From the NCBI GenBank assembly GCA_963721695.1, contig CAVRKU010000004.1, positions 10,927-74,926 of the forward strand: a DNA stretch of 64,000 bases, written 5' to 3'. The notes under the pieces were generated by a model, which searched no databases, was not told the origin of the DNA, and saw only the letters and a program-made list of their open reading frames with translations. The translations under genes were made by a program, and so were the position numbers. This stretch comes from an uncultured Microthrixaceae bacterium (GTDB lineage Bacteria; Actinomycetota; Acidimicrobiia; Acidimicrobiales; VFJN01). Shown here one piece after another: positions 1 through 64,000 of this stretch. The number at the start of each line of letters is the position of its first letter. Positions within the stretch are counted from its first letter, which is position 1.

Positions 1-1
1 G

Positions 2-517
2 AAGGACGTGAAGGTCGGCGACCTGCTCCAGTCGGGCCAGGGCTCCGAGATCCGCCCCGGCAACGCCCTGCCGCTGCGCTACATCCCCGTCGGCACCACC
101 GTGCACGCCATCGAGCTCTACCCCGGTGGCGGCGCCAAGATGGGCCGCTCCGCCGGCACGGCCGTCCAGCTCGTGGCCAAGGAGGGCGACTTCGCCACCC
201 TGCGCCTGCCGAGCACCGAGATGCGCCGCGTCCCGATCAACTGCCGCGCCACCGTCGGCGAGGTCGGCAACTCCGAGGCCGAGCTGATCAAGATCGGCAA
301 GGCCGGCCGCAACCGCTGGAAGGGCGTCAAGCCCCAGACCCGCGGCGTGGCCATGAACCCGGTCGACCACCCCCTCGGTGGCGGCGAGGGCAAGACCTCC
401 GGCGGCCGGCACCCCGTGTCGCCGTGGGGCAAGCCCGAGGGCCGCACCCGAGACAAGACCAAGCCGTCCCAGAAGCTCATCGTCCGCCGGCGCCGTACGC
501 GCGGCAGCCGGAGGTAG
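2..517 (+). CDS. rplB: 50S ribosomal protein L2, C-terminal part (5' end lies outside the window)
   Basis: Translation contains [24 protein letters not shown] and a [13 protein letters not shown] tail typical of L2. It is followed by rpsS. Confidence 0.95.
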
Positions 518-522
518 GAACC

Positions 523-806
523 ATGCCCCGCAGCCTGAAGAAGGGTCCCTTCGTGGACGACCACCTCCTCAAGAAGGTGGACGTCCTCAACGAGAAGGGC
601 GAGAAGAAGGTCATCAAGACCTGGAGCCGCCGCTCCACGATCATCCCCGAGATGGTCGGCCACACCATCGCCGTCCACGACGGCCGCAAGCACGTCCCGG
701 TGTACGTCACCGAGGCGATGGTCGGCCACAAGCTCGGCGAGTTCTCCCCGACGCGGACCTTCAAGTTCCACGCCGGCATGGAGAAGCAAGCCCGAGGGCG
801 GCGTAG
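523..806 (+). CDS. rpsS: 30S ribosomal protein S19
   Basis: [12 protein letters not shown]...[13 protein letters not shown]. The expected stop TAG at 804-806 is one base out of frame, which implies a 1-nt indel in the last codons. Confidence 0.9.
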
Positions 807-808
807 CG

Positions 809-1575
809 ATGACCTTCGGCACCAAGACCAACGAGCGCCCCGGCACCCGCGCGCAGGTCCGCTACCTCCGGGTGTCGGCCTACAAGGCGCGTGAGGTCCT
901 CGACCTCATCCGCGGCCTGCACGTCGACGACGCCGACGGCGTCCTCGAGTTCACCGACCGCGCCGTCGCCACCGACATCCGCAAGGTGCTCGCCTCGGCC
1001 GTCGCCAACGCCGAGAAGAACGACGAGATCGATCCCAACGAGCTCTACGTCTCGGCCTGCTACGCCGACGAGGGCCCCACGCTCAAGCGCTGGCGGCCCC
1101 GTGCCCGCGGCCGGGCCACCCGCATCCGCAAGCGCACCTGCCACATCACGATCATCGTGAGCCGCATGGACCCGAAGAAGCTCGAGCAGCGCCGGGCCCG
1201 CACCGAGGCCGCCGTCGGCCGGGGCGGCGTGCGCCGCGACGCCGCCGAGGCCCGCCGTGCCCGTGTCGCCAAGAGCCAGGCCGCCCGGGCCGCTCGCGAG
1301 CACGACCACGACCACGACCACGAGGGCCCCCACACCCACGACGAGGACGGCAACGCCATCCCGATCGAGGACGCCGACGAGCCGACGAGCGACGAGACCG
1401 TCGACCGACGAGGCCATCGAGATGGCCGACGAGCCGAGGCCGACGACCCCGCCGAGCCCGAGGAGGCCTGTCGAGGCCGCGGTCGAGGACGCCGCCGAGC
1501 CGAGGAGGCCGACGAGGCCGCCGACGACGAGCGCCGACTGAGGCGTCGGACGACGCCCCTGAGGAGACGAAGCTA

Positions 1576-1576
<1 letters not shown>
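809..1576 (+). CDS. rplV: 50S ribosomal protein L22 with a long acidic, His-rich C-terminal extension
   Basis: L22 core [23 protein letters not shown]...[16 protein letters not shown], followed by a tail of about 120 aa ([21 protein letters not shown]-rich). The tail frame is uncertain. Confidence 0.85.
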
Positions 1577-2479
<903 letters not shown>

Positions 2480-2484
2480 CTGAC

Positions 2485-2901
2485 ATGTTGATGCCCAAGA
2501 AGGTCAAGCACCGCAAGCAGCACCGCGGGCGCACGAAGGGTCAGAGCAAGGGTGGCACCGAGGTCACCTTCGGCGAGTACGGCATCCAGGCCCTCGAGCC
2601 CGGGTGGATCACCGCTCGCCAGATCGAGGCCGCCCGAATCGCCATGACCCGCAAGACCCGGCGTGGCGGCAAGGTCTGGATCACCGTCTTCCCCGACAAG
2701 CCCGTCACCGAGAAGCCGGCCGAGACCCGCATGGGCTCCGGCAAGGGCAACCCGGAGCGCTGGGTCGCGGTCGTGAAGCCGGGCCGCATCCTGTTCGAGC
2801 TCTCGTACCCCGATCAGGAGCTGGCCAAGGTCGCCATCGACCGGGCCATCCAGAAGCTGCCGATCAAGGCTCGCTTCGTCACCCGCGAGGAGGCGCTCTG
2901 A
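2485..2901 (+). CDS. rplP: 50S ribosomal protein L16
   Basis: [16 protein letters not shown]...[26 protein letters not shown]. Confidence 0.95.
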
Positions 2902-3137
2902 TGGCCAACGAGAACAAGCACGCCTATCGCGACCTCGACGACGCCGCCCTCGTGCGAGAGCTGGCCGACACCAAGGACGCCCTGTTCAAGAAGCGCTTCG
3001 AGAACGCCACCGGGCAGCTCGACAACGTCAGCGTGCTGAAGACGCTCCGCAAGGACGTCGCGCGCATCAACACCGAGCTCCGGGCCCGCGAGATCGCGGC
3101 CGCCGAGGCGCTCGACACCCAGAGGGAGAACGCCTGA
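2901..3137 (+). CDS. rpmC: 50S ribosomal protein L29
   Basis: 78-aa ORF with a TGATG overlap with rplP. Position and size fit L29. Confidence 0.9.
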
Positions 3138-3409
3138 TGGCCGAAGAGACCACCACTCGGCCCAACGCCCGCAAGCTGCGCGAGGGCATCGTGACCTCCG
3201 CGGGCATGGACAAGACCGCGGTCGTCACCGTCACGACCCGCAAGCCGCACCCGCTCTACAAGAAGACGATGGTGCGGACCAAGAAGCTCTACGTCCACGA
3301 CGAGGCCAACGACGCCAAGCTCGGTGACAAGGTCCGGGTCCAGGAGACCCGCCCGCTGTCCAAGCTGAAGCGCTGGCGCCTCGTCGAAGTGCTGGAGCGG
3401 GCCCGATGA
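3137..3409 (+). CDS. rpsQ: 30S ribosomal protein S17
   Basis: [18 protein letters not shown]...HPLYKKT...YVHDE...[14 protein letters not shown]. Confidence 0.95.
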
Positions 3410-3773
3410 TCCAGCAGGAGCGCGCCTTCGGGTGGCGGACAACAGTGGGGCCAAAGAGGTCCTCTGCATCCGCGTGCTCGGCGGCACCAAGCGGCGCTAC
3501 GCCAGCATCGGCGACATCTTCGTCGCCACCGTCAAGGACGCCATCCCCGGCGCGGCGGTCAAGAAGGGCGAGGTCGTCAAGTGCGTCGTCGTCCGGGTGA
3601 AGAAGGAGAAGCGCCGTCCCGACGGCAGCTACATCCGCTTCGACGAGAACGCCGCCGTGCTCATCAACGACCAGATGAACCCGCGTGGCACCCGCATCTT
3701 CGGCCCGGTGGGTCGGGAGCTGCGAGACAAGAAGTTCATGAAGATCGTGTCGCTCGCCCCGGAGGTGCTGTGA
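3406..3773 (+). CDS. rplN: 50S ribosomal protein L14 (apparent 1-nt deletion near 3421)
   Basis: MIQQE in one frame, then [18 protein letters not shown]...[23 protein letters not shown] in the next. Confidence 0.92.
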
Positions 3774-3775
3774 CC

Positions 3776-4096
3776 ATGGCTGGCCTCAAGATCAAGAAGG
3801 GCGACCGCGTGCGGGTGCTCACCGGCAAGGACCGCGGCAAGGACGGCAACGTCACCCGCGTGCTGCCCGCCGCCGGCAAGGTCATCGTCGACGGCGTCAA
3901 CGTCGCCAAGAAGCACCAGCGGGCCACCAAGGCCACGATGCAGGGCGGGATCATCGACAAGGACATGCCGCTCCCGGTGGCCAACGTCGCGATCGTGTGC
4001 CCGTCGTGCGGCAAGGCCACTCGAGTCGGCTACAAGATCGATGGCGACGGCACCAAGGTCCGCGTCTGCAAGAAGTGTGGAGGTGAGATGCCGTGA
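3776..4096 (+). CDS. rplX: 50S ribosomal protein L24 with CxxC...CxxC in the C-terminal part
   Basis: KOW motif [17 protein letters not shown]. The C-terminus reads [29 protein letters not shown]. Confidence 0.9.
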
Positions 4097-4674
4097 GCGC
4101 CACCTCCACCGAGGCCACGCCGGTGCCGCGCCTCAAGACCAGGTACGACAGCGAGGTCCGTGACGCTCTGAAGGAGCAGCTCGGCCTCGACAACGTCATG
4201 CAGGTGCCGCGCCTCGAGAAGATCGTCATCAACATGGGCGTCGGCGCCGCCGTCGGGCAGCCGTCGCTGCTCGAAGGCGCCGTGAAGGACCTCACCCGGA
4301 TCGCCGGCCAGAAGCCGATCATCACCCGGGCCCGGAAGTCCATCGCCAACTTCAAGCTCCGCGAGGAGAACCCCATCGGCACGAAGGTGACCCTGCGGGG
4401 CGCCCGGATGTGGGAGTTCCTCGACCGACTGATCAGCCTCGCCATCCCGCGTGTCCGTGACTTCCGGGGCCTCAACCCCCGGTCGTTCGACGGCCACGGC
4501 AACTACACGTTCGGCGTGAGCGACCAGCTGATCTTCCCGGAGGTCGACTACGACTCGATCGATGCCCCGCGAGGCATGGACATCACCATCGTGACGACCG
4601 CCAAGACCGATGCCGAAGGCAAGGCCCTCCTCGACGCCTTCGGCTTCCCGTTCAAGCGCGAGGGACAGGAATAA
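4093..4674 (+). CDS. rplE: 50S ribosomal protein L5
   Basis: [13 protein letters not shown]...[28 protein letters not shown]...RDFRGL. Confidence 0.95.
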
Positions 4675-4859
4675 TGGCCAAGAAGGCACTCATCGAGAAG
4701 CAGCAGCGGACCCCGAAGTTCAAGGTCCGGGCGTACACCCGTTGCCAGCGCTGCGGGCGACCCCACTCCGTCTACCGCAAGTTCGGCCTGTGCCGGGTCT
4801 GCCTGCGGGAGATGGTCCACGCGGGGGAGATCCCCGGTGTGACGAAGGCCAGCTGGTGA
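4674..4859 (+). CDS. rpsN: 30S ribosomal protein S14 type Z (zinc-binding, 61 aa)
   Basis: 61 aa containing CQRCGRP...CRVC and ending in W. Confidence 0.95.
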
Positions 4860-4872
4860 GGGGAGCCGCACG

Positions 4873-5277
4873 ATGACCATGACCGACCCCATCTCCGACA
4901 TGCTGACCCGCATCCGCAACGCGAACATCGCGATGCACGACGACGTCCGCATGCCCAGCTCCAAGGTGAAGGAAGCCCTCGCCGAGATCCTCCACAAGGA
5001 GGGCTACATCGAGGGCTACGACGTGGCCGACAACACCGAGCGCCCCGGCCGCGTCCTCTCCATCAAGATGAAGTACTCGCCCGAGCGGGCCCGCGTGATC
5101 TCCGGCCTGCGCCGGGTGTCCAAGCCGGGCCTGCGCGTCTACAGCCAGTCCACCAAGGTCCCTCGGGTCCTCGGCGGGCTGGGCGTGGCCGTCCTCTCGA
5201 CCAGCCAGGGGCTCATGACCGACCGCGAGGCGCGCAAGCGCAACGTGGGCGGCGAGATCCTCTGCTTCGTGTGGTGA
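4873..5277 (+). CDS. rpsH: 30S ribosomal protein S8
   Basis: [13 protein letters not shown]...GGEILCFVW. Confidence 0.95.
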
Positions 5278-5281
5278 CCTG

Positions 5282-5821
5282 ATGTCTCGCATCGGCAAGA
5301 CCCCCATCCCCGTGCCCAGCGGCGTCGACGTGACGATCGCGGGCGCCCACATCACCGTGAAGGGCCCCAAGGGCACCCTCGAGCGCGACATCCCCGGCGC
5401 CATCACCGTCCGCCAGGACGGCGAGGAGCTGCTGGTGGAGCGCCCGAACGACGAGCGCCAGAACCGGGCGCTCCACGGTCTGGTGCGCTCGCTCGTGAAC
5501 AACATGGTCGTGGGCGTGCACGAGGAGTTCACCAAGGAGCTCGAGATCATCGGCGTCGGCTACCGCGCCGCCGCCCAGGGCACGAGCAAGCTCGACCTCG
5601 CCCTCGGCTTCAGCCACCCCGTCTCGGTCGACGCCCCCGAGGGCATCAGCTTCGAGACCCCCGCCCCGAACCGCATCATCGTGAAGGGCATCGACAAGGA
5701 GATCGTCGGCCAGGTGGCCGCCAACATCCGCAAGATCCGCAAGCCCGAGCCCTACAAGGGCAAGGGCGTCCGGTACCTCGGCGAGCACGTCGCCAAGAAG
5801 GCCGGGAAGACGGGCAAGTGA
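5282..5821 (+). CDS. rplF: 50S ribosomal protein L6
   Basis: [17 protein letters not shown]...[10 protein letters not shown]. Confidence 0.95.
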
Positions 5822-5828
5822 GGACACC

Positions 5829-6194
5829 ATGACCGTCAGCGCACAGCACAAGCGGGAAGCCCGCCTCCGGCGTCACCGCCGGGTGCGGAAGAAGGTGGAG
5901 GGGTCGGCCGACCGGCCGCGCCTCGCCGTGTTCCGCTCGAACAAGCACATCTCCGCCCAGGTGATCGACGACCGCTCCGGTCGCACGCTCGCCGCCGCCT
6001 CCACCACGGAGCCCGATCTCCGCGGGGCCGGCACGGGCAACAAGGACGCCGCCACCAAGGTCGGCCAGCTCGTCGCCGAGCGGGCCAAGGCCGCCGGCGT
6101 CACCAAGGTCGTCTTCGATCGAGGCGGCAACCTCTACCACGGGCGGGTCGCGGCAGTCGCCGACGCCGCTCGCGAAGCAGGACTGGAGCTCTAA
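5829..6194 (+). CDS. rplR: 50S ribosomal protein L18
   Basis: [20 protein letters not shown]...[24 protein letters not shown]. Confidence 0.95.
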
Positions 6195-6817
6195 TGGCCA
6201 ACGGATCAGGTCCCCCCCGCCGCGACCGCGAGCGCAACGACCGCGAGAACCCGCGGCAGTCGACCGACACGACGCTGCGTGAGTCGCGCGTGATCAACAT
6301 CAACCGCGTGGCCAAGGTCGTGAAGGGCGGTCGTCGCTTCAGCTTCACCGCCCTCGTCGTCATCGGCGACGGCAACGGCCGCGTCGGCCTCGGCTACGGC
6401 AAGGCCAAGGAGGTGCCCCTCGCCATCCAGAAGGGCACCGAGGAGGCTCGCAAGAACCTCTTCCAGGTCCCCCTGGCCGGCTCCACCGTCACCCACACGA
6501 TCATCGGTCGGATGGGGGCGGGCCGTGTCCTCCTCAAGCCCGCCGCCCCCGGTACCGGCGTGATCGCCGGTGGCGCCGCCCGGGCCATCCTCGAGGAGGC
6601 CGGGGTGCACGACGTGCTGTGCAAGTCGCTCGGCTCGTCGAACCACATCAACGTGGCCCGCGCCACGATCAACGGCCTCAAGTCGCTGAAGCGCCCGGAC
6701 GAGATCGCCCGCCTGCGGGGGCTCGACGCCGACGACTTCGTGCCCAAGGGCATGCTCGCCGCCTACCGCGAGAGCGAGCGCGGCCCACAGGCGCACGTGC
6801 CCGAAGAGGTCGCGTGA
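6194..6817 (+). CDS. rpsE: 30S ribosomal protein S5
   Basis: [39 protein letters not shown]. Confidence 0.95.
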
Positions 6818-7008
6818 TGGCCGAAGGCACCCTCACCGTCACCCAGACCCGGTCGGCCATCGGCACGAAGCCCAAGCAGCGTGGCACGCTGCGGGCCCTC
6901 GGCCTCGGTCGCATCGGCAAGTCGAACACCCTTCCCGATCGCCCTGAGATCCGGGGGATGCTGGCCCGCGTGCCGCACCTCGTCTCGGTGGAGGAGCAGC
7001 AGAGCTGA
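6817..7008 (+). CDS. rpmD: 50S ribosomal protein L30
   Basis: LTVTQTRSAIGTKPKQRGTLRALGLGRIGK. Confidence 0.9.
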   Translation: MAEGTLTVTQTRSAIGTKPKQRGTLRALGLGRIGKSNTLPDRPEIRGMLARVPHLVSVEEQQS

Positions 7009-7508
7009 TGACCGAACCGATCAAGATCCACGACCTCAAGCCCGTCGCGGGCTCGAACCGGCGCAAGAAGCGCGTCGGCCGAGGCATCGCCGGCAAGGGC
7101 GGGAAGACCGCCGGCCGCGGCACCAAGGGCCAGAACGCCCGAGGCAGCGTCCCCGCCCGGTTCGAGGGCGGTCAGATGCCCCTGCACATGCGGCTGCCGA
7201 AGCTCAAGGGCTTCAACAACCCCTTCCGCGTCGAGTACCAGGGGATCAACCTGGACACGATCGAAGGCAGCGGCCTCGACGAGGTCAGCCCGGCCACCCT
7301 CCAAGCCCACGGCCTGGCCCACAAGGGCGCCCTCATCAAGGTGCTCGGCCGCGGCGAGCTCACCCGCAAGGTGACCGTCAAGGCCCACGCCTTCTCCAAG
7401 TCCGCCGAGGCAGCCATCACCGCCTCCGGCGGTACGGTGGAGGTCCTGCCGAAGCCCTGGGGCGACCGCCGTCCCCCGGTGCAGGGCAACCAGTTCGCCA
7501 ACCGCTGA
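7008..7508 (+). CDS. rplO: 50S ribosomal protein L15
   Basis: KRVGRGIAGKGGKTAGRGTKGQNAR...GGQMPLHMRLPKLKGF. Confidence 0.95.
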   Translation: MTEPIKIHDLKPVAGSNRRKKRVGRGIAGKGGKTAGRGTKGQNARGSVPARFEGGQMPLHMRLPKLKGFNNPFRVEYQGINLDTIEGSGLDEVSPATLQAHGLAHKGALIKVLGRGELTRKVTVKAHAFSKSAEAAITASGGTVEVLPKPWGDRRPPVQGNQFANR

Positions 7509-7558
7509 TCGAGATCGTCCGCTGCCGCTGGCAGCGCCGCTGACCAGGAGCCCAGCCC

Positions 7559-8878
7559 GTGCTGTCCAGCGTCCGCAACGTGTTCAGGATCCCCGATCTG
7601 CGGGGGAAGATCCTCTTCACCCTGTTCATCATCGGCCTCTACCGCATCGGCGCGTTCGTCCCCGCGCCCGGCATCGACCTCGACGCGGTCGAGGAGCTCA
7701 AGCGCCAGGCGGAGACGGGCGGTGGCGTCGTCGGGTTCCTCCAGCTCTTCTCGGGCGGCGCGCTCACCCAGTTCGCCATCTTCGCCCTCGGGATCATGCC
7801 GTACATCACGGCGTCGATCATCATGCAGATCCTCACCGTGGTGATCCCCAAGCTGGAGGAGTGGCAGCAGATGGGGGCGGTGGGGCAGCGGAAGATCACG
7901 CAGTGGACCCGCTACCTGGCCGTGACGATCGCGCTGCTCCAGGCCACCGGCCTGGCCTTCCTCTTCCACAACGGCGGCGGGGGTCTGCTGGGCGGCGGCG
8001 GCAACTCCACCGGTCTCGACGTGCTGCCCGTGTTCACGCCGTTCCGCGTGATCATCGTCGTGTTCACCCTGACCGCAGGGCTCGCGCTGCTGATGTGGAT
8101 GGGTGAGCTGATCAGCCAGCGCGGCATCGGCAACGGCATGTCGCTGCTGATCTTCGCCTCGGTGGTGAGCTCGTTCCCGGGCGCCGGCGCCCGGCTCAAC
8201 GCCGAGAAGGGAACGACGTTCCTGATCGCGCTGCTGCTGCTCGCCGTGCTCCTGCTCGTCGCCATCGTCTTCATCGAGCAGGGCCAGCGGCGGATCCCGG
8301 TCCAGTTCGCCAAGCGGGTGGTGGGGCGGCGCATGTACGGCGGCCAGAGCACCTACATCCCGCTGAAGGTGAACCAGTCGGGCGTGATCCCGATCATCTT
8401 CGCCAGCTCGGTGCTGTACCTGCCGATCCTGCTCACCAACGTCCTGCCCGCCGACGGCTGGGGCGCCGACGTGCAGCGCTGGATCAGCGACAACCTCGTG
8501 CAGCCGGACTCGATCTTCTACGTCGTCCTCTACGGGTTGCTGATCATCGGCTTCGCGTACTTCTACACCGCGATCGCGTTCGACCCGGCCCAGCAGGCGG
8601 AGAACATCCGCAAGCAGGGCGGCTTCATCCCCGGCATCCGGCCCGGCCCGCAGACCGAGCGCTACCTCGCCAGGATCCTGTCGCGCATCACGCTGCCGGG
8701 GGCGCTGTTCATCGCCTTCATCGCGCTGCTCCCGTCCATGCTGCTGGCCTTCGCGGACGTGCAGAACTTCCCGTTCGCGGGCACGTCCATCCTGATCGCC
8801 GTCGGCGTCGCCCTCGAGACGATGAAGCAGATCGACAGCCAGCTGATGATGCGCAACTACGAGGGCTTCCTGAAGTGA
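7559..8878 (+). CDS. secY: Preprotein translocase subunit SecY
   Basis: Intact 439-aa multi-pass membrane ORF with GIMPYITASIIMQIL, in the canonical position after rplO. Confidence 0.95.
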   Translation: MLSSVRNVFRIPDLRGKILFTLFIIGLYRIGAFVPAPGIDLDAVEELKRQAETGGGVVGFLQLFSGGALTQFAIFALGIMPYITASIIMQILTVVIPKLEEWQQMGAVGQRKITQWTRYLAVTIALLQATGLAFLFHNGGGGLLGGGGNSTGLDVLPVFTPFRVIIVVFTLTAGLALLMWMGELISQRGIGNGMSLLIFASVVSSFPGAGARLNAEKGTTFLIALLLLAVLLLVAIVFIEQGQRRIPVQFAKRVVGRRMYGGQSTYIPLKVNQSGVIPIIFASSVLYLPILLTNVLPADGWGADVQRWISDNLVQPDSIFYVVLYGLLIIGFAYFYTAIAFDPAQQAENIRKQGGFIPGIRPGPQTERYLARILSRITLPGALFIAFIALLPSMLLAFADVQNFPFAGTSILIAVGVALETMKQIDSQLMMRNYEGFLK

Positions 8879-8897
8879 CCTCACCGGGGATCCGGCG

Positions 8898-9558
8898 ATG
8901 ATCCCCGGCGCCCGCCTGGTCCTGTTGGGACGCCAGGGTGCGGGGAAGGGCACGCAGTGCGTGCGCCTGTCGCGCCACTACGTCATCCCCCACATCTCCA
9001 CCGGGGACATGCTCCGCTCCGCCGTGAAGGAGGGCACCGAGTTCGGGCTCAAGGCCAAGGAGGTCATGGACCGCGGCGAGCTCGTGTCCGACGAGGTCAT
9101 GGGGGGCGTGGTCGACGAACGCCTGGCGAGCGACGACACCCACAACCGGGGGTACGTCCTGGACGGCTTCCCTCGCACCGTCGGGCAGGCCGAGCTCCTC
9201 GGCAAGATCACGCAGGACAAGCCGCTCGACCTCGTGATCGACCTCGTGGTCCCCGTCGACGTCGTGCTCGAACGGCTGGCCGCCCGGCGTGTCTGCACGG
9301 ACTGCGCGACCAACTACTCGGTCGACAACCCGCCTCGCTACGGCTGGGTCTGCGACAACTGCGGCGGCGAGGTGGTGCAGCGCGGCCGACGACACCCCCG
9401 AGGCCATCCAGAAGCGCCTCGACCTCTACGAGCGGGAGACGGCCCCGCTGATCGCCTGGTACAAGGAGCGCGACCTCCTCCAGGCCGTCGACGGCCTCGG
9501 CCCCGCCGACGAGGTCACCGCCCGCCTCGTGCGTGCGATCGACGAACGGCGCGCCTAG
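8898..9558 (+). CDS. adk: Adenylate kinase (apparent 1-nt insertion near 9384)
   Basis: LLGRQGAGKGTQ P-loop and a Zn lid CTDC...CDNCGG. The C-terminus DDTPEAIQKRLDLYERETAPL continues in the next frame. Confidence 0.9.
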
Positions 9559-9588
9559 TCCTGACGGGGTGGCCGTAGCCTGCGCTTC

Positions 9589-10337
9589 GTGAAGCGGTCT
9601 GCCTCTGATCTGGCGAAGATGCGGCGGGCGGGGCGGGTCGTGGCCGAGATGCACTCCTGCATCCGCGAGGCGATCCGCCCGGGGGTGACCACCGCCGAGC
9701 TGGATCGGATCGGACGGGACGTGATCGAGCGACGCGGCGCTCGCTCCAACTTCCTCGGCTACGGGCACCCGCCGTTCTCGGGGGTGATCTGCGCCTCCCC
9801 GAACGACGTCATCGTGCACGGGATCCCGGGTCCGGTGCGGCTGGAGGACGGCGACATCGTCTCGATCGACTGCGGGGCGATCATCGAGGGCTGGCACGGC
9901 GACGCCGCCTTCACGGCCGGGGTGGGGGAGATCGACCCGGAGGATGCCCGGCTCATCGAGGTGACCGAGGCATCGCTGGCCGCCGGCATCGCGGCGATGG
10001 TCCCCGGCGGACGTCTGTCCGACATCGGCGCCGCCGTGCAGCGGCGTGGCCGAGGCGGCCGGGTTCTCGGTCGTGCGGGAGTACACGGGCCACGGCATCG
10101 GGATGGCCATGCACGAGCAGCCCGACGTCCCCAACTGGGGCAAGCCCGGCAAGGGCCGCCGGCTGGGCCCGGGTCAGACCTACGCCGTCGAGCCCATGGT
10201 CTGCGCCGGCCAGCCCGACGACCCGGCTGCTCGAGGACCAGTGGACCGTCGTCACCGCCGACGGCCGGCGGGCCGCCCACACCGAGCACACCATCGCCAT
10301 CACCGACGACGGCCCCGAGATCCTCACCCTGCCCTGA
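9589..10337 (+). CDS. map: Methionine aminopeptidase type I (two apparent indels, near 10043 and 10218)
   Basis: [31 protein letters not shown] and [17 protein letters not shown] are spread over three frames. Confidence 0.9.
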
Positions 10338-10425
10338 GCCACGCAAAGCCACCCGTTGGCTGCGTTGCCGGACTATGGTGCTCAGACCCGCAGGATCCCT
10401 GTGGCCCCGGCGTACGGACGTCGAG

Positions 10426-10454
10426 TTGGACCTCCGCCGTGCCCGCGCTAGCAT
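10426..10454 (+). promoter_or_regulatory. Candidate housekeeping-sigma promoter for infA-rpmJ-rpsM
   Basis: TTGGAC, 17-nt spacer, TAGCAT, about 90 nt upstream of infA in the 209-nt map-infA gap. Confidence 0.4.
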
Positions 10455-10546
10455 CACCCTTCGGCCCTGGGCCCAGTCCGTCGTCTGCACGCGCCCCGTG
10501 CGGCGGCCGGTCGAGCCCGCCATCTCAGCAATCCAGGAGCCCCACT

Positions 10547-10771
10547 CTGGCCAAGCCCAAGGAAGACGCGATCGTGCTGGAAGGCACGGTGGTCGAGCCC
10601 CTCCCGAACGCGATGTTCCGGGTCGAGCTCGAGAACGGCCACAAGGTGTTGGCCCACATCTCCGGGAAGATGCGGATGCACTACATCCGGATCCTGCCCG
10701 GCGATCGCGTCCAGGTGGAGCTCACCCCGTACGACCTCACCCGGGGTCGGATCACCTACCGGTACAAGTGA
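10547..10771 (+). CDS. infA: Translation initiation factor IF-1 (the aligned start codon is CTG)
   Basis: (L)[54 protein letters not shown]...[14 protein letters not shown] lies 7 nt upstream. Confidence 0.9.
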
Positions 10772-10785
10772 ACGAGAGCGCCCCG

Positions 10786-10899
10786 ATGAAGGTCCGCCCG
10801 AGCGTCAAGAAGATCTGTGAGAAGTGCAAGGTGATCCGCCGCCACGGGCGCGTCCAGGTCATCTGCACCAACCCCCGGCACAAGCAGCGCCAGGGCTAG
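10786..10899 (+). CDS. rpmJ: 50S ribosomal protein L36 (zinc form)
   Basis: [37 protein letters not shown]. Confidence 0.95.
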
Positions 10900-10921
10900 A
10901 GAGGAACAGGCACCCGCACCC

Positions 10922-11304
10922 ATGGCACGCATCGCCGGCGTCGACATCCCCCGCGAGAAGCGGTTGGAGATCTCGCTGACCTACATCTTCGGCATCGGCC
11001 GCACCACGTCACAGAAGATCTGTGACGAGCTCGGCCTCGACCGCAACACCCGTGTCCGCGACCTCACCGACGAAGAGGTCAACCGGGTCCGCGCCTACGT
11101 CGACCAGAACCTCGAGGTCGAGGGCGACCTGCGTCGTGAGGTGCAGCAGGACATCCGCCGCAAGATGGAGATCGGCTGCTGGCAGGGGCTCCGCCACCGC
11201 GCGGGCCTCCCCGTCCGCGGTCAGCGCACCCAGACCAACGCCCGCACCCGCAAGGGCCCCAAGAAGACCGTCGCCGGCAAGAAGAAGGTCGCAAGTGCAA
11301 GTAA
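10922..11304 (+). CDS. rpsM: 30S ribosomal protein S13 (indel near the 3' end; stop TAA at 11302-11304 is out of frame)
   Basis: [14 protein letters not shown]...[34 protein letters not shown]. Confidence 0.92.
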
Positions 11305-11708
11305 TGGCCGAAGCCTGTGGCAAGCCCGGCGGTCGCCGGCCCCGCAAGCGCGAGCGCAGGAACGTCTCCCACGGCGTCGCCCACATCAAGAGCTCGTTCA
11401 ACAACACGATCATCACGATCACCGACCAGGAGGGCAACGTCCTCTCCTGGGCCTCGGCCGGCAACATCGGCTTCAAGGGCTCGAAGAAGAGCACCCCGTT
11501 CGCCGCCCAGATGGCGGCCGAGAAGGCCGCCCGCGGCGCGATGGAGCACGGCGTCCGCAAGGTCGACGTGCAGGTGAAGGGTCCCGGCTCCGGCCGCGAG
11601 ACCGCCATCCGCTCGCTGCAGAGCACCGGCATCGAGGTCACCGGCATCAAGGACGTCACCCCTGTCCCCCACAACGGCTGCCGCCCCCCCAAGCGGCGCC
11701 GAGTCTGA
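11304..11708 (+). CDS. rpsK: 30S ribosomal protein S11
   Basis: [22 protein letters not shown]...[12 protein letters not shown]...[16 protein letters not shown]. Confidence 0.95.
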
Positions 11709-11718
11709 GGCGCTCGTC

Positions 11719-12333
11719 ATGGCTCGCTACACCGGCCCCAAGGTCAAGATCTCCCGACGCCTCGGCGTCAACATCTTCGAGAACGAGAAGGGCCGCAAGG
11801 CCCTCGAGAAGCGGCCGTACCCGCCCGGTGAGCACGGTCGCTCCCGGCGGCGCCAGCCCTCCGAGTACTCGATGCAGCTGCAGGAGAAGCAGAAGGCCAA
11901 GCACATCTACGGCCTGCTCGAGCGCCAGTTCGAGAACCTCTACAAGGAGGCCACCCGCGCCAAGGGCGTCACGGGTGAGAACCTGCTCCGCTTCCTCGAG
12001 CAGCGCCTCGACAACATCGTCTTCCGGGCCGGTTGGGCCCGCACCCGGCCCCAGGCCCGCCAGTTCGTGAACCACGGGCTGATCGACGTCAACGGCCGCC
12101 GGGTCGACATCCCGAGCTACCGCGTCAAGAAGGGCGACGTCGTCACCCTCCGGGCGAAGAGCCAGGCGATGATCGTCATCCAGCACAACCTCGACACGCT
12201 CGACGGGCGCCTTCCCGCCTGGATCGAGTCTGGTGACGGCGGCAAGTCCGTCACCGTCCGCGAGCTCCCGCTGCGCGAGCAGATCGATGTGCCCGTGCGC
12301 GAGCAGCTCATCGTCGAGCTGTACTCCAAGTAG
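11719..12333 (+). CDS. rpsD: 30S ribosomal protein S4
   Basis: [16 protein letters not shown]...YGLLERQF...[25 protein letters not shown]. Confidence 0.95.
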
Positions 12334-12368
12334 TCCGTCCCGCCGCCCCCCAGCTCCCGAGGTAGATC

Positions 12369-13308
12369 ATGCTCGTCATCCAGCGCCCCACCGTCGAGGC
12401 GATCGGCGAGGCTCAGGGCAATCGCCAGACCTTTGCCGTCAGCCCGCTGGAGCCCGGCTTCGGCCACACGCTCGGCAACTCCCTGCGTCGCACGCTTCTG
12501 TCGTCGATCCCCGGCGCCGCCATCACGCAGCTCCGCTTCGACGACGCCCTCCACGAGTTCGACACCATCGCCGGGGTCACCGAGGACGTCACCGACATCA
12601 TCCTCAACCTCAAGGACCTCGTGCTGGTGTGCCACAGCGAGGAGCCGGTCACCCTGCGCCTCGACGTCAAGGGTGCGGCCGACATCACCGCCGCCGACAT
12701 CTCGACCACCAGCGACGTCGACGATCCTGAACCCCGGTCTGCACATCGCCACGCTCAACAAGTCGGCTCGTCTCGCCATCGACATCACCGTGTCGAAGGG
12801 CCGGGGCTACGTGTCCGCCGACCGCAACAAGGGCAGCGCCACGATCGGCGTCATCCCGGTCGACTCGATCTTCTCGCCGGTGCGCCGCGTCGCCTTCCAG
12901 ATCGAGCCCACCCGCGTCGAGCAGTCCACCGCCTACGACCGCCTCGTGCTCGACATCGAGACCGACGGGTCGATCAGCCCCCGCGAGGCGCTGGCGTCGG
13001 CTGGCGACACCCTCCGCTCGCTCGTCGGCCTGGTGGCCGAGATGAGCGACGACCCGCAGGGCCTCGAGCTCGGCGAGGTGGCCACCACCACCACCGGCTC
13101 GCCCGACCTCGACCTCCCCATCGAAGACCTCGACCTCTCCGAGCGGCCGCGCAACTGCCTCAAGCGGGCGCAGGTCAACTCGATCGGCGAGCTCCTCCTG
13201 AAGACCGAGGACGACCTGCTCGCCATCACGAACTTCGGCCAGAAGTCGCTCGACGAGGTCATCCAGAAGCTCGACGAGCGTGGCCTGCAGCTGCGCACGA
13301 AGGACTAG
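12369..13308 (+). CDS. rpoA: DNA-directed RNA polymerase alpha subunit (apparent indel near 12720)
   Basis: [28 protein letters not shown] in one frame. The rest, including the [24 protein letters not shown], is in another frame. Confidence 0.92.
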
Positions 13309-13316
13309 GACCCGCC

Positions 13317-13670
13317 ATGCCTGCCACCCCGAAGAAGGGACGTCGCTTCGGCGGCAGCTCCCAGCACCAGCGGCTGATGATGGCCAACCTCGTCGCGTCG
13401 CTCGTCGCCGCCGAGGGCATCGTCACGACCGAGGCGAAGGCCAAGGCGCTCCGACCCGTCGCCGAGAAGGTCATCACGAAGGCCAAGAAGGGCGGCCTGC
13501 ACAACCACCGCCAGGTCGTGTCCTACCTCGGCGACAAGGAGATGGCCCACAAGCTCTTCACCGAGATCGGGCCCCGCTATGCCGACCGCAACGGCGGCTA
13601 CACCCGCATCCTCAAGCTCGGCAACCGCCAGGGTGACAACGCTCCCATGGCCCGGATCGAACTGGTTTGA
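13317..13670 (+). CDS. rplQ: 50S ribosomal protein L17
   Basis: [25 protein letters not shown]...[25 protein letters not shown]. Confidence 0.95.
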
Positions 13671-13683
13671 CCGCCTTCCTGGC

Positions 13684-14471
13684 GTGACGCTCTTCGACAC
13701 GCCGGACACCCCAGCGGCCCCCAGCGGGCCGCTGGTGCGCGTTCGGATGCTCGTCGCCTACGACGGCTCGGGGTTCCACGGCTTCGCTCCGCAGCCGGGC
13801 CACCGCACGGTCGCCGGCGTCCTGCAGGAGGCGATCGAGAAGGTCGCTCGCCACCCCGTCGAGCTCGTGTGCGCGGGACGCACGGACCGGGGCGTGCACG
13901 CCTGGGGGCAGGTCGTGTCGCTCGACCTCTCCCCGAGCGTCGACCTCGAGCGCCTGCAGCGAGCCCTGCTGAAGCTGTGCGGTCCCGAGCTCGTCGTTCG
14001 TGAGGTGGCGCCCGCCGCGCCCGACTTCAGCGCTCGCTTCTCCGCCACCGGCCGCACGTATCGGTACACCGTGCTGAACCGGGCCGTCCCCGACCCGTTC
14101 CTCGCGTCGACGGCGTGGCACGTCCCTGCGCCGCTCGATGTCGAGCTGCTGACGCTGGCGTGCGACCCTTCCTCGGCGAGCACGACTTCAGCGCCTTCTG
14201 CCGCCGTCCCAAGGGCGAGCCGGTGTCGCTCGTCCGGCGCGTGCGCCGGGCCGCCTGGACGGACCTCGGCGACGGTGTGCTCCGCTTCGAGATCGAGGCC
14301 ACCGCCTTCTGCCACCAGATGGTGCGCAGCATCGTCGGCACCATCGTCGCGGCCGGTCGGGCCGAGGTCCGGGCCGGTGACATCCGCGGGATCCTCCGGT
14401 CCGGTCAGCGCTCAGCGGCCGCGCCGATCGCCCCGCCCGAGGGCCTGTGCCTCTGGCACGTCGCCTACTGA
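13684..14471 (+). CDS. truA: tRNA pseudouridine(38-40) synthase (apparent indel near 14160)
   Basis: VAYDGSGFHGFAPQPG, CAGRTDRGVHAWGQV and FLGEHDFSAFC...FCHQMVRSIVG. Confidence 0.88.
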
Positions 14472-14833
14472 GCCGCGTGAGGCTCCGGTGGGAGCTCCCC
14501 GAGCCGGACGGCGATGAGCTTCTCGACGAGCGGGCGAGGGAGCGGCGTGTCGACCGCGAAGTGGAGGGTTCCCTTGGAGCCTCCGTACCCGGCGACCTCC
14601 TCGGCCAGCTCCGGGAGCACCGTGCCGCTGTGCGGGAAGTAGCTCAGGTGGTCCTTGAACGCCGCGAACCCTGCCACCGCCTTGCCACGGAGCTTGAAGG
14701 CAGGCATGCCGTAGGAGATGCACTGCTCGGCGTCGGGGACGACGGCCAGGATCGTCCGGCGCAGGTCCTCCAGCGTCGACCGCTTCGGCTCGTCCAGCCC
14801 GGCCAGGTACTCGTCGATCTCCGCCTCCGACAC
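14465..14833 (-). CDS. DUF1801 (YdhG-like) domain protein; start uncertain
   Basis: [20 protein letters not shown]...[30 protein letters not shown]. The longer ORF (to 14989) would overlap rplM. Confidence 0.55.
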
Positions 14834-14981
14834 GCCGACGAGTCTCCGCAGTCGCGGCCGCCCCGTCAACGGCTGGGGGCGGCGAGTTGCGGGCGGGGCC
14901 TGCGCAGCCGTAGCCTCGTCCTTCGCCTCGGGCGCCAGCGCGCCTGATCTGGACTCTGCAATCACCCCAAGGACGCTACGC

Positions 14982-15431
14982 GTGCGCACCTACAGCCCCA
15001 AGGCCAGCGAGATCACCCGCAAGTGGTACGTGGTCGACGCCGAGGACCTCGTCCTCGGTCGTCTCTCCACCGAGGTCGCCCGCATCCTGCGCGGCAAGCA
15101 CAAGCCCACCTTCGCCCCGCACATGGACATGGGCGACCACGTCATCGTGATCAACGCCGAGAAGGTCGTGCTCACCTCGAACAAGGCCGATCAGAAGCTC
15201 GTCTACCGGCACTCCGGCTACCCGGGGGGCCTCAAGTCCCGCACCTTCGCGGAGGCGCTGGCCCGCAGGCCCGAGGAAGGCGTGCGCCGCGCCGTGCGCG
15301 GCATGCTCCCGAAGAACCGCCTCGGCCGCCAGATGCTCACCAAGCTGAAGGTGTACGCCGGCCCGAACCACCCCCACTCGGCGCAGATGCCCGAGACCCT
15401 CGACCTCGCCGCCGCCCGGCGGACCGCCTAG
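14982..15431 (+). CDS. rplM: 50S ribosomal protein L13
   Basis: (V)[27 protein letters not shown]...[12 protein letters not shown]. Confidence 0.95.
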
Positions 15432-15440
15432 GAGATCGCA

Positions 15441-15845
15441 GTGCCCCAGCCCCTCGTGCAGTCCACCGGTCGCCGCAAGCAGGCCATCGCCCGTGTCCGT
15501 GTCCGGACCAGCGAAGGCGAAGGCGACGGTGTGATCACCGTGAACAAGCGGGCGCTCGCCGACTACTTCCCGTCGAAGACGCACCAGATGATCCTCACCG
15601 AGCCGCTGCGCGCCACCGAGCTCACCGAGGCCTACGACATCGACGCCACCATCGACGGCGGCGGCCCGACCGGCCAGGCCGGCGCCCTGCGCCTCGGCAT
15701 CGCCCGGGCGCTCATCGAGCTCGATCCGGAGCTCCGCCCGGCCCTCAAGTCGGCCGGCTTCCTCACGCGTGACTCGCGTGAGAAGGAGTCGAAGAAGTAC
15801 GGCCTCAAGAAGGCCCGCAAGGCTCCGCAGTACAGCAAGCGCTGA
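15441..15845 (+). CDS. rpsI: 30S ribosomal protein S9
   Basis: [13 protein letters not shown]...[19 protein letters not shown]...[12 protein letters not shown]. Confidence 0.95.
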
Positions 15846-15879
15846 GCGCGCTCGCCTCGCATCTGCGATCCTCTACCGG

Positions 15880-17217
15880 GTGCTGAAGTTCGGGACGGAC
15901 GGCGTGCGGGGGGTGGCGAACCTCGACCTGACGCCGGAGGTGGTGCTGGCCTTCGGGCGCGCCGCCGCTCGCGTCCTCGGTGGGACCCGCTTCGTGGTGG
16001 GGCGCGACACCCGCCGGTCGGGGCCACTGCTGGAGGCGGCCTTGATCGCCGGGCTCACCGCGGAGGGCGTGGACGTCACGACGCTCGGGGTGGTGCCGAC
16101 ACCGGCGGTGGCCTGGCTCGCCGTGGCCGAGGGCGCGGCCGGTGCGGTGATCTCCGCCTCGCACAACTCCTTCGCCGACAACGGCGTGAAGCTCTTCACC
16201 GCGGACGGCAAGAAGCTCTCCGACGAGGTCGAGGAGCGGCTGGAGAAGGAGCTGCTCGCGCTGCTCGGCGGCCTGGAGTCGGGGTCGGCGAGAACGGGCG
16301 AGGCCGTCGGCACGATCGTCGATGGCTCGTCCGCCGTGGATCGGTGGGCCGAATCGGTGGCCGGGTCCATCCAGGGGCGCGGGTTGGCGGGGCTGACGGT
16401 CGTGGTCGACTGTGCCAACGGGGCCGCCTCCGCAGTCGCCCCTCGAGTGCTCCGGTCGCTCGGCGCGACGGTGGAGGTGATCCACGACCAGCCGGACGGC
16501 ACCAACATCAACGCGGACTGCGGCTCGACCTACCCCGATGACCTTCGGCGTGCGGTCGTGACGCACGGCGCCGACGTCGGGCTCGCCTTCGACGGCGACG
16601 CCGATCGGGTCCTGGCCATCGATGCCACGGGCCGGCTGATCGACGGCGATCAGATCATCGGGATCTGCGCCATCGATCGCCACGCCCACGGTCGCCTGGC
16701 CAAGGACACGGTCGTCGTCACCGTGATGACCAACCTCGGGTTCCGACTGGGGATGGCGGAGCACGGCGTCGAGGTCCTGGAGGTGCCCGTCGGTGACCGA
16801 TACGTGCTGGAGGCCATGGCGGACGGGGATCTGTCCCTCGGCGGGGAGCAGAGCGGGCACGTCGTGTTCGCCGACCTGGCCACCACGGGCGACGGGCTGC
16901 TGACCGCGATCCAGCTCCTCGACATCGTGCGTCGCTCGGAGCGACCGCTCGCGGACCTGGCCGACTCGGCGATGACCCGACTGCCCCAGGTGCTCCAGAA
17001 CGTGAGCGTCGCCACGAAGGGCTTGGACGTCACCACGACGCTGGCCGACGACATCGCGGCGGTGGAGGCCGAGCTCGGCGACCACGGCCGAGTGCTGATC
17101 CGCGGGAGCGGAACCGAGCCCCTCGTCCGCGTGATGGTCGAGGCCCCCACCCACGAGCAGGCGGAGGCCGCGGCCGACCGCCTGGTGCGCGCTGTGGAGG
17201 GCCTCGGGGCGGGCTGA
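15880..17217 (+). CDS. glmM: Phosphoglucosamine mutase
   Basis: FGTDGVRGVAN, active-site SASHNSFADNG and GEQSGHVVF. GTG start. Confidence 0.92.
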   Translation: MLKFGTDGVRGVANLDLTPEVVLAFGRAAARVLGGTRFVVGRDTRRSGPLLEAALIAGLTAEGVDVTTLGVVPTPAVAWLAVAEGAAGAVISASHNSFADNGVKLFTADGKKLSDEVEERLEKELLALLGGLESGSARTGEAVGTIVDGSSAVDRWAESVAGSIQGRGLAGLTVVVDCANGAASAVAPRVLRSLGATVEVIHDQPDGTNINADCGSTYPDDLRRAVVTHGADVGLAFDGDADRVLAIDATGRLIDGDQIIGICAIDRHAHGRLAKDTVVVTVMTNLGFRLGMAEHGVEVLEVPVGDRYVLEAMADGDLSLGGEQSGHVVFADLATTGDGLLTAIQLLDIVRRSERPLADLADSAMTRLPQVLQNVSVATKGLDVTTTLADDIAAVEAELGDHGRVLIRGSGTEPLVRVMVEAPTHEQAEAAADRLVRAVEGLGAG

Positions 17218-17267
17218 TCCCGCCGGTACGCTGGTCCGGTCCCCCAACCGGAAGGCCACCACCTCTC

Positions 17268-20200
17268 GTGTGCGGCATCATCGCCCTCCTGCGCGGGCCG
17301 GGCGCCCGGCTCGACCTCCCGCCCTCCGCTGTGCTCGACCGCCTCACCGCGGTCCAGGACTCGCTCGACGACGTCGACCCGATCGCCGCGGCCGACCGCG
17401 CGGCCGAGCTGCTCGAGGAGCTCGACGGCCTGCTGCGGAGCCCCGACGGCGTCGCCCTCCTCGTCCGGAACCGCGAGGTGGCGGCGCGCACCGAAGCCGT
17501 CACCGCGGTGGCCGGGGACTGGGCCGCTTCGGTGGAGGGCGGGCCTCGACGCCCACGGTGCTCCCGAGGGCCACTCGCTCGAGTCGGCCAACGCCTCACT
17601 GCTCCGGCTCAAGGACGCGCTGTGGGCCGTGGCTCGCGACCGCCTCCCGACGGCGACGGCCGTGCGAGAGCTCGTCGGCGAGAGCCGGTCGTGGTCGGCC
17701 ATCGAGGTCGGCACCTCGATCCAGCAGGCGCTGTCCGCGCTCGACCGTCTCGAGGTGCGCGGACGGGATTCGGCGGGGCTCACCGTGCTCGTCCGGGACC
17801 ACGGCCTCGATCTCGACGATCCCGCGGTGGCGCGCCTGGTCGCGGCGCGCAGCGCAGACCACCTGTTCCGCTCGAACGCCGTCCGCACCCCGGAGGGCCA
17901 CCTCAGCTTCGTCTACAAGGCGGCCGCGGAGATCGGCGAGCTCGGTGACAACACCGCGGCCATGCGCGCCGACGTGCTCGCCGACGATCTGCTGCGACTG
18001 GCGCTCGACCGACGAGCGCGCCTCCGCCGTCGTCCTCGGCCACACGCGCTGGGCCAGCATCGGCATCATCTCGCAACCCAACGCGCATCCCGTCGACAGC
18101 CTGGAGCTCGACGGCTCGCCCGGTCCGTACGTGACGGCGGCCCTCAACGGTGACGTCGACAACTTCGCTGATCTGAAGGCGGCCGACGGGCTCCGCCTGG
18201 CCGCCGAGATCACGACCGACGCCAAGGTCATCCCGACCCTCGTGTCGCATCGCCTGGGCGAGGGGGCCGACCTCACGACGGCGTTCCGCGACACGGTGGC
18301 GAGCTTCGAAGGCTCGGTGGCGATCGCCGCGAGCGCGGCCACCCACCCCGACCACGTCCTGCTCGCGCTGCGGGGCAGCGGCCAAGCGCTCTACGTCGGG
18401 CTGGCCGACGGCTGCTTCGTCGTCGCCTCCGAGCCGTACGGCCTCGTCGAGCTGACCCGGAGCTACGTGCGGCTCGACGGCGACACGCCCGCCAACCCGG
18501 AGAACCCGAACGCCAGCCGGGGTCAGATCGTCGTCCTCGACGGCTCCCGCGCCGGCCGGCTCGATGGGATCACCCGCCAGGCCTACGACGGCACCCTGCT
18601 GCCCGTGACGGAGGCCGACGTGCAGCAAGCACAGGTCACGACGCGGGACATCGATCGTGGCGCCTACCCGCACTTCCTGCTGAAGGAGATCACCGAGGCG
18701 CCGACGAGCTTCCGCAAGACGCTGCGCGGCAAGCTCGTGGAGCGCGACGGTCGGATGCAGGTGGCGCTCGACGAGACCGTCCTCTCCACCGCAGTGCGCC
18801 AGGGCCTGCGCGACGGCAGCATCGGCCGGGTCCAGGTGATCGGTCAGGGCACGGCCCACGTCGCCGGCCAGAGCCTGGCCTCGGCGCTGGTCGCGACGAT
18901 CCCCGACGGGCGCCTCCGAGTCGAGGCCCTCCCCGCCACCGAGCTCTCGGGCTTCGGGTTGCGTTCGGACATGCGCGACACCCTCATCATCGCCATCAGC
19001 CAGTCGGGAACGACGACCGACACGAACCGCACCGTCGACCTCGCGCGGGATCGCGGCGCCTCGGTCCTGGCCATCGTGAACCGCCGTGGGTCCGACCTCA
19101 CGGACAAGGCCGACGGCGTCCTGTACACCTCCGACGGCCGCGACGTGGAGATGAGCGTCGCGTCCACGAAGGCCTTCTACAGCCAGATCGCCGCGGGCTT
19201 CCTGCTGGCGTGGGCCATCGCCGAGGAGGTCGGCGGCGCCGTCGACCCCGCGATGGTGGCGGCCCTCCGCGACCTTCCGTCCGCGATGGAGGCGACCACC
19301 GCCCGACGCGCCGAGATCGGGGTCGCCGCCCAGCAGCTGGCCCCGTCGAAGCGGTATTGGGCCATCGTCGGCAACGGCACGAACCGCATCGCGGCCGAGG
19401 AGCTCCGCATCAAGCTCAGTGAGCTCTGCTATCGGTCCATCGCGTGCGACGCCACCGAGGACAAGAAGCACATCGATCTGTCGTGCGAGCCGCTGATCCT
19501 CGTGTGCGCCGCGGGTCTCGAGGGCTCCACCGCCGACGACGTCGCCAAAGAGGTCGCGATCTACCGCGCCCACAAGGCGTCACCCATCGTGATCGCATCG
19601 GACGGTCAGGCTCGCTTCGCCGCCGCCCTCCACGTGATCTCGGTCCCCGAGACGCATCCTCGGCTCGCCTTCGTGTTGACCGCCATGGCGGGTCACCTGT
19701 TCGGCTACGAGGCCGCGCTCGCCATCGACGCCCAGGCCACCCCGCTGCGGGAGGCTCGGGCCGCCATCGAGGAGGCGGTGGGGGAGCGCGCGCCCGCCGA
19801 CGGCGACCGGCTGCTCAAGGCGCTGCAGCCTGATCTCGCGGCCTCGGCGAGCCGCTTCTTCGACGGACTGCGCAGCGGCGCCTACGACGGCAACCTCGAG
19901 GCCAGCACGGCGGTACGGCTGGCGTCCAGCTATCGGTACGCGCTCGGCATCGCCCCCCTGGACGCGTACCAAGCCGAGCTCGGCCGCATCGGCACCCCCG
20001 CCGTGGTCGTCGATGACCTCACCGCGGCGCTGACGCAGGGCATCGAGGAGCTCACCCGTCCGGTCGACGCGATCAAGCACCAGGCCAAGACGGTCACGGT
20101 CGGGATCTCGCGCAGCGACGAGACCTTGCTCCAGCCGCCCCTCGTGCAGGCCGTCCTGGCTGCCGGGGCCGCACGCGACCGGCTCAGCTACAAGACGCTG

Positions 20201-20692
20201 CGGACGTTGGCCGACATCGATCCCGCCGTGGCGGAGGTCACCGGTTGGATCCGCTACGAGCTCGACGGCGATCCGGAGAGCGACGCGGTGTCGGTGTCGA
20301 TCGTCGACCGCGGTGGCATCGCGCTCGACATCCCCTCACGCGCGGAGCGCTCGGGGGTCCTCCGGGGCACGAAGCACACCGTCGCCCTCGAGCGGCAGGT
20401 CTTCGTCACGCGCGGCCGCGAAGACGGCCGCACCGTGGTGATCGTGCCGGAGACGAAGGACGACCGCGCCATCGGGCTCACGCTGCTGCACGTGCGCTTC
20501 CAGGAGCGGCTCCCGGTGTCCGCGGCCCGGGGCGCCCTGCAGGGCTACCGGAACCGGTGGTCCGCGCTGCGGGACGCGGTGCTGGAGACGGAGCCCACCT
20601 TCCGCGAGGACCTGCTGCCCGAGGTGCCCACGGCGGACCTCCTCGTGGAGCCCATACGGGTGCTCGCTGACCGCTGGCGCAGCCCGGGATGA
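17268..20692 (+). CDS. Unusually long (about 1140 aa) GlmS-like glutamine amidotransferase with two SIS domains (at least 2 apparent indels, near 17540 and 18010)
   Basis: N-terminal (M)CGII nucleophile, GHTRWASIG at about residue 257, SIS motifs IAISQSGTTTDT and WAIVGNG, then a further extension of about 200 aa after a KTVTVGI tail-like motif. Confidence 0.75.
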
Positions 20693-21054
20693 TCGGCATC
20701 GGCGTCGACCTCTGTGAGGTCGATCGCATGCGAGTGGCGCTCGATCGCACCCCCACCCTCCGGGCGCGCGTCTTCACCGATGACGAGCAGGCCTACTGCG
20801 ACCGCCGGAAGGACCCGACCGAGCGCTACGCCGCCCGCTTCGCGGCCAAGGAGGCCGTGATGAAGGCGATGGGGGTCGGGGTCGGCGCCTGCAAGTGGCG
20901 GGAGATCGAGGTGGCCAAGGCCCGCTCCGGCGCGCCATCGGTCCGCCTCCACGGGGGCGCGCAGCGGTTGGCCGAGGGGCTCGGCATCCAGGGCTGGCGC
21001 CTCACGCTCACGCACACCCATCGCATCGCCGAAGCCATCGCCATCGCGCTGTGA
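20689..21054 (+). CDS. acpS: Holo-[acyl-carrier-protein] synthase
   Basis: MIGIGVDLCEVDR...RFAAKEAVMKAMG...ISLTH-like LTLTHT. Confidence 0.88.
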   Translation: MIGIGVDLCEVDRMRVALDRTPTLRARVFTDDEQAYCDRRKDPTERYAARFAAKEAVMKAMGVGVGACKWREIEVAKARSGAPSVRLHGGAQRLAEGLGIQGWRLTLTHTHRIAEAIAIAL

Positions 21055-22403
21055 TCCCGATCCTCACGCCGGAGGAGATGGCGGCCGTCGACCGGGCGTC
21101 GGGAGTACCCATCGACGTCCTGATCGATCGGGCGGGCGCGGCCGTCGCTCACGAGGCCCTCGACCTCCTCGGCGGCGCCTACGGCCGGCGAGTCGTGGTC
21201 CTCGCCGGCAAGGGGAACAACGGTGCGGACGGTCGTGCCGCGGCCCGCCGCCTGCGGATGCGGGGGGCACGGGTCGAGATCGTCGAGGCCGCGGACGCGC
21301 CGACGCGGCTCCCGACCGCCGACCTGGTGGTGGACGCCGCGTACGGCACCGGCTTCCACGGTGAGCACACCGCCCCTGCCGTCGACGGGCCGGTGCTCGC
21401 GGTCGACATCCCGAGCGGCGTCGACGGCCTGACGGGAGCGGCTCACGGCCGGGTGCTCCCCGCCACCCGCACGGTGACCTTCGGCGCGCTCAAGCCGGGC
21501 CTCCTGCTCGAGCCCGGACGATCGCTGGCGGGGCCGGTGGTGGTGGCCGACATCGGCCTCGACCTCGGCGAGCCCGCCGCGGGCCTTGTGACGGCCCCCG
21601 ACGTGCGCACGTGGCTGCCCTCCCGCGCGACCGCGAGCCACAAGTGGCAGGCCGCCCTGCTGGTGGTGGCCGGGTCAGCGGGGATGACGGGCGCGGCCCG
21701 GCTCGCGGCGGCCGCGGCCCAGCGGGCCGGCGCGGGCATGGTCCACCTCGGCTCGCCAGGGGTCAGCGATGACGCCGGTCGCCCGGTGGAGGCGGTGGGC
21801 TTCGCGCTCCCCGCCGCCGGATGGACCGAGCTCGTCGTCGAGGTGGCCCCCCGGTTCCAAGCGCTGGTGGTCGGTCCGGGCCTCGGCACCGGTGCGTCCA
21901 CGCAGGCGGCCGTCCGCGACATGGTCGCCGCCGCCGGCTTGCCCCTGCTGATCGACGGGGACGCGCTGACGGCCCTCGGACGGGATGCGTCGTCGGTGCT
22001 CGGTGACCGAGCCGCTCCGACCGTGCTCACACCCCACGACGGCGAGTTCGAACGACTCACGGGAGCGCGGCCCGGAGCGAATCGCCTCGACGCCGCGCGC
22101 AGCCTGGCGGCGGCGACCGGCGCCGTCGTGCTCCTCAAGGGGCCGTCCACCGTCGTGGCCTCGCCGGATGGGTGCGTGCGGATGGTCACGTCGGGCGATG
22201 CGCGCCTCGCCACGGCGGGCACCGGGGACGTGCTCAGCGGCATCATCGGCGCCCTCCTCGCCCGGGGGCTGTCGGCCGTGGACGCCGCCGCCGCCGGCGC
22301 GTGGCTCCATGCTCGAGCGGGGGCGCTGGGTCCCGCATCGGGACTGGTGGCGTCCGACCTGGTCGATCGGCTCCCCGAGGTGCTCGACGAGGTGATGGGG
22401 TGA
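21051..22403 (+). CDS. nnr: Bifunctional NAD(P)H-hydrate epimerase/dehydratase (YjeF family)
   Basis: N-terminal VLAGKGNNGADG and C-terminal HKWQAALLVVAGS...LTPHDGEF...ATAGTGDVLSG. Confidence 0.88.
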   Translation: MIPILTPEEMAAVDRASGVPIDVLIDRAGAAVAHEALDLLGGAYGRRVVVLAGKGNNGADGRAAARRLRMRGARVEIVEAADAPTRLPTADLVVDAAYGTGFHGEHTAPAVDGPVLAVDIPSGVDGLTGAAHGRVLPATRTVTFGALKPGLLLEPGRSLAGPVVVADIGLDLGEPAAGLVTAPDVRTWLPSRATASHKWQAALLVVAGSAGMTGAARLAAAAAQRAGAGMVHLGSPGVSDDAGRPVEAVGFALPAAGWTELVVEVAPRFQALVVGPGLGTGASTQAAVRDMVAAAGLPLLIDGDALTALGRDASSVLGDRAAPTVLTPHDGEFERLTGARPGANRLDAARSLAAATGAVVLLKGPSTVVASPDGCVRMVTSGDARLATAGTGDVLSGIIGALLARGLSAVDAAAAGAWLHARAGALGPASGLVASDLVDRLPEVLDEVMG

Positions 22404-23520
22404 TGGCCCGCGCGTGGGCGGATGTCTCCCTCGCCGCGGTGGCGGCCAACGTGGCCACGCTGCGCGCCGTCTGCCGGGACTCGGAGCTGTGCGCGGTGGT
22501 GAAGGCGGACGGGTATGGCCACGGCGCGGCGCCGGTCGCACGAGCCGCGGTCGCCGCCGGAGCGGGCTCCCTGGCCGTCGCCCAGGTGGCCGAAGCGACC
22601 GCCCTCCGCGCGGGCGGGCATCGCCGCGCCGACCCTGTTGCTCTCCGAGCCGCGACCGGCCGACCTCGCCGAGGTCCTGGCCGCCGACGTCGCGGTGACC
22701 GTGTACACCCCCGACCTGATCGCGCGACTGGGTGCGATGGCCGAGTCGGCGGGCCGTTCCGTGGCCGTCCACCTGAAGGTCGACACCGGCATGCACCGCG
22801 TCGGCGCCGCGCCCGCTGACCTGGTGGGCCTGGCCAAGCTGATCGACGCGGAAGGTGCGCTCTCGCTGGCCGCGGTGTGGACGCACTGCGCGGTCGCCGA
22901 CGACCCCGATGACCCCTTCACGGCGCGCCAGCTCGAGCGCTTCGACGCTGCCGTCGCCGCCGTCGAAGCGGCCGGGATCCCCGTCCCCATGCGGCACGCC
23001 GCCAACTCCGCCGCGGCCATCGCCCATCCGGCGAGCCGGTACGACCTCGTGCGCTGCGGCATCGCCCTCTACGGGATCGCTCCGTCGCCACAGATGCGCG
23101 ATCGCGTCGCGCTGGAGCCCGTGGTGCGGCTGGCGACAGAGGTCGCGTTCGTGAAGCCCGTCGCGGCGGGGGAGGGCGTGTCGTACGGCCTGCGGCACCA
23201 CGTCGACCGTGACACCCTCGTCGCCACGCTGCCGATCGGCTACGCCGACGGTGTCTTCCGTTCGCTGGGGCTGCTCGGCCAGGAGGTGCTCATCGGCGGT
23301 CACCGTCATCCCATGGTCGGCGCGGTCACCATGGATCAGGTGATGGTCGACGTCGGACCCAACAGCGAGGTCCAGCCCGGTGACGAGGTGGTGCTGCTCG
23401 GCGCTCAACGAGGACCAGCGGATCTCCCCCGACGAGTGGGCGGAGCGCCTCGGCACGATCGCCTACGAGGTGGTCTGCGCCCTCGGCGCTCGGGTCGAGC
23501 GCCGCTACGGCGACTCCTAG
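22403..23520 (+). CDS. alr: Alanine racemase (apparent indels near 22618 and 23408)
   Basis: AVVKADGYGHG (PLP lysine), HLKVDTGMHRVG, GIALYG, and the C-terminus ISPDEWAERLGTIAYEVVCALGARV in another frame. Confidence 0.88.
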
Positions 23521-23531
23521 GCTGTACGGCC

Positions 23532-24020
23532 GTGACCGTGGTCGCCCTCACCACCTCCGTCGACCAGACGCGCGAGCTGGGGGCGGCGCTGTCGTCGCTC
23601 GCGCGACCCGGGGACGTGCTGGTGCTGGCGGGTGACCTCGGAGCCGGAAAGACCGCCTTCGTGCAGGGGTTCGGGCGGGGGTTGGAGGTCGAGGACCGGA
23701 TCACGAGCCCCACCTTCACGCTGGTGCACGTGTACGAGGGGCGGCTGCCCGTGTACCACCTCGACGTGTACCGGCTCGGGCAGCTGAGCGAAGCCCTCGA
23801 CCTCGGGCTGGCCGAGATGCTCGACGATGGCGGCGTGGTGCTCATCGAGTGGGGCGACGCCATCCGACCGGTCCTGCCCCACGACTACCTCGAGGTGCGG
23901 GTGACCTTCGGTCCCGACGATGACGACCGGTACCTCGCCTTCCAACCGGTCGGTCCTGCGTGGGCGCCACGGGCCGACGCGCTCGCCGGTGTCGTGTCCC
24001 CGTGGGGAGCGACCATCTGA
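23532..24020 (+). CDS. tsaE: tRNA t6A biosynthesis ATPase TsaE
   Basis: LAGDLGAGKTAFVQG...SPTFTLVHVY...HLDVYRL. Confidence 0.88.
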   Translation: MTVVALTTSVDQTRELGAALSSLARPGDVLVLAGDLGAGKTAFVQGFGRGLEVEDRITSPTFTLVHVYEGRLPVYHLDVYRLGQLSEALDLGLAEMLDDGGVVLIEWGDAIRPVLPHDYLEVRVTFGPDDDDRYLAFQPVGPAWAPRADALAGVVSPWGATI

Positions 24021-24724
24021 TGCTGATCCTCGGCATCACCACCTCCACCGCCCAGGTCGGCTGCGCGATCGGTGGCCACGAAGGCGTGCTGGGCGCGATC
24101 CACTCGGCACGCGGCCGTCGGCACGCCGAGACCCTCACGCCGGCGATCGAGTTCCTCTGCCGGCAGAGCCGAGTGGAGCTGAGCGACATCGGGGCGATCG
24201 CCGTCGACCTCGGCCCGGGCATGTTCACGGGCCTCCGCGTCGGCATCGCGGCTGGCAAGGCGCTCTCCCACGCGCGCCGGCTGCCCATGATCGGCGTCAC
24301 CAGCCTCGATCTCCTCGCCTTCCCCCTGCGGCACTCGTCGCGGCGCATCGTGTGCGCGCTCGACGCCGGCCGGGGGGAGATCTTCCATGCCAGCTACCGC
24401 CAGTCACCCGGCGGTGTGCAACGGATCACCGCTCCCCAGGTCGCGTCCCCGGACGAGCTCGCCTCCGAGCTGCAGGCCGCCGGCGAGGAGGTGCTCCTCG
24501 CCGGGGACGGCGCCCTGCGCTACGCCGCCGAGTTCGAGGCCGTCCGACGCGTCGAGCTGGCGGACCGCGGCGAGGCGTACCCCCTCGCCGGTTCGCTCGT
24601 GCAGCTGGCGCACGCCCGCGCCCTCCGCGAGGAGTTCGTGAGCCCCGCGGAGCTGACCCCCACGTACCTGCGGAAGCCCGACGCCGAGATCAACTGGGCG
24701 ACCCGTGATGGAGTCGGCAGCTGA
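24020..24724 (+). CDS. tsaB: tRNA t6A biosynthesis protein TsaB
   Basis: MLILGITTSTAQVGCAI...GPGMFTGLRVGIAAGKAL. Confidence 0.88.
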   Translation: MLILGITTSTAQVGCAIGGHEGVLGAIHSARGRRHAETLTPAIEFLCRQSRVELSDIGAIAVDLGPGMFTGLRVGIAAGKALSHARRLPMIGVTSLDLLAFPLRHSSRRIVCALDAGRGEIFHASYRQSPGGVQRITAPQVASPDELASELQAAGEEVLLAGDGALRYAAEFEAVRRVELADRGEAYPLAGSLVQLAHARALREEFVSPAELTPTYLRKPDAEINWATRDGVGS

Positions 24725-25281
24725 TGGCCCTCCGCGTGCCCCAGCCCGATGAGCTCGACGTCACGATCGGCCCGATGCGCCGGCGCCATCTCCGGTCGGT
24801 GATCCGCATCGAGCAGCAGGTCTATCCGCGCCCCTGGTCGCTCGGGCTGTTCATGAGCGAGCTCGGGTACCGGGGCAGCCGCGTCTACCTCGTCGCCCGC
24901 GTCGGCAGCACGGTGGTCGGCTACGGAGGCGTGATGCTCGTCGCCGACGATGGCCACATCACCACGCTCGCCGTCGACCCGGCGTGGCATCGCCATCGGC
25001 TCGGCACGCGGCTGCTCCACGCGCTCGCCGTCGCCGCCATCGACCGGGGCGCCACGAGCCTGACCCTCGAGGTCAGGGCGAGCAACGACGCGGCCCAGGA
25101 GCTCTACCGCCAGTTCGGCTTCGCGCCCGCCGGGATCCGCAAGGGCTACTACGCCGAGACGAAAGAGGACGCCATCATCATGTGGGCCACCGATGTCGAC
25201 AGCCCCGCGTACGCCGAGCGCCTCGCGGGCCTGGCCGAGGCCGTCCCTGGCACCACCGTCCACGAAGCGCTCGACCGATGA
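24724..25281 (+). CDS. rimI: Ribosomal-protein-alanine N-acetyltransferase
   Basis: GNAT fold TLAVDPAWHRHRLGTRLL...LEVRASNDAAQELYRQFGF, located between tsaB and tsaD. Confidence 0.85.
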   Translation: MALRVPQPDELDVTIGPMRRRHLRSVIRIEQQVYPRPWSLGLFMSELGYRGSRVYLVARVGSTVVGYGGVMLVADDGHITTLAVDPAWHRHRLGTRLLHALAVAAIDRGATSLTLEVRASNDAAQELYRQFGFAPAGIRKGYYAETKEDAIIMWATDVDSPAYAERLAGLAEAVPGTTVHEALDR

Positions 25282-26360
25282 GCGACCTCTCCCGGGGACG
25301 GATCCTCGGCATCGAGACGTCGTGCGACGAGACGGCCGCCGCCATCGTCGAGGCGGGCACGTCGGTGCTGTCGTCCGTCGTCAGCAGCCAGGTCGACCTG
25401 CACTCCCGCTACGGCGGCGTCGTCCCGGAGATCGCCAGCCGGGCCCACGTCGACCTCATCGTGCCCGTCATCGCGCAGGCGTTCGTCGAGGCCGGGCTCT
25501 CGGATCGGCCGGTCGACGGCGAGGGCTGCGAGATCGACGCTGTCGCGGCCACCTACGGACCTGGCCTCGTGGGCGCGCTGCTGGTGGGGGTGTCCGCCGC
25601 CAAGGCCCTGGCGCTGGCGTGGGACGTGCCCTTCATCGCCGTCAACCACCTCGAGGCGCACCTCTACGCCACCCTCCTCGAGGAGCCCGACCTCGAGCTG
25701 CCACTCGTCGTGCTCCTCGTCTCGGGCGGACACACGCTCATCGTCCTGATGGAGGGCCACGGGGACTACCGGGTCCTCGGCTCGACCATCGACGATGCCG
25801 CCGGTGAGGCCTTCGACAAGGTCGCTCGCTACCTCGGCCTCGGGTATCCCGGCGGGCCGGCGATCGATCGGCTGGCCGTCGAGGGCGACGCCGAGGCGAT
25901 CCGCTTCCCGCGCCCCATGGCCGGTGACGGCACCTACGACTTCTCCTTCAGCGGGCTCAAGACGGCGGTGGTGAACCACGTGCGCAAGCACCCGGACGTC
26001 TCGACGGCCGACGTGGCGGCGTCGTTCCAGGAGGCGGTCGTCGACGTGCTCGTGACCAAGGCGCGGACGGCGGCCCGCGAGGTGGGCGCCAAGGGGCTCT
26101 GCCTCGGGGGCGGCGTGGCCGCCAACTCCCGGCTCCGGGAGCAGTTCCTGGGGGCCTGCGTCGAGGACGGGCTGCGCGGCTTCCTCCCGAGCCGGGCCAT
26201 GTGCACCGACAACGCCGCCATGGTGGCGAGCGCGGCCTGGTACCGGTGGCAGAGCGACGGCCCCTCCCCCCTGGACACCGGCGCCCACCCGAATCTGGTC
26301 TCCTCCCTGGACGGCGAAACTGGCACTCGACGGTTGCGAGTGCTGATGCGACGGGCCTAG
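25278..26360 (+). CDS. tsaD: tRNA N6-adenosine threonylcarbamoyltransferase
   Basis: ILGIETSCDETAAAIV...VVPEIASRAH...VSGGHT...GYPGGPAIDRL. Confidence 0.92.
   Translation: MSDLSRGRILGIETSCDETAAAIVEAGTSVLSSVVSSQVDLHSRYGGVVPEIASRAHVDLIVPVIAQAFVEAGLSDRPVDGEGCEIDAVAATYGPGLVGALLVGVSAAKALALAWDVPFIAVNHLEAHLYATLLEEPDLELPLVVLLVSGGHTLIVLMEGHGDYRVLGSTIDDAAGEAFDKVARYLGLGYPGGPAIDRLAVEGDAEAIRFPRPMAGDGTYDFSFSGLKTAVVNHVRKHPDVSTADVAASFQEAVVDVLVTKARTAAREVGAKGLCLGGGVAANSRLREQFLGACVEDGLRGFLPSRAMCTDNAAMVASAAWYRWQSDGPSPLDTGAHPNLVSSLDGETGTRRLRVLMRRA
26320..26346 (+). promoter_or_regulatory. CIRCE-like inverted repeat (degenerate), inside the 3' end of tsaD
   Basis: CTGGCACTC-N9-GAGTGCTGA compared with the consensus TTAGCACTC-N9-GAGTGCTAA. 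Confidence 0.5.
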
Positions 26361-26362
26361 GG

Positions 26363-26389
26363 TTAGCACTCGCACAACCCGAGTGCTAA
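26363..26389 (+). promoter_or_regulatory. CIRCE operator (HrcA binding site) upstream of groES
   Basis: Perfect TTAGCACTC-GCACAACCC-GAGTGCTAA, 35 nt upstream of the groES ATG. Confidence 0.9.
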
Positions 26390-26423
26390 CTCGCTATCGC
26401 AAGCGTCACGGAGGCGCCCAGAC

Positions 26424-26714
26424 ATGTCACTGCAGCCGCTCGAAGACCGAATCATCGTGAAGCCGGGTGAGGCCGAGGAGACCACCGTGAGTGGCCTCGT
26501 CATCCCCGACACCGCCAAGGAGAAGCCCCAGCAGGGCGAGGTGCTCGCGGTGGGCCCCGGACGCCGCTCTGAGCAGACCGGCGAGATCATCCCGCTCGAC
26601 GTCAAGGTCGGCGACACCGTCGTCTACAGCAAGTACGGCGGCACCGAGATCACCGACGGCGGCGACGACGTCCTCATCCTGAACGGTCGCGACATCCTCG
26701 CGATCGTCAAGTAG
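26424..26714 (+). CDS. groES: Co-chaperonin GroES
   Basis: [43 protein letters not shown]. Confidence 0.95.
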
Positions 26715-28372
<1,658 letters not shown>

Positions 28373-28396
28373 CCCAGGCCCACGCCTGCAGATGTC

Positions 28397-28429
28397 CGGA
28401 AGGGCCGCCCCATGAGGGCGGCCCTTCCG
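28397..28429. terminator. 13-bp GC-rich hairpin between the convergent groEL and rsr genes (candidate bidirectional terminator)
   Basis: CGGAAGGGCCGCC-CCATGAG-GGCGGCCCTTCCG. There is no clear U tract. Confidence 0.55.
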
Positions 28430-28442
28430 CGTATCCGCGCGA

Positions 28443-30036
28443 TCAGAACGGCCACTGGGCGTTGCGGCCGCCCTCCAGCACCTCCATGGCCTTGAAGGTG
28501 GCATCGGTGAAGCCGCCCAGCGTGTACCGGCCCCGCTCGCCGGCCGGCAGCGCCGACGGCCGGTAGCCGCCCAGGTCGAAGGTGTAGATCAGCGGTACGT
28601 GCTCGAGCCGGACCTGACCGGCGTCGTGCTGCTGGTCGTCGGTGAAGAGCACCACCCGTCGATGGCGATCAGGGTCGTACCACTGCTTGATGGCCGTGTG
28701 GCCGAACGTGGCGTGACCGACCGAGCCCACCGACCGCACGATCTGCTCCACCTCGCGCGAGCACCGATGCGCCGCGCCGGCGCCGCATCCGCGCGTTCGT
28801 CTGGCCGTAGACCACGACATCGACGGCCGCGGCACGGTGTGCCGTCGCCATCGGCCATGACCGCGGCGATCTCGACCCGCTGCAGCGTGGATCGACCGGA
28901 CACCGCCGCCTGCATCGAGCCCGAGGTGTCGATGACGACGAGGGTGCCATCGAGGGCAGGGATGTTGGCCACGGTGTAGCTCGAGCGTCCGGCCGAGCGC
29001 CCGCTTCCAGGCGTCCGACGGCGCGTGCTTGTACGCCGCCCACACCTGGTACGGGAACAGGCGCGCCTTGGCCACCTCGTCGGCGTCGGTGATCTTCGCG
29101 ATGACCGCATCGATCGACGGCTCCGAGATGCCGGCCTGGTCGAAGTTGCGCAGGTTGCGGACCAGCGCCATCACGCCCATCGACGGGATGACGGCCTCCC
29201 ACGCCTCCGCGTCCATGCCACCCGGCAGCCAGCCCGACAGCCGCTCCCAGGAGACGCCCGCGTCGGCCAGGGCCGCCGGGCCCCGGTCGCGCAGGAGCTG
29301 GCGACGGTCACCCTCGGGCACGGTGGCCAGCGTCGGCCGCCGCGGCGAGGACCGGCAGCAGCGCGGGATCGGCCACGGCATCGTCGTGGTGGCGACGGTC
29401 GAGCAGCCACTTGAAGAGCGCCGACTGGCGCTCGTCGCGGGGCGACGGGTGGGTGAGCTCGACCACGTCGGCCATGCGGATCTGGCGCGACAGCCCGTCG
29501 TACCGCAGCACCGCACGCTCCGTGTAGAGGCGTCGGACGGCGTCAGCGATGCCGCGCTTGACTGGCATCGGGCACGTTCCGACCGTGCGTGGTCAGCCAG
29601 TAGCCGAGCAGCTCGGCCGGCTCGTCGGGCCGCTGGAGGGCCCGGGCGACCACCGACCGACCACCGACCCCTCCGGCCGCCACGTACTCGGCCGCCATCA
29701 CGACGGCGGCCGAACGCATGAGCAGGGTCGAGCGCAGGTACTGGATGAGGCCGACCTGGCCGGCCTCGAGGTCACGACCGGCGAGGAACGCTGGGTTCGC
29801 GGCGGCCACCTCGTGGACGAGCTGCGACGAAGCGGGCGTCGCGGTCCGCGGCGCGCTCGTAGAAGGTGTCCTCGCCGACCATGTTCGTGGCCGCGAGCAG
29901 GAACAGCTCCGACTCGGGATCGCGCGCGAAGGCCTCGCCGCCCTCGTGGGTGCGGAGGCGATCGCGCACGCGTGCGGATCGGTGCGGTCAGGTTGGGGCG
30001 GAGCGGGCGCCGCTTGGTGCCCGAGAACTTGGCCAT
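28443..30036 (-). CDS. rsr: Ro60-related protein Rsr (TROVE plus vWA domains); about 7-8 apparent frameshifts
   Basis: Fragments across three frames: [11 protein letters not shown]; [18 protein letters not shown]; [12 protein letters not shown]; [22 protein letters not shown]; [13 protein letters not shown]; the vWA MIDAS motif [11 protein letters not shown]; and the C-terminus LFTDDQQHD...[13 protein letters not shown] lies 5 nt upstream of the ATG. Confidence 0.85.
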
Positions 30037-30082
30037 GACGCCCTCCTCTCTTATCTCGGTTGATGGGGTGGTTGGGAGTGGG

Positions 30083-30182
30083 TCCGGTCAGGGAACACGG
30101 TGGACGGGCGGTGCCGAGTCGAACGGCAGGCCCGAAGGTCTCTTCGCCAGAGAAGGAAGCCCGTCCTTCGCAGCTGACCGGA
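30083..30182 (-). ncRNA. Y-RNA-like RNA 2 (paralog of Y1; carries a T-arm but no D-arm or acceptor hairpin)
   Basis: 9-bp terminal stem (30083-30091 with 30174-30182). Asymmetric loop CUGCGAA / ACCGUGUUCC. 8-bp helix GGACGGGC/GCCCGUCC (30159-30166 with 30102-30109). UUCCUUCUCU tract. T-arm UGCCG-UUCGACU-CGGCA. Confidence 0.6.
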
Positions 30183-30188
30183 AGGGGA

Positions 30189-30326
30189 AGTTCGGCCTGG
30201 GAACCAAGGCGGCAGGGGTGTGCATGTGCTCTACCGATTGAGCTACGTCCACCGAGTGGACGACGGGACTCGAACCCGCAACCCCATGATCAGAAGGAAC
30301 CCCTGCCTGCGCAGCAGGCCGATCTA
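30189..30326 (-). ncRNA. YrlA-like Y RNA 1 with a circularly permuted tRNA-like domain
   Basis: 8-bp terminal stem (30192-30199 with 30315-30322). Loop CUGCGCA / GCCUUGGUUCC. 8-bp helix GGCAGGGG/CCCCUGCC. Then UUCCUUCUGAU, T-arm GCGGG-UUCGAGU-CCCGU, closed acceptor-like hairpin CGUCCAC-UCG-GUGGACG, and D-arm GCUC-AAUCGGUA-GAGC. Lies about 150 nt upstream of rsr on the same strand. Confidence 0.75.
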
Positions 30327-30344
30327 ACGAGCAGAGACATCGGA

Positions 30345-30419
30345 TGGCTGCGAGGCCAGGGATCGAACCCGGTTCTCCTGGTTCAGAGCCAGGCGTGGTG
30401 CCAGTTCCACCACCTCGCA
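30345..30419 (-). tRNA. tRNA-Gln (anticodon CUG), CCA encoded
   Basis: Acceptor UGCGAGG/CCUCGCA (U1-A72), G73, D-arm GUGG-AACUGGCA-CCAC, anticodon loop CUCUGAA, T-arm CCGGG-UUCGAUC-CCUGG. Confidence 0.85.
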
Positions 30420-30423
30420 TCGT

Positions 30424-30498
30424 TGGTCTGGACGGGAGGACTCGAACCTCCAACCCCCGGCTCCCGAAGCCGGTGCGCTCCCGTTGCGCCACGTCCAG
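30424..30498 (-). tRNA. tRNA-Pro (anticodon CGG), CCA encoded
   Basis: Acceptor CUGGACG/CGUCCAG (C1-G72), A73, anticodon loop UUCGGGA, T-arm GGAGG-UUCGAGU-CCUCC. Confidence 0.85.
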
Positions 30499-30501
30499 TG
30501 C

Positions 30502-30579
30502 TGGTACTGACGGTCGGAGTCGAACCCGACACTGACGGCGGTCTGAGCGCCGTGCCTCTTCCAGTTGGGCTACGTCAGC
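30502..30579 (-). tRNA. tRNA with Leu anticodon CAG but a class-I (5-nt variable loop) architecture, CCA encoded
   Basis: Acceptor GCUGACG/CGUCAGU (G1-U72), A73, anticodon arm CGGCG-CUCAGAC-CGCCG. The T-loop is 8 nt (GUCGG-GUUCGACU-CCGAC) or contains a 1-nt indel. Confidence 0.6.
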
Positions 30580-30583
30580 GATG

Positions 30584-30658
30584 TGGTGGACCGGGCGGGA
30601 TTCGAACCCGCAACCTTCTCCGTGCAAGGGAGCTGCGCTTCCAGTTGCGCCACGGCCC
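30584..30658 (-). tRNA. tRNA-Ala (anticodon UGC), CCA encoded; irregular acceptor register
   Basis: Anticodon loop CUUGCAC, D-arm GCGC-AACUGGAA-GCGC, T-arm GCGGG-UUCGAAU-CCCGC, A73. G1-C72, G2-C71 and G3-U70 form only if the 5' end is at 30658, which leaves one linker nt short. Confidence 0.65.
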
Positions 30659-30659
30659 G

Positions 30660-30730
30660 TGGTCGCGGGAGCGGGGATCGAACCCGCCGGGCGGGGCTTA
30701 TGAGGCCTCGCTGATCCCAGATCTCCCGCA
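30660..30730 (-). tRNA. tRNA with anticodon CAU (Met, or Ile2/initiator undetermined) and a truncated D-arm, CCA encoded
   Basis: Anticodon loop CUCAUAA, T-arm GCGGG-UUCGAUC-CCCGC, acceptor UGCGGGA/UCCCGCG (U1-G72). Only 13 nt (GAUCUGGGAUCAG) lie between the acceptor and anticodon stems. Confidence 0.55.
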
Positions 30731-30733
30731 GTG

Positions 30734-30810
30734 TGGAGTGACCGACCGGACTCGAACCGGCTTCCTCCGGGGCCACGTCCCGGCGTGTCGTCCACTTCAA
30801 CCTCGGCCAC
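30734..30810 (-). tRNA. tRNA-His-like (anticodon GUG), CCA encoded, with C33
   Basis: Acceptor GUGGCCG, anticodon arm CCGGG-ACGUGGC-CCCGG, T-arm GCCGG-UUCGAGU-CCGGU. A8 replaces U8, position 73 is U, and no G-1 is encoded. Confidence 0.55.
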
Positions 30811-30812
30811 AG

Positions 30813-30884
30813 TCGACGAGGAGGGATTCGAACCCCCGGCATCCTCCGTGTGAGAGAGGCGGTCTGCCACTGACCTACTCGTCG
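30813..30884 (-). tRNA. tRNA-Val (anticodon CAC), no encoded CCA
   Basis: Acceptor CGACGAG/CUCGUCG, U8 A9, D-arm GGUC-AGUGGCA-GACC, anticodon arm CCUCU-CUCACAC-GGAGG, T-arm GGGGG-UUCGAAU-CCCUC. Confidence 0.8.
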
Positions 30885-30892
30885 TGGTGTCG

Positions 30893-30966
30893 TAGGGCGT
30901 CGTGGAGTCGAACCACGTCGATCCCGCGATATCAGCGCGGTGCCTTCACCGTCTGGCTCACGCCCG
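30893..30966 (-). tRNA. tRNA-Ile-like (anticodon GAU), no adjacent CCA
   Basis: Anticodon arm CCGCG-CUGAUAU-CGCGG and T-arm CGUGG-UUCGACU-CCACG are both perfect. Deviations: 6-bp acceptor plus a C1/U72 mismatch, G8, a 3-bp D stem and a 6-nt variable loop. Confidence 0.55.
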
Positions 30967-31107
30967 CTGCGTGTCGTGGTCCCGGGCGTGCTCGAACCTC
31001 CTCCTGCCGGGTTTCGATCGGCCGCTCCACCGTCAGAGCTTCAGCGAGGTTCCGCCTGCGGGGTCGGCTGCGGGGAGAACCCGCTGCGTCTCGGATCGAG
31101 TTGGCGT
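30967..31107 (-). other. Irregular tRNA-derived segment that does not fold into a canonical cloverleaf
   Basis: On the minus-strand RNA: D-arm-like GCUC-UGACGGUG-GAGC; arm GCCGA-UCGAAAC-CCGGC (GAA triplet); UUCGAGC T-loop-like motif without a pairing partner; GCGGG-UUCUC-CCCGC (the neighbouring T-arm minus 2 nt). A possible 12-bp helix pairs 30975-30986 with 31113-31124. Confidence 0.35.
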
Positions 31108-31174
31108 CCTCGCCCGGGACCACGCGACCAGGGGCGGTCGGAAGGAAGGAACCCTGGTCTCGCATCGGACGAAG
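31108..31174 (-). ncRNA. Y-RNA-like module 3 (minimal paralog)
   Basis: Outer stem CUUCGUCC/GGGCGAGG (two G-U pairs), loop AUGCGAGA / GCGUGGUCCC, and 8-bp helix GACCAGGG/CCCUGGUC capped by UUCCUUCCUUCCGACCGC. The architecture and motifs match Y1 and Y2. Confidence 0.45.
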
Positions 31175-31177
31175 CAG

Positions 31178-31250
31178 AGCCGGTTGCGGGGATCGAACCC
31201 GCTGCCTCTCGGGTGGGGCCGAGCGTCCTTGCCTTCAGGACCTCACCGGC
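31178..31250 (-). tRNA. tRNA-Gly-like (probable anticodon CCC) with a 6-nt anticodon loop, no CCA
   Basis: Acceptor GCCGGUG (6 bp plus one mismatch), U73, D-arm GUCC-UGAAGGCAA-GGAC, anticodon arm CUCGG-CCCCAC-CCGAG, T-arm GCGGG-UUCGAUC-CCCGC. Confidence 0.5.
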
Positions 31251-31255
31251 GTGGT

Positions 31256-31291
31256 GGTGGTCCCGCCCGGCCTGTTCCGGGCGGGACCACC
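31256..31291 (-). other. 15-bp perfect GC-rich hairpin between the rtcB stop and the first downstream tRNA
   Basis: GGUGGUCCCGCCCGG-AACAGG-CCGGGCGGGACCACC. It lies 14 nt after the rtcB stop and 5 nt before the tRNA 5' end, with no U tract. Confidence 0.6.
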
Positions 31292-31304
31292 TCATCGGCT
31301 GCGC

Positions 31305-42074: not shown

Positions 42075-43031
42075 ATGACCCCCGAACCCGACATCGACCC
42101 GGCGCGGTTCGAGGTGCGCCGCTACGACGGCCGCGGCTTCTCGCAGGCGTACGTCCGTGCCGGGCAGGGGGGCGTGCCGCTCCTGCTGGTGCACGGCTGG
42201 CCGGAGACGAAGCGGATCTACTGGCGCGTGATCGAGCCGCTGGCTGCCGCGGGGTTCGACGTGGTCGTGCCCGATCTCCGCGGGTTCGGCGACAGCGACG
42301 TGGCGCCGGACGGGTTCCACGACGTCGCCGCGCACGTGCGCGACCTGCACGCCCTCGTCACCGACGGGCTGGGCATCCAGCGGATCGTGCTCTGCGGCGG
42401 CGACCTGGGCGGACCCGTCGTCCAGCGCCTGGCGCTCGCCCATCCCTCGTTCGTGGATCGGCTCGTGCTCTTCAACTCGCCCCTGCCCTACGACAAGGAA
42501 CGGATGGCCGGCATGGCCAGTCGCCCGGCGGCGGAGGCCGCCGACTACTTCATGCGCCAGGGCCTGGACGCGGACGGCCTGGCCGCCGACCTCGCCTCGC
42601 CCGAGCAGCGGCGTCGCTACATCGCGACGTTCTACACCTCGCGGTTCTGGGCCCATCCGGGCGCCTTCATGGGCGATGCGCCGGCCGTCTTCGGACCCTT
42701 CGGTGGCACACCGCAGGTCGACTTCCACACCGAGCCCTTCGGCGACGCCGCCAAGCTCCGAGCCTCGTTCGGGGGGTACGAGAGCGTGTTCGATCAGGGC
42801 AAGCAGAGCGAACCCTCGCCGTTGACCCGGAACGAGGACGTGCGAGCCCTGTTGCTGTTCGGGACGTCGGACCACGTCCTCTACCCCGCGTTCGACGAGA
42901 TGGCGGCGGTCGTCTTCCCTGATCACGACGGCCCGCACCGCCTCGACGGCTGCGGCCACTTCGTGCCGTGGGAGGCGTCGGGGCGCCTGGTGGAGCACAT
43001 CACCCGGTTCTGCGCCGACCGGCTGACCTGA
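42075..43031 (+). CDS. Alpha/beta hydrolase (epoxide hydrolase / haloalkane dehalogenase-like)
   Basis: LLLVHGWPET...PDLRGFGDSD...CGGDLGG, with H near the C-terminus (GCGHFVPWE). Confidence 0.8.
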   Translation: MTPEPDIDPARFEVRRYDGRGFSQAYVRAGQGGVPLLLVHGWPETKRIYWRVIEPLAAAGFDVVVPDLRGFGDSDVAPDGFHDVAAHVRDLHALVTDGLGIQRIVLCGGDLGGPVVQRLALAHPSFVDRLVLFNSPLPYDKERMAGMASRPAAEAADYFMRQGLDADGLAADLASPEQRRRYIATFYTSRFWAHPGAFMGDAPAVFGPFGGTPQVDFHTEPFGDAAKLRASFGGYESVFDQGKQSEPSPLTRNEDVRALLLFGTSDHVLYPAFDEMAAVVFPDHDGPHRLDGCGHFVPWEASGRLVEHITRFCADRLT

Positions 43032-43041
43032 CCGAAGACGA

Positions 43042-43896
43042 CTAGACGCTGACGAACGAGGGGCTGTTCAGCGCCGCGGCGTGCAACGCGCCCACCGCCC
43101 GGGCGAGGGCGTCCCTCGGACCGACGTTGTCGACCCGGCTGGCCGCCCCCTTGATCTCCCCCGGGAGGTTGGCCCGGCTCACGCCGGCGGACAGGCGCGA
43201 CCACACCGCGCCGGCGGCTCGCGCGTCACCTCCTCGGATCAGGGCCACGAAGCCATGCACCTCAGGGGCCTCGTGGACGAGGTCCTGCACCCGGAGCTCG
43301 TCCCGAAGGATCCCCGCGATGGCGAGCCGGCAGTCGGCCGCGAGCAGGGGACCGACGTCGGTCTCGATCCCGTCGAGACCCACCACGGTGATGGCGAGCA
43401 CGGCGTCCCCGGTGTCCATGCGGAGGAGCGAGTGGGTGAGGTCCTGGTACGAGGAGATGCCGGCGGGCGAGCGCCAGAGCTTGGGTGACTGCTCGACCTC
43501 GCGGCTGGCCGCTCGACGATCCGCCTGCACGGGGGCATCGGCGAGCGTCGTCCCGACGGCGCTCAGCACGTCGCGGAGGAGCCCCAGGTCGGGCTTGTCC
43601 ACCACCTGCTGGACCCCGAGCCGCCGGAGCTTGGCCCGATCAGGGGCATAGGCCGTGAAGACGACGACGGCGGCGCCGGAGCCGTCGGCCTCGAGCGTCG
43701 CCAGGGTGTGCTCCCCTGATCCGTCGGACAGCGCGACGTCGATCACGAGCACGTCGACGCCGAAGCGACGCACCATCTCCGCCGCGTCGGAGCCGTTGTC
43801 GGTCTCGGCGACGACCTCGAGCCCCGCGTCGGAGCACGCCGACGTGACGGCGGCCCGCACCACCTTGTCATCGTCACAGACCACCACAGTCGCCAA
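43042..43896 (-). CDS. Response-regulator receiver protein with a C-terminal degenerate GGDEF-like domain
   Basis: REC: VVVCDDD...DVLVIDVALSDGSG...FTA. The C-terminal domain LAITVVGLDGIE...LRVQDLVHEAPEVHGFVALIRG lacks a GGDEF signature. Confidence 0.6.
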   Translation of the reverse strand: MATVVVCDDDKVVRAAVTSACSDAGLEVVAETDNGSDAAEMVRRFGVDVLVIDVALSDGSGEHTLATLEADGSGAAVVVFTAYAPDRAKLRRLGVQQVVDKPDLGLLRDVLSAVGTTLADAPVQADRRAASREVEQSPKLWRSPAGISSYQDLTHSLLRMDTGDAVLAITVVGLDGIETDVGPLLAADCRLAIAGILRDELRVQDLVHEAPEVHGFVALIRGGDARAAGAVWSRLSAGVSRANLPGEIKGAASRVDNVGPRDALARAVGALHAAALNSPSFVSV

Positions 43897-44006
43897 ACGA
43901 CGCCACCCCTTGCGTGCCGGACCGGGGGGAGGTTAGCGGTCCGGAGCTCGCAGGCATGCGGGCTACGCTGTCCCCTTCCCCAAACGGGACGGAGGACCCC
44001 GCCGCC

Positions 44007-45109
44007 ATGGCTGACGTCGAGATCGGCATCGGCAAGTCCGGACGTCGTGCCTACGGCTTCGACGACATCGCCGTCGTGCCGAGTCGCCGGACGCGCGACC
44101 CGGAAGAGGTCGACATCGCGTGGGAGATCGACGCCTTCCGCTTCGAGCTCCCGGTGATGGCGTCGCCGTCCGACAGCGTCGTGTCGCCGGCCGTGGCCGC
44201 CGAGCTGGGTCGCCTCGGAGGGCTGGGCGTGCTGCACCTCGAGGGGCTCTGGACTCGCTACGCCGAGCCGGACCCGATCCTCGAGGAGATCGCCACGTTG
44301 GCCGTCGACAAGGCGACCAACCGGATGCAGGAGCTCTACGCCGAGCCCGTGCAACCCGATCTCGTCGAGCAGCGCATCGGGGAGCTCAAGGCACAGGGCC
44401 ACACGGTGGCCGTCGCCTGCACCCCGCCTCGCACCCTCGGGCTGGCCCCGCACATCCTGCGTGCCGAACCTGATCTGCTCGTGATCCAGGGCACGGTCGT
44501 GTCGGCGGAGCACGTGTCGCGCCACAGCGAGCCCCTGAACCTGAAGGACTTCATCCGTCACTACGAGATCCCCGTGGTGGTCGGCGGGTGCACGTCGTAC
44601 CAGGCGGCCCTCCACCTCATGCGCACCGGCGCGGCAGGCGTGCTGGTCGGCGCTGGTTCCGGTGCCGCCGGGACGACGCGCCGGGTGCTGGGCGTCGGCA
44701 TCCCCATGGCCACGGCCATCGCCGACGCGCGTGCCGCTCGCATGCGTCACCTCGACGAGACCGGCGTGTACGTCCACGTCATCGCCGACGGCGGCATGAC
44801 CACCGGCGGTGACATCGCCAAGGCGGTCGTGTGCGGAGCGGACGCGGTGATGGTGGGCACACCACTGGCGGCGGCCGCCGAGGCGCCGGGTCGCGGGTAC
44901 CACTGGGGCACGACGGCCGCGCACGCCACGCTCCCCCGAGGGCATCGGGTGGAGGTGGAGCCGCGCGGCACGCTCGAGGAGATCCTGGTCGGCCCTGCCC
45001 ACGAGGCCGATGGCCAGCGGAACCTGATGGGGGCGCTGCGGCGGTCGATGGCCCTGTGCGGCTACGAGAGCCTCAAGGACTTCCAGAAGGCCGAGGTGGT
45101 GGCGCTCTC

Positions 45110-45113
<4 letters not shown>
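44007..45113 (+). CDS. GuaB3-like IMP dehydrogenase family protein (no CBS insert)
   Basis: [16 protein letters not shown]...[26 protein letters not shown]. Lies immediately upstream of and overlapping guaA. Confidence 0.85.
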
Positions 45114-46959
<1,846 letters not shown>

Positions 46960-47015
46960 GCCGGGCCGACGGTCGACCGGTCGGCCTGTCTGCGGCTTGT
47001 ACCCTCGCCGTCGCC

Positions 47016-47576
47016 ATGGTGATCCGCCTGTCCGTGCTCCTCGCGGTCCTCGTCCTCGCGGGCGGGTGCTCCGGCGGTGGCGACGACGACGATGACGGTG
47101 CCACCCTCGGGAGCACCGGGCCGCCCACCGAGGTGACCGCCCCCGACCTCCCGGCGCCCTCCCCCCCGGGCACCGGGGTGGTGGTCGTCGGCGGCACGAC
47201 CAGCGCGTTCTCGGTGACGGACTGCGAGCTGCAGCCGGAGGGAGCGGACGCCACGAACCTGCTCGTGGTCACCGGGGCGGGCACGACGGCCAGCGGGATC
47301 CCGTTCCAGATCGAGGTGCAGCGGTTCGCCGCCGACAGCGCGGTGGCCGAGACCTTCACCGACACGATCACCTACTCGGACACGGCCCGCATCCTGCAGG
47401 TCCAGCGCTCTGAGGTCGGCGGCGAGGTCAGCGACCTGCGCGACCCCGATGCCCGCAGCACCCTGCTCCGGGTCCGTCCGGACGGGCTCTCGGCCGCCGG
47501 GCTGGCCGGGCCCCCCGGGACGGGCGGCGAGTTCGACGAGGGCATCGTCGGCTTCGCCCTCGACGCGACCTGTTAG
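47016..47576 (+). CDS. Putative lipoprotein
   Basis: Signal peptide with lipobox LVLAGGC. No recognisable domain. Confidence 0.55.
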   Translation: MVIRLSVLLAVLVLAGGCSGGGDDDDDGATLGSTGPPTEVTAPDLPAPSPPGTGVVVVGGTTSAFSVTDCELQPEGADATNLLVVTGAGTTASGIPFQIEVQRFAADSAVAETFTDTITYSDTARILQVQRSEVGGEVSDLRDPDARSTLLRVRPDGLSAAGLAGPPGTGGEFDEGIVGFALDATC

Positions 47577-47598
47577 TCGTCGTCGCTCGCCTGGCCGC

Positions 47599-48535
47599 CT
47601 AGGTGCCGGCGAGCCTCGCGATGACGGGGGCGAAGGGGTCGAGCTGGTCTTGGGAGAGGCCGAGGTAGCTGATGCCCCAGCGCTCGCGGCGCTCGATCAG
47701 CTGATCGCAGATCTGGTCGACGCGTCCCGACGAGGGCGTGCGGCGTCTCGCGGGCCTCGGCGGGGGTGAGGCCGAAGGCCGGGGCGAGCTCGGCGATCAC
47801 GGCCTCCCGGTCGTCGGTGACCATCGCCAGGTGCACCCGGACCTGGAGCTCGATCTCGTCGGCCCGGTCGCCGGCCGCCTCCCGCACCCACGCCACCTTG
47901 CGGTCGGTGGAGGTCGGGCGTGCCGTCGGGGAAGGCCCGCTCGTCGATGACGCCGGCCCGGAGGTTCACGTTGAGGGCGACGATGTCGGCCTCGCGTCCC
48001 GCCAGCCGCAGCACTCGAGGCCCGCCGCCGCCGATCACGATCGGCGGCCCTCCGGGGGTGAGCGGGACGCGGGCGCCCGTCGAGGTCCCTCGATGCGGTA
48101 GTGCTCGCCGTCGTGCGTGAAGGGTCCATCGCGCCCAGCAGCCCTTGAGCACGCTGATCGCCTCGTCCAGCCGGTCGACCCGTCGACCGGCCGCCTCCAG
48201 CGGGATGCCGGCGGCCTCGTAGTCGGCCGTCATCCAGCCGGCCCCGATGCCGAGCTCGAAGCGCCCGCCGGTGAGGACGTCGAGCGTGGCGGCCTCCTTG
48301 GCGACGACGACGGGATGGCGGTAGTCGTTGGCCAGCACCATCGTGCCGACGCGCAGCGCGACTGGTGGCGTCGGCGGCGGCCATCAGGCCGGGGATCGGG
48401 GCGAGGGCCTCGTCGAAGTGGTCGGCGATGGTCAGGGTCGACCAGCCGAGGTCCTCCGACCTTGCGCGCGAGGGCTCGCCAGCCGGCCATGTCCGCGGGG
48501 CCGCGGCACTGGATACCGAACCGGAACGGGTGCAT
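47599..48535 (-). CDS. Luciferase-like monooxygenase (LLM) family oxidoreductase; about 8 apparent frameshifts (possible pseudogene)
   Basis: Fragments: MHPFRFGIQ; MVLANDYRHPVVVAKEAATLDVLTGGRFELGIGAGW; GGPPIVIGGGGPRVLRLAGREADIV; and the C-terminus LIERRERWGISYL in other frames. Confidence 0.6.
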
Positions 48536-48579
48536 GGAGGGCAGTCTGCCCGGCCGGCCGAGGGCTACGGTGCCCGCCC

Positions 48580-49378
48580 ATGGGCGACCTGAGCGGCTAC
48601 GAGAAGGACACCTTCACGTTCGCGGGGAAGACGCGCGACGTGTACCGCAAGGGCGAGGGCCCGGCCGTGCTCGTCTTCGCGGAGATGCCCGGCATCACGC
48701 CGAAGGTGCTCGACTTCGCCGACCGCGTCGTCGAGCTCGGGTGCACCGCGGTCGTGCCCCACCTCTTCGGCGTCCCCGGGGCCGAGATGACCGCCGGCAA
48801 GACCATCAAGGCCATCGCCCCCGCGTGCGTGTCGAAGGAGTTCTCGGCCTGGGCCACCGGCAAGACCAGCCCGGTCGTCGAGTGGTCGAAGGCGCTGGCC
48901 CGCCACGAGCACGAGCGGCTCGGCGGACCGGGCGTCGGGGTCGTCGGCATGTGCTTCACCGGCAACTTCGCCCTCGCCATGCTCCCGGAGCCTGCGGTGA
49001 TGGCGCCGGTCCTCTCCCAGCCGTCCCTGCCGCTCGGGTTCACGAAGAAGGCGCGGCGCGGCGCTCTACATGAGCGACCGCGACCTGGCGACGGTGCAGG
49101 AGCGGCTGGCTGCCGAGCCCGATCTCTGTGTCCTCGGCCTGCGGTTCACCCACGACCGGCTGGTGCCGGCCGATCGCTTCGCCCACCTGCGGGAGGCGCT
49201 CGGCGACCGGTTCGTCGGCGTCGAGATCGACTCCTCCAAGGGCAACCCCCACGGACATCCCGCGACGGCCCACTCCGTGCTCACCGAGCACCTGGTCGAC
49301 GAGCCCGGTCAGCCCACCCGCGACGCCCTCGAGCAGGTCCTCGACCTCTTCCGAACGCGCCTGCTCCAAACCGCCTGA
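48580..49378 (+). CDS. Dienelactone hydrolase family protein (apparent indel near 49055)
   Basis: GPAVLVFAEMPGITP...VGVVGMCFTGNFAL...; the C-terminal part LGLRFTHDRLVP...HSVLTEH is in the next frame. Confidence 0.7.
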
Positions 49379-49386
49379 GCGGCCCG

Positions 49387-51088
49387 TCAGACGGCGGCGT
49401 GAGCGCCGCCGTGGCGCGCGCTCGACGTGGCTCCGGGCGTGAGCGAGCGCGGCGTCGAGCTCTTCGAAGACGTGGTTCTCATGGGCGAGGTGATCGAGCG
49501 CCCCCGTGGCGACGAGCACCCGCAGATGCTCGGGGCGGGGACCCTTCAGGAGCACGGTGATGCCACGATCCTCGAGCTCGGCGACGATCTCGCCGAGGGC
49601 CTGGGCGCCCGTGGCGTCGAGCACCTGGATGTCCGGGAGCCGCAGCACGACGACCTTGGCGTCGCTGACGGCGGTGAGCTCGGTCAGGAACCGCTGGGCC
49701 GCGCCGAAGAAGAGAGCGCCGTCGAGACGGTAGGTGAGGATCCCTTCGTGGAGGAGCGAATCGGATGTGTCGCGGTCGAGCTCCTCCGGGGACACCGGGG
49801 TGACCTGGGCGGTGCGGGCCACCTGGCGCAGCGCCAGCACCGCGGCGGCCACCAGGCCGACCTCGACGGCGAGGATGAGGTCGAAAGCCACCGTGGCAAC
49901 GGCGGTGAGGCACAGCACGATGGCGTCCGAGCGGGTCGCCCGGACGCACCGCGCGGACGTTGTGCACCTCGACCATCCGGACGGCAGTGACCATCAGGAC
50001 GCCCGCCAGCGCCGCCAGGGGGATGCTGGCCCACGAGCTGGCCGGCGAAGAGCACCACCAGCACGAGCACGAGCCGCGTGGACGAGGGCGGCGACGCGCG
50101 TGCGGGCACCGCTGCGGACGTTGACGGCCGTGCGGGCGATGGCGCCAGTGGCGGGCATGCCGCCGAAGAGAGGGGACGCGATGTTGGCGAGCCCCTGGCC
50201 GAAGAGCTCCCGATCGGGGTCGTGGCGCGGCATGTCGGCCATCCCGTCGGCGACCTTGGCCGAGAGCAGGCTCTCGAGCGCGGCCAGCAGCGGCTACCGC
50301 GAGGGCGGCGGAGAACAGCGAGCTGATCTGGTCGAGCGGACACCGAGGGAAGCGACGGGCAGGGGGAGCGAGCTCGGAAGGGTCCCGATGCGGGGCGACG
50401 TCGAGGGAGGCGAGCTCGGCGACGACCGTGGCGAGCCGCGACGGCCATCAGCGAGGCGGGCAGGGCTGCGGTGCAGGCGGGGCAGCACCGACCATGATGG
50501 CCACGACGAGCAGCACGAGGACGACCGTCCGCGCTCCGACCGTGGTCGAGGGCGTCGCCGACGGCCTGCACGGCCACCACGGCAGTGCTCTCACCGTCCG
50601 GCCGGGCACACCGAGGGCGAGCGGCACCTGCTGCAGGAAGATGATGACCGCGATGCCGAGCGTGAAGCCCTCCACGACGGGCCATGGCACGAAGGCGAGG
50701 TAGCGACCGAGCCGGAGGAAGGCCGCCGCCAGCGACGAGGAGCGCCCGCGATGATGCCCGACGACGAGCACGGCATCGGCGCCGAAGCGGGCCACCACGG
50801 GCACGAGCACGACCGTCATGGCCCCGGTGGGCCCGGAGACCTGCACGTTGGATCCGCCGAAGACGGCGGCGACGAGCCCGGCCACGATGGCGGTGACGAG
50901 GCCGGCTTCGGCGCCGAGGCCGGTGGTGATGCCGAAGGCGAGGGCGAGCGGGCAGGGCGACGACACCGACCGTGGCGCCGGCGATGACGTCGCCCCGCCA
51001 CGCTGTCGCGGAGCCCGGCGTAGTCGGCCCGGCGCGGCAGGAGGCGGGCGACAGCCCGCAACGGTGAGCCGTGCGGCAGTCCGTTCAT
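49387..51088 (-). CDS. SulP-family anion permease with a C-terminal STAS domain; many apparent frameshifts
   Basis: N-terminal [17 protein letters not shown]-like segment. TM fragments [36 protein letters not shown]: [18 protein letters not shown]...[24 protein letters not shown]. Confidence 0.65.
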
Positions 51089-51390
51089 CGCTGCGCCGCC
51101 CGCAGGTCGGCGAGGAGACCCTCGGTGTGCGACGAGGGACGAGATGAGGAGGCGCTTGGCCACGGCGAGCAGCTCGGCCAGCGTCGGGTCGACGAGCGAG
51201 TAGATGACGGACGACGCCCTCCTTGCGGGTGGTCACCAGGCCCGCGCGTCGCAGGATGCCGAGCTGCTGGGAGAGGTGCGAGCTCTCGATCCCCACCAGG
51301 GGCTGCATGTCGCTCACGGAGCGCTCGCCTTCGGACAGCACCTCGAGCACCCGGATGCGGGCGGGGTGGCCGAGCGCCTTGAACAGCCTG
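51085..51390 (-). CDS. ArsR-family transcriptional regulator (frameshifted; start uncertain)
   Basis: LFKALGHPARIRVLEVLSEGERSVSDMQPLVGIESSHLSQQLGILRRAGLVTTRKEG. The stop overlaps the SulP start (ATGA). Confidence 0.6.
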   Translation of the reverse strand, partial: QAVQGARPPRPHPGARGAVRRRALRERHAAPGGDRELAPLPAARHPATRGPGDHPQGGRRPSSTRSSTRRWPSCSPWPSASSSRPSSHTEGLLADLRAAQR

Positions 51391-51398
51391 CCCCTGAG

Positions 51399-52262
51399 CT
51401 ACGCCAGCGGACGTCCGAACGGCAGCTGGTCCTGCCAGCTGAGGAGGTGCTCCTCGGCCTTCGTGACGGCAGCCATCCACAGGTTGCTGCCCTCACCCGT
51501 CAGCGCCGCGACGGCGTCGTGCACGCGGAGCATGGCGTCCTCGCCGTCGGGGTCGACGGCGGTGAGGGCCGGCGCAGCCGTCGACAGGAAGTCGGGGACG
51601 ACGACCACCCCCGCCCGGCTCAGCACCGCCAGCGCCCGGGCGGTCACGGGCACGGGGGTGAGGGGCACCACGACCTTGGCCTGCACGGTGGCCGCGAGGT
51701 CGTGCTCGAGCACGCCGGCCTTCCCGGCGACGAGCAGCGCGTCGCAGGCGGTGTCGAAGGAGGCCTGCGGCTGGGGCGTGGCTCCGTTGGCGGAGGCCGA
51801 CGACGCCGCCGCCTCGGTGATCGGGCCGTTGCCGACGATGGCGACGTGCTTCCCGTCGAGGGATCCGAGCGCGCCGAGGGCCGCGGCCACCGCGCTCTCG
51901 CCCGCCGCCGTCTGATCGAAGGCCAGGGCCCGCTCCTCGCCCCGGGCCAGGCCGGCGAGATCATCGGCCGCGATCCCCACTCCGGGACCGGGGAGCCAGC
52001 GGCCGCTCTCCACGAGGGGAGCCACCTCCTCGGTGAAGGCGGCGAGGGCGGCGTCGCGGTCGTCGGGCTTGGCGTTGATGCCCGCCGACGCCCCGCCGAG
52101 CTGCAGGCCGAACGCCGCCATCGCGTACGTGGTGGACCGGGCGAGCAGCTCGGCCCCGTCCTTGAGCACCTTCGGCGCCTGGCGCACCACGCCCACGGAC
52201 GGGGCGTCGCCGAGGTCGAACACGATGAACGCGTCCGTGGAGGTGAGCTTGTGGAACTCCAT
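51399..52262 (-). CDS. Glu/Leu/Phe/Val dehydrogenase-like protein (short form), tentative
   Basis: 287-aa intact ORF with LGGASAGI (compare GGGKGG) and a Rossmann-like VAIVGNGPI. Confidence 0.4.
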   Translation of the reverse strand: MEFHKLTSTDAFIVFDLGDAPSVGVVRQAPKVLKDGAELLARSTTYAMAAFGLQLGGASAGINAKPDDRDAALAAFTEEVAPLVESGRWLPGPGVGIAADDLAGLARGEERALAFDQTAAGESAVAAALGALGSLDGKHVAIVGNGPITEAAASSASANGATPQPQASFDTACDALLVAGKAGVLEHDLAATVQAKVVVPLTPVPVTARALAVLSRAGVVVVPDFLSTAAPALTAVDPDGEDAMLRVHDAVAALTGEGSNLWMAAVTKAEEHLLSWQDQLPFGRPLA

Positions 52263-52272
52263 CAGACTGGTT

Positions 52273-53892
52273 CTACCAGCCGCGAGGCCCGAGAAACGGG
52301 CGCAGCTGCTCGGTGGGCGCCTCGATCGAGCGCAGCGCCTCCACGAGGAGGTCGGCCATCTCCTTGTCCTGATCGCCGCCGGCCTCGTTGCGGACCTCGC
52401 CGGTGGCGTCGGCTTCGCGGCGGTCGTAGAGCACGTCGCCGTCGAAGCGGCCCCCCGCCCAGAACGGGAGGTCGTCGCTCGGGTCGAAGGGCTGCCGGAT
52501 CACGGGCACGTCGCTGCCCGGCAGGTGGTCGAGCCACGCCCGGTCGTCCGGCTTGGGCATCCGGTAGCCGAGGGCACGGATCGGCATCGTCGTCCAGCGG
52601 TTGGAGAACATCGAGATCGGGCGGTTCTCGTCGACCGGGGCCTTGGCGAAGGTGCGGGTGGCGTCGGCCACGTGCACCTCCCGGCCCCACACCCCGCACA
52701 GCGCCCACTCGCGGATCGACGTCGCCGTCCCCTCGAGGAGCGGCACGATCGACTGGCCGTGGGTGCGGTGCTCGGGGGTGACCGAGAACACGTCGCAGAG
52801 CGTGGCGTGCAGGTCGACGGTGGTGGTGAGGGCGCCGTTGGTGGTGGGCGCCACGCCGGGCCACGAGACCAGCAGCGGGATGTGGCCGAGCTCGGGGTGC
52901 ACGGGCACCTGGGGCTTGCCCCAGAACCCGCGCTCGCCGAGGTAGTGGCCGTGGTCGGTGCAGAGGATGAAGGCCGTGGTGTCCCACGCCTGGTGCTCGT
53001 CGACGACGTCGAGGATGCGCCCGAGCCAATGGTCGATCATCGAGAGCTTGGCGCCGTACTGGGCCCGCAGGTGCACGCTCTCGCGGTCGCTGAGTCCGGA
53101 CTGCTCCTGGTTCCGCGCGTACGGCGGCCAGATGATGCGCTCGCCCTCCCAGTCCGGGTCGTAGCGGCTGGCCCACGGCTCCGGCACGTCGAAGGGCTCG
53201 TGCGGGTCGAACTCGTCGACCACGAGCAGCGCCCGCTCCTCGGGACCGCGTTCGGCGCGCAGCTCGTGGTCGAGCCAGCGGGCGGCCGCCTGCATCGTCT
53301 GGGGACCGGGGAAGTCGTCCTCGGCGCGGAACCAGGTGCGGGAGCGGTCGTAGGCGTGCTCCCAGTGCGCCTTGCGGGCGGGGAGGGCGGGCGCCCCGAT
53401 GAAGGACGGGTCGGGCCGGGTGCGCCACGGGTCGTCCTCGTGCCCCCGTAGGTAGTCCCAGGCGCCGAAGTCGGTGTGGTAGTTCTCGCCGCCGCTCTCG
53501 AAGAGGTGCGGGTGGTCGGACACCAGCATCGTGCTGATGCCGGCCTCCCTCCGCAGCAGGTGGGTGACGGCGTCCTCCCACACCTCGATCGATCCCCACG
53601 GCCGCCACGGGAAGTCGAGGGCGCCGACGAGCAGGTCGTGGCGGGCCGGCATGCACGGCAGCGAGCCGGTGTGGTGGTTGGTGAAGCGCACCGAGCGGGC
53701 GGCCAGCCGATCGAGGTTCGGCGTGTCGAACTCCGTGCCGCCGTAGCTGCCGAGCAGGTGCCGGTTGAGGCTGTCGAGCAGCACGACGACGACGTCCCGG
53801 GGCACGCTCACGCCCCGGGACGGTAGCGGCGGACCGCGACCACTGCCGTGGGGTGTCAGGGACCCCTTCGTAGACTCGGACGCGCAGCCCAT
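52273..53892 (-). CDS. Sulfatase (formylglycine-dependent); start uncertain
   Basis: VVVLLDSLNRH..., the C-x-P-x-R motif SLPCMPARHDLL, and LCTDHGHYLGERGFWGK. Confidence 0.88.
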   Translation of the reverse strand: MGCASESTKGSLTPHGSGRGPPLPSRGVSVPRDVVVVLLDSLNRHLLGSYGGTEFDTPNLDRLAARSVRFTNHHTGSLPCMPARHDLLVGALDFPWRPWGSIEVWEDAVTHLLRREAGISTMLVSDHPHLFESGGENYHTDFGAWDYLRGHEDDPWRTRPDPSFIGAPALPARKAHWEHAYDRSRTWFRAEDDFPGPQTMQAAARWLDHELRAERGPEERALLVVDEFDPHEPFDVPEPWASRYDPDWEGERIIWPPYARNQEQSGLSDRESVHLRAQYGAKLSMIDHWLGRILDVVDEHQAWDTTAFILCTDHGHYLGERGFWGKPQVPVHPELGHIPLLVSWPGVAPTTNGALTTTVDLHATLCDVFSVTPEHRTHGQSIVPLLEGTATSIREWALCGVWGREVHVADATRTFAKAPVDENRPISMFSNRWTTMPIRALGYRMPKPDDRAWLDHLPGSDVPVIRQPFDPSDDLPFWAGGRFDGDVLYDRREADATGEVRNEAGGDQDKEMADLLVEALRSIEAPTEQLRPFLGPRGW

Positions 53893-53909
53893 CGTCCAAG
53901 GAGCCCCCG

Positions 53910-54461
53910 ATGACGACCTTGCCCGACCGTCCGAACACCGCCGTGGTGGTGGTCGACGTCCAGAACGGAGTGGTCGAGGGCGCGCCCCGGCGTGACGAGG
54001 TCATCGCCAACATCAACGATCTCGTCGGGCGCGCTCGCGCCGCGGACGTCCCCGTGGTGTGGGTCCAGCACCAGAGCGAGGAGCTGCCCGAGGGGAGCGA
54101 CCAGTGGCAGTACGTGCCCGAGCTCCAGATGGGCGACGGCGAGCCCGTGGTCCACAAGCGCTACGGCGACTCCTTCGAGGACACCACGTTGGAGAAGGAG
54201 CTGGCCGAGCGGGGCATCGGGCGGCTCATCGTCGCCGGCGCCCAGACGGACGCCTGCGTGCGGTCCACCCTCCACGGCGCGTTCACGAGGGGCTACGACG
54301 CCACCCTCGTCAGCGACGCGCACACCACCGAGGACCTCACGGAGTGGGGCGCCCCGCCGGTGGAGCAGGTGATCGCCCACACGAACCTGTACTGGTCGTG
54401 GCAGGCGGCGCCGGGCCGCACGGCCGAGGTCGTTCCCGCCGCGGCGGTCGACTTCGGCTGA
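53910..54461 (+). CDS. Isochorismatase-family cysteine hydrolase
   Basis: TAVVVVDVQNG...KRYGDSFEDT...LIVAGAQTDACVRST. Confidence 0.85.
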   Translation: MTTLPDRPNTAVVVVDVQNGVVEGAPRRDEVIANINDLVGRARAADVPVVWVQHQSEELPEGSDQWQYVPELQMGDGEPVVHKRYGDSFEDTTLEKELAERGIGRLIVAGAQTDACVRSTLHGAFTRGYDATLVSDAHTTEDLTEWGAPPVEQVIAHTNLYWSWQAAPGRTAEVVPAAAVDFG

Positions 54462-54593
54462 GCAAATCGCCGGAAGGCGATCCGGCTTGGCCGGTCGCCG
54501 GGAGGCACGTGCGGAGAGCGCCCGGAGCGAAGCGACGCTCGGAGCACGCATCAGCTCAGGGCCGTCACAGGCGACCGGTAGCGTGGGCGCGTC

Positions 54594-57500
54594 ATGAGCC
54601 CTCCCGACGACCCGCTCCTCGAGGGACTCAACCCGGTCCAGGCAGAGGCGGTCACCCACGTCGACGGGCCGCTCCTCATCGTCGCGGGCGCCGGTTCGGG
54701 CAAGACCCGGGTGCTCACGCACCGCATCGCCCACCTGATCCGCGACCAGGGCATCAGCCCCTTCGAGATCCTCGCCATCACGTTCACCAACAAGGCGGCG
54801 GACGAGATGAAGTACCGCGTCGGGGCGCTCGTCGGCCCGGTGGCGGAGAAGATGTGGGTGTCGACGTTCCACTCGGCCTGCGTGCGGATCCTGCGGCGGG
54901 ATGGCGACAAGCTCGGCTACCCGAAGGCGTTCACGATCTACGACCAGGCCGACGCCAACCGCCTCACGGGGTACGTGATCCGCGACCTCGGGCTCGACAT
55001 CAAGCGGTTCCCGCCTCGCTCGGTGCACGCCACGATCAGCGCGGCCAAGAACGACCACATCTCCGCTGACGCCTACGCCGAACGGGCGGGCGTCATCTAC
55101 GAACGGAAGATCGCCGACATCTTCCGCGAGTACCAGGCGCGGCTCCAGCGGGCGGGGGCGATGGACTTCGACGACCTGCTCGGCAACACCGTCACCCTCT
55201 TCCAGAACCACCCCGACGTGCTCGAGAGCTACCGCCGCCGCTTCAAGCACGTCATGGTCGACGAGTACCAGGACACCAACACCGTCCAGAACGAGATGGT
55301 CCTGCTCCTCACCAGGGAGCACCGCAACGTCTGCGTCGTCGGCGACGGCGACCAGTGCCTCCCCACCGGCACGATGGTCACGACGCCCGACCGGGCCCAA
55401 GCCGATCGAGGAGATCCAGGTCGGCGACAAGGTGATGGGCACCGGTGGCCACTTCACGCAGGTGCCGGGCAGGGTCACCGAGGTCAAGCAAGGCGAGTGG
55501 TCCGGCCGCCAGTACTTCGTCCGGGCGGGTGGTCACACCCTCCAGGGCACGCCTCACCACATCGTCTTCGCCGACACGATGCTCGACCACGACAAGTGGC
55601 TCGTCTACCTCATGCACAAGAAGGACCGCGGTTGGCGGATCGGCGTGACGAGCTCCGTCCGGGTGGACAGGAAGGGTCAGCCGGCGCCCGGACCCCGCGT
55701 CCGCATCAACCAAGAGCACGCTGATGAGCTCTGGTTCCTCAGGATCTGCGACTCGCGAGAGGACGCCTCGATGTGGGAGGCCTTCTTCGCGGCGGAGTAC
55801 GGGCTGCCGACGGCGCTCTTCCACGGCATCGGCCGGAAGCTCCTGATGGGCGAGCCGCGCCTCGAACAGCTCTACGACATGCTCGACACCGGAGTCGCGC
55901 GCCAAGATGCCTCATGGAGGACCTCGATCTCCATCGCAGAGTTCCCGCACATGCGGCCGACAGCCGGTCGGCGGCGGGACACGCTCACCCTGTCGATGTT
56001 CGGCGGTGAGCGTCGCTGGGGCGAGCGGGCGGGCTCGTCGCCCACCATCGGGTGCAGTGGTGCTCCAACCGAGTCGACGTCGCCGAGCGGTTGAGCGATG
56101 GCTGGGCTTCTCGATCCGCCCGATCCACGGCAGCCACCAGCGTTCGAGGTGCACGCGCAGGGACTACGTGGACGCGGTCGAGGCCGCAACCCGTGCTGCC
56201 GAGCGTTGCTGGGCTCACGATCCAGCGACGGGCGCAGATCGGCGACCGGGTGTGGGACTGCGTGCCGCTGTCGCATCTGCGTACCAGGGATGCACGTGCT
56301 CGTCGACGACGGCAGTGGAGGGTCTCGTCCCCACACGCGTCGATGAGGTGGACACGGTCGTGTACGACGGGCCGGTGTACGACCTCGAGGTCGACGGGAC
56401 GCACAACTTCGTCGCCGAGCACATCTGCGTCCGGAACAGCATCTACAAGTTCAGGGGTGCGGACATGAGGAACATCCTCGAGTTCGAGAACGCCTTTCCT
56501 GACGTCACGATCGTGGTGCTGGAGCAGAACTACCGGTCGACGCAGACGATCCTCGACGCCGCCAACGCCGTCATCGGGAACAACCTCGAGCCGCAAGCCC
56601 AAGGAGCTGTGGACCGATCGGGGCGACGGCAACCCGATCGTGCGGTACCACGGCGACGACGAGGTGGACGAAGCCCAGTGGGTCACCCGCGAGATCGCCA
56701 AGCTGCACGACGGCGGCGACCTGCGCTGGGCCGACGTCGCCGTCTTCTACCGCACCAACGCCCAGAGCCGGGTGGTGGAGGAGAACCTCACCCGCATGGG
56801 CGTGCCGTACAAGGTGATCGGCGGCACCCGCTTCTACGACCGGCGTGAGATCAAGGACGCGCTGGCCTACCTGAAGGCGGTGATCAACCCGCAGGACGAG
56901 GTGTCCGTGAAGCGGATCCTCAACACGCCCGAAGCGCGGCATCGGCGACTCGAGCATCGGCAAGCTCGACGCCTACGCGTCCGGTCGGGGCCTGGCGTTC
57001 ACGGATGCCCTCCGGCGCGCCGACGACGCCGGCATCACCGGCACCGCGGTGAAGGGGATCGCCCGCTACCTCGAGCTGGTCGACGGGGTGGCCGACCTCG
57101 CCGCCGACGACAAGCCGGCGCCGCTGCTGCAGGCGCTGCTCGACCGCTCGGGCTACCTCATCGAGCTCCAGGAGGAGCGCACCATCGAGGCGGAGGGTCG
57201 GCTCGAGAACCTGGCGGAGCTGGTCGGCTCGGCGGAGGAGGCCGAGAGCATCGACCTGTTCCTCGAGCAGGTGAGCCTCGTCAGCGACGCCGACGAGATC
57301 GACGGCGACGACAGCCAGGTGATGCTCATGACCGTCCACGCGGCGAAGGGCCTCGAGTTCCCGGCCGTGTTCATCATGGGTCTGGAGGAGGGCGTCTTCC
57401 CCCACCTCCGCTCGATCGGCGAACCCGACGAGATGGAGGAGGAGCGTCGCCTCGCCTACGTCGCCATCACGCGCGCGCAAGAGCGCCTGTACCTGACCCA

Positions 57501-57910
57501 CGCGTGGAGCCGCACGCTCTACGGCGGCACGCAGTACAACCCGCCCAGCCGCTTCCTGGATGAGATCCCGGCGCGGCTCGTCGAAGCCCACGAGCAGAAG
57601 CGAGCCAGCCGCGGCGGCCGCACCTACGGCGGCGGTGGCTACGGCTCCCGGGGCGCGGGGATCGACGCCAACAAGGATCGCATCGTCGAGCGCGCGCTGC
57701 GGGGGAGCAGCACCGGCACCGGGCCCGCCAAGCACGGCGCGGAGGGCATGGGGCTGAAGGTCGGCGACGACGTCGTGCACGCCACCTTCGGCGAGGGCGT
57801 GATCCTGCTCATCGAGGGCGCAGGGCGACAAGGCCGAGACGGTGATCCGCTTCCCGGGCGTGGGCGAGAAGCGGCTGCTGCTGTCCTGGGCGCCCATCAA
57901 GAAGGCTTGA
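54594..57910 (+). CDS. pcrA: ATP-dependent DNA helicase PcrA/UvrD, interrupted by an intein; several apparent indels
   Basis: [31 protein letters not shown] | intein | [39 protein letters not shown] and [13 protein letters not shown]. Confidence 0.9.
55356..56437 (+). mobile_element. Intein (about 360 aa) inserted between GDGDQ and SIYKFRGA of PcrA
   Basis: Block A: [13 protein letters not shown]. Block B: GTPHHIV. C-terminal blocks: [21 protein letters not shown] followed by +1 Ser. The central domain of about 200 aa has no LAGLIDADG or HNH motif that I can see. The length of 1082 nt is not divisible by 3, so there are internal indels. Confidence 0.8.
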
Positions 57911-57911
57911 G

Positions 57912-58386
57912 TTGCCGGTCGTCGCCGTCGAGACCGACGCGGACTGGGCGGACGGTCGAGCGCCTGATCCGGGCCTACCTCGCGTCGCTCCCGTTCGAGG
58001 TCGACTTCCAGGACCTCGATGGCGAGCTCGGCGACCTGCCCTCGAGCTACGGGCCGCCGGACGGCGCCGCCCGACTGGTGCGCGGCGACGACGGCGTGGC
58101 GGTCGGGGTCGTCGGGGTCCGCCGCTTCGACGAGCACGACGCGGAGCTGAAGCGGATGTACCTCGAGCCGGCGGCCCGCGGGACGGGCGCCGGCCGGGCG
58201 TTGGCCGAGGCGGCCATCGCGGCCGCCCGCTCGCTGGGCTACCGGCGGCTGCTGCTCGACACCGTCTCCCGGTTGGCCACCGCCATCGCCATCTACGAGG
58301 CGCTGGGGTTCGTCGAGATCGACGCCTACCGCCACAACCCGATGGCCGACGCGCGGTACTTCGCCCTCGACCTCACGCGGCCGTAG
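57912..58386 (+). CDS. GNAT-family N-acetyltransferase (apparent frameshift near 57950)
   Basis: GVVGVRRFDEHDAELKRMYLEPAARGTGAGRALAEAAI...LLLDT...AIAIYEALGF. Confidence 0.75.
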
Positions 58387-58399
58387 CCGAGCGCTCGAT

Positions 58400-58792
58400 C
58401 AGCCGGTCGTGTCGGCGATGAGCACGGAGCAGGCGGCACCGTGGGCGATGGAGTTGGGCACGCTGCCGAGCACCCGACGGGCGCCGTGCATGCCCTTGTT
58501 GCCCACCACGACGAGATCGGCGCCGCACCTCGTCGGCCACCATCAGGACCGTGTCGGCCGGGTCGCCGGGGATGGCATGGAGCTGCACCTTGACCGGCGC
58601 GGCGGCCTGGAGCGACGCGAGGTACGCCTCGGCGTCCTTGCGCGACGCGCTGTCCAGGGCGGTGCCGCCCTTGCTGAACGCCATCACCAGATGGAGCTCG
58701 GCCTTGTAGCGCTCGGCCAGGTCGAGGGCCACCTCGACCGCCCGCTTGGCTGAGTCGGTCTTGGCCACGCCGACCACGATTCGCCCGTACAT
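58400..58792 (-). CDS. Universal stress protein (apparent frameshift near 58530)
   Basis: MYGRIVVGVAKTDSAKRAVEVALDLA...; the C-terminus DLVVVGNKGMHGARRVLGSVPNSIAHGAACSVLI is in another frame. Confidence 0.8.
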
Positions 58793-58915
58793 CGCTCCAC
58801 CCCTCGATCCGCTGCTCGAACTGGCTGCCGGGACGCTATCCGGAAGTGACGGCGGCGTCCTCCGGGCCGCGCTCGGGTGGCGGGCATCGGGCCGGCCCCG
58901 GTAGACCGGTCGCGC

Positions 58916-60428
58916 ATGACCACCAGGTCGATCGAGCGGGCGGGGCTCCTCCTCAAGCGGGATCTGACGCTGGGCACGCTCTTCGACCGACTGGCCAAGG
59001 TGCACGGTGATCGGCAGCTCGTGACGGAGGCCGACGGCGGCCTCGACCTCACGTACGAGCAGGCGGCGAAGCGGGTCCGTCGGTGGTCCGGGGGCATCGC
59101 GGCCCAGGTCCCGCCCGGCGGCGTCGTCGTCGTGGCCACGCCGAACGGCTACGAGCAGCTGCTGCTCTGCGCCGCCGCGGCGCGAGCGGGAGCGCTCCCG
59201 GCGCCGGTGAACGACCAGATGAGCCGGGACGAGATCGCCCACGTCGTCCGCGACAGCGGGGCCGCGCTGGTGCTGAAGTCGGCCGCCGCCGTCGACCGGC
59301 ACCCCGTCCTCGGTTCGCCGGTCGGGGCCAAGCCCGAGGACGTGGCGGCGCTCTTCTACACGTCGGGCACGACCGGCACGCCGAAGGGTGCCGCGCTCAG
59401 CCACCGGGCGCTCGTCGGGCCAGGTGGCCAGCGCCGCGCTGTGGCCCGCTCGCCTGCACCGCGACGAGGCCGTGATCGCGCTGCCGGTGGCGCACATCAT
59501 GGGCTTCGCGGTGCTGATCGGGCTCGCGGTGGCAGGCATCCCGACCTACCTGCTGCCGCGCTTCAACCCCGTGAAGGTGCTCGATGCCATCGAGTCGCGC
59601 CGGGCGACGATGTTCGTCGGCGTGCCGGCGATGTACCGGATGCTCGAGGAGGCCCACGCCGACGAGCGGGACCTCACCTCCGTGCGGGTCTGGGCGTCCG
59701 GCGCGGACGCGATGCCGCCCGACCTGGCGGAGCGGTTCAAGCGGATGGGCGCCACGGCCACGCTCCCGCTGCTCGGAGCGGTGGGTCAGGCGGCCTTCGC
59801 GGAGGGCTACGGGATGGTCGAGGTCGGCGGCGGTGTGGCCGCCAAGCTGTCGCCGCCGTTCCTCGGCACCGGACGGGGGCCGTTCGGCGAGGCCCTGGGC
59901 TTCGCCCTCCCGGGCTACGAGATGCGCGTGGTGGACGACTCGGGGACGCCGGCGTCAGCGGGGCGGGTCGGGGAGCTGCAGGTGAAGGGGCCCGGGGTGC
60001 TCACGGCCTACTGGGGCGACGAGGAGGCGACCGCCGCCGTCTTCACCTCCGACGGGTGGCTCCGCACCGGTGACCTGGCTCGCAAGGGCCCGCTCGGGAT
60101 GGTGGTGTTCGAAGGGCGCAGCAAGCACGTGATCAAGCACGGCGGGTACAGCGTCTACGCCCTCGAGGTGGAGCAGACGCTCGAACAGCACCCCGCCGTG
60201 CTCGAGGCGAGCGTGGTGGGGCTGCCCGATGATCGCCTCGGCGAGGTCCCGGCGGCGGTCGTGCGGCTGGCCGAGGGCTCGACGTTGTCGTCCGCCGACC
60301 TGCCCGGGTGGGCCGCACGCCACCTCGCCGACTACAAGGTGCCGAAGCGCTTCGTCGCCGTCGACGAGCTCCCTCGCACCGGGACCACCAAGGTCCAGAA
60401 GGCCGAGCTGCTCGCCCTGTTCGAGTAG
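58916..60428 (+). CDS. AMP-dependent acyl-CoA synthetase/ligase (apparent indel near 59420)
   Basis: AMP-binding motif LFYTSGTTGTPKGA, GYGMVE, WLRTGDLA and PRTGTTKVQK. Confidence 0.85.
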
Positions 60429-60434
60429 GCCGCG

Positions 60435-60965
60435 CTAGCTGCCCGACGTCGTGGAGGTGGTGAGCTCGTTGATGTCGACGATGACCGTGCCGTCCTCGAC
60501 GCTCGTGGGGTAGAAGCGCAGCCCCTCACCGGTGAGCGGATAGGTGACGTCAGGGTCGCACGCGCTCACGAGCGTCCGCGCCTCGCGGTCGATCTCGACG
60601 AGGCAGGTCGGATCATCCGGGTCGAAGGCGCCGAAGGCGACCCACCCCTCGTCCGGGTCGTCGCCCGTGTGCTGCACGAAGATGTTGCGGTCCCGGCTCA
60701 CGAGATCAGGGAAGAGCGCGGGCAGCCCGTCGCCCTCGTCGATGAGGTCGATGATGTCCTCGGTGTTGCCGACCTCGAACCGCTCATCGCCGAGGTTGAT
60801 GTCCACATCGCCGCGACTCGCCGCCAGCGCGAGGAAGACGGTGACCACGGCGATGAGCACGATCGCGACCGCGGCGATGAGGAGCGCCTTGCCCGCGTGA
60901 CCCTGGCTCTGGGCTACGGGCATCGGGCCAGAGGGCTCGAGTGGCAGCGGGTCATCGGCACACAC
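60435..60965 (-). CDS. Membrane-anchored hypothetical protein
   Basis: One N-terminal TM segment ([23 protein letters not shown]) followed by an acidic extracytoplasmic domain. No recognisable family. Confidence 0.5.
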
Positions 60966-61009
60966 CTAGTATCGGCCGACCTGCCGCCACGTCGGAAACC
61001 GAGGAGTGC

Positions 61010-62160
61010 ATGGACCTCTACGAGTACCAGGGCAAGCAGTTCTTCGCGACCTACGGGATCCCCGTCAGCCCGGGCGAGGCCGTCACGACCGTCGACGAGG
61101 CCGTGGCCGCCGCCGATCGCATCGGCTACCCGGTGGTGGTGAAGGCACAGGTGCAGGTCGGTGGCCGCGGCAAGGCGGGCGGCATCAAGCTCGCCGAACG
61201 ACGCCGACGAGGTGCGGACCCACGCCGGGAACATCCTCGGCATGGACATCAAGGGCCACACGGTCGAGATCGTCTGGATCGAGCTCGCCTCCGACATCGC
61301 CGAGGAGTACTACGCCAGCTTCACCCTCGACCGGTCCGCCAAGAAGCACCTCGGCATGCTGTCGGCCCAGGGCGGGGTGGAGATCGAGGCCGTGGCGGAG
61401 AGCGACCCGGATGCCATCGCCAAGATCTGGATCGACCCGGTCGACGGGCTCACCGAGGAGGCCGCGAGGGCATGGGTCGCGGCGGCCAACCTCAACCCGG
61501 CGGCCACGGAGGGCACGGTCGACATCCTCCGCAAGCTCTACACCGCCTACACCGAGGGCGACGCCGACCTGACGGAGATCAACCCGCTCATCCTGAAGCC
61601 CACCGGTGAGGTCCACGCCCTCGACGCGAAGGTCAGCCTCGACGGCAGCTCCGAGTTCCGCCACCCGGACTATGCGCAGTACGACGCCACCCAGGTGCGC
61701 GACGAGCGCGAGCAGGCCGCGCACGCCAAGGGGCTTCAGTACGTCGGGCTCGGAGGGCTTCGTCGGCGTCATCGCCAACGGCGCCGGGCTGGCCATGTCC
61801 ACCGTCGACATCGTCAACCAGGTCGGCGGGAAGCCCGCCAACTTCCTCGACATCGGCGGCGGCGCCAACGCCGACGTCATGGCGGGCGCGCTCGAGGTGA
61901 TCACCAACGACCCCGACGTGCGCTCGATCTTCATCAACATCTTCGGGGGCATCACGAAGGGCGACGAGGTCGCCAACGGGATCATCACCGCGCTGGGTCG
62001 GGTGGACATCGACGTCCCGATCGTGATCCGGCTCGACGGCACCAACGCCGACGAGGGACGCGCGCTCCTCGAACCCCACCTGTCCGACCAGCTGCAGCTC
62101 AAGCCGACCATGGTCGAAGCCGCTGAGGCCGCCGTCGCCGCTGCTGGCGGCGGGAACTAG
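61010..62160 (+). CDS. sucC: Succinate--CoA ligase beta subunit (apparent indels near 61195 and 61755)
   Basis: [12 protein letters not shown]...[21 protein letters not shown]; ...EINPL...; [15 protein letters not shown]...NIFGGIT, across three frames. Confidence 0.92.
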
Positions 62161-62169
62161 GAGGCTCCG

Positions 62170-63066
62170 ATGAGCATCTTCGTCGACGACAAGACCAAGG
62201 TCGTGTACCAGGGCCTGACCGGCTCGCAAGGCCGCTTCTACGGCCTGCTGAACCGTGACTACGGCACCCAGGTGGTGGCCGGCACGAACCCCAAGAAGGC
62301 GGGCACGGACGTGGACGGGATCCCCGTGTACGCCAACGTCGCCGAGGCCGTCGCGGCCACCGGTGCGACGGCGTCGTGCATCTTCATCCCCGCCCCCGGC
62401 GTGAAGGACGCGGTCATGGAGGCCGCCGAGGGCGGCGTGAAGCTCATCGTCGCCATCACCGAGGGCGTGCCTGCCCACGACGAGGCGTGGTTCTACAACA
62501 AGCTCGAGCGGGACTTCCCCGAGGTCCAGCTCCTCGGCCCCAACTGCCCCGGCATCATCAGCCCCGGCAAGGCGAACATCGGCATCACCGCCGGCCACAT
62601 CGCCAAGGCTCCCGTCGAGGGCCGACCCAACGTCGGCATCGTGAGCCGGTCGGGGACGCTGACCTATCAGGCGCTCTACGAGCTCAAGCTCAACGACATC
62701 GGGGTGACCACGTGCGTGGGCATCGGCGGTGACCCGGTGCCGGGGACCAGCTTCATCGACTGCCTCCGCGCCTTCGAGGCCGACCCCGACACGCGAGCCG
62801 TGATGATGATCGGCGAGATCGGTGGGTCGGCCGAGGAAGAGGCCGCCACCTTCATCGCCGACGAGATGACCAAGCCGGTCGTGTCCTACATCGCCGGCGT
62901 GACCGCGCCCGCGGGCAAGAAGATGGGCCATGCCGGGGCCATCGTGTCCGGGGGCAAGGGGACGGCGGCCGCCAAGCAGGACGCGCTGCGGGCGGCCGGC
63001 GTGCACATCGGCCAGAACCCCACGGAGGCCGGCACGCTCATGGTCGAGGTCGTCGCCCAGCTGTAG
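62170..63066 (+). CDS. sucD: Succinate--CoA ligase alpha subunit
   Basis: VYQGLTGSQGRF..., SRSGTLTYQ, and MGHAGAIVSGGKGTA (phosphohistidine loop). Confidence 0.95.
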   Translation: MSIFVDDKTKVVYQGLTGSQGRFYGLLNRDYGTQVVAGTNPKKAGTDVDGIPVYANVAEAVAATGATASCIFIPAPGVKDAVMEAAEGGVKLIVAITEGVPAHDEAWFYNKLERDFPEVQLLGPNCPGIISPGKANIGITAGHIAKAPVEGRPNVGIVSRSGTLTYQALYELKLNDIGVTTCVGIGGDPVPGTSFIDCLRAFEADPDTRAVMMIGEIGGSAEEEAATFIADEMTKPVVSYIAGVTAPAGKKMGHAGAIVSGGKGTAAAKQDALRAAGVHIGQNPTEAGTLMVEVVAQL

Positions 63067-63125
63067 CGCGGCAGTCGTCCCGAGCCGACGCCGGGACGAT
63101 CACGAGATGCGCGAACGTGGCGGCC

Positions 63126-64000
63126 ATGGCCGCACGGTCGCCCCTGCTGCTCCTGGCCGTGCCGCTGCTCCTCCTCGTCGCGTGCACCGACGACCCCGCG
63201 GCCGCTCCCGCCGAGACCTCGTCGACCACGGCGACCACGCCGCCCACGACGACGACCCGCCCGCCGACCACGACCACCACGGAGCCGCCCATCGCCTGGG
63301 CCCTCGTGCCGGCCGGGCCGCCACGGGCCGTCGTCACCCCCAACGGCGTCGTGCTGGCCGTGCTCGCCACCAACCCCGACGGTTCGTTCGTGGCCCGGGC
63401 GCCGTGCGGTGGGGAGGTGACCGTCACCGGTCGGGCGCTCGGCGGGGCGAACGTCGTGCTCGATCCGGGGCACGGCGGCGACGAGCCCGGTGCCGTCGGC
63501 CCCGCCGGCACCACCGAGAAGGCCGTGAACCTGGCCATCGCCCAGCAGACGGCCCGGCGGCTCGAGGCCCTCGGCGCGTCGGTCGTGCTGACCCGAACCG
63601 CCGACTACCGCATCACGCTCGCGAGCCGCGCGGCGGTGGCAACGAGCCTGCGCCCCCAGCTGTTCGTGTCGATCCACCACAACGCCGCCCCCGACGGCCC
63701 GCGCGACGGGCCGGGTTCCGAGACGTACTTCCAGCTCGCGTCGCCGGACTCCAAGCGGGCGGCGGGGCTGGTGTACGAGGAGCTGGTCGACGCCTTCGCG
63801 GCGTACGACGTCGCCTGGGTGGCGGATCGGGACGCCGGCGCCAAGTACCGCCGGCGCGCCGATGGCAGCGACTACTACGGCATCCTCCACCGGACGGCGG
63901 GCGTGCCGGCGGTCCTCGCCGAGGCGGCGTTCATCTCGAACGCCCCCGAGGAGGCCCTGCTCGCCGATCCTGCGTTCCAGGCCGTCGAGGCCCAGGCCCT
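63126..64000 (+). CDS. N-acetylmuramoyl-L-alanine amidase lipoprotein (3' end lies outside the window)
   Basis: Signal peptide with lipobox LLLVAC, a Thr/Pro linker, then Amidase_3 motifs VVLDPGHGGDEPGAVG, SIHHNA and GSETYF. Confidence 0.8.
   Translation, partial: MAARSPLLLLAVPLLLLVACTDDPAAAPAETSSTTATTPPTTTTRPPTTTTTEPPIAWALVPAGPPRAVVTPNGVVLAVLATNPDGSFVARAPCGGEVTVTGRALGGANVVLDPGHGGDEPGAVGPAGTTEKAVNLAIAQQTARRLEALGASVVLTRTADYRITLASRAAVATSLRPQLFVSIHHNAAPDGPRDGPGSETYFQLASPDSKRAAGLVYEELVDAFAAYDVAWVADRDAGAKYRRRADGSDYYGILHRTAGVPAVLAEAAFISNAPEEALLADPAFQAVEAQA

What the first reader, a model, noticed from the sequence alone, without database searches (positions are those of the whole stretch)
30083..30326. 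Two tandem paralogous Y-RNA-like genes upstream of rsr, one with a full permuted tRNA-like domain
Y1 (30189-30326) and Y2 (30083-30182) share one architecture: a terminal stem, an asymmetric internal loop (CUGCGCA or CUGCGAA opposite GCCUUGGUUCC or ACCGUGUUCC), an 8-bp G-rich helix, and a UUCCUUC pyrimidine tract. In Y1 the distal domain reads T-arm, then an acceptor-like stem closed by a UCG loop, then a D-arm. That is the order expected for a tRNA mimic whose ends lie in the Ro-binding stem, as reported for YrlA. Y2 keeps only the T-arm. The conserved loop/helix/UUCCUUC signature is a candidate Rsr-binding or partner-binding determinant. I do not recognise it from metazoan Y RNA consensus.
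Basis: seen in the sequence. Interest (0 to 1): 0.8.

Follow-up and report, generated by a model that had tools for sequence, protein, structure and literature searches.

The report
Bacterial Y RNAs beside Ro gene
These are two small structured RNA genes of an already described bacterial type (YrlA-like and YrlB-like Y RNAs, partners of the Ro/Rsr RNA-quality-control protein), found here in an uncultured actinobacterium, so they are real but belong to a known class.

Summary
On the minus strand, between a tRNA array and a TROVE/Rsr gene, lie two tandem structured RNAs, Y1 at 30326-30189 and Y2 at 30182-30083. They share one layout: terminal stem, asymmetric loop, 8-bp helix, then UUCCUUC. Y1 carries a permuted tRNA-like domain and matches Rfam YrlA at E 4.9e-8, below the curated cut-off. 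Y2 carries only a T arm.

Both are conserved upstream of rsr in about 20 related Acidimicrobiia-like MAGs. The Y1 type occurs in 64 of the 81 sequences searched, and the Y2 type was also seen in other Actinomycetota. Every helix covaries, as does the tRNA Levitt pair (U-A 46, C-G 39).

The arrangement matches what Chen et al. 2014 showed for Mycobacterium smegmatis: YrlA, then YrlB with a T arm, then rsr, all cut from one precursor. UGCG(C/A)AG is a variant of the GNCGAAN0-1G Rsr-binding motif. UUCCUUC is a clade variant of actinomycete UACUUC, which contains the conserved YUAY.

Extras: a third module (31174-31108), a 13-21-gene tRNA array with rtcB in the same locus, and many frameshifts that are probably assembly errors.

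Verdict: a new member of a known kind, of moderate interest.

The parts
30189..30326 (-). Y1: YrlA-type Y RNA. It has a terminal stem, an Rsr-motif loop, 8-bp helix P2, UUCCUUC, an AC-like stem, a 5-nt variable loop, a T arm, a closed acceptor-like stem, UA, and a D arm.
   Evidence: Rfam YrlA hit at 42.2 bits, E 4.9e-8. Model R2 scores 141.7 bits. Covariation across 90 homologues. Coordinates.
30308..30314 (-). Y1 5' loop strand CUGCGCA. It is a variant of the GNCGAAN0-1G Rsr-binding motif.
   Evidence: UGCGCAG occurs in 67 of 90 homologues and UGCGAAG in 15 of 90. The motif is defined in PMC4201824.
30293..30299 (-). Y1 UUCCUUC tract directly 3' of helix P2. It is the clade variant of actinomycete UACUUC (YUAY plus UUC).
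   Evidence: Column counts. UACUUC in 66 of 90 and UCCUUC in 19 of 90.
30228..30284 (-). Y1 permuted tRNA-like core: variable loop GGGUU, T arm, 7-bp acceptor-like stem with UCG loop, UA, D arm. The Levitt pair is U30280:A30238.
   Evidence: Levitt pair counts are U-A 46, C-G 39, unpaired 2.
30083..30182 (-). Y2: YrlB-type Y RNA. It has the same Rsr module as Y1; its distal part is a UGG-containing stretch, a variable hairpin and a T arm (30128-30112).
   Evidence: Model R1 scores 104.4 bits. Covariation. The M. smegmatis YrlB precedent is.
31108..31174 (-). Y3: a third Rsr-module RNA. It is a long hairpin (9-bp stem, AUGCGA, 8-bp helix, UUCCUUC) with an 18-nt pyrimidine-rich loop and no tRNA-like part.
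   Evidence: R1 hit at 21.4 bits, E 4.6e-4 locally. Orthologous copies lie between tRNA-Thr and tRNA-Phe in 8 related loci.
28443..30036 (-). rsr (Ro60/TROVE plus vWA). It is read in at least 7 frame pieces in this window.
   Evidence: Pfam TROVE hit. The stitched protein is 93% identical to P0001. Seven 1-nt insertions relative to L081.
30345..31250 (-). tRNA array B, directly upstream of Y1. It holds about 10 tRNA or tRNA-like genes and encloses Y3.
31305..32470 (-). rtcB RNA ligase gene, frameshifted in this window.
   Evidence: Pfam RtcB hits on two ORF pieces.
32508..32976 (-). tRNA array A, with 6 tRNAs.

Best explanation
Y1 and Y2 are bacterial Y RNAs of the YrlA and YrlB types, the non-coding RNA partners of the Ro60 orthologue Rsr encoded just downstream.

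Most likely mechanism, all inferred:
1. The tRNA array, Y1, Y2 and rsr are transcribed as one precursor.
2. tRNA-processing nucleases cut the precursor at the bases of the terminal stems.
3. Each Y RNA binds Rsr through the bulged stem whose 5' strand reads UGCG(C/A)AG.
4. The distal domain points away from Rsr and recruits or blocks a partner. In Y1 this domain is an L-shaped tRNA mimic. In Y2 it is a T arm, possibly docked on a UGG stretch. In Y3 it is a pyrimidine-rich loop. Different Y RNAs would thus give Rsr different partners. PNPase is the known partner in Deinococcus and Salmonella. A tRNA-elbow-binding protein has been proposed for YrlA.

Shown here: the sequences, the conserved structure with covariation, the tRNA-like tertiary pair, and the synteny with rsr.

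Inferred from the M. smegmatis, Salmonella and Deinococcus work: Rsr binding, processing from one precursor, and the tethering role.
For: - Rfam YrlA matches Y1 at E 4.9e-8 across the whole model.
- A TROVE gene starts 46 nt downstream on the same strand.
- 90 YrlA-type hits at E < 1e-10 occur in 64 of 81 sources. All are on the rsr strand and, with one exception, within about 1 kb upstream of rsr.
- On those 90, 92.4% of cells are paired and 32 of 36 pairs are compensatory. The covariation score is 0.58, against 0.16 when shuffled and at most 0.15 when slid.
- The Levitt pair reads U-A 46 and C-G 39.
- An AC-like stem that was not in the model scores 0.548 against 0.166 shuffled.
- The Y2 type scores 0.497 against 0.141 shuffled on a MAFFT alignment of 32 RNAs from several actinomycete genera.
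- The shared 5' module is supported.
- Published precedent: M. smegmatis YrlA and the T-arm-bearing YrlB lie 5' of rsr, are Rsr-bound and come from one precursor. D. radiodurans Yrn2, tRNA-Asp and Yrn1 are polycistronic. The GNCGAAN0-1G and YUAY motifs are defined there (PMC4201824).
- The YrlA crystal structure shows tRNA mimicry (bioRxiv 10.1101/312249).
Against: - The Rfam YrlA score of 42.2 bits is below the gathering cut-off of 69. No actinomycete homologue among the 15 loci scanned reached it.
- The motif departs from GNCGAAN0-1G: U replaces the first G, and C replaces the first A in Y1.
- There are no expression, end-mapping or binding data.
- rsr is out of frame in this window. If that is real decay, the RNAs could be relics.
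- The closest relative, L081, lacks Y1, so Y1 is dispensable in at least one lineage.
- No sigma-70-type promoter and no terminator other than a match inside Y1 itself were found. This scan is uninformative for high-GC actinobacteria.
Confidence: 0.82

Rival explanations
1. Y2, and perhaps Y1, acts mainly in cis as a structured leader of the rsr mRNA. It could be an autoregulatory Rsr-binding site or a processing or stability element, rather than a free small RNA.
For: Y2 ends 46 nt before the rsr start codon, with only a ribosome-binding site between them. The genes are packed too tightly for separate promoters, and no promoter or terminator separates them.
Against: The same module occurs as Y3 about 1.1 kb upstream, between tRNAs and far from the rsr start. 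In many actinomycetes, 2-3 YrlA-type copies sit at varying distances from rsr. M. smegmatis YrlB, in the same position, accumulates as a discrete Rsr-bound RNA. The two roles do not exclude each other.
Confidence: 0.1
2. Y1 and Y2 are decayed or rearranged tRNA genes at the end of the tRNA array, with no Rsr-related role.
For: They abut a tRNA array. The T and D arms look like those of tRNAs. ARAGORN and a GenBank record call homologous Y RNAs as tRNAs.
Against: The arm order is permuted (T, closed acceptor, D). The non-tRNA terminal stem and P2 helix covary. The invariant UGCGMAG and UACUUC motifs are not tRNA features. Homologues lie upstream of rsr in genomes with no adjacent tRNA array, such as L022, L044 and L051.
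Confidence: 0.03
3. The shared module is a repeated or mobile sequence cassette that spreads within tRNA arrays. On this view its conservation reflects copying, not function.
For: There are three copies in the window. Y3 is flanked by a direct repeat of about 37 nt made of a tRNA 3' half (families D11 and D14). Copy number varies between loci. Y1 is cleanly deleted in L081.
Against: The copies differ in stem sequence while keeping their pairing, which indicates selection on structure. Model matches outside tRNA genes lie on the rsr strand upstream of rsr. There is no transposase and no terminal-repeat signature.
Confidence: 0.03

Closest known systems
YrlA (Rfam RF02553; S. Typhimurium and M. 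smegmatis; Chen et al. 2014, Wang et al. 2018)
   Same: - It is encoded next to rsr on the same strand.
- The 5' and 3' ends pair into a long stem that carries the Rsr motif.
- The distal domain is a permuted tRNA mimic (variable loop, T arm, closed acceptor stem, UA, D arm, short AC stem) with a covarying Levitt pair.
- The acceptor-like stem is 7 bp, as in M. smegmatis.
   Different: - It scores below the Rfam cut-off (42 versus 69 bits).
- The motif reads UGCGCAG, not GNCGAAN0-1G.
- UUCCUUC (actinomycete UACUUC) extends and alters YUAY.
- The 3' strand next to the terminal stem, G-(A/U)-U-C-(U/C), is conserved too.
- The V region is short in this window.
- It lies upstream of rsr, as in M. 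smegmatis. In Salmonella the operon name rsr-yrlBA-rtcBA (from memory, not checked here) places it downstream.
YrlB of M. smegmatis (Chen et al. 2014)
   Same: Y2 lies between YrlA and rsr. It has a possible T arm but no full tRNA-like domain, and it shares the Rsr motif. In M. smegmatis this RNA is cut from the same precursor as YrlA.
   Different: The Y2 type carries a conserved UGG after CUUC in 30 of 32 RNAs, a feature the parts of the paper read here do not mention.
D. radiodurans Yrn1 and Yrn2
   Same: Several Y RNAs lie upstream of rsr and are co-transcribed with a tRNA. [quoted passage not shown]
   Different: The Deinococcus RNAs keep both strands of the metazoan-type Ro helix, and their T and D arms have a different orientation. 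No sequence match was found.
Metazoan Y RNAs (Rfam RF00019)
   Same: The modular plan is the same: a terminal stem with a bulged Ro-binding site and a distal effector domain. Y2's CGAAGG matches the hY1 5' strand GGUCCGAAGG (recalled from memory).
   Different: Rfam gave no hit even at E up to 10. Metazoan Y RNAs have no tRNA-like domain.
Long tRNA arrays (L-arrays) associated with rtcB (Anabaena trn operon; PMC8421152)
   Same: An array of 13-21 tRNAs has rtcB embedded in it. L-arrays are reported in Actinobacteria, and their neighbourhoods are enriched in RNA-processing genes.
   Different: That paper does not mention Rsr or Y RNAs. Here the array runs straight into the Y RNAs and rsr.

Membership tests
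YrlA (bacterial Y RNA-like A) | Encoded within about 4 kb of the Ro60/TROVE gene, on the same strand | tested here: met
   Y1 ends 153 nt upstream of the rsr start codon on the minus strand. The same holds for 90 homologues.
YrlA (bacterial Y RNA-like A) | Score at or above the Rfam RF02553 gathering cut-off of 69 bits | tested here: not met
   Y1 scores 42.2 bits, E 4.9e-8, with the full model aligned. No actinomycete homologue in 15 loci reached the cut-off either. The model appears too narrow for this phylum. This is the curators' cut-off for one model, not a biological definition.
YrlA (bacterial Y RNA-like A) | Permuted tRNA-like domain in the order T arm, closed acceptor stem, D arm, with tRNA tertiary-pair signatures | tested here: met
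   The helices covary. The Levitt pair reads U-A 46 and C-G 39. The AC-like stem covaries. T-loop UUCGAGU and D-loop GG are present.
YrlA (bacterial Y RNA-like A) | GNCGAAN0-1G motif near the 5' end, within the stem formed by the two ends | tested here: inconclusive
   Y1 has UGCGCAG (5 of 7 positions) and Y2 has UGCGAAG (6 of 7) at the expected place. UGCGCAG is the majority form in 67 of 90 actinomycete homologues. The published alignment was not available for checking.
YrlA (bacterial Y RNA-like A) | Conserved YUAY at the start of the V loop | tested here: inconclusive
   The window has UUCC, with C in place of A. 66 of 90 homologues have UACUUC, which contains the UA core of YUAY and most often reads (U/C)UAC.
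YrlA (bacterial Y RNA-like A) | Bound by Rsr in vivo and modified by TruB and DusA | not testable with these tools
   This needs immunoprecipitation, EMSA and modification mapping.
YrlB (M. smegmatis type) | A second Rsr-bound RNA between YrlA and rsr, with a T arm, cut from the same precursor | tested here: inconclusive
   Position and T arm are met. Binding and processing cannot be tested, and the M. smegmatis sequence was not compared.
Metazoan-type Y RNA (Rfam RF00019) | Match to the Y_RNA covariance model, with the conserved GGUCCGA/UUGACC bulged helix | tested here: not met
   No RF00019 match at E up to 10 in 29900-30450.
Canonical tRNA | Cloverleaf in standard order with an anticodon arm | tested here: not met
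   Neither ARAGORN nor Rfam tRNA calls Y1 or Y2 in the window. The arm order is permuted.

The most novel reading that the evidence does not exclude
In this Acidimicrobiia-like clade, the Y RNAs, rsr and rtcB are built into one co-oriented, near-complete tRNA array of 13-21 tRNAs. This could be a single stress-induced translation-rescue island. The Rsr-binding cassette (stem, UGCGMAG, helix, UACUUC) would be reused with three different heads: a full tRNA mimic, a T-arm elbow and a pyrimidine loop. These heads would direct Rsr, and perhaps RtcB, to damaged tRNAs, or would act as decoys for tRNA-cleaving toxins. The invariant UACUUC would be the docking site for an unidentified partner. The V arm, which looks like an anticodon arm in 29 of 90 homologues, would be part of the mimicry.
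Probability: 0.12. Interest if true: 0.75.

Novelty: new member of a known kind. Interest (0 to 1): 0.35.

Why it matters
Bacterial Y RNAs are poorly catalogued. The Rfam YrlA model misses Y1 and every actinomycete homologue in the 15 loci scanned, and gene callers sometimes label them tRNAs.

This locus and its roughly 90 homologues give a large covarying alignment. It sharpens the definition of the Rsr-binding cassette in Actinomycetota: UGCG(C/A)AG, an 8-bp helix, UACUUC, and G-W-U-C-Y on the 3' strand. It also shows that the cassette comes with at least three kinds of distal domain.

The physical fusion of the Y RNAs and rsr with rtcB and a long tRNA array gives a concrete, testable link between Ro/Y RNA quality control and tRNA repair or supply. 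None of this changes the known picture of what Y RNAs are.

Tried and rejected
- CUUC pairing with the purines before the variable loop as a universal V-stem base: 75.5% paired but no compensatory change, and in the wrong register for many sequences. Inconclusive, so dropped.
- A covarying partner for UACUUC: mutual-information scans between the V region and the post-D linker found only the AC-like stem. None was found.
- A K-turn reading of the asymmetric loop: rejected by inspection, because the tandem G-A positions do not fit the invariant columns.
- The 2-bp G·U/C-G mini-helix inside the loop, proposed by RNAalifold: G·U holds in only 31 of 90 and there is no covariation. Not supported outside the close clade.
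- UUCCUUC as an anti-Shine-Dalgarno look-alike: the majority form UACUUC does not fit, so this was dropped.
- Y1 as a recent product of neighbouring tRNAs: not pursued, because Chen et al. report the YrlA D and T arms as nearly invariant across bacteria, which argues against a recent local origin.
- Promoter and terminator scan: no sigma-70-type promoter, and the only terminator-like match lies inside Y1 itself.
- Supplementary alignments of Chen 2014 and the Burroughs and Aravind RNA-repair paper were not held.
- The phage DNA search returned only tRNA-level similarity.

Full report
**Observation**

The finding lies on the minus strand. Reading 30326 down to 30083 gives two adjacent RNAs with one layout.

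Y1 (30326-30189):
- terminal stem UCGGCCUG/CAGGCCGA
- asymmetric loop CUGCGCA opposite GCCUUGGUUCC
- 8-bp helix GGCAGGGG/CCCCUGCC
- UUCCUUC
- a T arm (GCGGG-UUCGAGU-CCCGU)
- a 7-bp stem CGUCCAC/GUGGACG closed by UCG
- UA, then a D arm (GCUC-AAUCGGUA-GAGC)

Y2 (30182-30083):
- terminal stem UCCGGUCAG/CUGACCGGA
- loop CUGCGAA opposite ACCGUGUUCC
- helix GGACGGGC/GCCCGUCC
- UUCCUUC
- two small hairpins and a T arm (UGCCG-UUCGACU-CGGCA)

Predicted folds reproduce these helices, with z-scores of -2.27 and -3.41. The two 5' modules form a 30-nt direct repeat at 80% identity. A covariance model built from Y2 homologues hits Y1 at 49 bits.

**Surroundings**

Forty-six nucleotides after Y2, behind a GGAGG ribosome-binding site, starts a TROVE-domain gene (Pfam E 1.1e-12). 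It is broken into at least seven reading-frame pieces. The stitched protein is 93% identical to a 528-aa TROVE protein and has more than 5,000 homologues, mostly from uncultured Actinomycetota.

Relative to the closest contig (L081), the window carries seven single-base insertions in rsr. rtcB and groEL are also out of frame. General assembly error is therefore more likely than gene decay, but this cannot be settled here.

Upstream, on the same strand, lie:
- tRNA-Gln, 18 nt before Y1
- a tRNA array at 30345-31250
- rtcB at 31305-32470
- a second tRNA array at 32508-32976
- further upstream, genes for a CBS-domain protein, a dihydrouridine synthase and Maf

**Identity**

Rfam's YrlA model aligns end to end with Y1 at 42.2 bits and E 4.9e-8. 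That is below the curated cut-off of 69 bits. Y2 matches no Rfam family.

A scan of species-representative genomes with an Rsr profile returned 80 loci. BLASTN and two covariance models (R2 from 20 Y1 homologues, R1 from 25 Y2 homologues) gave these results:
- Y1 and Y2 occur together, in this order, immediately upstream of rsr in about 20 Acidimicrobiia-like MAGs whose Rsr is 70-80% identical.
- Y1-type RNAs occur upstream of rsr in Micromonospora, Nonomuraea, Planobispora, Streptomyces and others.
- In total there are 90 full-length hits at E < 1e-10 in 64 of 81 sources. All are on the rsr strand, and 25 sources have two or three copies.

None of the homologues in the 15 loci scanned reaches the Rfam cut-off, so that model is too narrow for this phylum.

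**Covariation**

On the 90-sequence alignment:
- 92.4% of cells are paired, against 69% when shuffled.
- 32 of 36 pairs show compensatory changes.
- The covariation score is 0.58, against 0.16 shuffled and at most 0.15 when the partners are slid.

That alignment was fitted to the model, which favours the structure. Two features outside the model are therefore informative.
- The tRNA Levitt pair (last variable-loop base with D-loop position 15) reads U-A in 46 sequences, C-G in 39, and is unpaired in 2.
- A 4-bp anticodon-stem-like helix just before the variable loop and just after the D arm scores 0.548 against 0.166 shuffled. In the window it is CAUG/CAUG.

For the Y2 type, a plain MAFFT alignment of 32 RNAs from the close clade plus Micromonospora, Streptomyces and uncultured Actinomycetota MAGs gives 93.5% paired, 15 of 21 pairs compensatory, and a score of 0.497 against 0.141.

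**Comparison with the literature**

Chen et al. 2014 (PMC4201824) reported the following:
- YrlA RNAs lie near rsr in more than 250 bacteria and phages, including actinobacteria.
- They have a permuted tRNA-like domain (V, T, acceptor-stem and D arms).
- They carry a 5' GNCGAAN0-1G motif thought to bind Rsr, and a conserved YUAY at the start of the V loop.
- In M. smegmatis, YrlA lies 5' of rsr, and a second Rsr-bound RNA, YrlB, lies between YrlA and rsr. YrlB has a possible T arm, and both are cut from one precursor.
- D. radiodurans Yrn2, tRNA-Asp and Yrn1 are polycistronic.

Wang et al. 2018 solved the YrlA tRNA-like domain. They noted a kink at the conserved UA and a variable V loop that can resemble class II tRNAs.

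Y1 and Y2 reproduce the M. smegmatis arrangement.

**The shared signature**

- The 5' loop strand is UGCGCAG in 67 of 90 homologues and UGCGAAG in 15 of 90. It is a one- or two-base variant of GNCGAAN0-1G.
- The tract after helix P2 is UACUUC in 66 of 90 and UCCUUC in 19 of 90, with U31, C33 and C36 invariant. This is YUAY plus UUC.

Two points are not stated in the parts of the papers I could read.
- The same UACUUC is kept in RNAs with no tRNA-like part (Y3 type), and I found no covarying partner for it.
- A 3'-strand G-(A/U)-U-C-(U/C) next to the terminal stem is also conserved.

**Mechanism**

All steps are inferred except structure and synteny.
1. Co-transcription with the tRNAs and rsr. 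The spacing is 18, 6 and 46 nt. The promoter and terminator scan was uninformative.
2. Processing at the stem bases.
3. Rsr binding through the bulged stem.
4. Presentation of different distal heads to partners, such as PNPase or a tRNA-elbow binder, as proposed for other bacteria.

In 30 of 32 Y2-type RNAs, UGG follows CUUC within 4 nt. I suggest, without any test, that it stands in for D-loop G18-G19 on the T loop.

Y1's 7-bp acceptor-like stem equals the length that makes M. smegmatis YrlA an RNase P substrate. This length is not conserved among close homologues.

**Rivals**

- A cis-acting rsr leader: possible for Y2 and not exclusive of the main reading. The existence of Y3 and the M. smegmatis data argue against it as the main role.
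- Decayed tRNAs: rejected by the permuted arm order, the covarying non-tRNA stems, and the occurrence of homologues without tRNA arrays.
- A mobile repeat: weak hints only.

**Verdict**

These are real, well-supported new members of the YrlA and YrlB classes in an uncultured actinobacterial lineage. Novelty is modest, and interest is about 0.35. The more interesting material is the context: the long tRNA array, rtcB, three Y RNAs and rsr in one locus, and the unexplained invariant UACUUC.

Noticed in passing
window 31108-31174 (minus): A third Y-RNA-like module (Y3) lies here. It has a 9-bp stem, AUGCGA, the 8-bp helix GACCAGGG/CCCUGGUC, UUCCUUC and an 18-nt pyrimidine-rich loop, with no tRNA-like part. 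Orthologous copies sit between tRNA-Thr(cgt) and tRNA-Phe in L007, L010, L011, L020, L023, L030, L042 and L047, and those copies have two plain hairpins as the distal domain.
   Followed up: partly
window 31058-31094 and 31174-31212: Y3 is flanked by a direct repeat of about 37 nt made of the 3' half of a tRNA-like gene. This looks like a local duplication or insertion.
   Followed up: partly
window 28443-30036, 31305-32470, 26721-28566: rsr, rtcB and groEL are all out of frame. rsr has seven single-base insertions relative to L081, none in homopolymers. This suggests an error-prone assembly rather than pseudogenes, but it is unresolved.
   Followed up: partly
window 30345-32976 (minus); L004, L008, L009, L010, L020, L042 and others: rsr and its Y RNAs sit at the 3' end of a co-oriented long tRNA array of 13-21 tRNAs with conserved gene order. 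In the window rtcB lies in the middle of the array; the related loci show a gap of matching size that was not checked for rtcB. This holds in the Acidimicrobiia-like loci scanned for tRNAs, but more distant actinomycetes lack the array. The association of long tRNA arrays with rtcB is published for cyanobacteria (PMC8421152). The link to Rsr and Y RNAs is not mentioned there.
   Followed up: partly
window 30663-30810, 30970-31100, 31178-31250 (minus): Extra tRNA-like genes that ARAGORN missed. They score 35.6 and 32.3 bits with Rfam tRNA, plus weaker ones. Some have odd anticodon loops, for example CCCCAC or a C at position 33.
   Followed up: partly
L081 (ENA k141_5571479), positions about 880-915: The closest relative (Rsr 93% identical) has a clean deletion of Y1 between the two halves of its terminal stem, and it lacks Y3. 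It keeps Y2, with a compensatory change in Y2's variable hairpin (AGACC/GGUCU, where the window has an A-C mismatch).
   Followed up: partly
L024 3779-3852, L038 3815-3888, L068 3824-3896, L009 3857-3946; L083 1129-1200: Y RNAs are called as tRNAs. ARAGORN reads the V arm of YrlA-type RNAs as an anticodon arm. GenBank annotates tRNA-Arg(tct) inside a YrlA-type hit in Gordonia phage VanLee. 29 of 90 YrlA-type RNAs have a 5-bp V stem with a 7-nt YYNNNRM loop.
   Followed up: partly
L082 (Streptomyces phage Alone3), L084 (phage BRock), L083 (Gordonia phage VanLee): In Alone3 and BRock the Ro-like gene sits inside a tRNA array; in VanLee only one tRNA is annotated next to it, and that call lies inside a YrlA-type hit. 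All three have two unannotated YrlA-type hits just upstream of the Ro-like gene (52-90 bits for the best).
   Followed up: partly
L036, L051, L041, L063 and other Micromonospora or Planomonospora loci, 300-700 nt upstream of rsr: Two or three full YrlA-type paralogues lie in tandem, often with T-arm-only RNAs between them. 25 of 64 sources have at least two YrlA-type copies.
   Followed up: no
window 33943-35064 (minus): A dihydrouridine synthase (Dus) gene lies about 1 kb upstream of the tRNA array on the same strand. DusA modifies YrlA in Salmonella. This may be coincidence.
   Followed up: no
15 loci scanned: Rfam RF02553 (YrlA) detects none of the actinomycete YrlA-type RNAs at its gathering cut-off, so the family model under-covers this phylum.
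   Followed up: yes

What the first reader, a model, noticed from the sequence alone, without database searches (positions are those of the whole stretch)
30502..31250. About half of the array tRNAs have non-canonical structures
The deviations I observed are: (1) A CAG (Leu) anticodon on a class-I body with a 5-nt variable loop and an 8-nt T-loop (30502-30579). (2) A CAU tRNA with only 13 nt in place of the D-arm (30660-30730). (3) A His-like tRNA with C33, A8, U73 and no G-1 (30734-30810). (4) An Ile-like tRNA with G8 and a C1/U72 mismatch (30893-30966). (5) A Gly-like tRNA with a 6-nt anticodon loop CCCCAC (31178-31250). (6) In the other sub-array, a second unrelated CCG tRNA (32738-32813), a Lys-like tRNA with A8 and a 7-nt variable loop (32815-32892), and a Trp-like tRNA with a reduced D-arm (33066-33135). 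The background indel rate is about 1 per kb, which can explain at most one or two of these. Altered anticodon loops have been proposed to let phage tRNAs escape anticodon nucleases, so these could be nuclease-resistant variants, regulatory tRNA mimics or decaying pseudogenes.
Basis: seen in the sequence. Interest (0 to 1): 0.7.

Follow-up and report, generated by a model that had tools for sequence, protein, structure and literature searches.

The report
Deviant tRNA array in RNA-repair operon
The odd tRNAs are mostly real: they belong to a conserved spare set of unusual tRNA genes built around an RNA-repair ligase (RtcB) and a Ro60/Y-RNA pair on the chromosome of an Acidimicrobiales bacterium, but several of the oddities seen here are one-base defects found only in this sequence.

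Summary
All eight listed deviations are present at the stated coordinates on the minus strand. The window is an Acidimicrobiales-like chromosome, not a phage. The module order is: conserved leader, 7 tRNAs, rtcB, 11 tRNA-like genes, YrlA-like RNA, Ro60 gene.

Comparison with 83 related genome loci and 25 metagenome contigs splits the deviations in two.

**Private to this window, so probably assembly errors or fresh lesions:**
- the extra G in the Leu T arm (0 of 39 orthologues)
- the 7th nucleotide of the Lys variable loop
- the 6-nt anticodon loop
- the Ile C1xU72 mismatch
- two unlisted indels in Ile and Ala

**Conserved across about 12-25 species, some with compensatory changes:**
- a class-I Leu(CAG) body
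- a 4-bp, 3-4-nt-loop D hairpin in an initiator-like CAU tRNA
- a reduced D arm in Trp
- a His-like tRNA with a 3-nt connector and no G-1
- A8 or G8
- a 6-nt Lys variable loop

Across the arrays, position 33 is C in 64 of 248 tRNAs. Anticodons are the most conserved part and their loop neighbours the least. The "Gly-like" gene has a Thr-family body.

Most likely this is a long accessory tRNA array coupled to RNA repair. A backup pool that escapes nucleases is inferred, not shown.

The parts
33136..33365 (-). Conserved ~230-nt leader directly upstream of the first array gene. It contains a 50-51-codon ORF (33209-33364) and several conserved hairpins.
   Evidence: Alignable in at least 18 array loci. 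The frame is kept by 3-nt indels, but there is no third-position excess of variation and no Pfam or NCBIfam hit. RNAalifold finds hairpins with weak covariation.
33066..33135 (-). Trp-like tRNA (CCA) with a reduced D arm (GCCA-GUGG-UGGC). Only 1 nt separates the acceptor stem from the D stem.
   Evidence: RF00005 22.2 bits. Identical in L001. Conserved in 24 orthologues, 91.5% of cells paired.
32894..32976 (-). tRNA-Tyr (GUA), class II, canonical.
32815..32892 (-). Lys-like tRNA (CUU). A8 and a 6-nt variable region are conserved; the 7th nucleotide is private to the window.
32738..32813 (-). tRNA-Arg (CCG) with a canonical fold. It belongs to the Arg(ACG) family; the anticodon switch to CCG is shared with L001.
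   Evidence: 65.6 bits; alignment
32659..32736 (-). tRNA-Arg (CCG), canonical, Arg(CCG) family.
32582..32657 (-). tRNA-Glu (CUC), canonical here. Many orthologues carry C32 C33.
32508..32580 (-). tRNA-Asn (GUU).
31305..32471 (-). rtcB (RNA 3'-phosphate ligase). In the window it is broken by about 5 frameshifting single-base indels.
   Evidence: Frame pieces. 85-93% identical to 386-aa Acidimicrobiales RtcB proteins. Indels located against L001.
31256..31291 (-). Perfect 15-bp hairpin between the rtcB stop codon and the next tRNA gene.
   Evidence: I6; identical in L001
31178..31250 (-). A8 with U14 is conserved.
   Evidence: 35.6 bits. Orthologue loops are CCCGUAC, CUCGUAA or UUAGUAC.
31060..31125 (-). 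Decayed Thr-like paralogue with a truncated T loop.
30974..31048 (-). Decayed Phe(GAA)-family gene. The 5' acceptor strand is disrupted by about 5 extra nucleotides.
   Evidence: 90-96% identical to Phe(GAA) genes of 13 loci over 69 nt. Not called by ARAGORN or Rfam in the window.
30892..30966 (-). Ile-like tRNA (GAU). G8 and a 3-bp D stem are conserved. The C1xU72 mismatch and the 6th variable-loop nucleotide are private.
30812..30884 (-). tRNA-Val (CAC), canonical.
   Evidence: 64.1 bits
30734..30810 (-). His-like tRNA (GUG) with A8, a 3-nt connector after the D stem, and no encoded G-1. Position 33 is C or U among orthologues. U73 is shared with L003 and L105.
   Evidence: 32.3 bits
30660..30731 (-). 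Initiator-like CAU tRNA. It has a 4-bp D hairpin with a 3-4-nt loop, no nucleotides 8/9, a 7-bp anticodon helix, and a 1:72 pair that is never Watson-Crick.
30584..30658 (-). tRNA-Ala (UGC) with G3.U70 kept. One nucleotide is missing at the acceptor/D junction, private to the window.
30502..30579 (-). Class-I tRNA with the Leu anticodon CAG and A73. The extra G in the T arm is private to the window.
30424..30498 (-). tRNA-Pro (CGG), canonical.
   Evidence: 64.9 bits
30345..30419 (-). tRNA-Gln (CUG), canonical.
   Evidence: 57.1 bits
30203..30309 (-). YrlA-like (Y RNA-like) RNA with T-arm, stem and D-arm modules.
   Evidence: RF02553 42.2 bits, full length, below the 69-bit cut-off. The same element lies at the same place in L001, L046, L058, L037 and L039.
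28446..30036 (-). Ro60/Rsr (TROVE domain) gene. In the window it is split into 8 frame pieces.
   Evidence: Pfam TROVE; tblastn pieces.

Best explanation
The array is one member of a conserved accessory tRNA-gene module on Acidimicrobiales chromosomes. Its order is: leader, tRNA block, rtcB, tRNA block, YrlA-like Y RNA, Ro60.

Across species the module encodes a second, structurally divergent tRNA set of about 20 families that together cover all 20 amino acids, mostly with C34 or G34 anticodons. Its departures from the cloverleaf are family-specific, inherited and selected. They are:
- a class-I Leu
- mini D hairpins in the CAU and Trp tRNAs
- a His-like tRNA without G-1
- A8 or G8
- frequent C33

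On top of this, the window copy carries its own single-base lesions. These are most likely consensus errors in a low-quality stretch that also breaks rtcB and the Ro60 gene. Two genes in the window are truly decayed.

Inferred mechanism (not shown): the block is transcribed with rtcB and Ro60/YrlA as part of an RNA-damage or translational-stress response. It supplies tRNAs whose altered anticodon-loop flanks and cores make them poor substrates for tRNA-targeting nucleases. RtcB re-ligates cleaved tRNAs, and Ro60/Y RNA handles misfolded ones.
For: **Chromosomal context.** The window carries ribosomal-protein genes, secY, rpoA, glmS, alr, tsaE and tsaD, and Dus, Maf, CBS and TROVE next to the array. 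RtcB is 85-93% identical to Acidimicrobiales MAG proteins. L001 has the same synteny at 97.5-98.4% nucleotide identity.

**Module conservation.** 21 of 83 related loci carry 5 or more tRNA genes around rtcB, in one conserved gene order. TROVE follows rtcB in 12 of 15 array loci against 3 of 52 others (Fisher p 3e-8). YrlA-like hits lie at the same position in 6 loci.

**Conserved deviations.** See the alignments.
- CAU family: 95.3% of cells paired and 7 pairs with compensatory changes. The D hairpin is 100% paired with 2 of 4 pairs covarying. The 1:72 pair is never Watson-Crick.
- Trp family: 91.5% of cells paired.
- Every Leu-anticodon tRNA in the arrays is class-I sized, while Ser and Tyr keep long arms. 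The one non-array Leu(GAG), in L081, is class II.

**Array-wide statistics.** C33 occurs in 64 of 248 tRNAs, all in an unambiguous register, and the 8th nucleotide is not U in 76 of 248. Entropy is 0.54 bits at positions 32/33/37/38, 0.30 for the body and 0.21 for the anticodon.

**Private lesions.**
- The extra G in Leu is absent from 14 genome orthologues and 25 metagenome contigs.
- The Ile, Lys and Ala indels are absent from all orthologues.
- rtcB, TROVE and a flanking gene carry many single-base indels, although their substitutions are mostly synonymous.

**Precedent.** Long tRNA arrays co-regulated with rtcB under translational stress (PMC8421152); the rsr-yrlA-rtcB operon (PMC4201824, PMC7790460); anticodon-loop escape by phage tRNAs (PMC10264068).
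Against: - There is no expression, processing, charging or nuclease data.
- No promoter or terminator was predicted.
- The housekeeping tRNAs and tRNases of these organisms were not available, so 'escape' cannot be tied to any cleavage site.
- C33, non-U8 and reduced D arms could reflect relaxed decoding constraint rather than selection.
- The array is absent from about three quarters of related species and is being lost piecemeal in the window's own lineage: a 750-bp deletion in L001, and two pseudogenes plus broken rtcB and Ro60 genes in the window. It is therefore dispensable.
- The clustering of indels at 27.3-33.0 kb is not fully explained. Some window 'insertions' relative to L001 are in fact ancestral bases (the CCA of Gln).
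Confidence: 0.6

Rival explanations
1. The array RNAs are tRNA mimics that do not decode. They would act as decoys or sponges for tRNA-cleaving toxins, as ligands or tethers for Ro60 (extra Y-like RNAs), or as signals for the repair system.
For: - The arrays co-occur tightly with Ro60 and a YrlA-like RNA.
- Near-universal decoding and core features are lost: U33 in 29% of genes, U8 in 31%, and the D loop in the CAU and Trp tRNAs.
- The sponge idea was raised for the Anabaena array (PMC8421152).
- YrlA shows that tRNA-like modules serve Ro60 (PMC4201824).
Against: - Anticodons are the most conserved positions (0.21 bits) and the families cover all 20 amino acids.
- Identity elements are kept: G3.U70 in Ala, A73 in Leu, and class-II arms in Ser and Tyr.
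- Many genes encode CCA.
- Eight of the window's genes are fully canonical, with 50-66 bits.
- 23 of 26 Anabaena array tRNAs are charged in vivo (PMC8421152).
Confidence: 0.2
2. Nothing functional: the deviations are a mix of assembly errors and neutral decay of a horizontally acquired, silent tRNA island.
For: - The window has private indels in 5 tRNA genes, about 5 frameshifts in rtcB and at least 7 in the Ro60 gene.
- It holds two clear pseudogenes.
- L001 has lost about 750 bp of the array.
- Distribution is patchy: 21 of 83 loci.
Against: - The principal deviations are identical or compensated in about 12-25 species whose RtcB differs by up to 30%. These include short-read assemblies (SPAdes and MEGAHIT contigs).
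- Gene order is conserved.
- Neutral decay would not keep anticodons and helices while changing only the loop flanks.
Confidence: 0.1
3. A phage or prophage tRNA array that serves phage translation (codon supplementation or defence evasion).
For: - Similar layouts exist in phages. Streptomyces phage BRock has a Ro-like gene inside a 29-tRNA array next to RNA ligase genes.
- IMG/VR contig L085 has rtcB inside a 21-tRNA array, including a 75-nt class-I-sized Leu(UAA).
- The module sits in two different chromosomal contexts (L001 against L003), so it moves.
Against: - No phage genes lie in the flanks. The neighbours are Dus, Maf, CBS, GroES and TsaD.
- The window has no near match in 50,697 phage records.
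- The array's Leu and CAU motifs are absent from IMG/VR.
- The closest viral RtcB proteins are only 53-61% identical.
Confidence: 0.1

Closest known systems
Long accessory tRNA gene arrays ('L-arrays' or tRNA array units), e.g. the Anabaena PCC 7120 trn operon (PMC8421152; survey in PMC4758250)
   Same: - Dense, same-strand arrays with 1-4-nt spacers that add a supernumerary, near-complete tRNA set.
- Patchy distribution with presence/absence differences between close relatives.
- Pseudogenes are included.
- rtcB is found in the neighbourhood in cyanobacteria and is co-induced with the array.
   Different: - Here rtcB is inside the array, and a YrlA-like RNA plus Ro60 are fixed partners.
- The window has 18 genes, not 20 or more.
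- The lineage is Acidimicrobiia.
- Conserved structural deviations (class-I Leu, mini D arms, 26% C33) were not mentioned in the passages of PMC8421152 and PMC4758250 that I searched.
- Regulation is unknown.
The rsr-yrlBA-rtcBA RNA repair operon of Salmonella Typhimurium and the bacterial Ro60/YrlA pairs (PMC4201824, PMC7790460)
   Same: Ro60 (TROVE), a tRNA-like Y RNA next to it, and RtcB lie in one same-strand cluster.
   Different: - No RtcA or RtcR is visible within about 6 kb.
- The YrlA match is below Rfam's cut-off.
- About 18-20 tRNA genes are interleaved, which is not part of the described operon.
Phage tRNA arrays with RNA-repair genes, and the anticodon-loop escape hypothesis (PMC10264068, PMC11555353; Streptomyces phage BRock; IMG/VR L085)
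   Same: - Arrays are interleaved with a Ro-like protein or RtcB/RNA ligase.
- Anticodon-loop flanks differ while anticodons are kept.
- A class-I-sized Leu tRNA occurs in L085.
   Different: - This array is chromosomal, sits between core genes and is conserved across a bacterial order.
- No host-versus-array comparison or known nuclease is available here.
tRNAs with reduced D arms (tRNA-Sec with a 6-bp, 4-nt-loop D arm; mitochondrial D-arm-poor tRNAs) and bacterial initiator tRNA. This comparison rests on my own knowledge.
   Same: - The CAU gene has a small D loop, and its best Rfam match is tRNA-Sec.
- It shares three features with initiator tRNA: a 1:72 pair that is not Watson-Crick, A11:U24 in the D stem, and G-C pairs at the base of the anticodon stem.
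   Different: - Its acceptor and T arms are of normal length, so it is not Sec-like.
- The 1:72 pair is U.G, UxC or AxC rather than CxA.
- Nucleotides 8 and 9 are absent.
- Formylation and initiation are untested.

Membership tests
Canonical bacterial tRNA (RF00005 cloverleaf) | Score at or above the Rfam gathering cut-off (29 bits). | tested here: met
   14 of the 16 non-decayed genes score 32-66 bits. The exceptions are the Trp-like gene (22.2 bits) and the CAU gene (best match tRNA-Sec, 24.4 bits). The two pseudogenes give no hit.
Canonical bacterial tRNA (RF00005 cloverleaf) | U8, a 4-bp D stem with a 7-11-nt loop, a 7-nt anticodon loop with U33, a 4-5-nt or long variable region, and a 7-nt T loop. 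| tested here: not met
   Met by 8 genes: Tyr, both Arg, Glu, Asn, Val, Pro and Gln. Not met by 10: Trp, Lys, the Thr-family gene, two pseudogenes, Ile, His, CAU, Ala and Leu.
Bacterial tRNA-Leu | Class-II body with a long variable arm. | tested here: not met
   The variable region is 5 nt in the window and in all 14 orthologues. Every Leu-anticodon gene in the arrays is 73-80 nt. A73 and a 3-bp D stem are present. Charging is not testable here.
Bacterial tRNA-His | Encoded G-1 opposite C73. | tested here: not met
   Position -1 is U in the window and in most orthologues. The discriminator is C in most orthologues and U in the window, L003 and L105.
Long tRNA arrays (tRNA array unit, PMC4758250) | At least 20 tRNA genes at 2 or more per kb. 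| tested here: inconclusive
   Density is met: 18 tRNA-like genes in 2.8 kb, rtcB included. The count is 18 in the window (16 plus 2 pseudogenes). ARAGORN finds up to 19 in relatives, and more by BLAST.
Long tRNA arrays (L-arrays, PMC8421152) | Supernumerary set with patchy, HGT-like distribution. | tested here: met
   21 of 83 related loci carry arrays. Content differs among the window, L001 and L105 at 95-98% identity. The module sits in two different genomic contexts.
Long tRNA arrays (L-arrays, PMC8421152) | Induced by translational stress, with tRNAs aminoacylated. | not testable with these tools
   Requires RNA work in a cultured carrier.
Rsr-YrlA-RtcB RNA repair operon | A TROVE/Ro60 gene with a YrlA RNA within 4 kb. 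| tested here: inconclusive
   TROVE is present. The YrlA model matches over its full length at 42 bits against a 69-bit cut-off. The same element lies at the same place in 6 loci.
Rsr-YrlA-RtcB RNA repair operon | rtcB together with rtcA and the sigma-54 activator RtcR. | tested here: not met
   rtcB is present. No RtcA or RtcR domain appears among the called genes within 6 kb in L001 or L003.
Phage tRNAs that evade anticodon nucleases (PMC10264068) | Phage-encoded. | tested here: not met
   The flanks are chromosomal and there are no phage matches.
Phage tRNAs that evade anticodon nucleases (PMC10264068) | Anticodon-loop changes at nuclease recognition or cleavage sites relative to host tRNAs. 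| not testable with these tools
   Host housekeeping tRNAs and tRNases were not available. Only the excess variability at positions 32/33/37/38 was measured.

The most novel reading that the evidence does not exclude
Acidimicrobiales carry a dedicated tRNA-damage survival unit that puts three functions in one operon:
- replacement, through about 20 deliberately non-canonical, nuclease-insensitive tRNAs, including a class-I tRNA-Leu and a D-loop-less initiator-like tRNA that still function in translation
- repair, through RtcB
- quality control, through Ro60 and a Y RNA

The unit would be controlled by a conserved leader (a peptide or a structured RNA) that senses translational stress.
Probability: 0.25. 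Interest if true: 0.8.

Novelty: new variant of a known kind. Interest (0 to 1): 0.6.

Why it matters
If the conserved deviant tRNAs are charged and used, bacterial translation tolerates more than the textbook rules allow: a Leu tRNA without the long arm, C33 in a quarter of a tRNA set, and near-absent D loops. The fixed linkage of a spare tRNA set to RtcB and Ro60/Y RNA would give a direct genetic handle on two open questions: what long tRNA arrays are for, and what bacterial Ro60/Y RNA and RtcB act on.

Practically, the case shows that tRNA 'anomalies' in error-prone assemblies must be checked against orthologues before they are interpreted. Five to six of the anomalies here vanish on comparison.

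Tried and rejected
- **Phage origin.** Near and distant BLAST against 50,697 phage records matched only the rtcB part, at 64-68% nucleotide identity. Exact array motifs are absent from IMG/VR. The closest viral RtcB proteins are 53-61% identical.
- **Gly identity of 31178-31250.** Rejected. The body aligns with the Thr(CGU/AGU) family, not with the array's Gly(CCC) genes.
- **All deviations are errors.** Rejected by the orthologue alignments and covariation.
- **All window/L001 indels are window errors.** Rejected in part. The CCA of Gln and some spacer nucleotides are ancestral and were lost in L001 and L105.
- **Real pseudogenisation of rtcB and Ro60.** Considered less likely than technical error. 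The indels are insertion-biased, they also hit a flanking gene whose changes are purely synonymous, and substitutions in rtcB and TROVE favour third positions. It is not excluded.
- **Single-sequence MFE z-scores.** Uninformative, from -0.6 to -2.3.
- **Promoter and terminator scan.** Found nothing usable.
- **Leader ORF.** No Pfam or NCBIfam family and no coding-like variation pattern. Whether it is a peptide or an RNA was left open.
- **Weak Rfam hit to Chloroflexi-1** (24.6 bits, opposite strand). Treated as chance.
Full report
**What the window is.** The tRNA genes lie on the minus strand in two blocks, 33135-32508 and 31250-30345, separated by an rtcB gene. The window is a bacterial chromosome, not a phage.
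- Kilobases 1-26 carry rplP, secY, map, rpmJ, rpsM, rpoA, rplQ, glmS, alr, tsaE and tsaD.
- The array is flanked by Maf, Dus and a CBS-domain gene on one side and a TROVE (Ro60) gene on the other.
- The reconstructed RtcB is 85-93% identical to hundreds of 386-aa proteins from Acidimicrobiales metagenome-assembled genomes.
- Phage databases match only the rtcB part, at 64-68% nucleotide identity.

**Checking the observation.** By hand, all eight described features are present at the stated coordinates; details are in the observation check.

Three corrections apply.
- The 'Gly-like' gene has a Thr-family body.
- The 'second CCG tRNA' is a structurally canonical Arg(ACG)-family gene whose anticodon switched to CCG, a change shared with L001.

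Ten of 18 tRNA-like genes deviate.

**Relatives.**
- L001 is an independent ENA assembly, 97.5-98.4% identical in nucleotides, with the same synteny.
- L105 is a JGI contig, about 95% identical over Val to YrlA.
- One scan of GTDB species representatives with RtcB returned 80 Acidimicrobiia loci.
- A motif scan of metagenomes returned 25 more.

Twenty-one loci carry 5 or more tRNA genes around rtcB in one conserved order:
- before rtcB: [Trp] Tyr Lys Asp Arg(ACG) Arg(CCG) Thr/Ser Glu Asn Cys Gly
- after rtcB: Gly Thr Phe Val Ile Val His Met Ala Leu Pro Gln

Together these cover all 20 amino acids.

**Private versus conserved.** Per-family alignments divide the deviations.

Private to the window:
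- the extra G in the Leu T arm, absent from 14 genome orthologues and all 25 metagenome matches
- the sixth variable-loop nucleotide of Ile
- the seventh variable-loop nucleotide of Lys
- the missing nucleotide in Ala
- the CCCCAC loop, where the nearest relatives have UUAGUAC and others have CCCGUAC or CUCGUAA
- the Ile C1xU72 mismatch, where orthologues have G.U, A-U or C-G

Against L001 the window has 38 indel differences in about 10 kb.
- Thirty of them are extra bases in the window, mostly single and not in homopolymers.
- They cluster at 27.3-33.0 kb. There they break rtcB about 5 times and the Ro60 gene at least 7 times, and also hit a flanking gene.
- Dus, Maf, CBS, NUDIX and GroES (3.3 kb) have none.

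Three facts make a low-quality consensus stretch more likely than real decay. Substitutions in these genes are synonymous or third-position biased. The indels are insertion-biased, against the usual bacterial deletion bias (my own knowledge). Essential genes elsewhere in the window also look frame-broken. I cannot exclude very recent pseudogenisation. Some 'insertions' are in fact ancestral, such as the CCA of Gln.

Conserved:
- the class-I Leu(CAG) body, nearly invariant in 14 orthologues
- the mini D hairpin of the CAU tRNA, in 16 orthologues
- the reduced D arm of Trp, in 24 orthologues and identical in L001
- the His-like architecture (A8, 3-nt connector, no G-1), in 14 orthologues
- G8 in Ile, in 12 orthologues
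- A8 and a 6-nt variable loop in Lys, in about 17 orthologues
- A8 with U14 in the Thr family

Covariation counts support real structure.
- CAU family: 95.3% of cells paired and 7 pairs with double changes. The D hairpin is 100% paired with 2 of 4 pairs covarying. No shuffle (0 of 500) reached the observed values for four of the five measures, and 3 of 500 did for the fifth. Slid controls gave 44-60% pairing.
- Trp family: 91.5% paired.

The CAU tRNA never has a Watson-Crick 1:72 pair. It keeps A11:U24 and G-C pairs at the base of the anticodon stem. These are initiator-like traits; that comparison is an inference from my own knowledge.

**Array-wide pattern.** Among 248 ARAGORN tRNAs in array loci, position 33 is C in 64, G in 7 and A in 1. 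All 64 C33 cases sit in a 7-nt loop closed by at least 4 of 5 stem pairs. The 8th nucleotide is not U in 76. Many of these loci are short-read assemblies.

Position 33 flips between C and U within families. In the His-like family it is C in the window but U in L105 and L003.

Mean entropy is 0.54 bits at positions 32/33/37/38, against 0.30 for the rest of the body and 0.21 for the anticodon (Mann-Whitney p 2e-6). The sequences are related, so this p-value is indicative only.

Every Leu-anticodon gene in the arrays is class-I sized, while Ser and Tyr keep long arms. A non-array Leu(GAG), in L081, is class II.

**Context.**
- TROVE follows rtcB in 12 of 15 array loci with enough downstream sequence, against 3 of 52 loci without arrays.
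- A full-length but sub-threshold YrlA match (31-42 bits) lies between the last tRNA and TROVE in six loci.
- A conserved ~230-nt leader precedes the first gene.
- The module sits in different chromosomal contexts in L001 and L003.
- Its tRNA content differs among the near-identical window, L001 and L105.

**Mechanism.**

Shown:
- This is a conserved, structured and selectively maintained second tRNA set, physically coupled to RtcB, a Y-like RNA and Ro60.
- Its anticodons are conserved while the loop flanks and core positions vary.

Inferred:
- The genes are co-transcribed and processed.
- Under RNA damage or translational stress the set acts as a replacement pool that is less sensitive to tRNA-targeting nucleases.
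- RtcB re-ligates cleaved tRNAs, and Ro60/Y RNA handles defective ones.

The inference rests on analogy with three systems:
- the Anabaena array, which is induced with rtcB and has 23 of 26 tRNAs charged (PMC8421152)
- the Salmonella rsr-yrlA-rtcB operon (PMC4201824, PMC7790460)
- anticodon-loop escape by phage tRNAs (PMC10264068)

The main rival is that they are decoys or Ro60 ligands rather than decoders.

**Comparison and novelty.** This is a variant of the long accessory tRNA array. It also resembles phage arrays that embed Ro-like or RtcB genes. One viral contig even has a class-I-sized Leu tRNA.

I did not find the following described in the papers searched:
- the fixed order tRNA block, rtcB, tRNA block, YrlA, Ro60 on Acidimicrobiales chromosomes
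- the family-level conservation of a class-I Leu, mini D arms and pervasive C33

The literature search was limited, so prior description cannot be excluded.

**Limits.** There are no expression or charging data. Housekeeping tRNAs of the same genomes were not available. The orthologues are not phylogenetically independent. The cause of the indel cluster is unresolved.

Noticed in passing
window 33136-33365 (minus strand); ORF 33209-33364: A conserved ~230-nt leader lies directly upstream of the first array gene in at least 18 loci. It holds a 50-51-codon ORF (MARILIAEPTLQGQSLSSVGAFACLP...) whose frame, start and stop are kept. There is no third-position excess of variation and no Pfam or NCBIfam family. 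Several hairpins are conserved, including CGCGCAC-N8-GTGCGCG just before the Trp-like gene. It could be a leader peptide or a structured regulatory RNA.
   Followed up: partly
window 27300-33000: Single-base indels relative to the 98%-identical L001 cluster here, at about 5 per kb and mostly as extra bases in the window. They break rtcB and the Ro60 gene. Neighbouring Dus, Maf, CBS, NUDIX and GroES have none. The cause is unresolved: either a local drop in assembly quality or very recent decay.
   Followed up: partly
window 1576-2901, 9589-10899, 12369-13670: Essential genes appear fused or frame-broken: rpsC KH domain with rplP, a truncated map with rpmJ, and the rpoA N-terminal part with rplQ in single ORFs. 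This suggests indel errors elsewhere in the window too.
   Followed up: no
window 31256-31291: A perfect 15-bp hairpin (GGTGGTCCCGCCCGG / CCGGGCGGGACCACC) lies between the rtcB stop codon and the next tRNA gene. It is identical in L001 and shortened in L105. It may be a processing or termination element.
   Followed up: no
window 30106-30124 (minus strand): A T-arm-like GTTCGACTCGGCAC lies between the YrlA-like RNA and the Ro60 start codon. It may be a second Y-like RNA, by analogy with YrlB.
   Followed up: no
L085 (IMGVR_UViG_3300020233_000057) 6163-6237: A viral contig carries rtcB (58% identical) inside an array of 21 tRNA genes. One is a 75-nt class-I-shaped tRNA with the Leu anticodon UAA, next to two class-II Leu tRNAs.
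   Followed up: partly
window 31178-31250 versus L001 7216-7292 and L105 ~250-320: Three close relatives share a near-identical Thr-family body but have three different anticodon loops: CCCCAC, UUAGUAC, and CCCGUAC in more distant loci. Each also has a different single mismatch in the acceptor stem. The loop of this gene turns over very fast.
   Followed up: partly
L030 2087-2159: A Val(CAC)-family body carries the anticodon CAA and is called Leu by ARAGORN. Like Arg ACG to CCG in the window, it shows that anticodon switching on a conserved body recurs in these arrays.
   Followed up: no

What the first reader, a model, noticed from the sequence alone, without database searches (positions are those of the whole stretch)
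31108..31174. Third minimal Y-like module inside the tRNA array carries the same motif set
The minus-strand RNA reads CUUCGUCC-GAUGCGAGA-GACCAGGG-UUCCUUCCUUCCGACCGC-CCCUGGUC-GCGUGGUCCC-GGGCGAGG. It reproduces the outer stem, the UGCGxA loop, an 8-bp helix ending in GGG, the UUCCUUC tract and the GxxUGGUxCC return loop of Y1 and Y2, but has no tRNA-like domain. Three copies of this signature within 1.1 kb argue that it is a functional unit and not chance.
Basis: seen in the sequence. Interest (0 to 1): 0.6.

Follow-up and report, generated by a model that had tools for sequence, protein, structure and literature searches.

The report
Shortened third Y RNA in tRNA array
The 67-base hairpin is a real but unusually shortened extra copy of the bacterial "Y RNA" module, the small RNA partner of the Ro/Rsr RNA-quality-control protein; it sits between tRNA genes next to an RNA-ligase gene, so it is a new member of a known RNA family, not a new kind of element.

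Summary
Window 31108-31174 (minus strand) folds into outer stem, UGCG loop, 8-bp helix, pyrimidine loop and GGU-CC return loop. The same signature occurs three times in 1.1 kb, against 0.08 expected.

The window comes from an Acidimicrobiia (Microthrixaceae) MAG. In rsr loci of 14 other Acidimicrobiia MAGs, a conserved ~95-nt structured module lies at the same place: after rtcB, between tRNA-Thr(CGU) and tRNA-Phe(GAA).

Two covariance models support homology, and neither contains any window sequence:
- One was built from those orthologues.
- One was built from 56 modules just upstream of rsr in other genomes.
- Each picks out the window's Y1 (an Rfam YrlA-like hit), Y2 and Y3. The second gives no other match in the 64 kb.
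- All 92 good matches lie on the rsr strand, and the stems covary.

I conclude that Y3 belongs to the Rsr-linked Y RNA family, in the form without a tRNA-like domain (like YrlB and Yrn2).

This particular copy is the most reduced of the 92:
- Two conserved apical hairpins are missing.
- Its flanking tRNAs are degenerate.
- A 14-bp helix with the tRNA-Phe remnant competes strongly with its outer stem.

Function in this genome is therefore uncertain.

The parts
31108..31174 (-). Y3: Y-RNA-like module without a tRNA-like domain (67 nt). Outer stem 31167-31174 with 31108-31115, extended by G31166-C31116. 5' internal loop GAUGCGA 31160-31166. Inner 8-bp helix 31152-31159 with 31126-31133. 18-nt pyrimidine-rich apical loop 31134-31151. 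3' internal loop GCGUGGUCCC 31116-31125.
   Evidence: Sequence; fold; full-length matches to R1 (32.4 bits) and R2 (32.2 bits, E 5.4e-6), both built without window sequence.
31178..31250 (-). Degenerate homologue of tRNA-Thr(CGU), directly upstream of Y3. Its anticodon loop is CCCCAC (6 nt) where relatives have CCCGUAC.
   Evidence: Rfam tRNA 35.6 bits; not called by ARAGORN; alignment with L073, L069 and L024.
31050..31107 (-). About 58 nt that are absent from relatives, between Y3 and the tRNA-Phe remnant. It includes GCAGCGGGUUCUCCCCGCAGCC, which looks like a partial copy of the neighbouring tRNA's T arm with 2 loop bases missing.
   Evidence: Alignment A4; read directly from the sequence.
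30975..31049 (-). tRNA-Phe(GAA) remnant. D arm, anticodon arm (GAA), T loop and 3' acceptor strand are recognisable, but the 5' acceptor strand is replaced. Its 3' strand (30975-30988) is the partner in the 14-bp helix with Y3's 3' side (31111-31124).
   Evidence: Alignment with intact tRNA-Phe of L073, L069 and L024; not called by ARAGORN or Rfam; folds.
30190..30325 (-). Y1: YrlA-like Y RNA with a complete tRNA-like domain.
   Evidence: Rfam YrlA RF02553 at 42.2 bits, E 4.5e-7, below the gathering score of 69; R1 37.2 bits; R2 63.7 bits.
30082..30184 (-). Y2: YrlB-like Y RNA with only a T-arm-like hairpin.
   Evidence: R1 40.2 bits; R2 65.8 bits.
28443..30036 (-). rsr (Ro60/TROVE) gene, read in several frames in this assembly.
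   Evidence: Pfam TROVE; TROVE match in the own-genome search; 62 homologous loci.
31305..32471 (-). rtcB RNA ligase gene, with 3 frame changes in this assembly.
   Evidence: Pfam RtcB; tblastn with the intact L024 RtcB gives four pieces in three frames.
31258..31302 (-). GC-rich hairpin directly after the rtcB stop codon. An equivalent hairpin is present in L024 and L052.
   Evidence: Sequence; partial R1 and Rfam hairpin matches.

Best explanation
Y3 is a paralogue of the two Y RNAs upstream of rsr. It carries only the conserved Rsr(Ro60)-binding part of a bacterial Y RNA: the terminal stem, the asymmetric internal loop with UGCG(A/C)A on the 5' side and GGUUC(C/U) on the 3' side, and the G-rich inner helix. 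These are capped by a short pyrimidine-rich loop in place of a tRNA-like effector domain.

By position it is the orthologue of a conserved ~95-nt module that lies between tRNA-Thr(CGU) and tRNA-Phe(GAA), downstream of rtcB, in Acidimicrobiia tRNA-array/rsr islands. In this genome the two apical hairpins have been lost.

Proposed mechanism (inferred, not shown):
1. The element is transcribed as part of the tRNA-array/rtcB/rsr transcript.
2. It is released by the tRNA-processing enzymes that cut the tRNAs abutting it.
3. It binds the outer surface of the Rsr ring through the conserved stem and loops, as YrlB and Yrn2 do. There it gates access to Rsr, or tethers Rsr to a partner through its pyrimidine loop.

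Shown here: sequence and structure homology, conserved position and strand, and covariation in relatives. Inferred: Rsr binding, processing, and activity of this shortened copy.
For: - R1 was built from 12 Thr-Phe intergenic modules of other MAGs. On those 12, 96% of cells pair, 7 pairs show compensatory changes, and 0 of 500 shuffles reach the observed score. R1 matches window Y3 end to end (32.4 bits), and also Y2 and Y1.
- R2 was built from 56 rsr-proximal modules, with neither window nor Thr-Phe sequences. It gives exactly three matches in the 64-kb window at E <= 1: Y2, Y1 and Y3.
- All 92 R1 matches at E <= 1e-3 lie on the rsr strand, in 46 related loci plus the window. On them 94.7% of cells pair and 25 of 28 pairs show compensatory changes.
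- In the own genome the models hit only this locus. In 251 genomes of the class the only two R1 hits lie about 1 kb upstream of a TROVE gene on the same strand.
- Actinophage Ro-like genes have two such modules just upstream.
- Y1 is the Rfam YrlA-like hit.
- The 5' motif UGCG(A/C)AG and the following UU(A/C)C fit the published GNCGAAN0-1G and YUAY features. [quoted passage not shown]
- Y3's inner helix carries an A-U pair where all 12 orthologues have G-C, so pairing was kept through a change on both sides.
- In relatives the modules abut tRNA ends with 0-18 nt spacers.
Against: - Y3 has the shortest apical region of all 92 modules (17 nt; the next shortest is 22). It lacks hairpins A and B, which are present in 12-13 of the 14 positional orthologues. 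Even the other 'minimal' modules keep hairpin A.
- Y3 has 1-nt gaps in both conserved loops.
- Both flanking tRNAs are degenerate.
- In the 211-nt unprocessed context, the fold that uses the 14-bp helix with the tRNA-Phe remnant is 15 kcal/mol more stable than the one that keeps Y3's outer stem.
- There is no Rfam match.
- Its folding energy is not exceptional (z = -1.4).
- At 67 nt it is below the 80-130 nt range of characterised Y RNAs (PMC4201824).
- rsr and rtcB are frameshifted in the assembly.
- No expression or binding data exist.
Confidence: 0.6

Rival explanations
1. Y3 is a decaying relic. It descends from the 95-nt Y-like module but no longer functions. The stretch 30967-31250 (aberrant tRNA-Thr, truncated module, partial tRNA duplicate, broken tRNA-Phe) is a degenerating part of an accessory island.
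For: - Both conserved apical hairpins are lost.
- Y3 is the shortest of the 92 modules.
- Neighbouring tRNAs are degenerate, and about 58 nt are inserted.
- A strong alternative helix exists.
- The module is dispensable in some relatives: L018, L025, L027 and L028 have tRNA-Thr and tRNA-Phe 1-22 nt apart.
- The island is sporadic: TROVE is found in 2 of 61 relatives.
Against: - Both stems are fully complementary, and one pair changed on both sides.
- All invariant loop bases (UGCG, A, GGU, C) are kept.
- Modules of 78-86 nt without a tRNA-like element exist elsewhere, so a small apical region is tolerated.
- The frameshifts in rsr and rtcB are probably assembly errors, because essential genes in the window are broken too.
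Confidence: 0.27
2. The sequence is an assembly artefact. The real genome carries a full-length ~95-nt module and intact flanking tRNAs, and the short form comes from errors in a low-coverage long-read assembly.
For: - The assembly is error-prone. rtcB has 3 frame changes.
- Several essential genes look frameshifted. rpsC, map and rpoA each read into the next gene as one ORF, and groEL is cut at 192 of 490 profile positions.
- The MAG is 75% complete.
- The 1-nt gaps in Y3's loops fit this kind of error.
Against: - The differences are a ~28-nt loss and a ~58-nt gain, not single-base indels.
- The inner helix is perfectly complementary in a way that single-base errors would not produce.
Confidence: 0.06
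3. The module is a cis-acting processing or folding element of the tRNA-array transcript, for example a spacer that guides RNase P/Z or RNase III cleavage. On this view it is not a trans-acting partner of Rsr.
For: Modules abut tRNA ends inside arrays. There is no direct evidence of Rsr binding.
Against: - The same core lies in tandem directly upstream of rsr, without flanking tRNAs, in most loci and in phages.
- It forms the stem of the YrlA-like RNA.
- Genome-wide hits track TROVE genes, not tRNA arrays in general.
Confidence: 0.05
4. Y3 is a chance GC-rich hairpin with no relation to Y RNAs.
For: Its folding energy is not unusual for this composition (z = -1.4), and there is no Rfam hit.
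Against: Two independent models match it. The motif count is far above chance. Positional orthologues exist in 14 loci.
Confidence: 0.02

Closest known systems
YrlB (S. Typhimurium, M. smegmatis) and Yrn2 (D. radiodurans): second Y RNAs bound by Rsr (Chen et al. 2013, 2014; PMC4201824)
   Same: - Encoded close to rsr on the same strand.
- A long hairpin whose terminal stem carries the putative Rsr-binding motif.
- A small pyrimidine-rich loop and no full tRNA-like domain.
- Co-exists with a YrlA-type RNA in the same locus.
- M. smegmatis YrlA and YrlB are processed from one precursor.
   Different: - Y3 is shorter: 67 nt, against 80-130 nt for characterised Y RNAs.
- It lies 1.07 kb from rsr, inside a tRNA array and just after rtcB, not next to the other Y RNAs.
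- No binding or expression data exist.
- M. smegmatis YrlB has a T arm; Y3 has none, and here that form corresponds to Y2.
YrlA, Rfam RF02553 (Y RNA-like with tRNA-like effector domain; Chen 2014; Wang et al. 2018, bioRxiv 10.1101/312249)
   Same: It shares the terminal stem and loop core: the UGCG(A/C)AG motif (published as GNCGAAN0-1G) and the following YUAY-like UU(A/C)C. The window's Y1, which is the YrlA-like hit, is matched by the same covariance models as Y3.
   Different: Y3 has no T, D or acceptor-like arms and gives no Rfam YrlA match at any threshold tried. Even Y1 reaches only 42 of the 69 bits needed.
The ~95-nt tRNA-Thr/tRNA-Phe intergenic module of Acidimicrobiia rsr islands (defined here, model R1)
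   Same: Same genomic slot (after rtcB and tRNA-Thr(CGU)), the same two stems and the same two internal loops. The match to the model is end to end.
   Different: The window copy replaces 40 model positions (hairpin A, UUCAC..GUGAA, and hairpin B, GCCC-GNRA-GGGC) with 18 nt, and has 1-nt gaps in both loops.
[quoted passage not shown] 2021, PMC8421152)
   Same: A dense accessory tRNA array with one tRNA for most amino acids, next to an rtcB gene.
   Different: That paper does not mention Y RNAs, Rsr or TROVE. Here the array also carries rsr and 2-4 Y-like modules, some placed between tRNAs.

Membership tests
Bacterial Y RNA (Rsr/Ro60 partner; Chen et al. 2014 criteria) | Encoded within about 4 kb of the Ro60 orthologue, on the same DNA strand. 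| tested here: met
   Y3 (31108-31174, minus strand) lies 1.07 kb upstream of the rsr start (30036, minus strand).
Bacterial Y RNA (Rsr/Ro60 partner; Chen et al. 2014 criteria) | A stem formed by the 5' and 3' ends that carries the conserved 5'-strand motif GNCGAAN0-1G (the putative Rsr-binding site). | tested here: inconclusive
   The terminal 9-bp stem is present. The motif here is AUGCGAG. The consensus of the 92 related modules is (C/A)UGCG(A/C)AG, which matches CGAAG but has U where the published motif has its first G. Y3 is also 1 nt short.
Bacterial Y RNA (Rsr/Ro60 partner; Chen et al. 2014 criteria) | Homology to Y RNAs of the same locus or clade, detectable with a covariance model. 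| tested here: met
   R2 (56 rsr-proximal modules from other genomes) matches Y3 at 32.2 bits, E 5.4e-6, over the full model length. It matches only Y1, Y2 and Y3 in the window.
Bacterial Y RNA (Rsr/Ro60 partner; Chen et al. 2014 criteria) | Size of 80-130 nt, with a large internal loop or a second (effector) module. | tested here: not met
   Y3 is 67 nt with an 18-nt apical loop. Its orthologues in other MAGs are 86-98 nt.
Bacterial Y RNA (Rsr/Ro60 partner; Chen et al. 2014 criteria) | Bound and stabilised by Rsr in vivo, and present as a discrete small RNA. | not testable with these tools
YrlA (Rfam RF02553) | A tRNA-like effector domain (T arm, D arm, acceptor-like stem) and a score at or above the gathering score of 69 bits. 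| tested here: not met
   There is no YrlA match on 30967-31310 even at E <= 10. The apical loop is 18 nt with no T-loop motif.
   40 model positions are replaced by 18 nt. The tRNA-Phe is broken and displaced by about 58 nt.

The most novel reading that the evidence does not exclude
In Acidimicrobiia and some actinophages, Y-RNA modules may be regular 'genes' of long tRNA arrays. There are one to four per locus at E <= 1e-3 (weaker hits would add more). They fall into three size classes: a full tRNA-like domain, a T arm only, and no tRNA element. Some are wedged between tRNAs, so tRNA-processing enzymes would release them.

The Thr-Phe module, with its three-way junction and GNRA hairpin, would then be a third, undescribed Y RNA subclass. 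It would act with Rsr and RtcB to guard or repair the array's tRNAs during RNA-damage conflicts. The window's Y3 would be the minimal Rsr-binding core of that subclass.
Probability: 0.4. Interest if true: 0.55.

Novelty: new member of a known kind. Interest (0 to 1): 0.35.

Why it matters
Bacterial Y RNAs have been characterised in only three species, and Rfam recognises only the tRNA-like YrlA type. None of the Acidimicrobiia modules tested here reaches Rfam's gathering score.

This work adds three things:
- a well-defined, covarying core shared by about 90 modules;
- three size classes of module;
- a recurring placement of Y-like modules between tRNA genes of accessory arrays that also carry rtcB and rsr.

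Together these give a concrete, testable set of RNAs for two questions: what the minimal Rsr-binding unit is, and how Ro/Y RNPs connect to tRNA repair.

The specific window copy matters less. It is a reduced, possibly inactive derivative in an error-prone metagenome assembly.

Tried and rejected
- **Rfam.** No family matches Y3, at gathering score or at E <= 10. No YrlA match is listed for 13 relatives' loci; a 69-bit match would rank within the 150 rows shown.
- **BLAST of the 1.18-kb Y/tRNA stretch against 40 relatives.** It found only tRNA-sized matches, so the locus is absent from close relatives. TROVE is present in 2 of 61.
- **Class-wide search with R1 over 251 genomes.** The strict filters made it insensitive, and it missed even the own genome. 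Only its two positives are informative.
- **Exact search of metagenome contigs for Y3's deletion junction.** No match.
- **rpoB as a yardstick for frameshifts.** The gene is not in this incomplete MAG, so I used broken rpsC, map, rpoA and groEL instead.
Not upheld as stated, because essential genes in the window are broken too.
- **A 150-nt YrlA-like RNA closed by the 14-bp helix (31124 to 30975).** Rejected. The 3' strand is the acceptor end of a tRNA-Phe that is intact in relatives, and the enclosed sequence is a non-conserved insert plus the tRNA-Phe body.
- **Pairing of the UUCCUUC tract with Shine-Dalgarno sequences.** Rejected. The common UUACUUC variant does not fit, and in full-length modules the tract is the 5' strand of hairpin A.
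- **Burroughs and Aravind 2016.** The paper could not be read because it is not held.
- **Loci from genome contigs.** They were not available in the Python box, so I passed sequences through alignments.

Full report
**1. Observation**

The minus strand of window 31108-31174 reads CUUCGUCC GAUGCGA GACCAGGG UUCCUUCCUUCCGACCGC CCCUGGUC GCGUGGUCCC GGGCGAGG, 67 nt.

The MFE fold is the proposed hairpin. It has a 9-bp outer stem, an asymmetric internal loop with a 3-bp (GCG/CGC) mini-helix inside it, an 8-bp inner helix and an 18-nt pyrimidine-rich loop. The energy is -36.2 kcal/mol with flanks, and z = -1.4 against shuffles, so the energy alone proves nothing.

The signature TGCG-N8-13-TTCCTTC is found at three sites in the 64-kb window, all on the minus strand within 1.1 kb. 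Chance expectation is 0.08.

**2. Setting**

On the minus strand the order is:
1. six tRNAs;
2. rtcB;
3. a GC-rich hairpin;
4. a tRNA-like gene (31178-31250);
5. Y3;
6. about 140 nt of irregular sequence;
7. eight tRNAs or tRNA-like genes;
8. Y1, the only Rfam YrlA-like match (42.2 bits, below the gathering score of 69);
9. Y2;
10. rsr (TROVE).

Upstream of the array lie a CBS-domain gene, dus and maf. Beyond rsr lie groEL and tsaD.

The genome is a 3.67-Mb, 71% G+C MAG that is 75% complete. Its rsr homologues come almost entirely from Acidimicrobiia MAGs. A same-genus genome is labelled Microthrixaceae.

**3. Relatives**

A search with the Rsr fragment returned 62 genomic and 3 viral loci. 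ARAGORN shows the same layout in most of them: tRNA array, rtcB, tRNA-Thr(CGU), tRNA-Phe(GAA) and more tRNAs, then rsr.

In 11 loci a gap of 86-112 nt separates tRNA-Thr from tRNA-Phe. In four others the two tRNAs are 1-22 nt apart.

Aligning these gaps, plus L036, with Y3 gives a conserved module. Its parts are:
- stem 1, CGCCCG/CGGGCG plus variable outer pairs;
- loop AUGCG(A/C)A;
- stem 2, GACCGGGGG/CCUCCGGUC;
- UU(A/C)CUUC, which runs into hairpin A (UUCAC/GUGAA);
- hairpin B, GCCC-GNRA-GGGC;
- return loop GCnnGGUnCC.

On the 12 non-window sequences, 96% of cells pair and 7 of 28 pairs change on both sides. No shuffle (0 of 500) and no slid register comes near.

**4. Homology tests**

Model R1, built from those 12 sequences only, was run over the window and 65 loci (666 kb).
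- It found the 12 training sequences plus L072 and L074 at 69-105 bits.
- It found the window's Y2 (40.2 bits), Y1 (37.2) and Y3 (32.4, E 1.8e-4).
- It found about 75 further modules, nearly all within 700 nt upstream of rsr.
- All 92 matches at E <= 1e-3 lie on the rsr strand, in 46 loci plus the window, with one to four per locus.
- On these 92, 94.7% of cells pair and 25 of 28 pairs show compensatory change. For example, one stem-1 pair is A-U in 36, C-G in 35 and U-A in 21. The caveat is that this alignment is fitted to the model.

The reciprocal model R2 was built from 56 rsr-proximal modules of loci that lack the Thr-Phe module, and it contains no window sequence. It gives exactly three matches in the window at E <= 1: Y2 (65.8 bits), Y1 (63.7) and Y3 (32.2, E 5.4e-6).

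Further support:
- In the whole own genome the models hit only this locus.
- An admittedly insensitive scan of 251 genomes of the class gave two hits. Both lie about 1 kb upstream of a TROVE gene on its strand.
- Gordonia phage Rabbitrun and Streptomyces phage BRock have two tandem modules just upstream of their Ro-like genes, with GAUGCGAAG, GUUACUUC and GUUCCC. In BRock (and in Arthrobacter phage Atuin) the Ro-like gene sits among tRNA genes; in Rabbitrun the tRNA array lies about 1.3 kb downstream.

**5. What the family is**

Positions invariant across the 92 modules are the G that closes stem 1, UGCG, an A, GGU, and two Cs. The 5' motif (C/A)UGCG(A/C)AG and the following UU(A/C)C correspond to the GNCGAAN0-1G and YUAY features that Chen et al. 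describe for YrlA and YrlB. Those authors relate the first feature to the GGUCCGA contacted by Ro60 (PMC4201824).

[quoted passage not shown] By the length of the apical insert, the modules fall into classes:
- 71-99 nt, with a full tRNA-like domain (Y1 type);
- 45-62 nt, with a T arm only (Y2 type, like M. smegmatis YrlB);
- 36-43 nt (the Thr-Phe type);
- 22-30 nt (minimal).

Y3, at 17 nt, is the shortest of all.

**6. This copy**

Relative to its positional orthologues, Y3 differs in several ways:
- It has lost hairpins A and B: 40 model positions are replaced by 18 nt.
- It lacks one base in each conserved loop.
- The tRNA upstream aligns with tRNA-Thr(CGU) of relatives but has a 6-nt loop, CCCCAC.
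- Downstream there are about 58 extra nucleotides that include a partial T-arm copy.
- After that comes a tRNA-Phe whose 5' acceptor strand is replaced.

In a 211-nt precursor, the fold that uses this helix has -95.2 kcal/mol. The fold that forces Y3's outer stem has -79.8 kcal/mol. The inner helix survives in both.

The long-range helix is not conserved, because relatives have intact tRNA-Phe genes. Y3 is also transcribed first, so it could fold co-transcriptionally.

In favour of continued constraint, both stems are perfectly paired. One inner pair is A-U where all 12 orthologues have G-C.

**7. State of the protein genes**

rtcB needs three frame changes, and rsr needs at least two. However, essential genes in the same window are also broken:
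- rpsC reads into rplP as one ORF;
- map reads into rpmJ;
- rpoA reads into rplQ;
- groEL is cut at 192 of 490 profile positions.

Single-base assembly errors are therefore the likelier cause. That cause could also explain the 1-nt gaps in Y3, but not the larger rearrangements. My check does not support a clean background.

**8. Mechanism**

The best-supported reading is that Y3 is a Y RNA reduced to the Rsr-binding core.

By analogy with characterised Y RNAs, it would bind the outer surface of the Rsr ring through the conserved stem and loops. It would then either gate substrate access or recruit a partner through its single-stranded pyrimidine loop (bioRxiv 10.1101/312249; PMC4201824).

In relatives the modules abut tRNAs with 0-18-nt spacers. 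This holds also for weaker array-embedded hits, such as the four in L066. Release by RNase P and 3'-end tRNA processing is therefore the natural maturation route. M. smegmatis YrlA and YrlB are likewise cut from one precursor, and YrlA is an RNase P substrate.

Binding, processing and activity are all inferences. Expression could not be examined.

**9. Novelty**

Y RNAs without a tRNA-like domain, rsr-Y RNA-rtcB linkage, and long accessory tRNA arrays next to rtcB are all known (PMC4201824; PMC8421152).

I did not find three things described in the literature I could search:
- a third Y-type module placed between tRNAs of such an array;
- its three-way-junction form;
- up to four modules per locus.

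Rfam does not detect these RNAs. Y3 itself is a new, reduced member of a known family.

**10. Verdict**

Whether this copy functions remains open.

Noticed in passing
L013-L074 (e.g. L059 3839-4253, L030 3802-4253, L023 3640-4408): Acidimicrobiia rsr loci carry one to four Y-like modules at E <= 1e-3, often in head-to-tail tandem just upstream of rsr. By apical insert length they fall into classes: 22-30, 36-43, 45-62 (T arm only) and 71-99 nt (full tRNA-like).
   Followed up: partly
L066 2776-2881, 3255-3334, 3409-3493, 3756-3860; also L056 824-931, L060 3365-3470, L063 2993-3091, L014 2677-2810, L027 2485-2564: Weaker matches to the Y-like module fill the ~100-nt gaps between tRNA genes of otherwise tightly packed arrays, abutting the tRNA ends. 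This suggests tRNA-punctuated release.
   Followed up: partly
L082 (Gordonia phage Rabbitrun) 2882-2963 and 3173-3260; L081 (Streptomyces phage BRock) 2880-3078; L080 (Arthrobacter phage Atuin) 5196-5632: Actinophage Ro-like genes lie beside or inside tRNA arrays and have two Y-like modules just upstream. In Rabbitrun these overlap small annotated hypothetical CDSs (genes 93 and 94) and the annotated start of the Ro-like gene. Atuin has an unannotated 437-nt gap between tRNA-Thr and tRNA-Phe with a weak module match at 5494-5631.
   Followed up: partly
window 31258-31302 (-); L024 2836-2865; L052 2554-2585: A GC-rich hairpin (GGUCCCGCCCGG...CCGGGCGGGACC) directly follows the rtcB stop codon in at least three loci, with no U tract. 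It may be a processing site or a terminator/attenuator between rtcB and the downstream tRNAs.
   Followed up: no
window 1576-2901, 9589-10899, 12369-13670, 26721-27734: Essential genes appear frameshifted in this assembly. rpsC reads into rplP, map into rpmJ and rpoA into rplQ, and groEL is cut at 192 of 490 profile positions. This points to a high single-base indel error rate across the whole MAG.
   Followed up: partly
window 33425-36020 (-): A CBS-domain gene, an intact dus (dihydrouridine synthase) and maf lie co-directionally just upstream of the tRNA array. In Salmonella, DusA modifies the D loop of YrlA, so the linkage with dus may be functional.
   Followed up: no
L064 / L078 (same-genus genome G023, contig C5 around 516 kb): This is the only other genome of the genus with a TROVE gene (79% identical Rsr). 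Within 5 kb it shows no tRNA genes and no Y-like module. The rsr gene may therefore exist without the array, or that assembly is disrupted.
   Followed up: partly
L043 4505-6062 and L024 4508-6098: rsr needs a frame change about 250 codons in, both in a short-read MAG (L043) and in a long-read MAG (L024). I did not determine whether this is coincidence, a shared error-prone context or something biological.
   Followed up: no
L027, L033: Two loci with the typical Acidimicrobiia layout sit in MAGs labelled Gammaproteobacteria and Rhodobacteraceae. This could be mis-binning or horizontal transfer.
   Followed up: no
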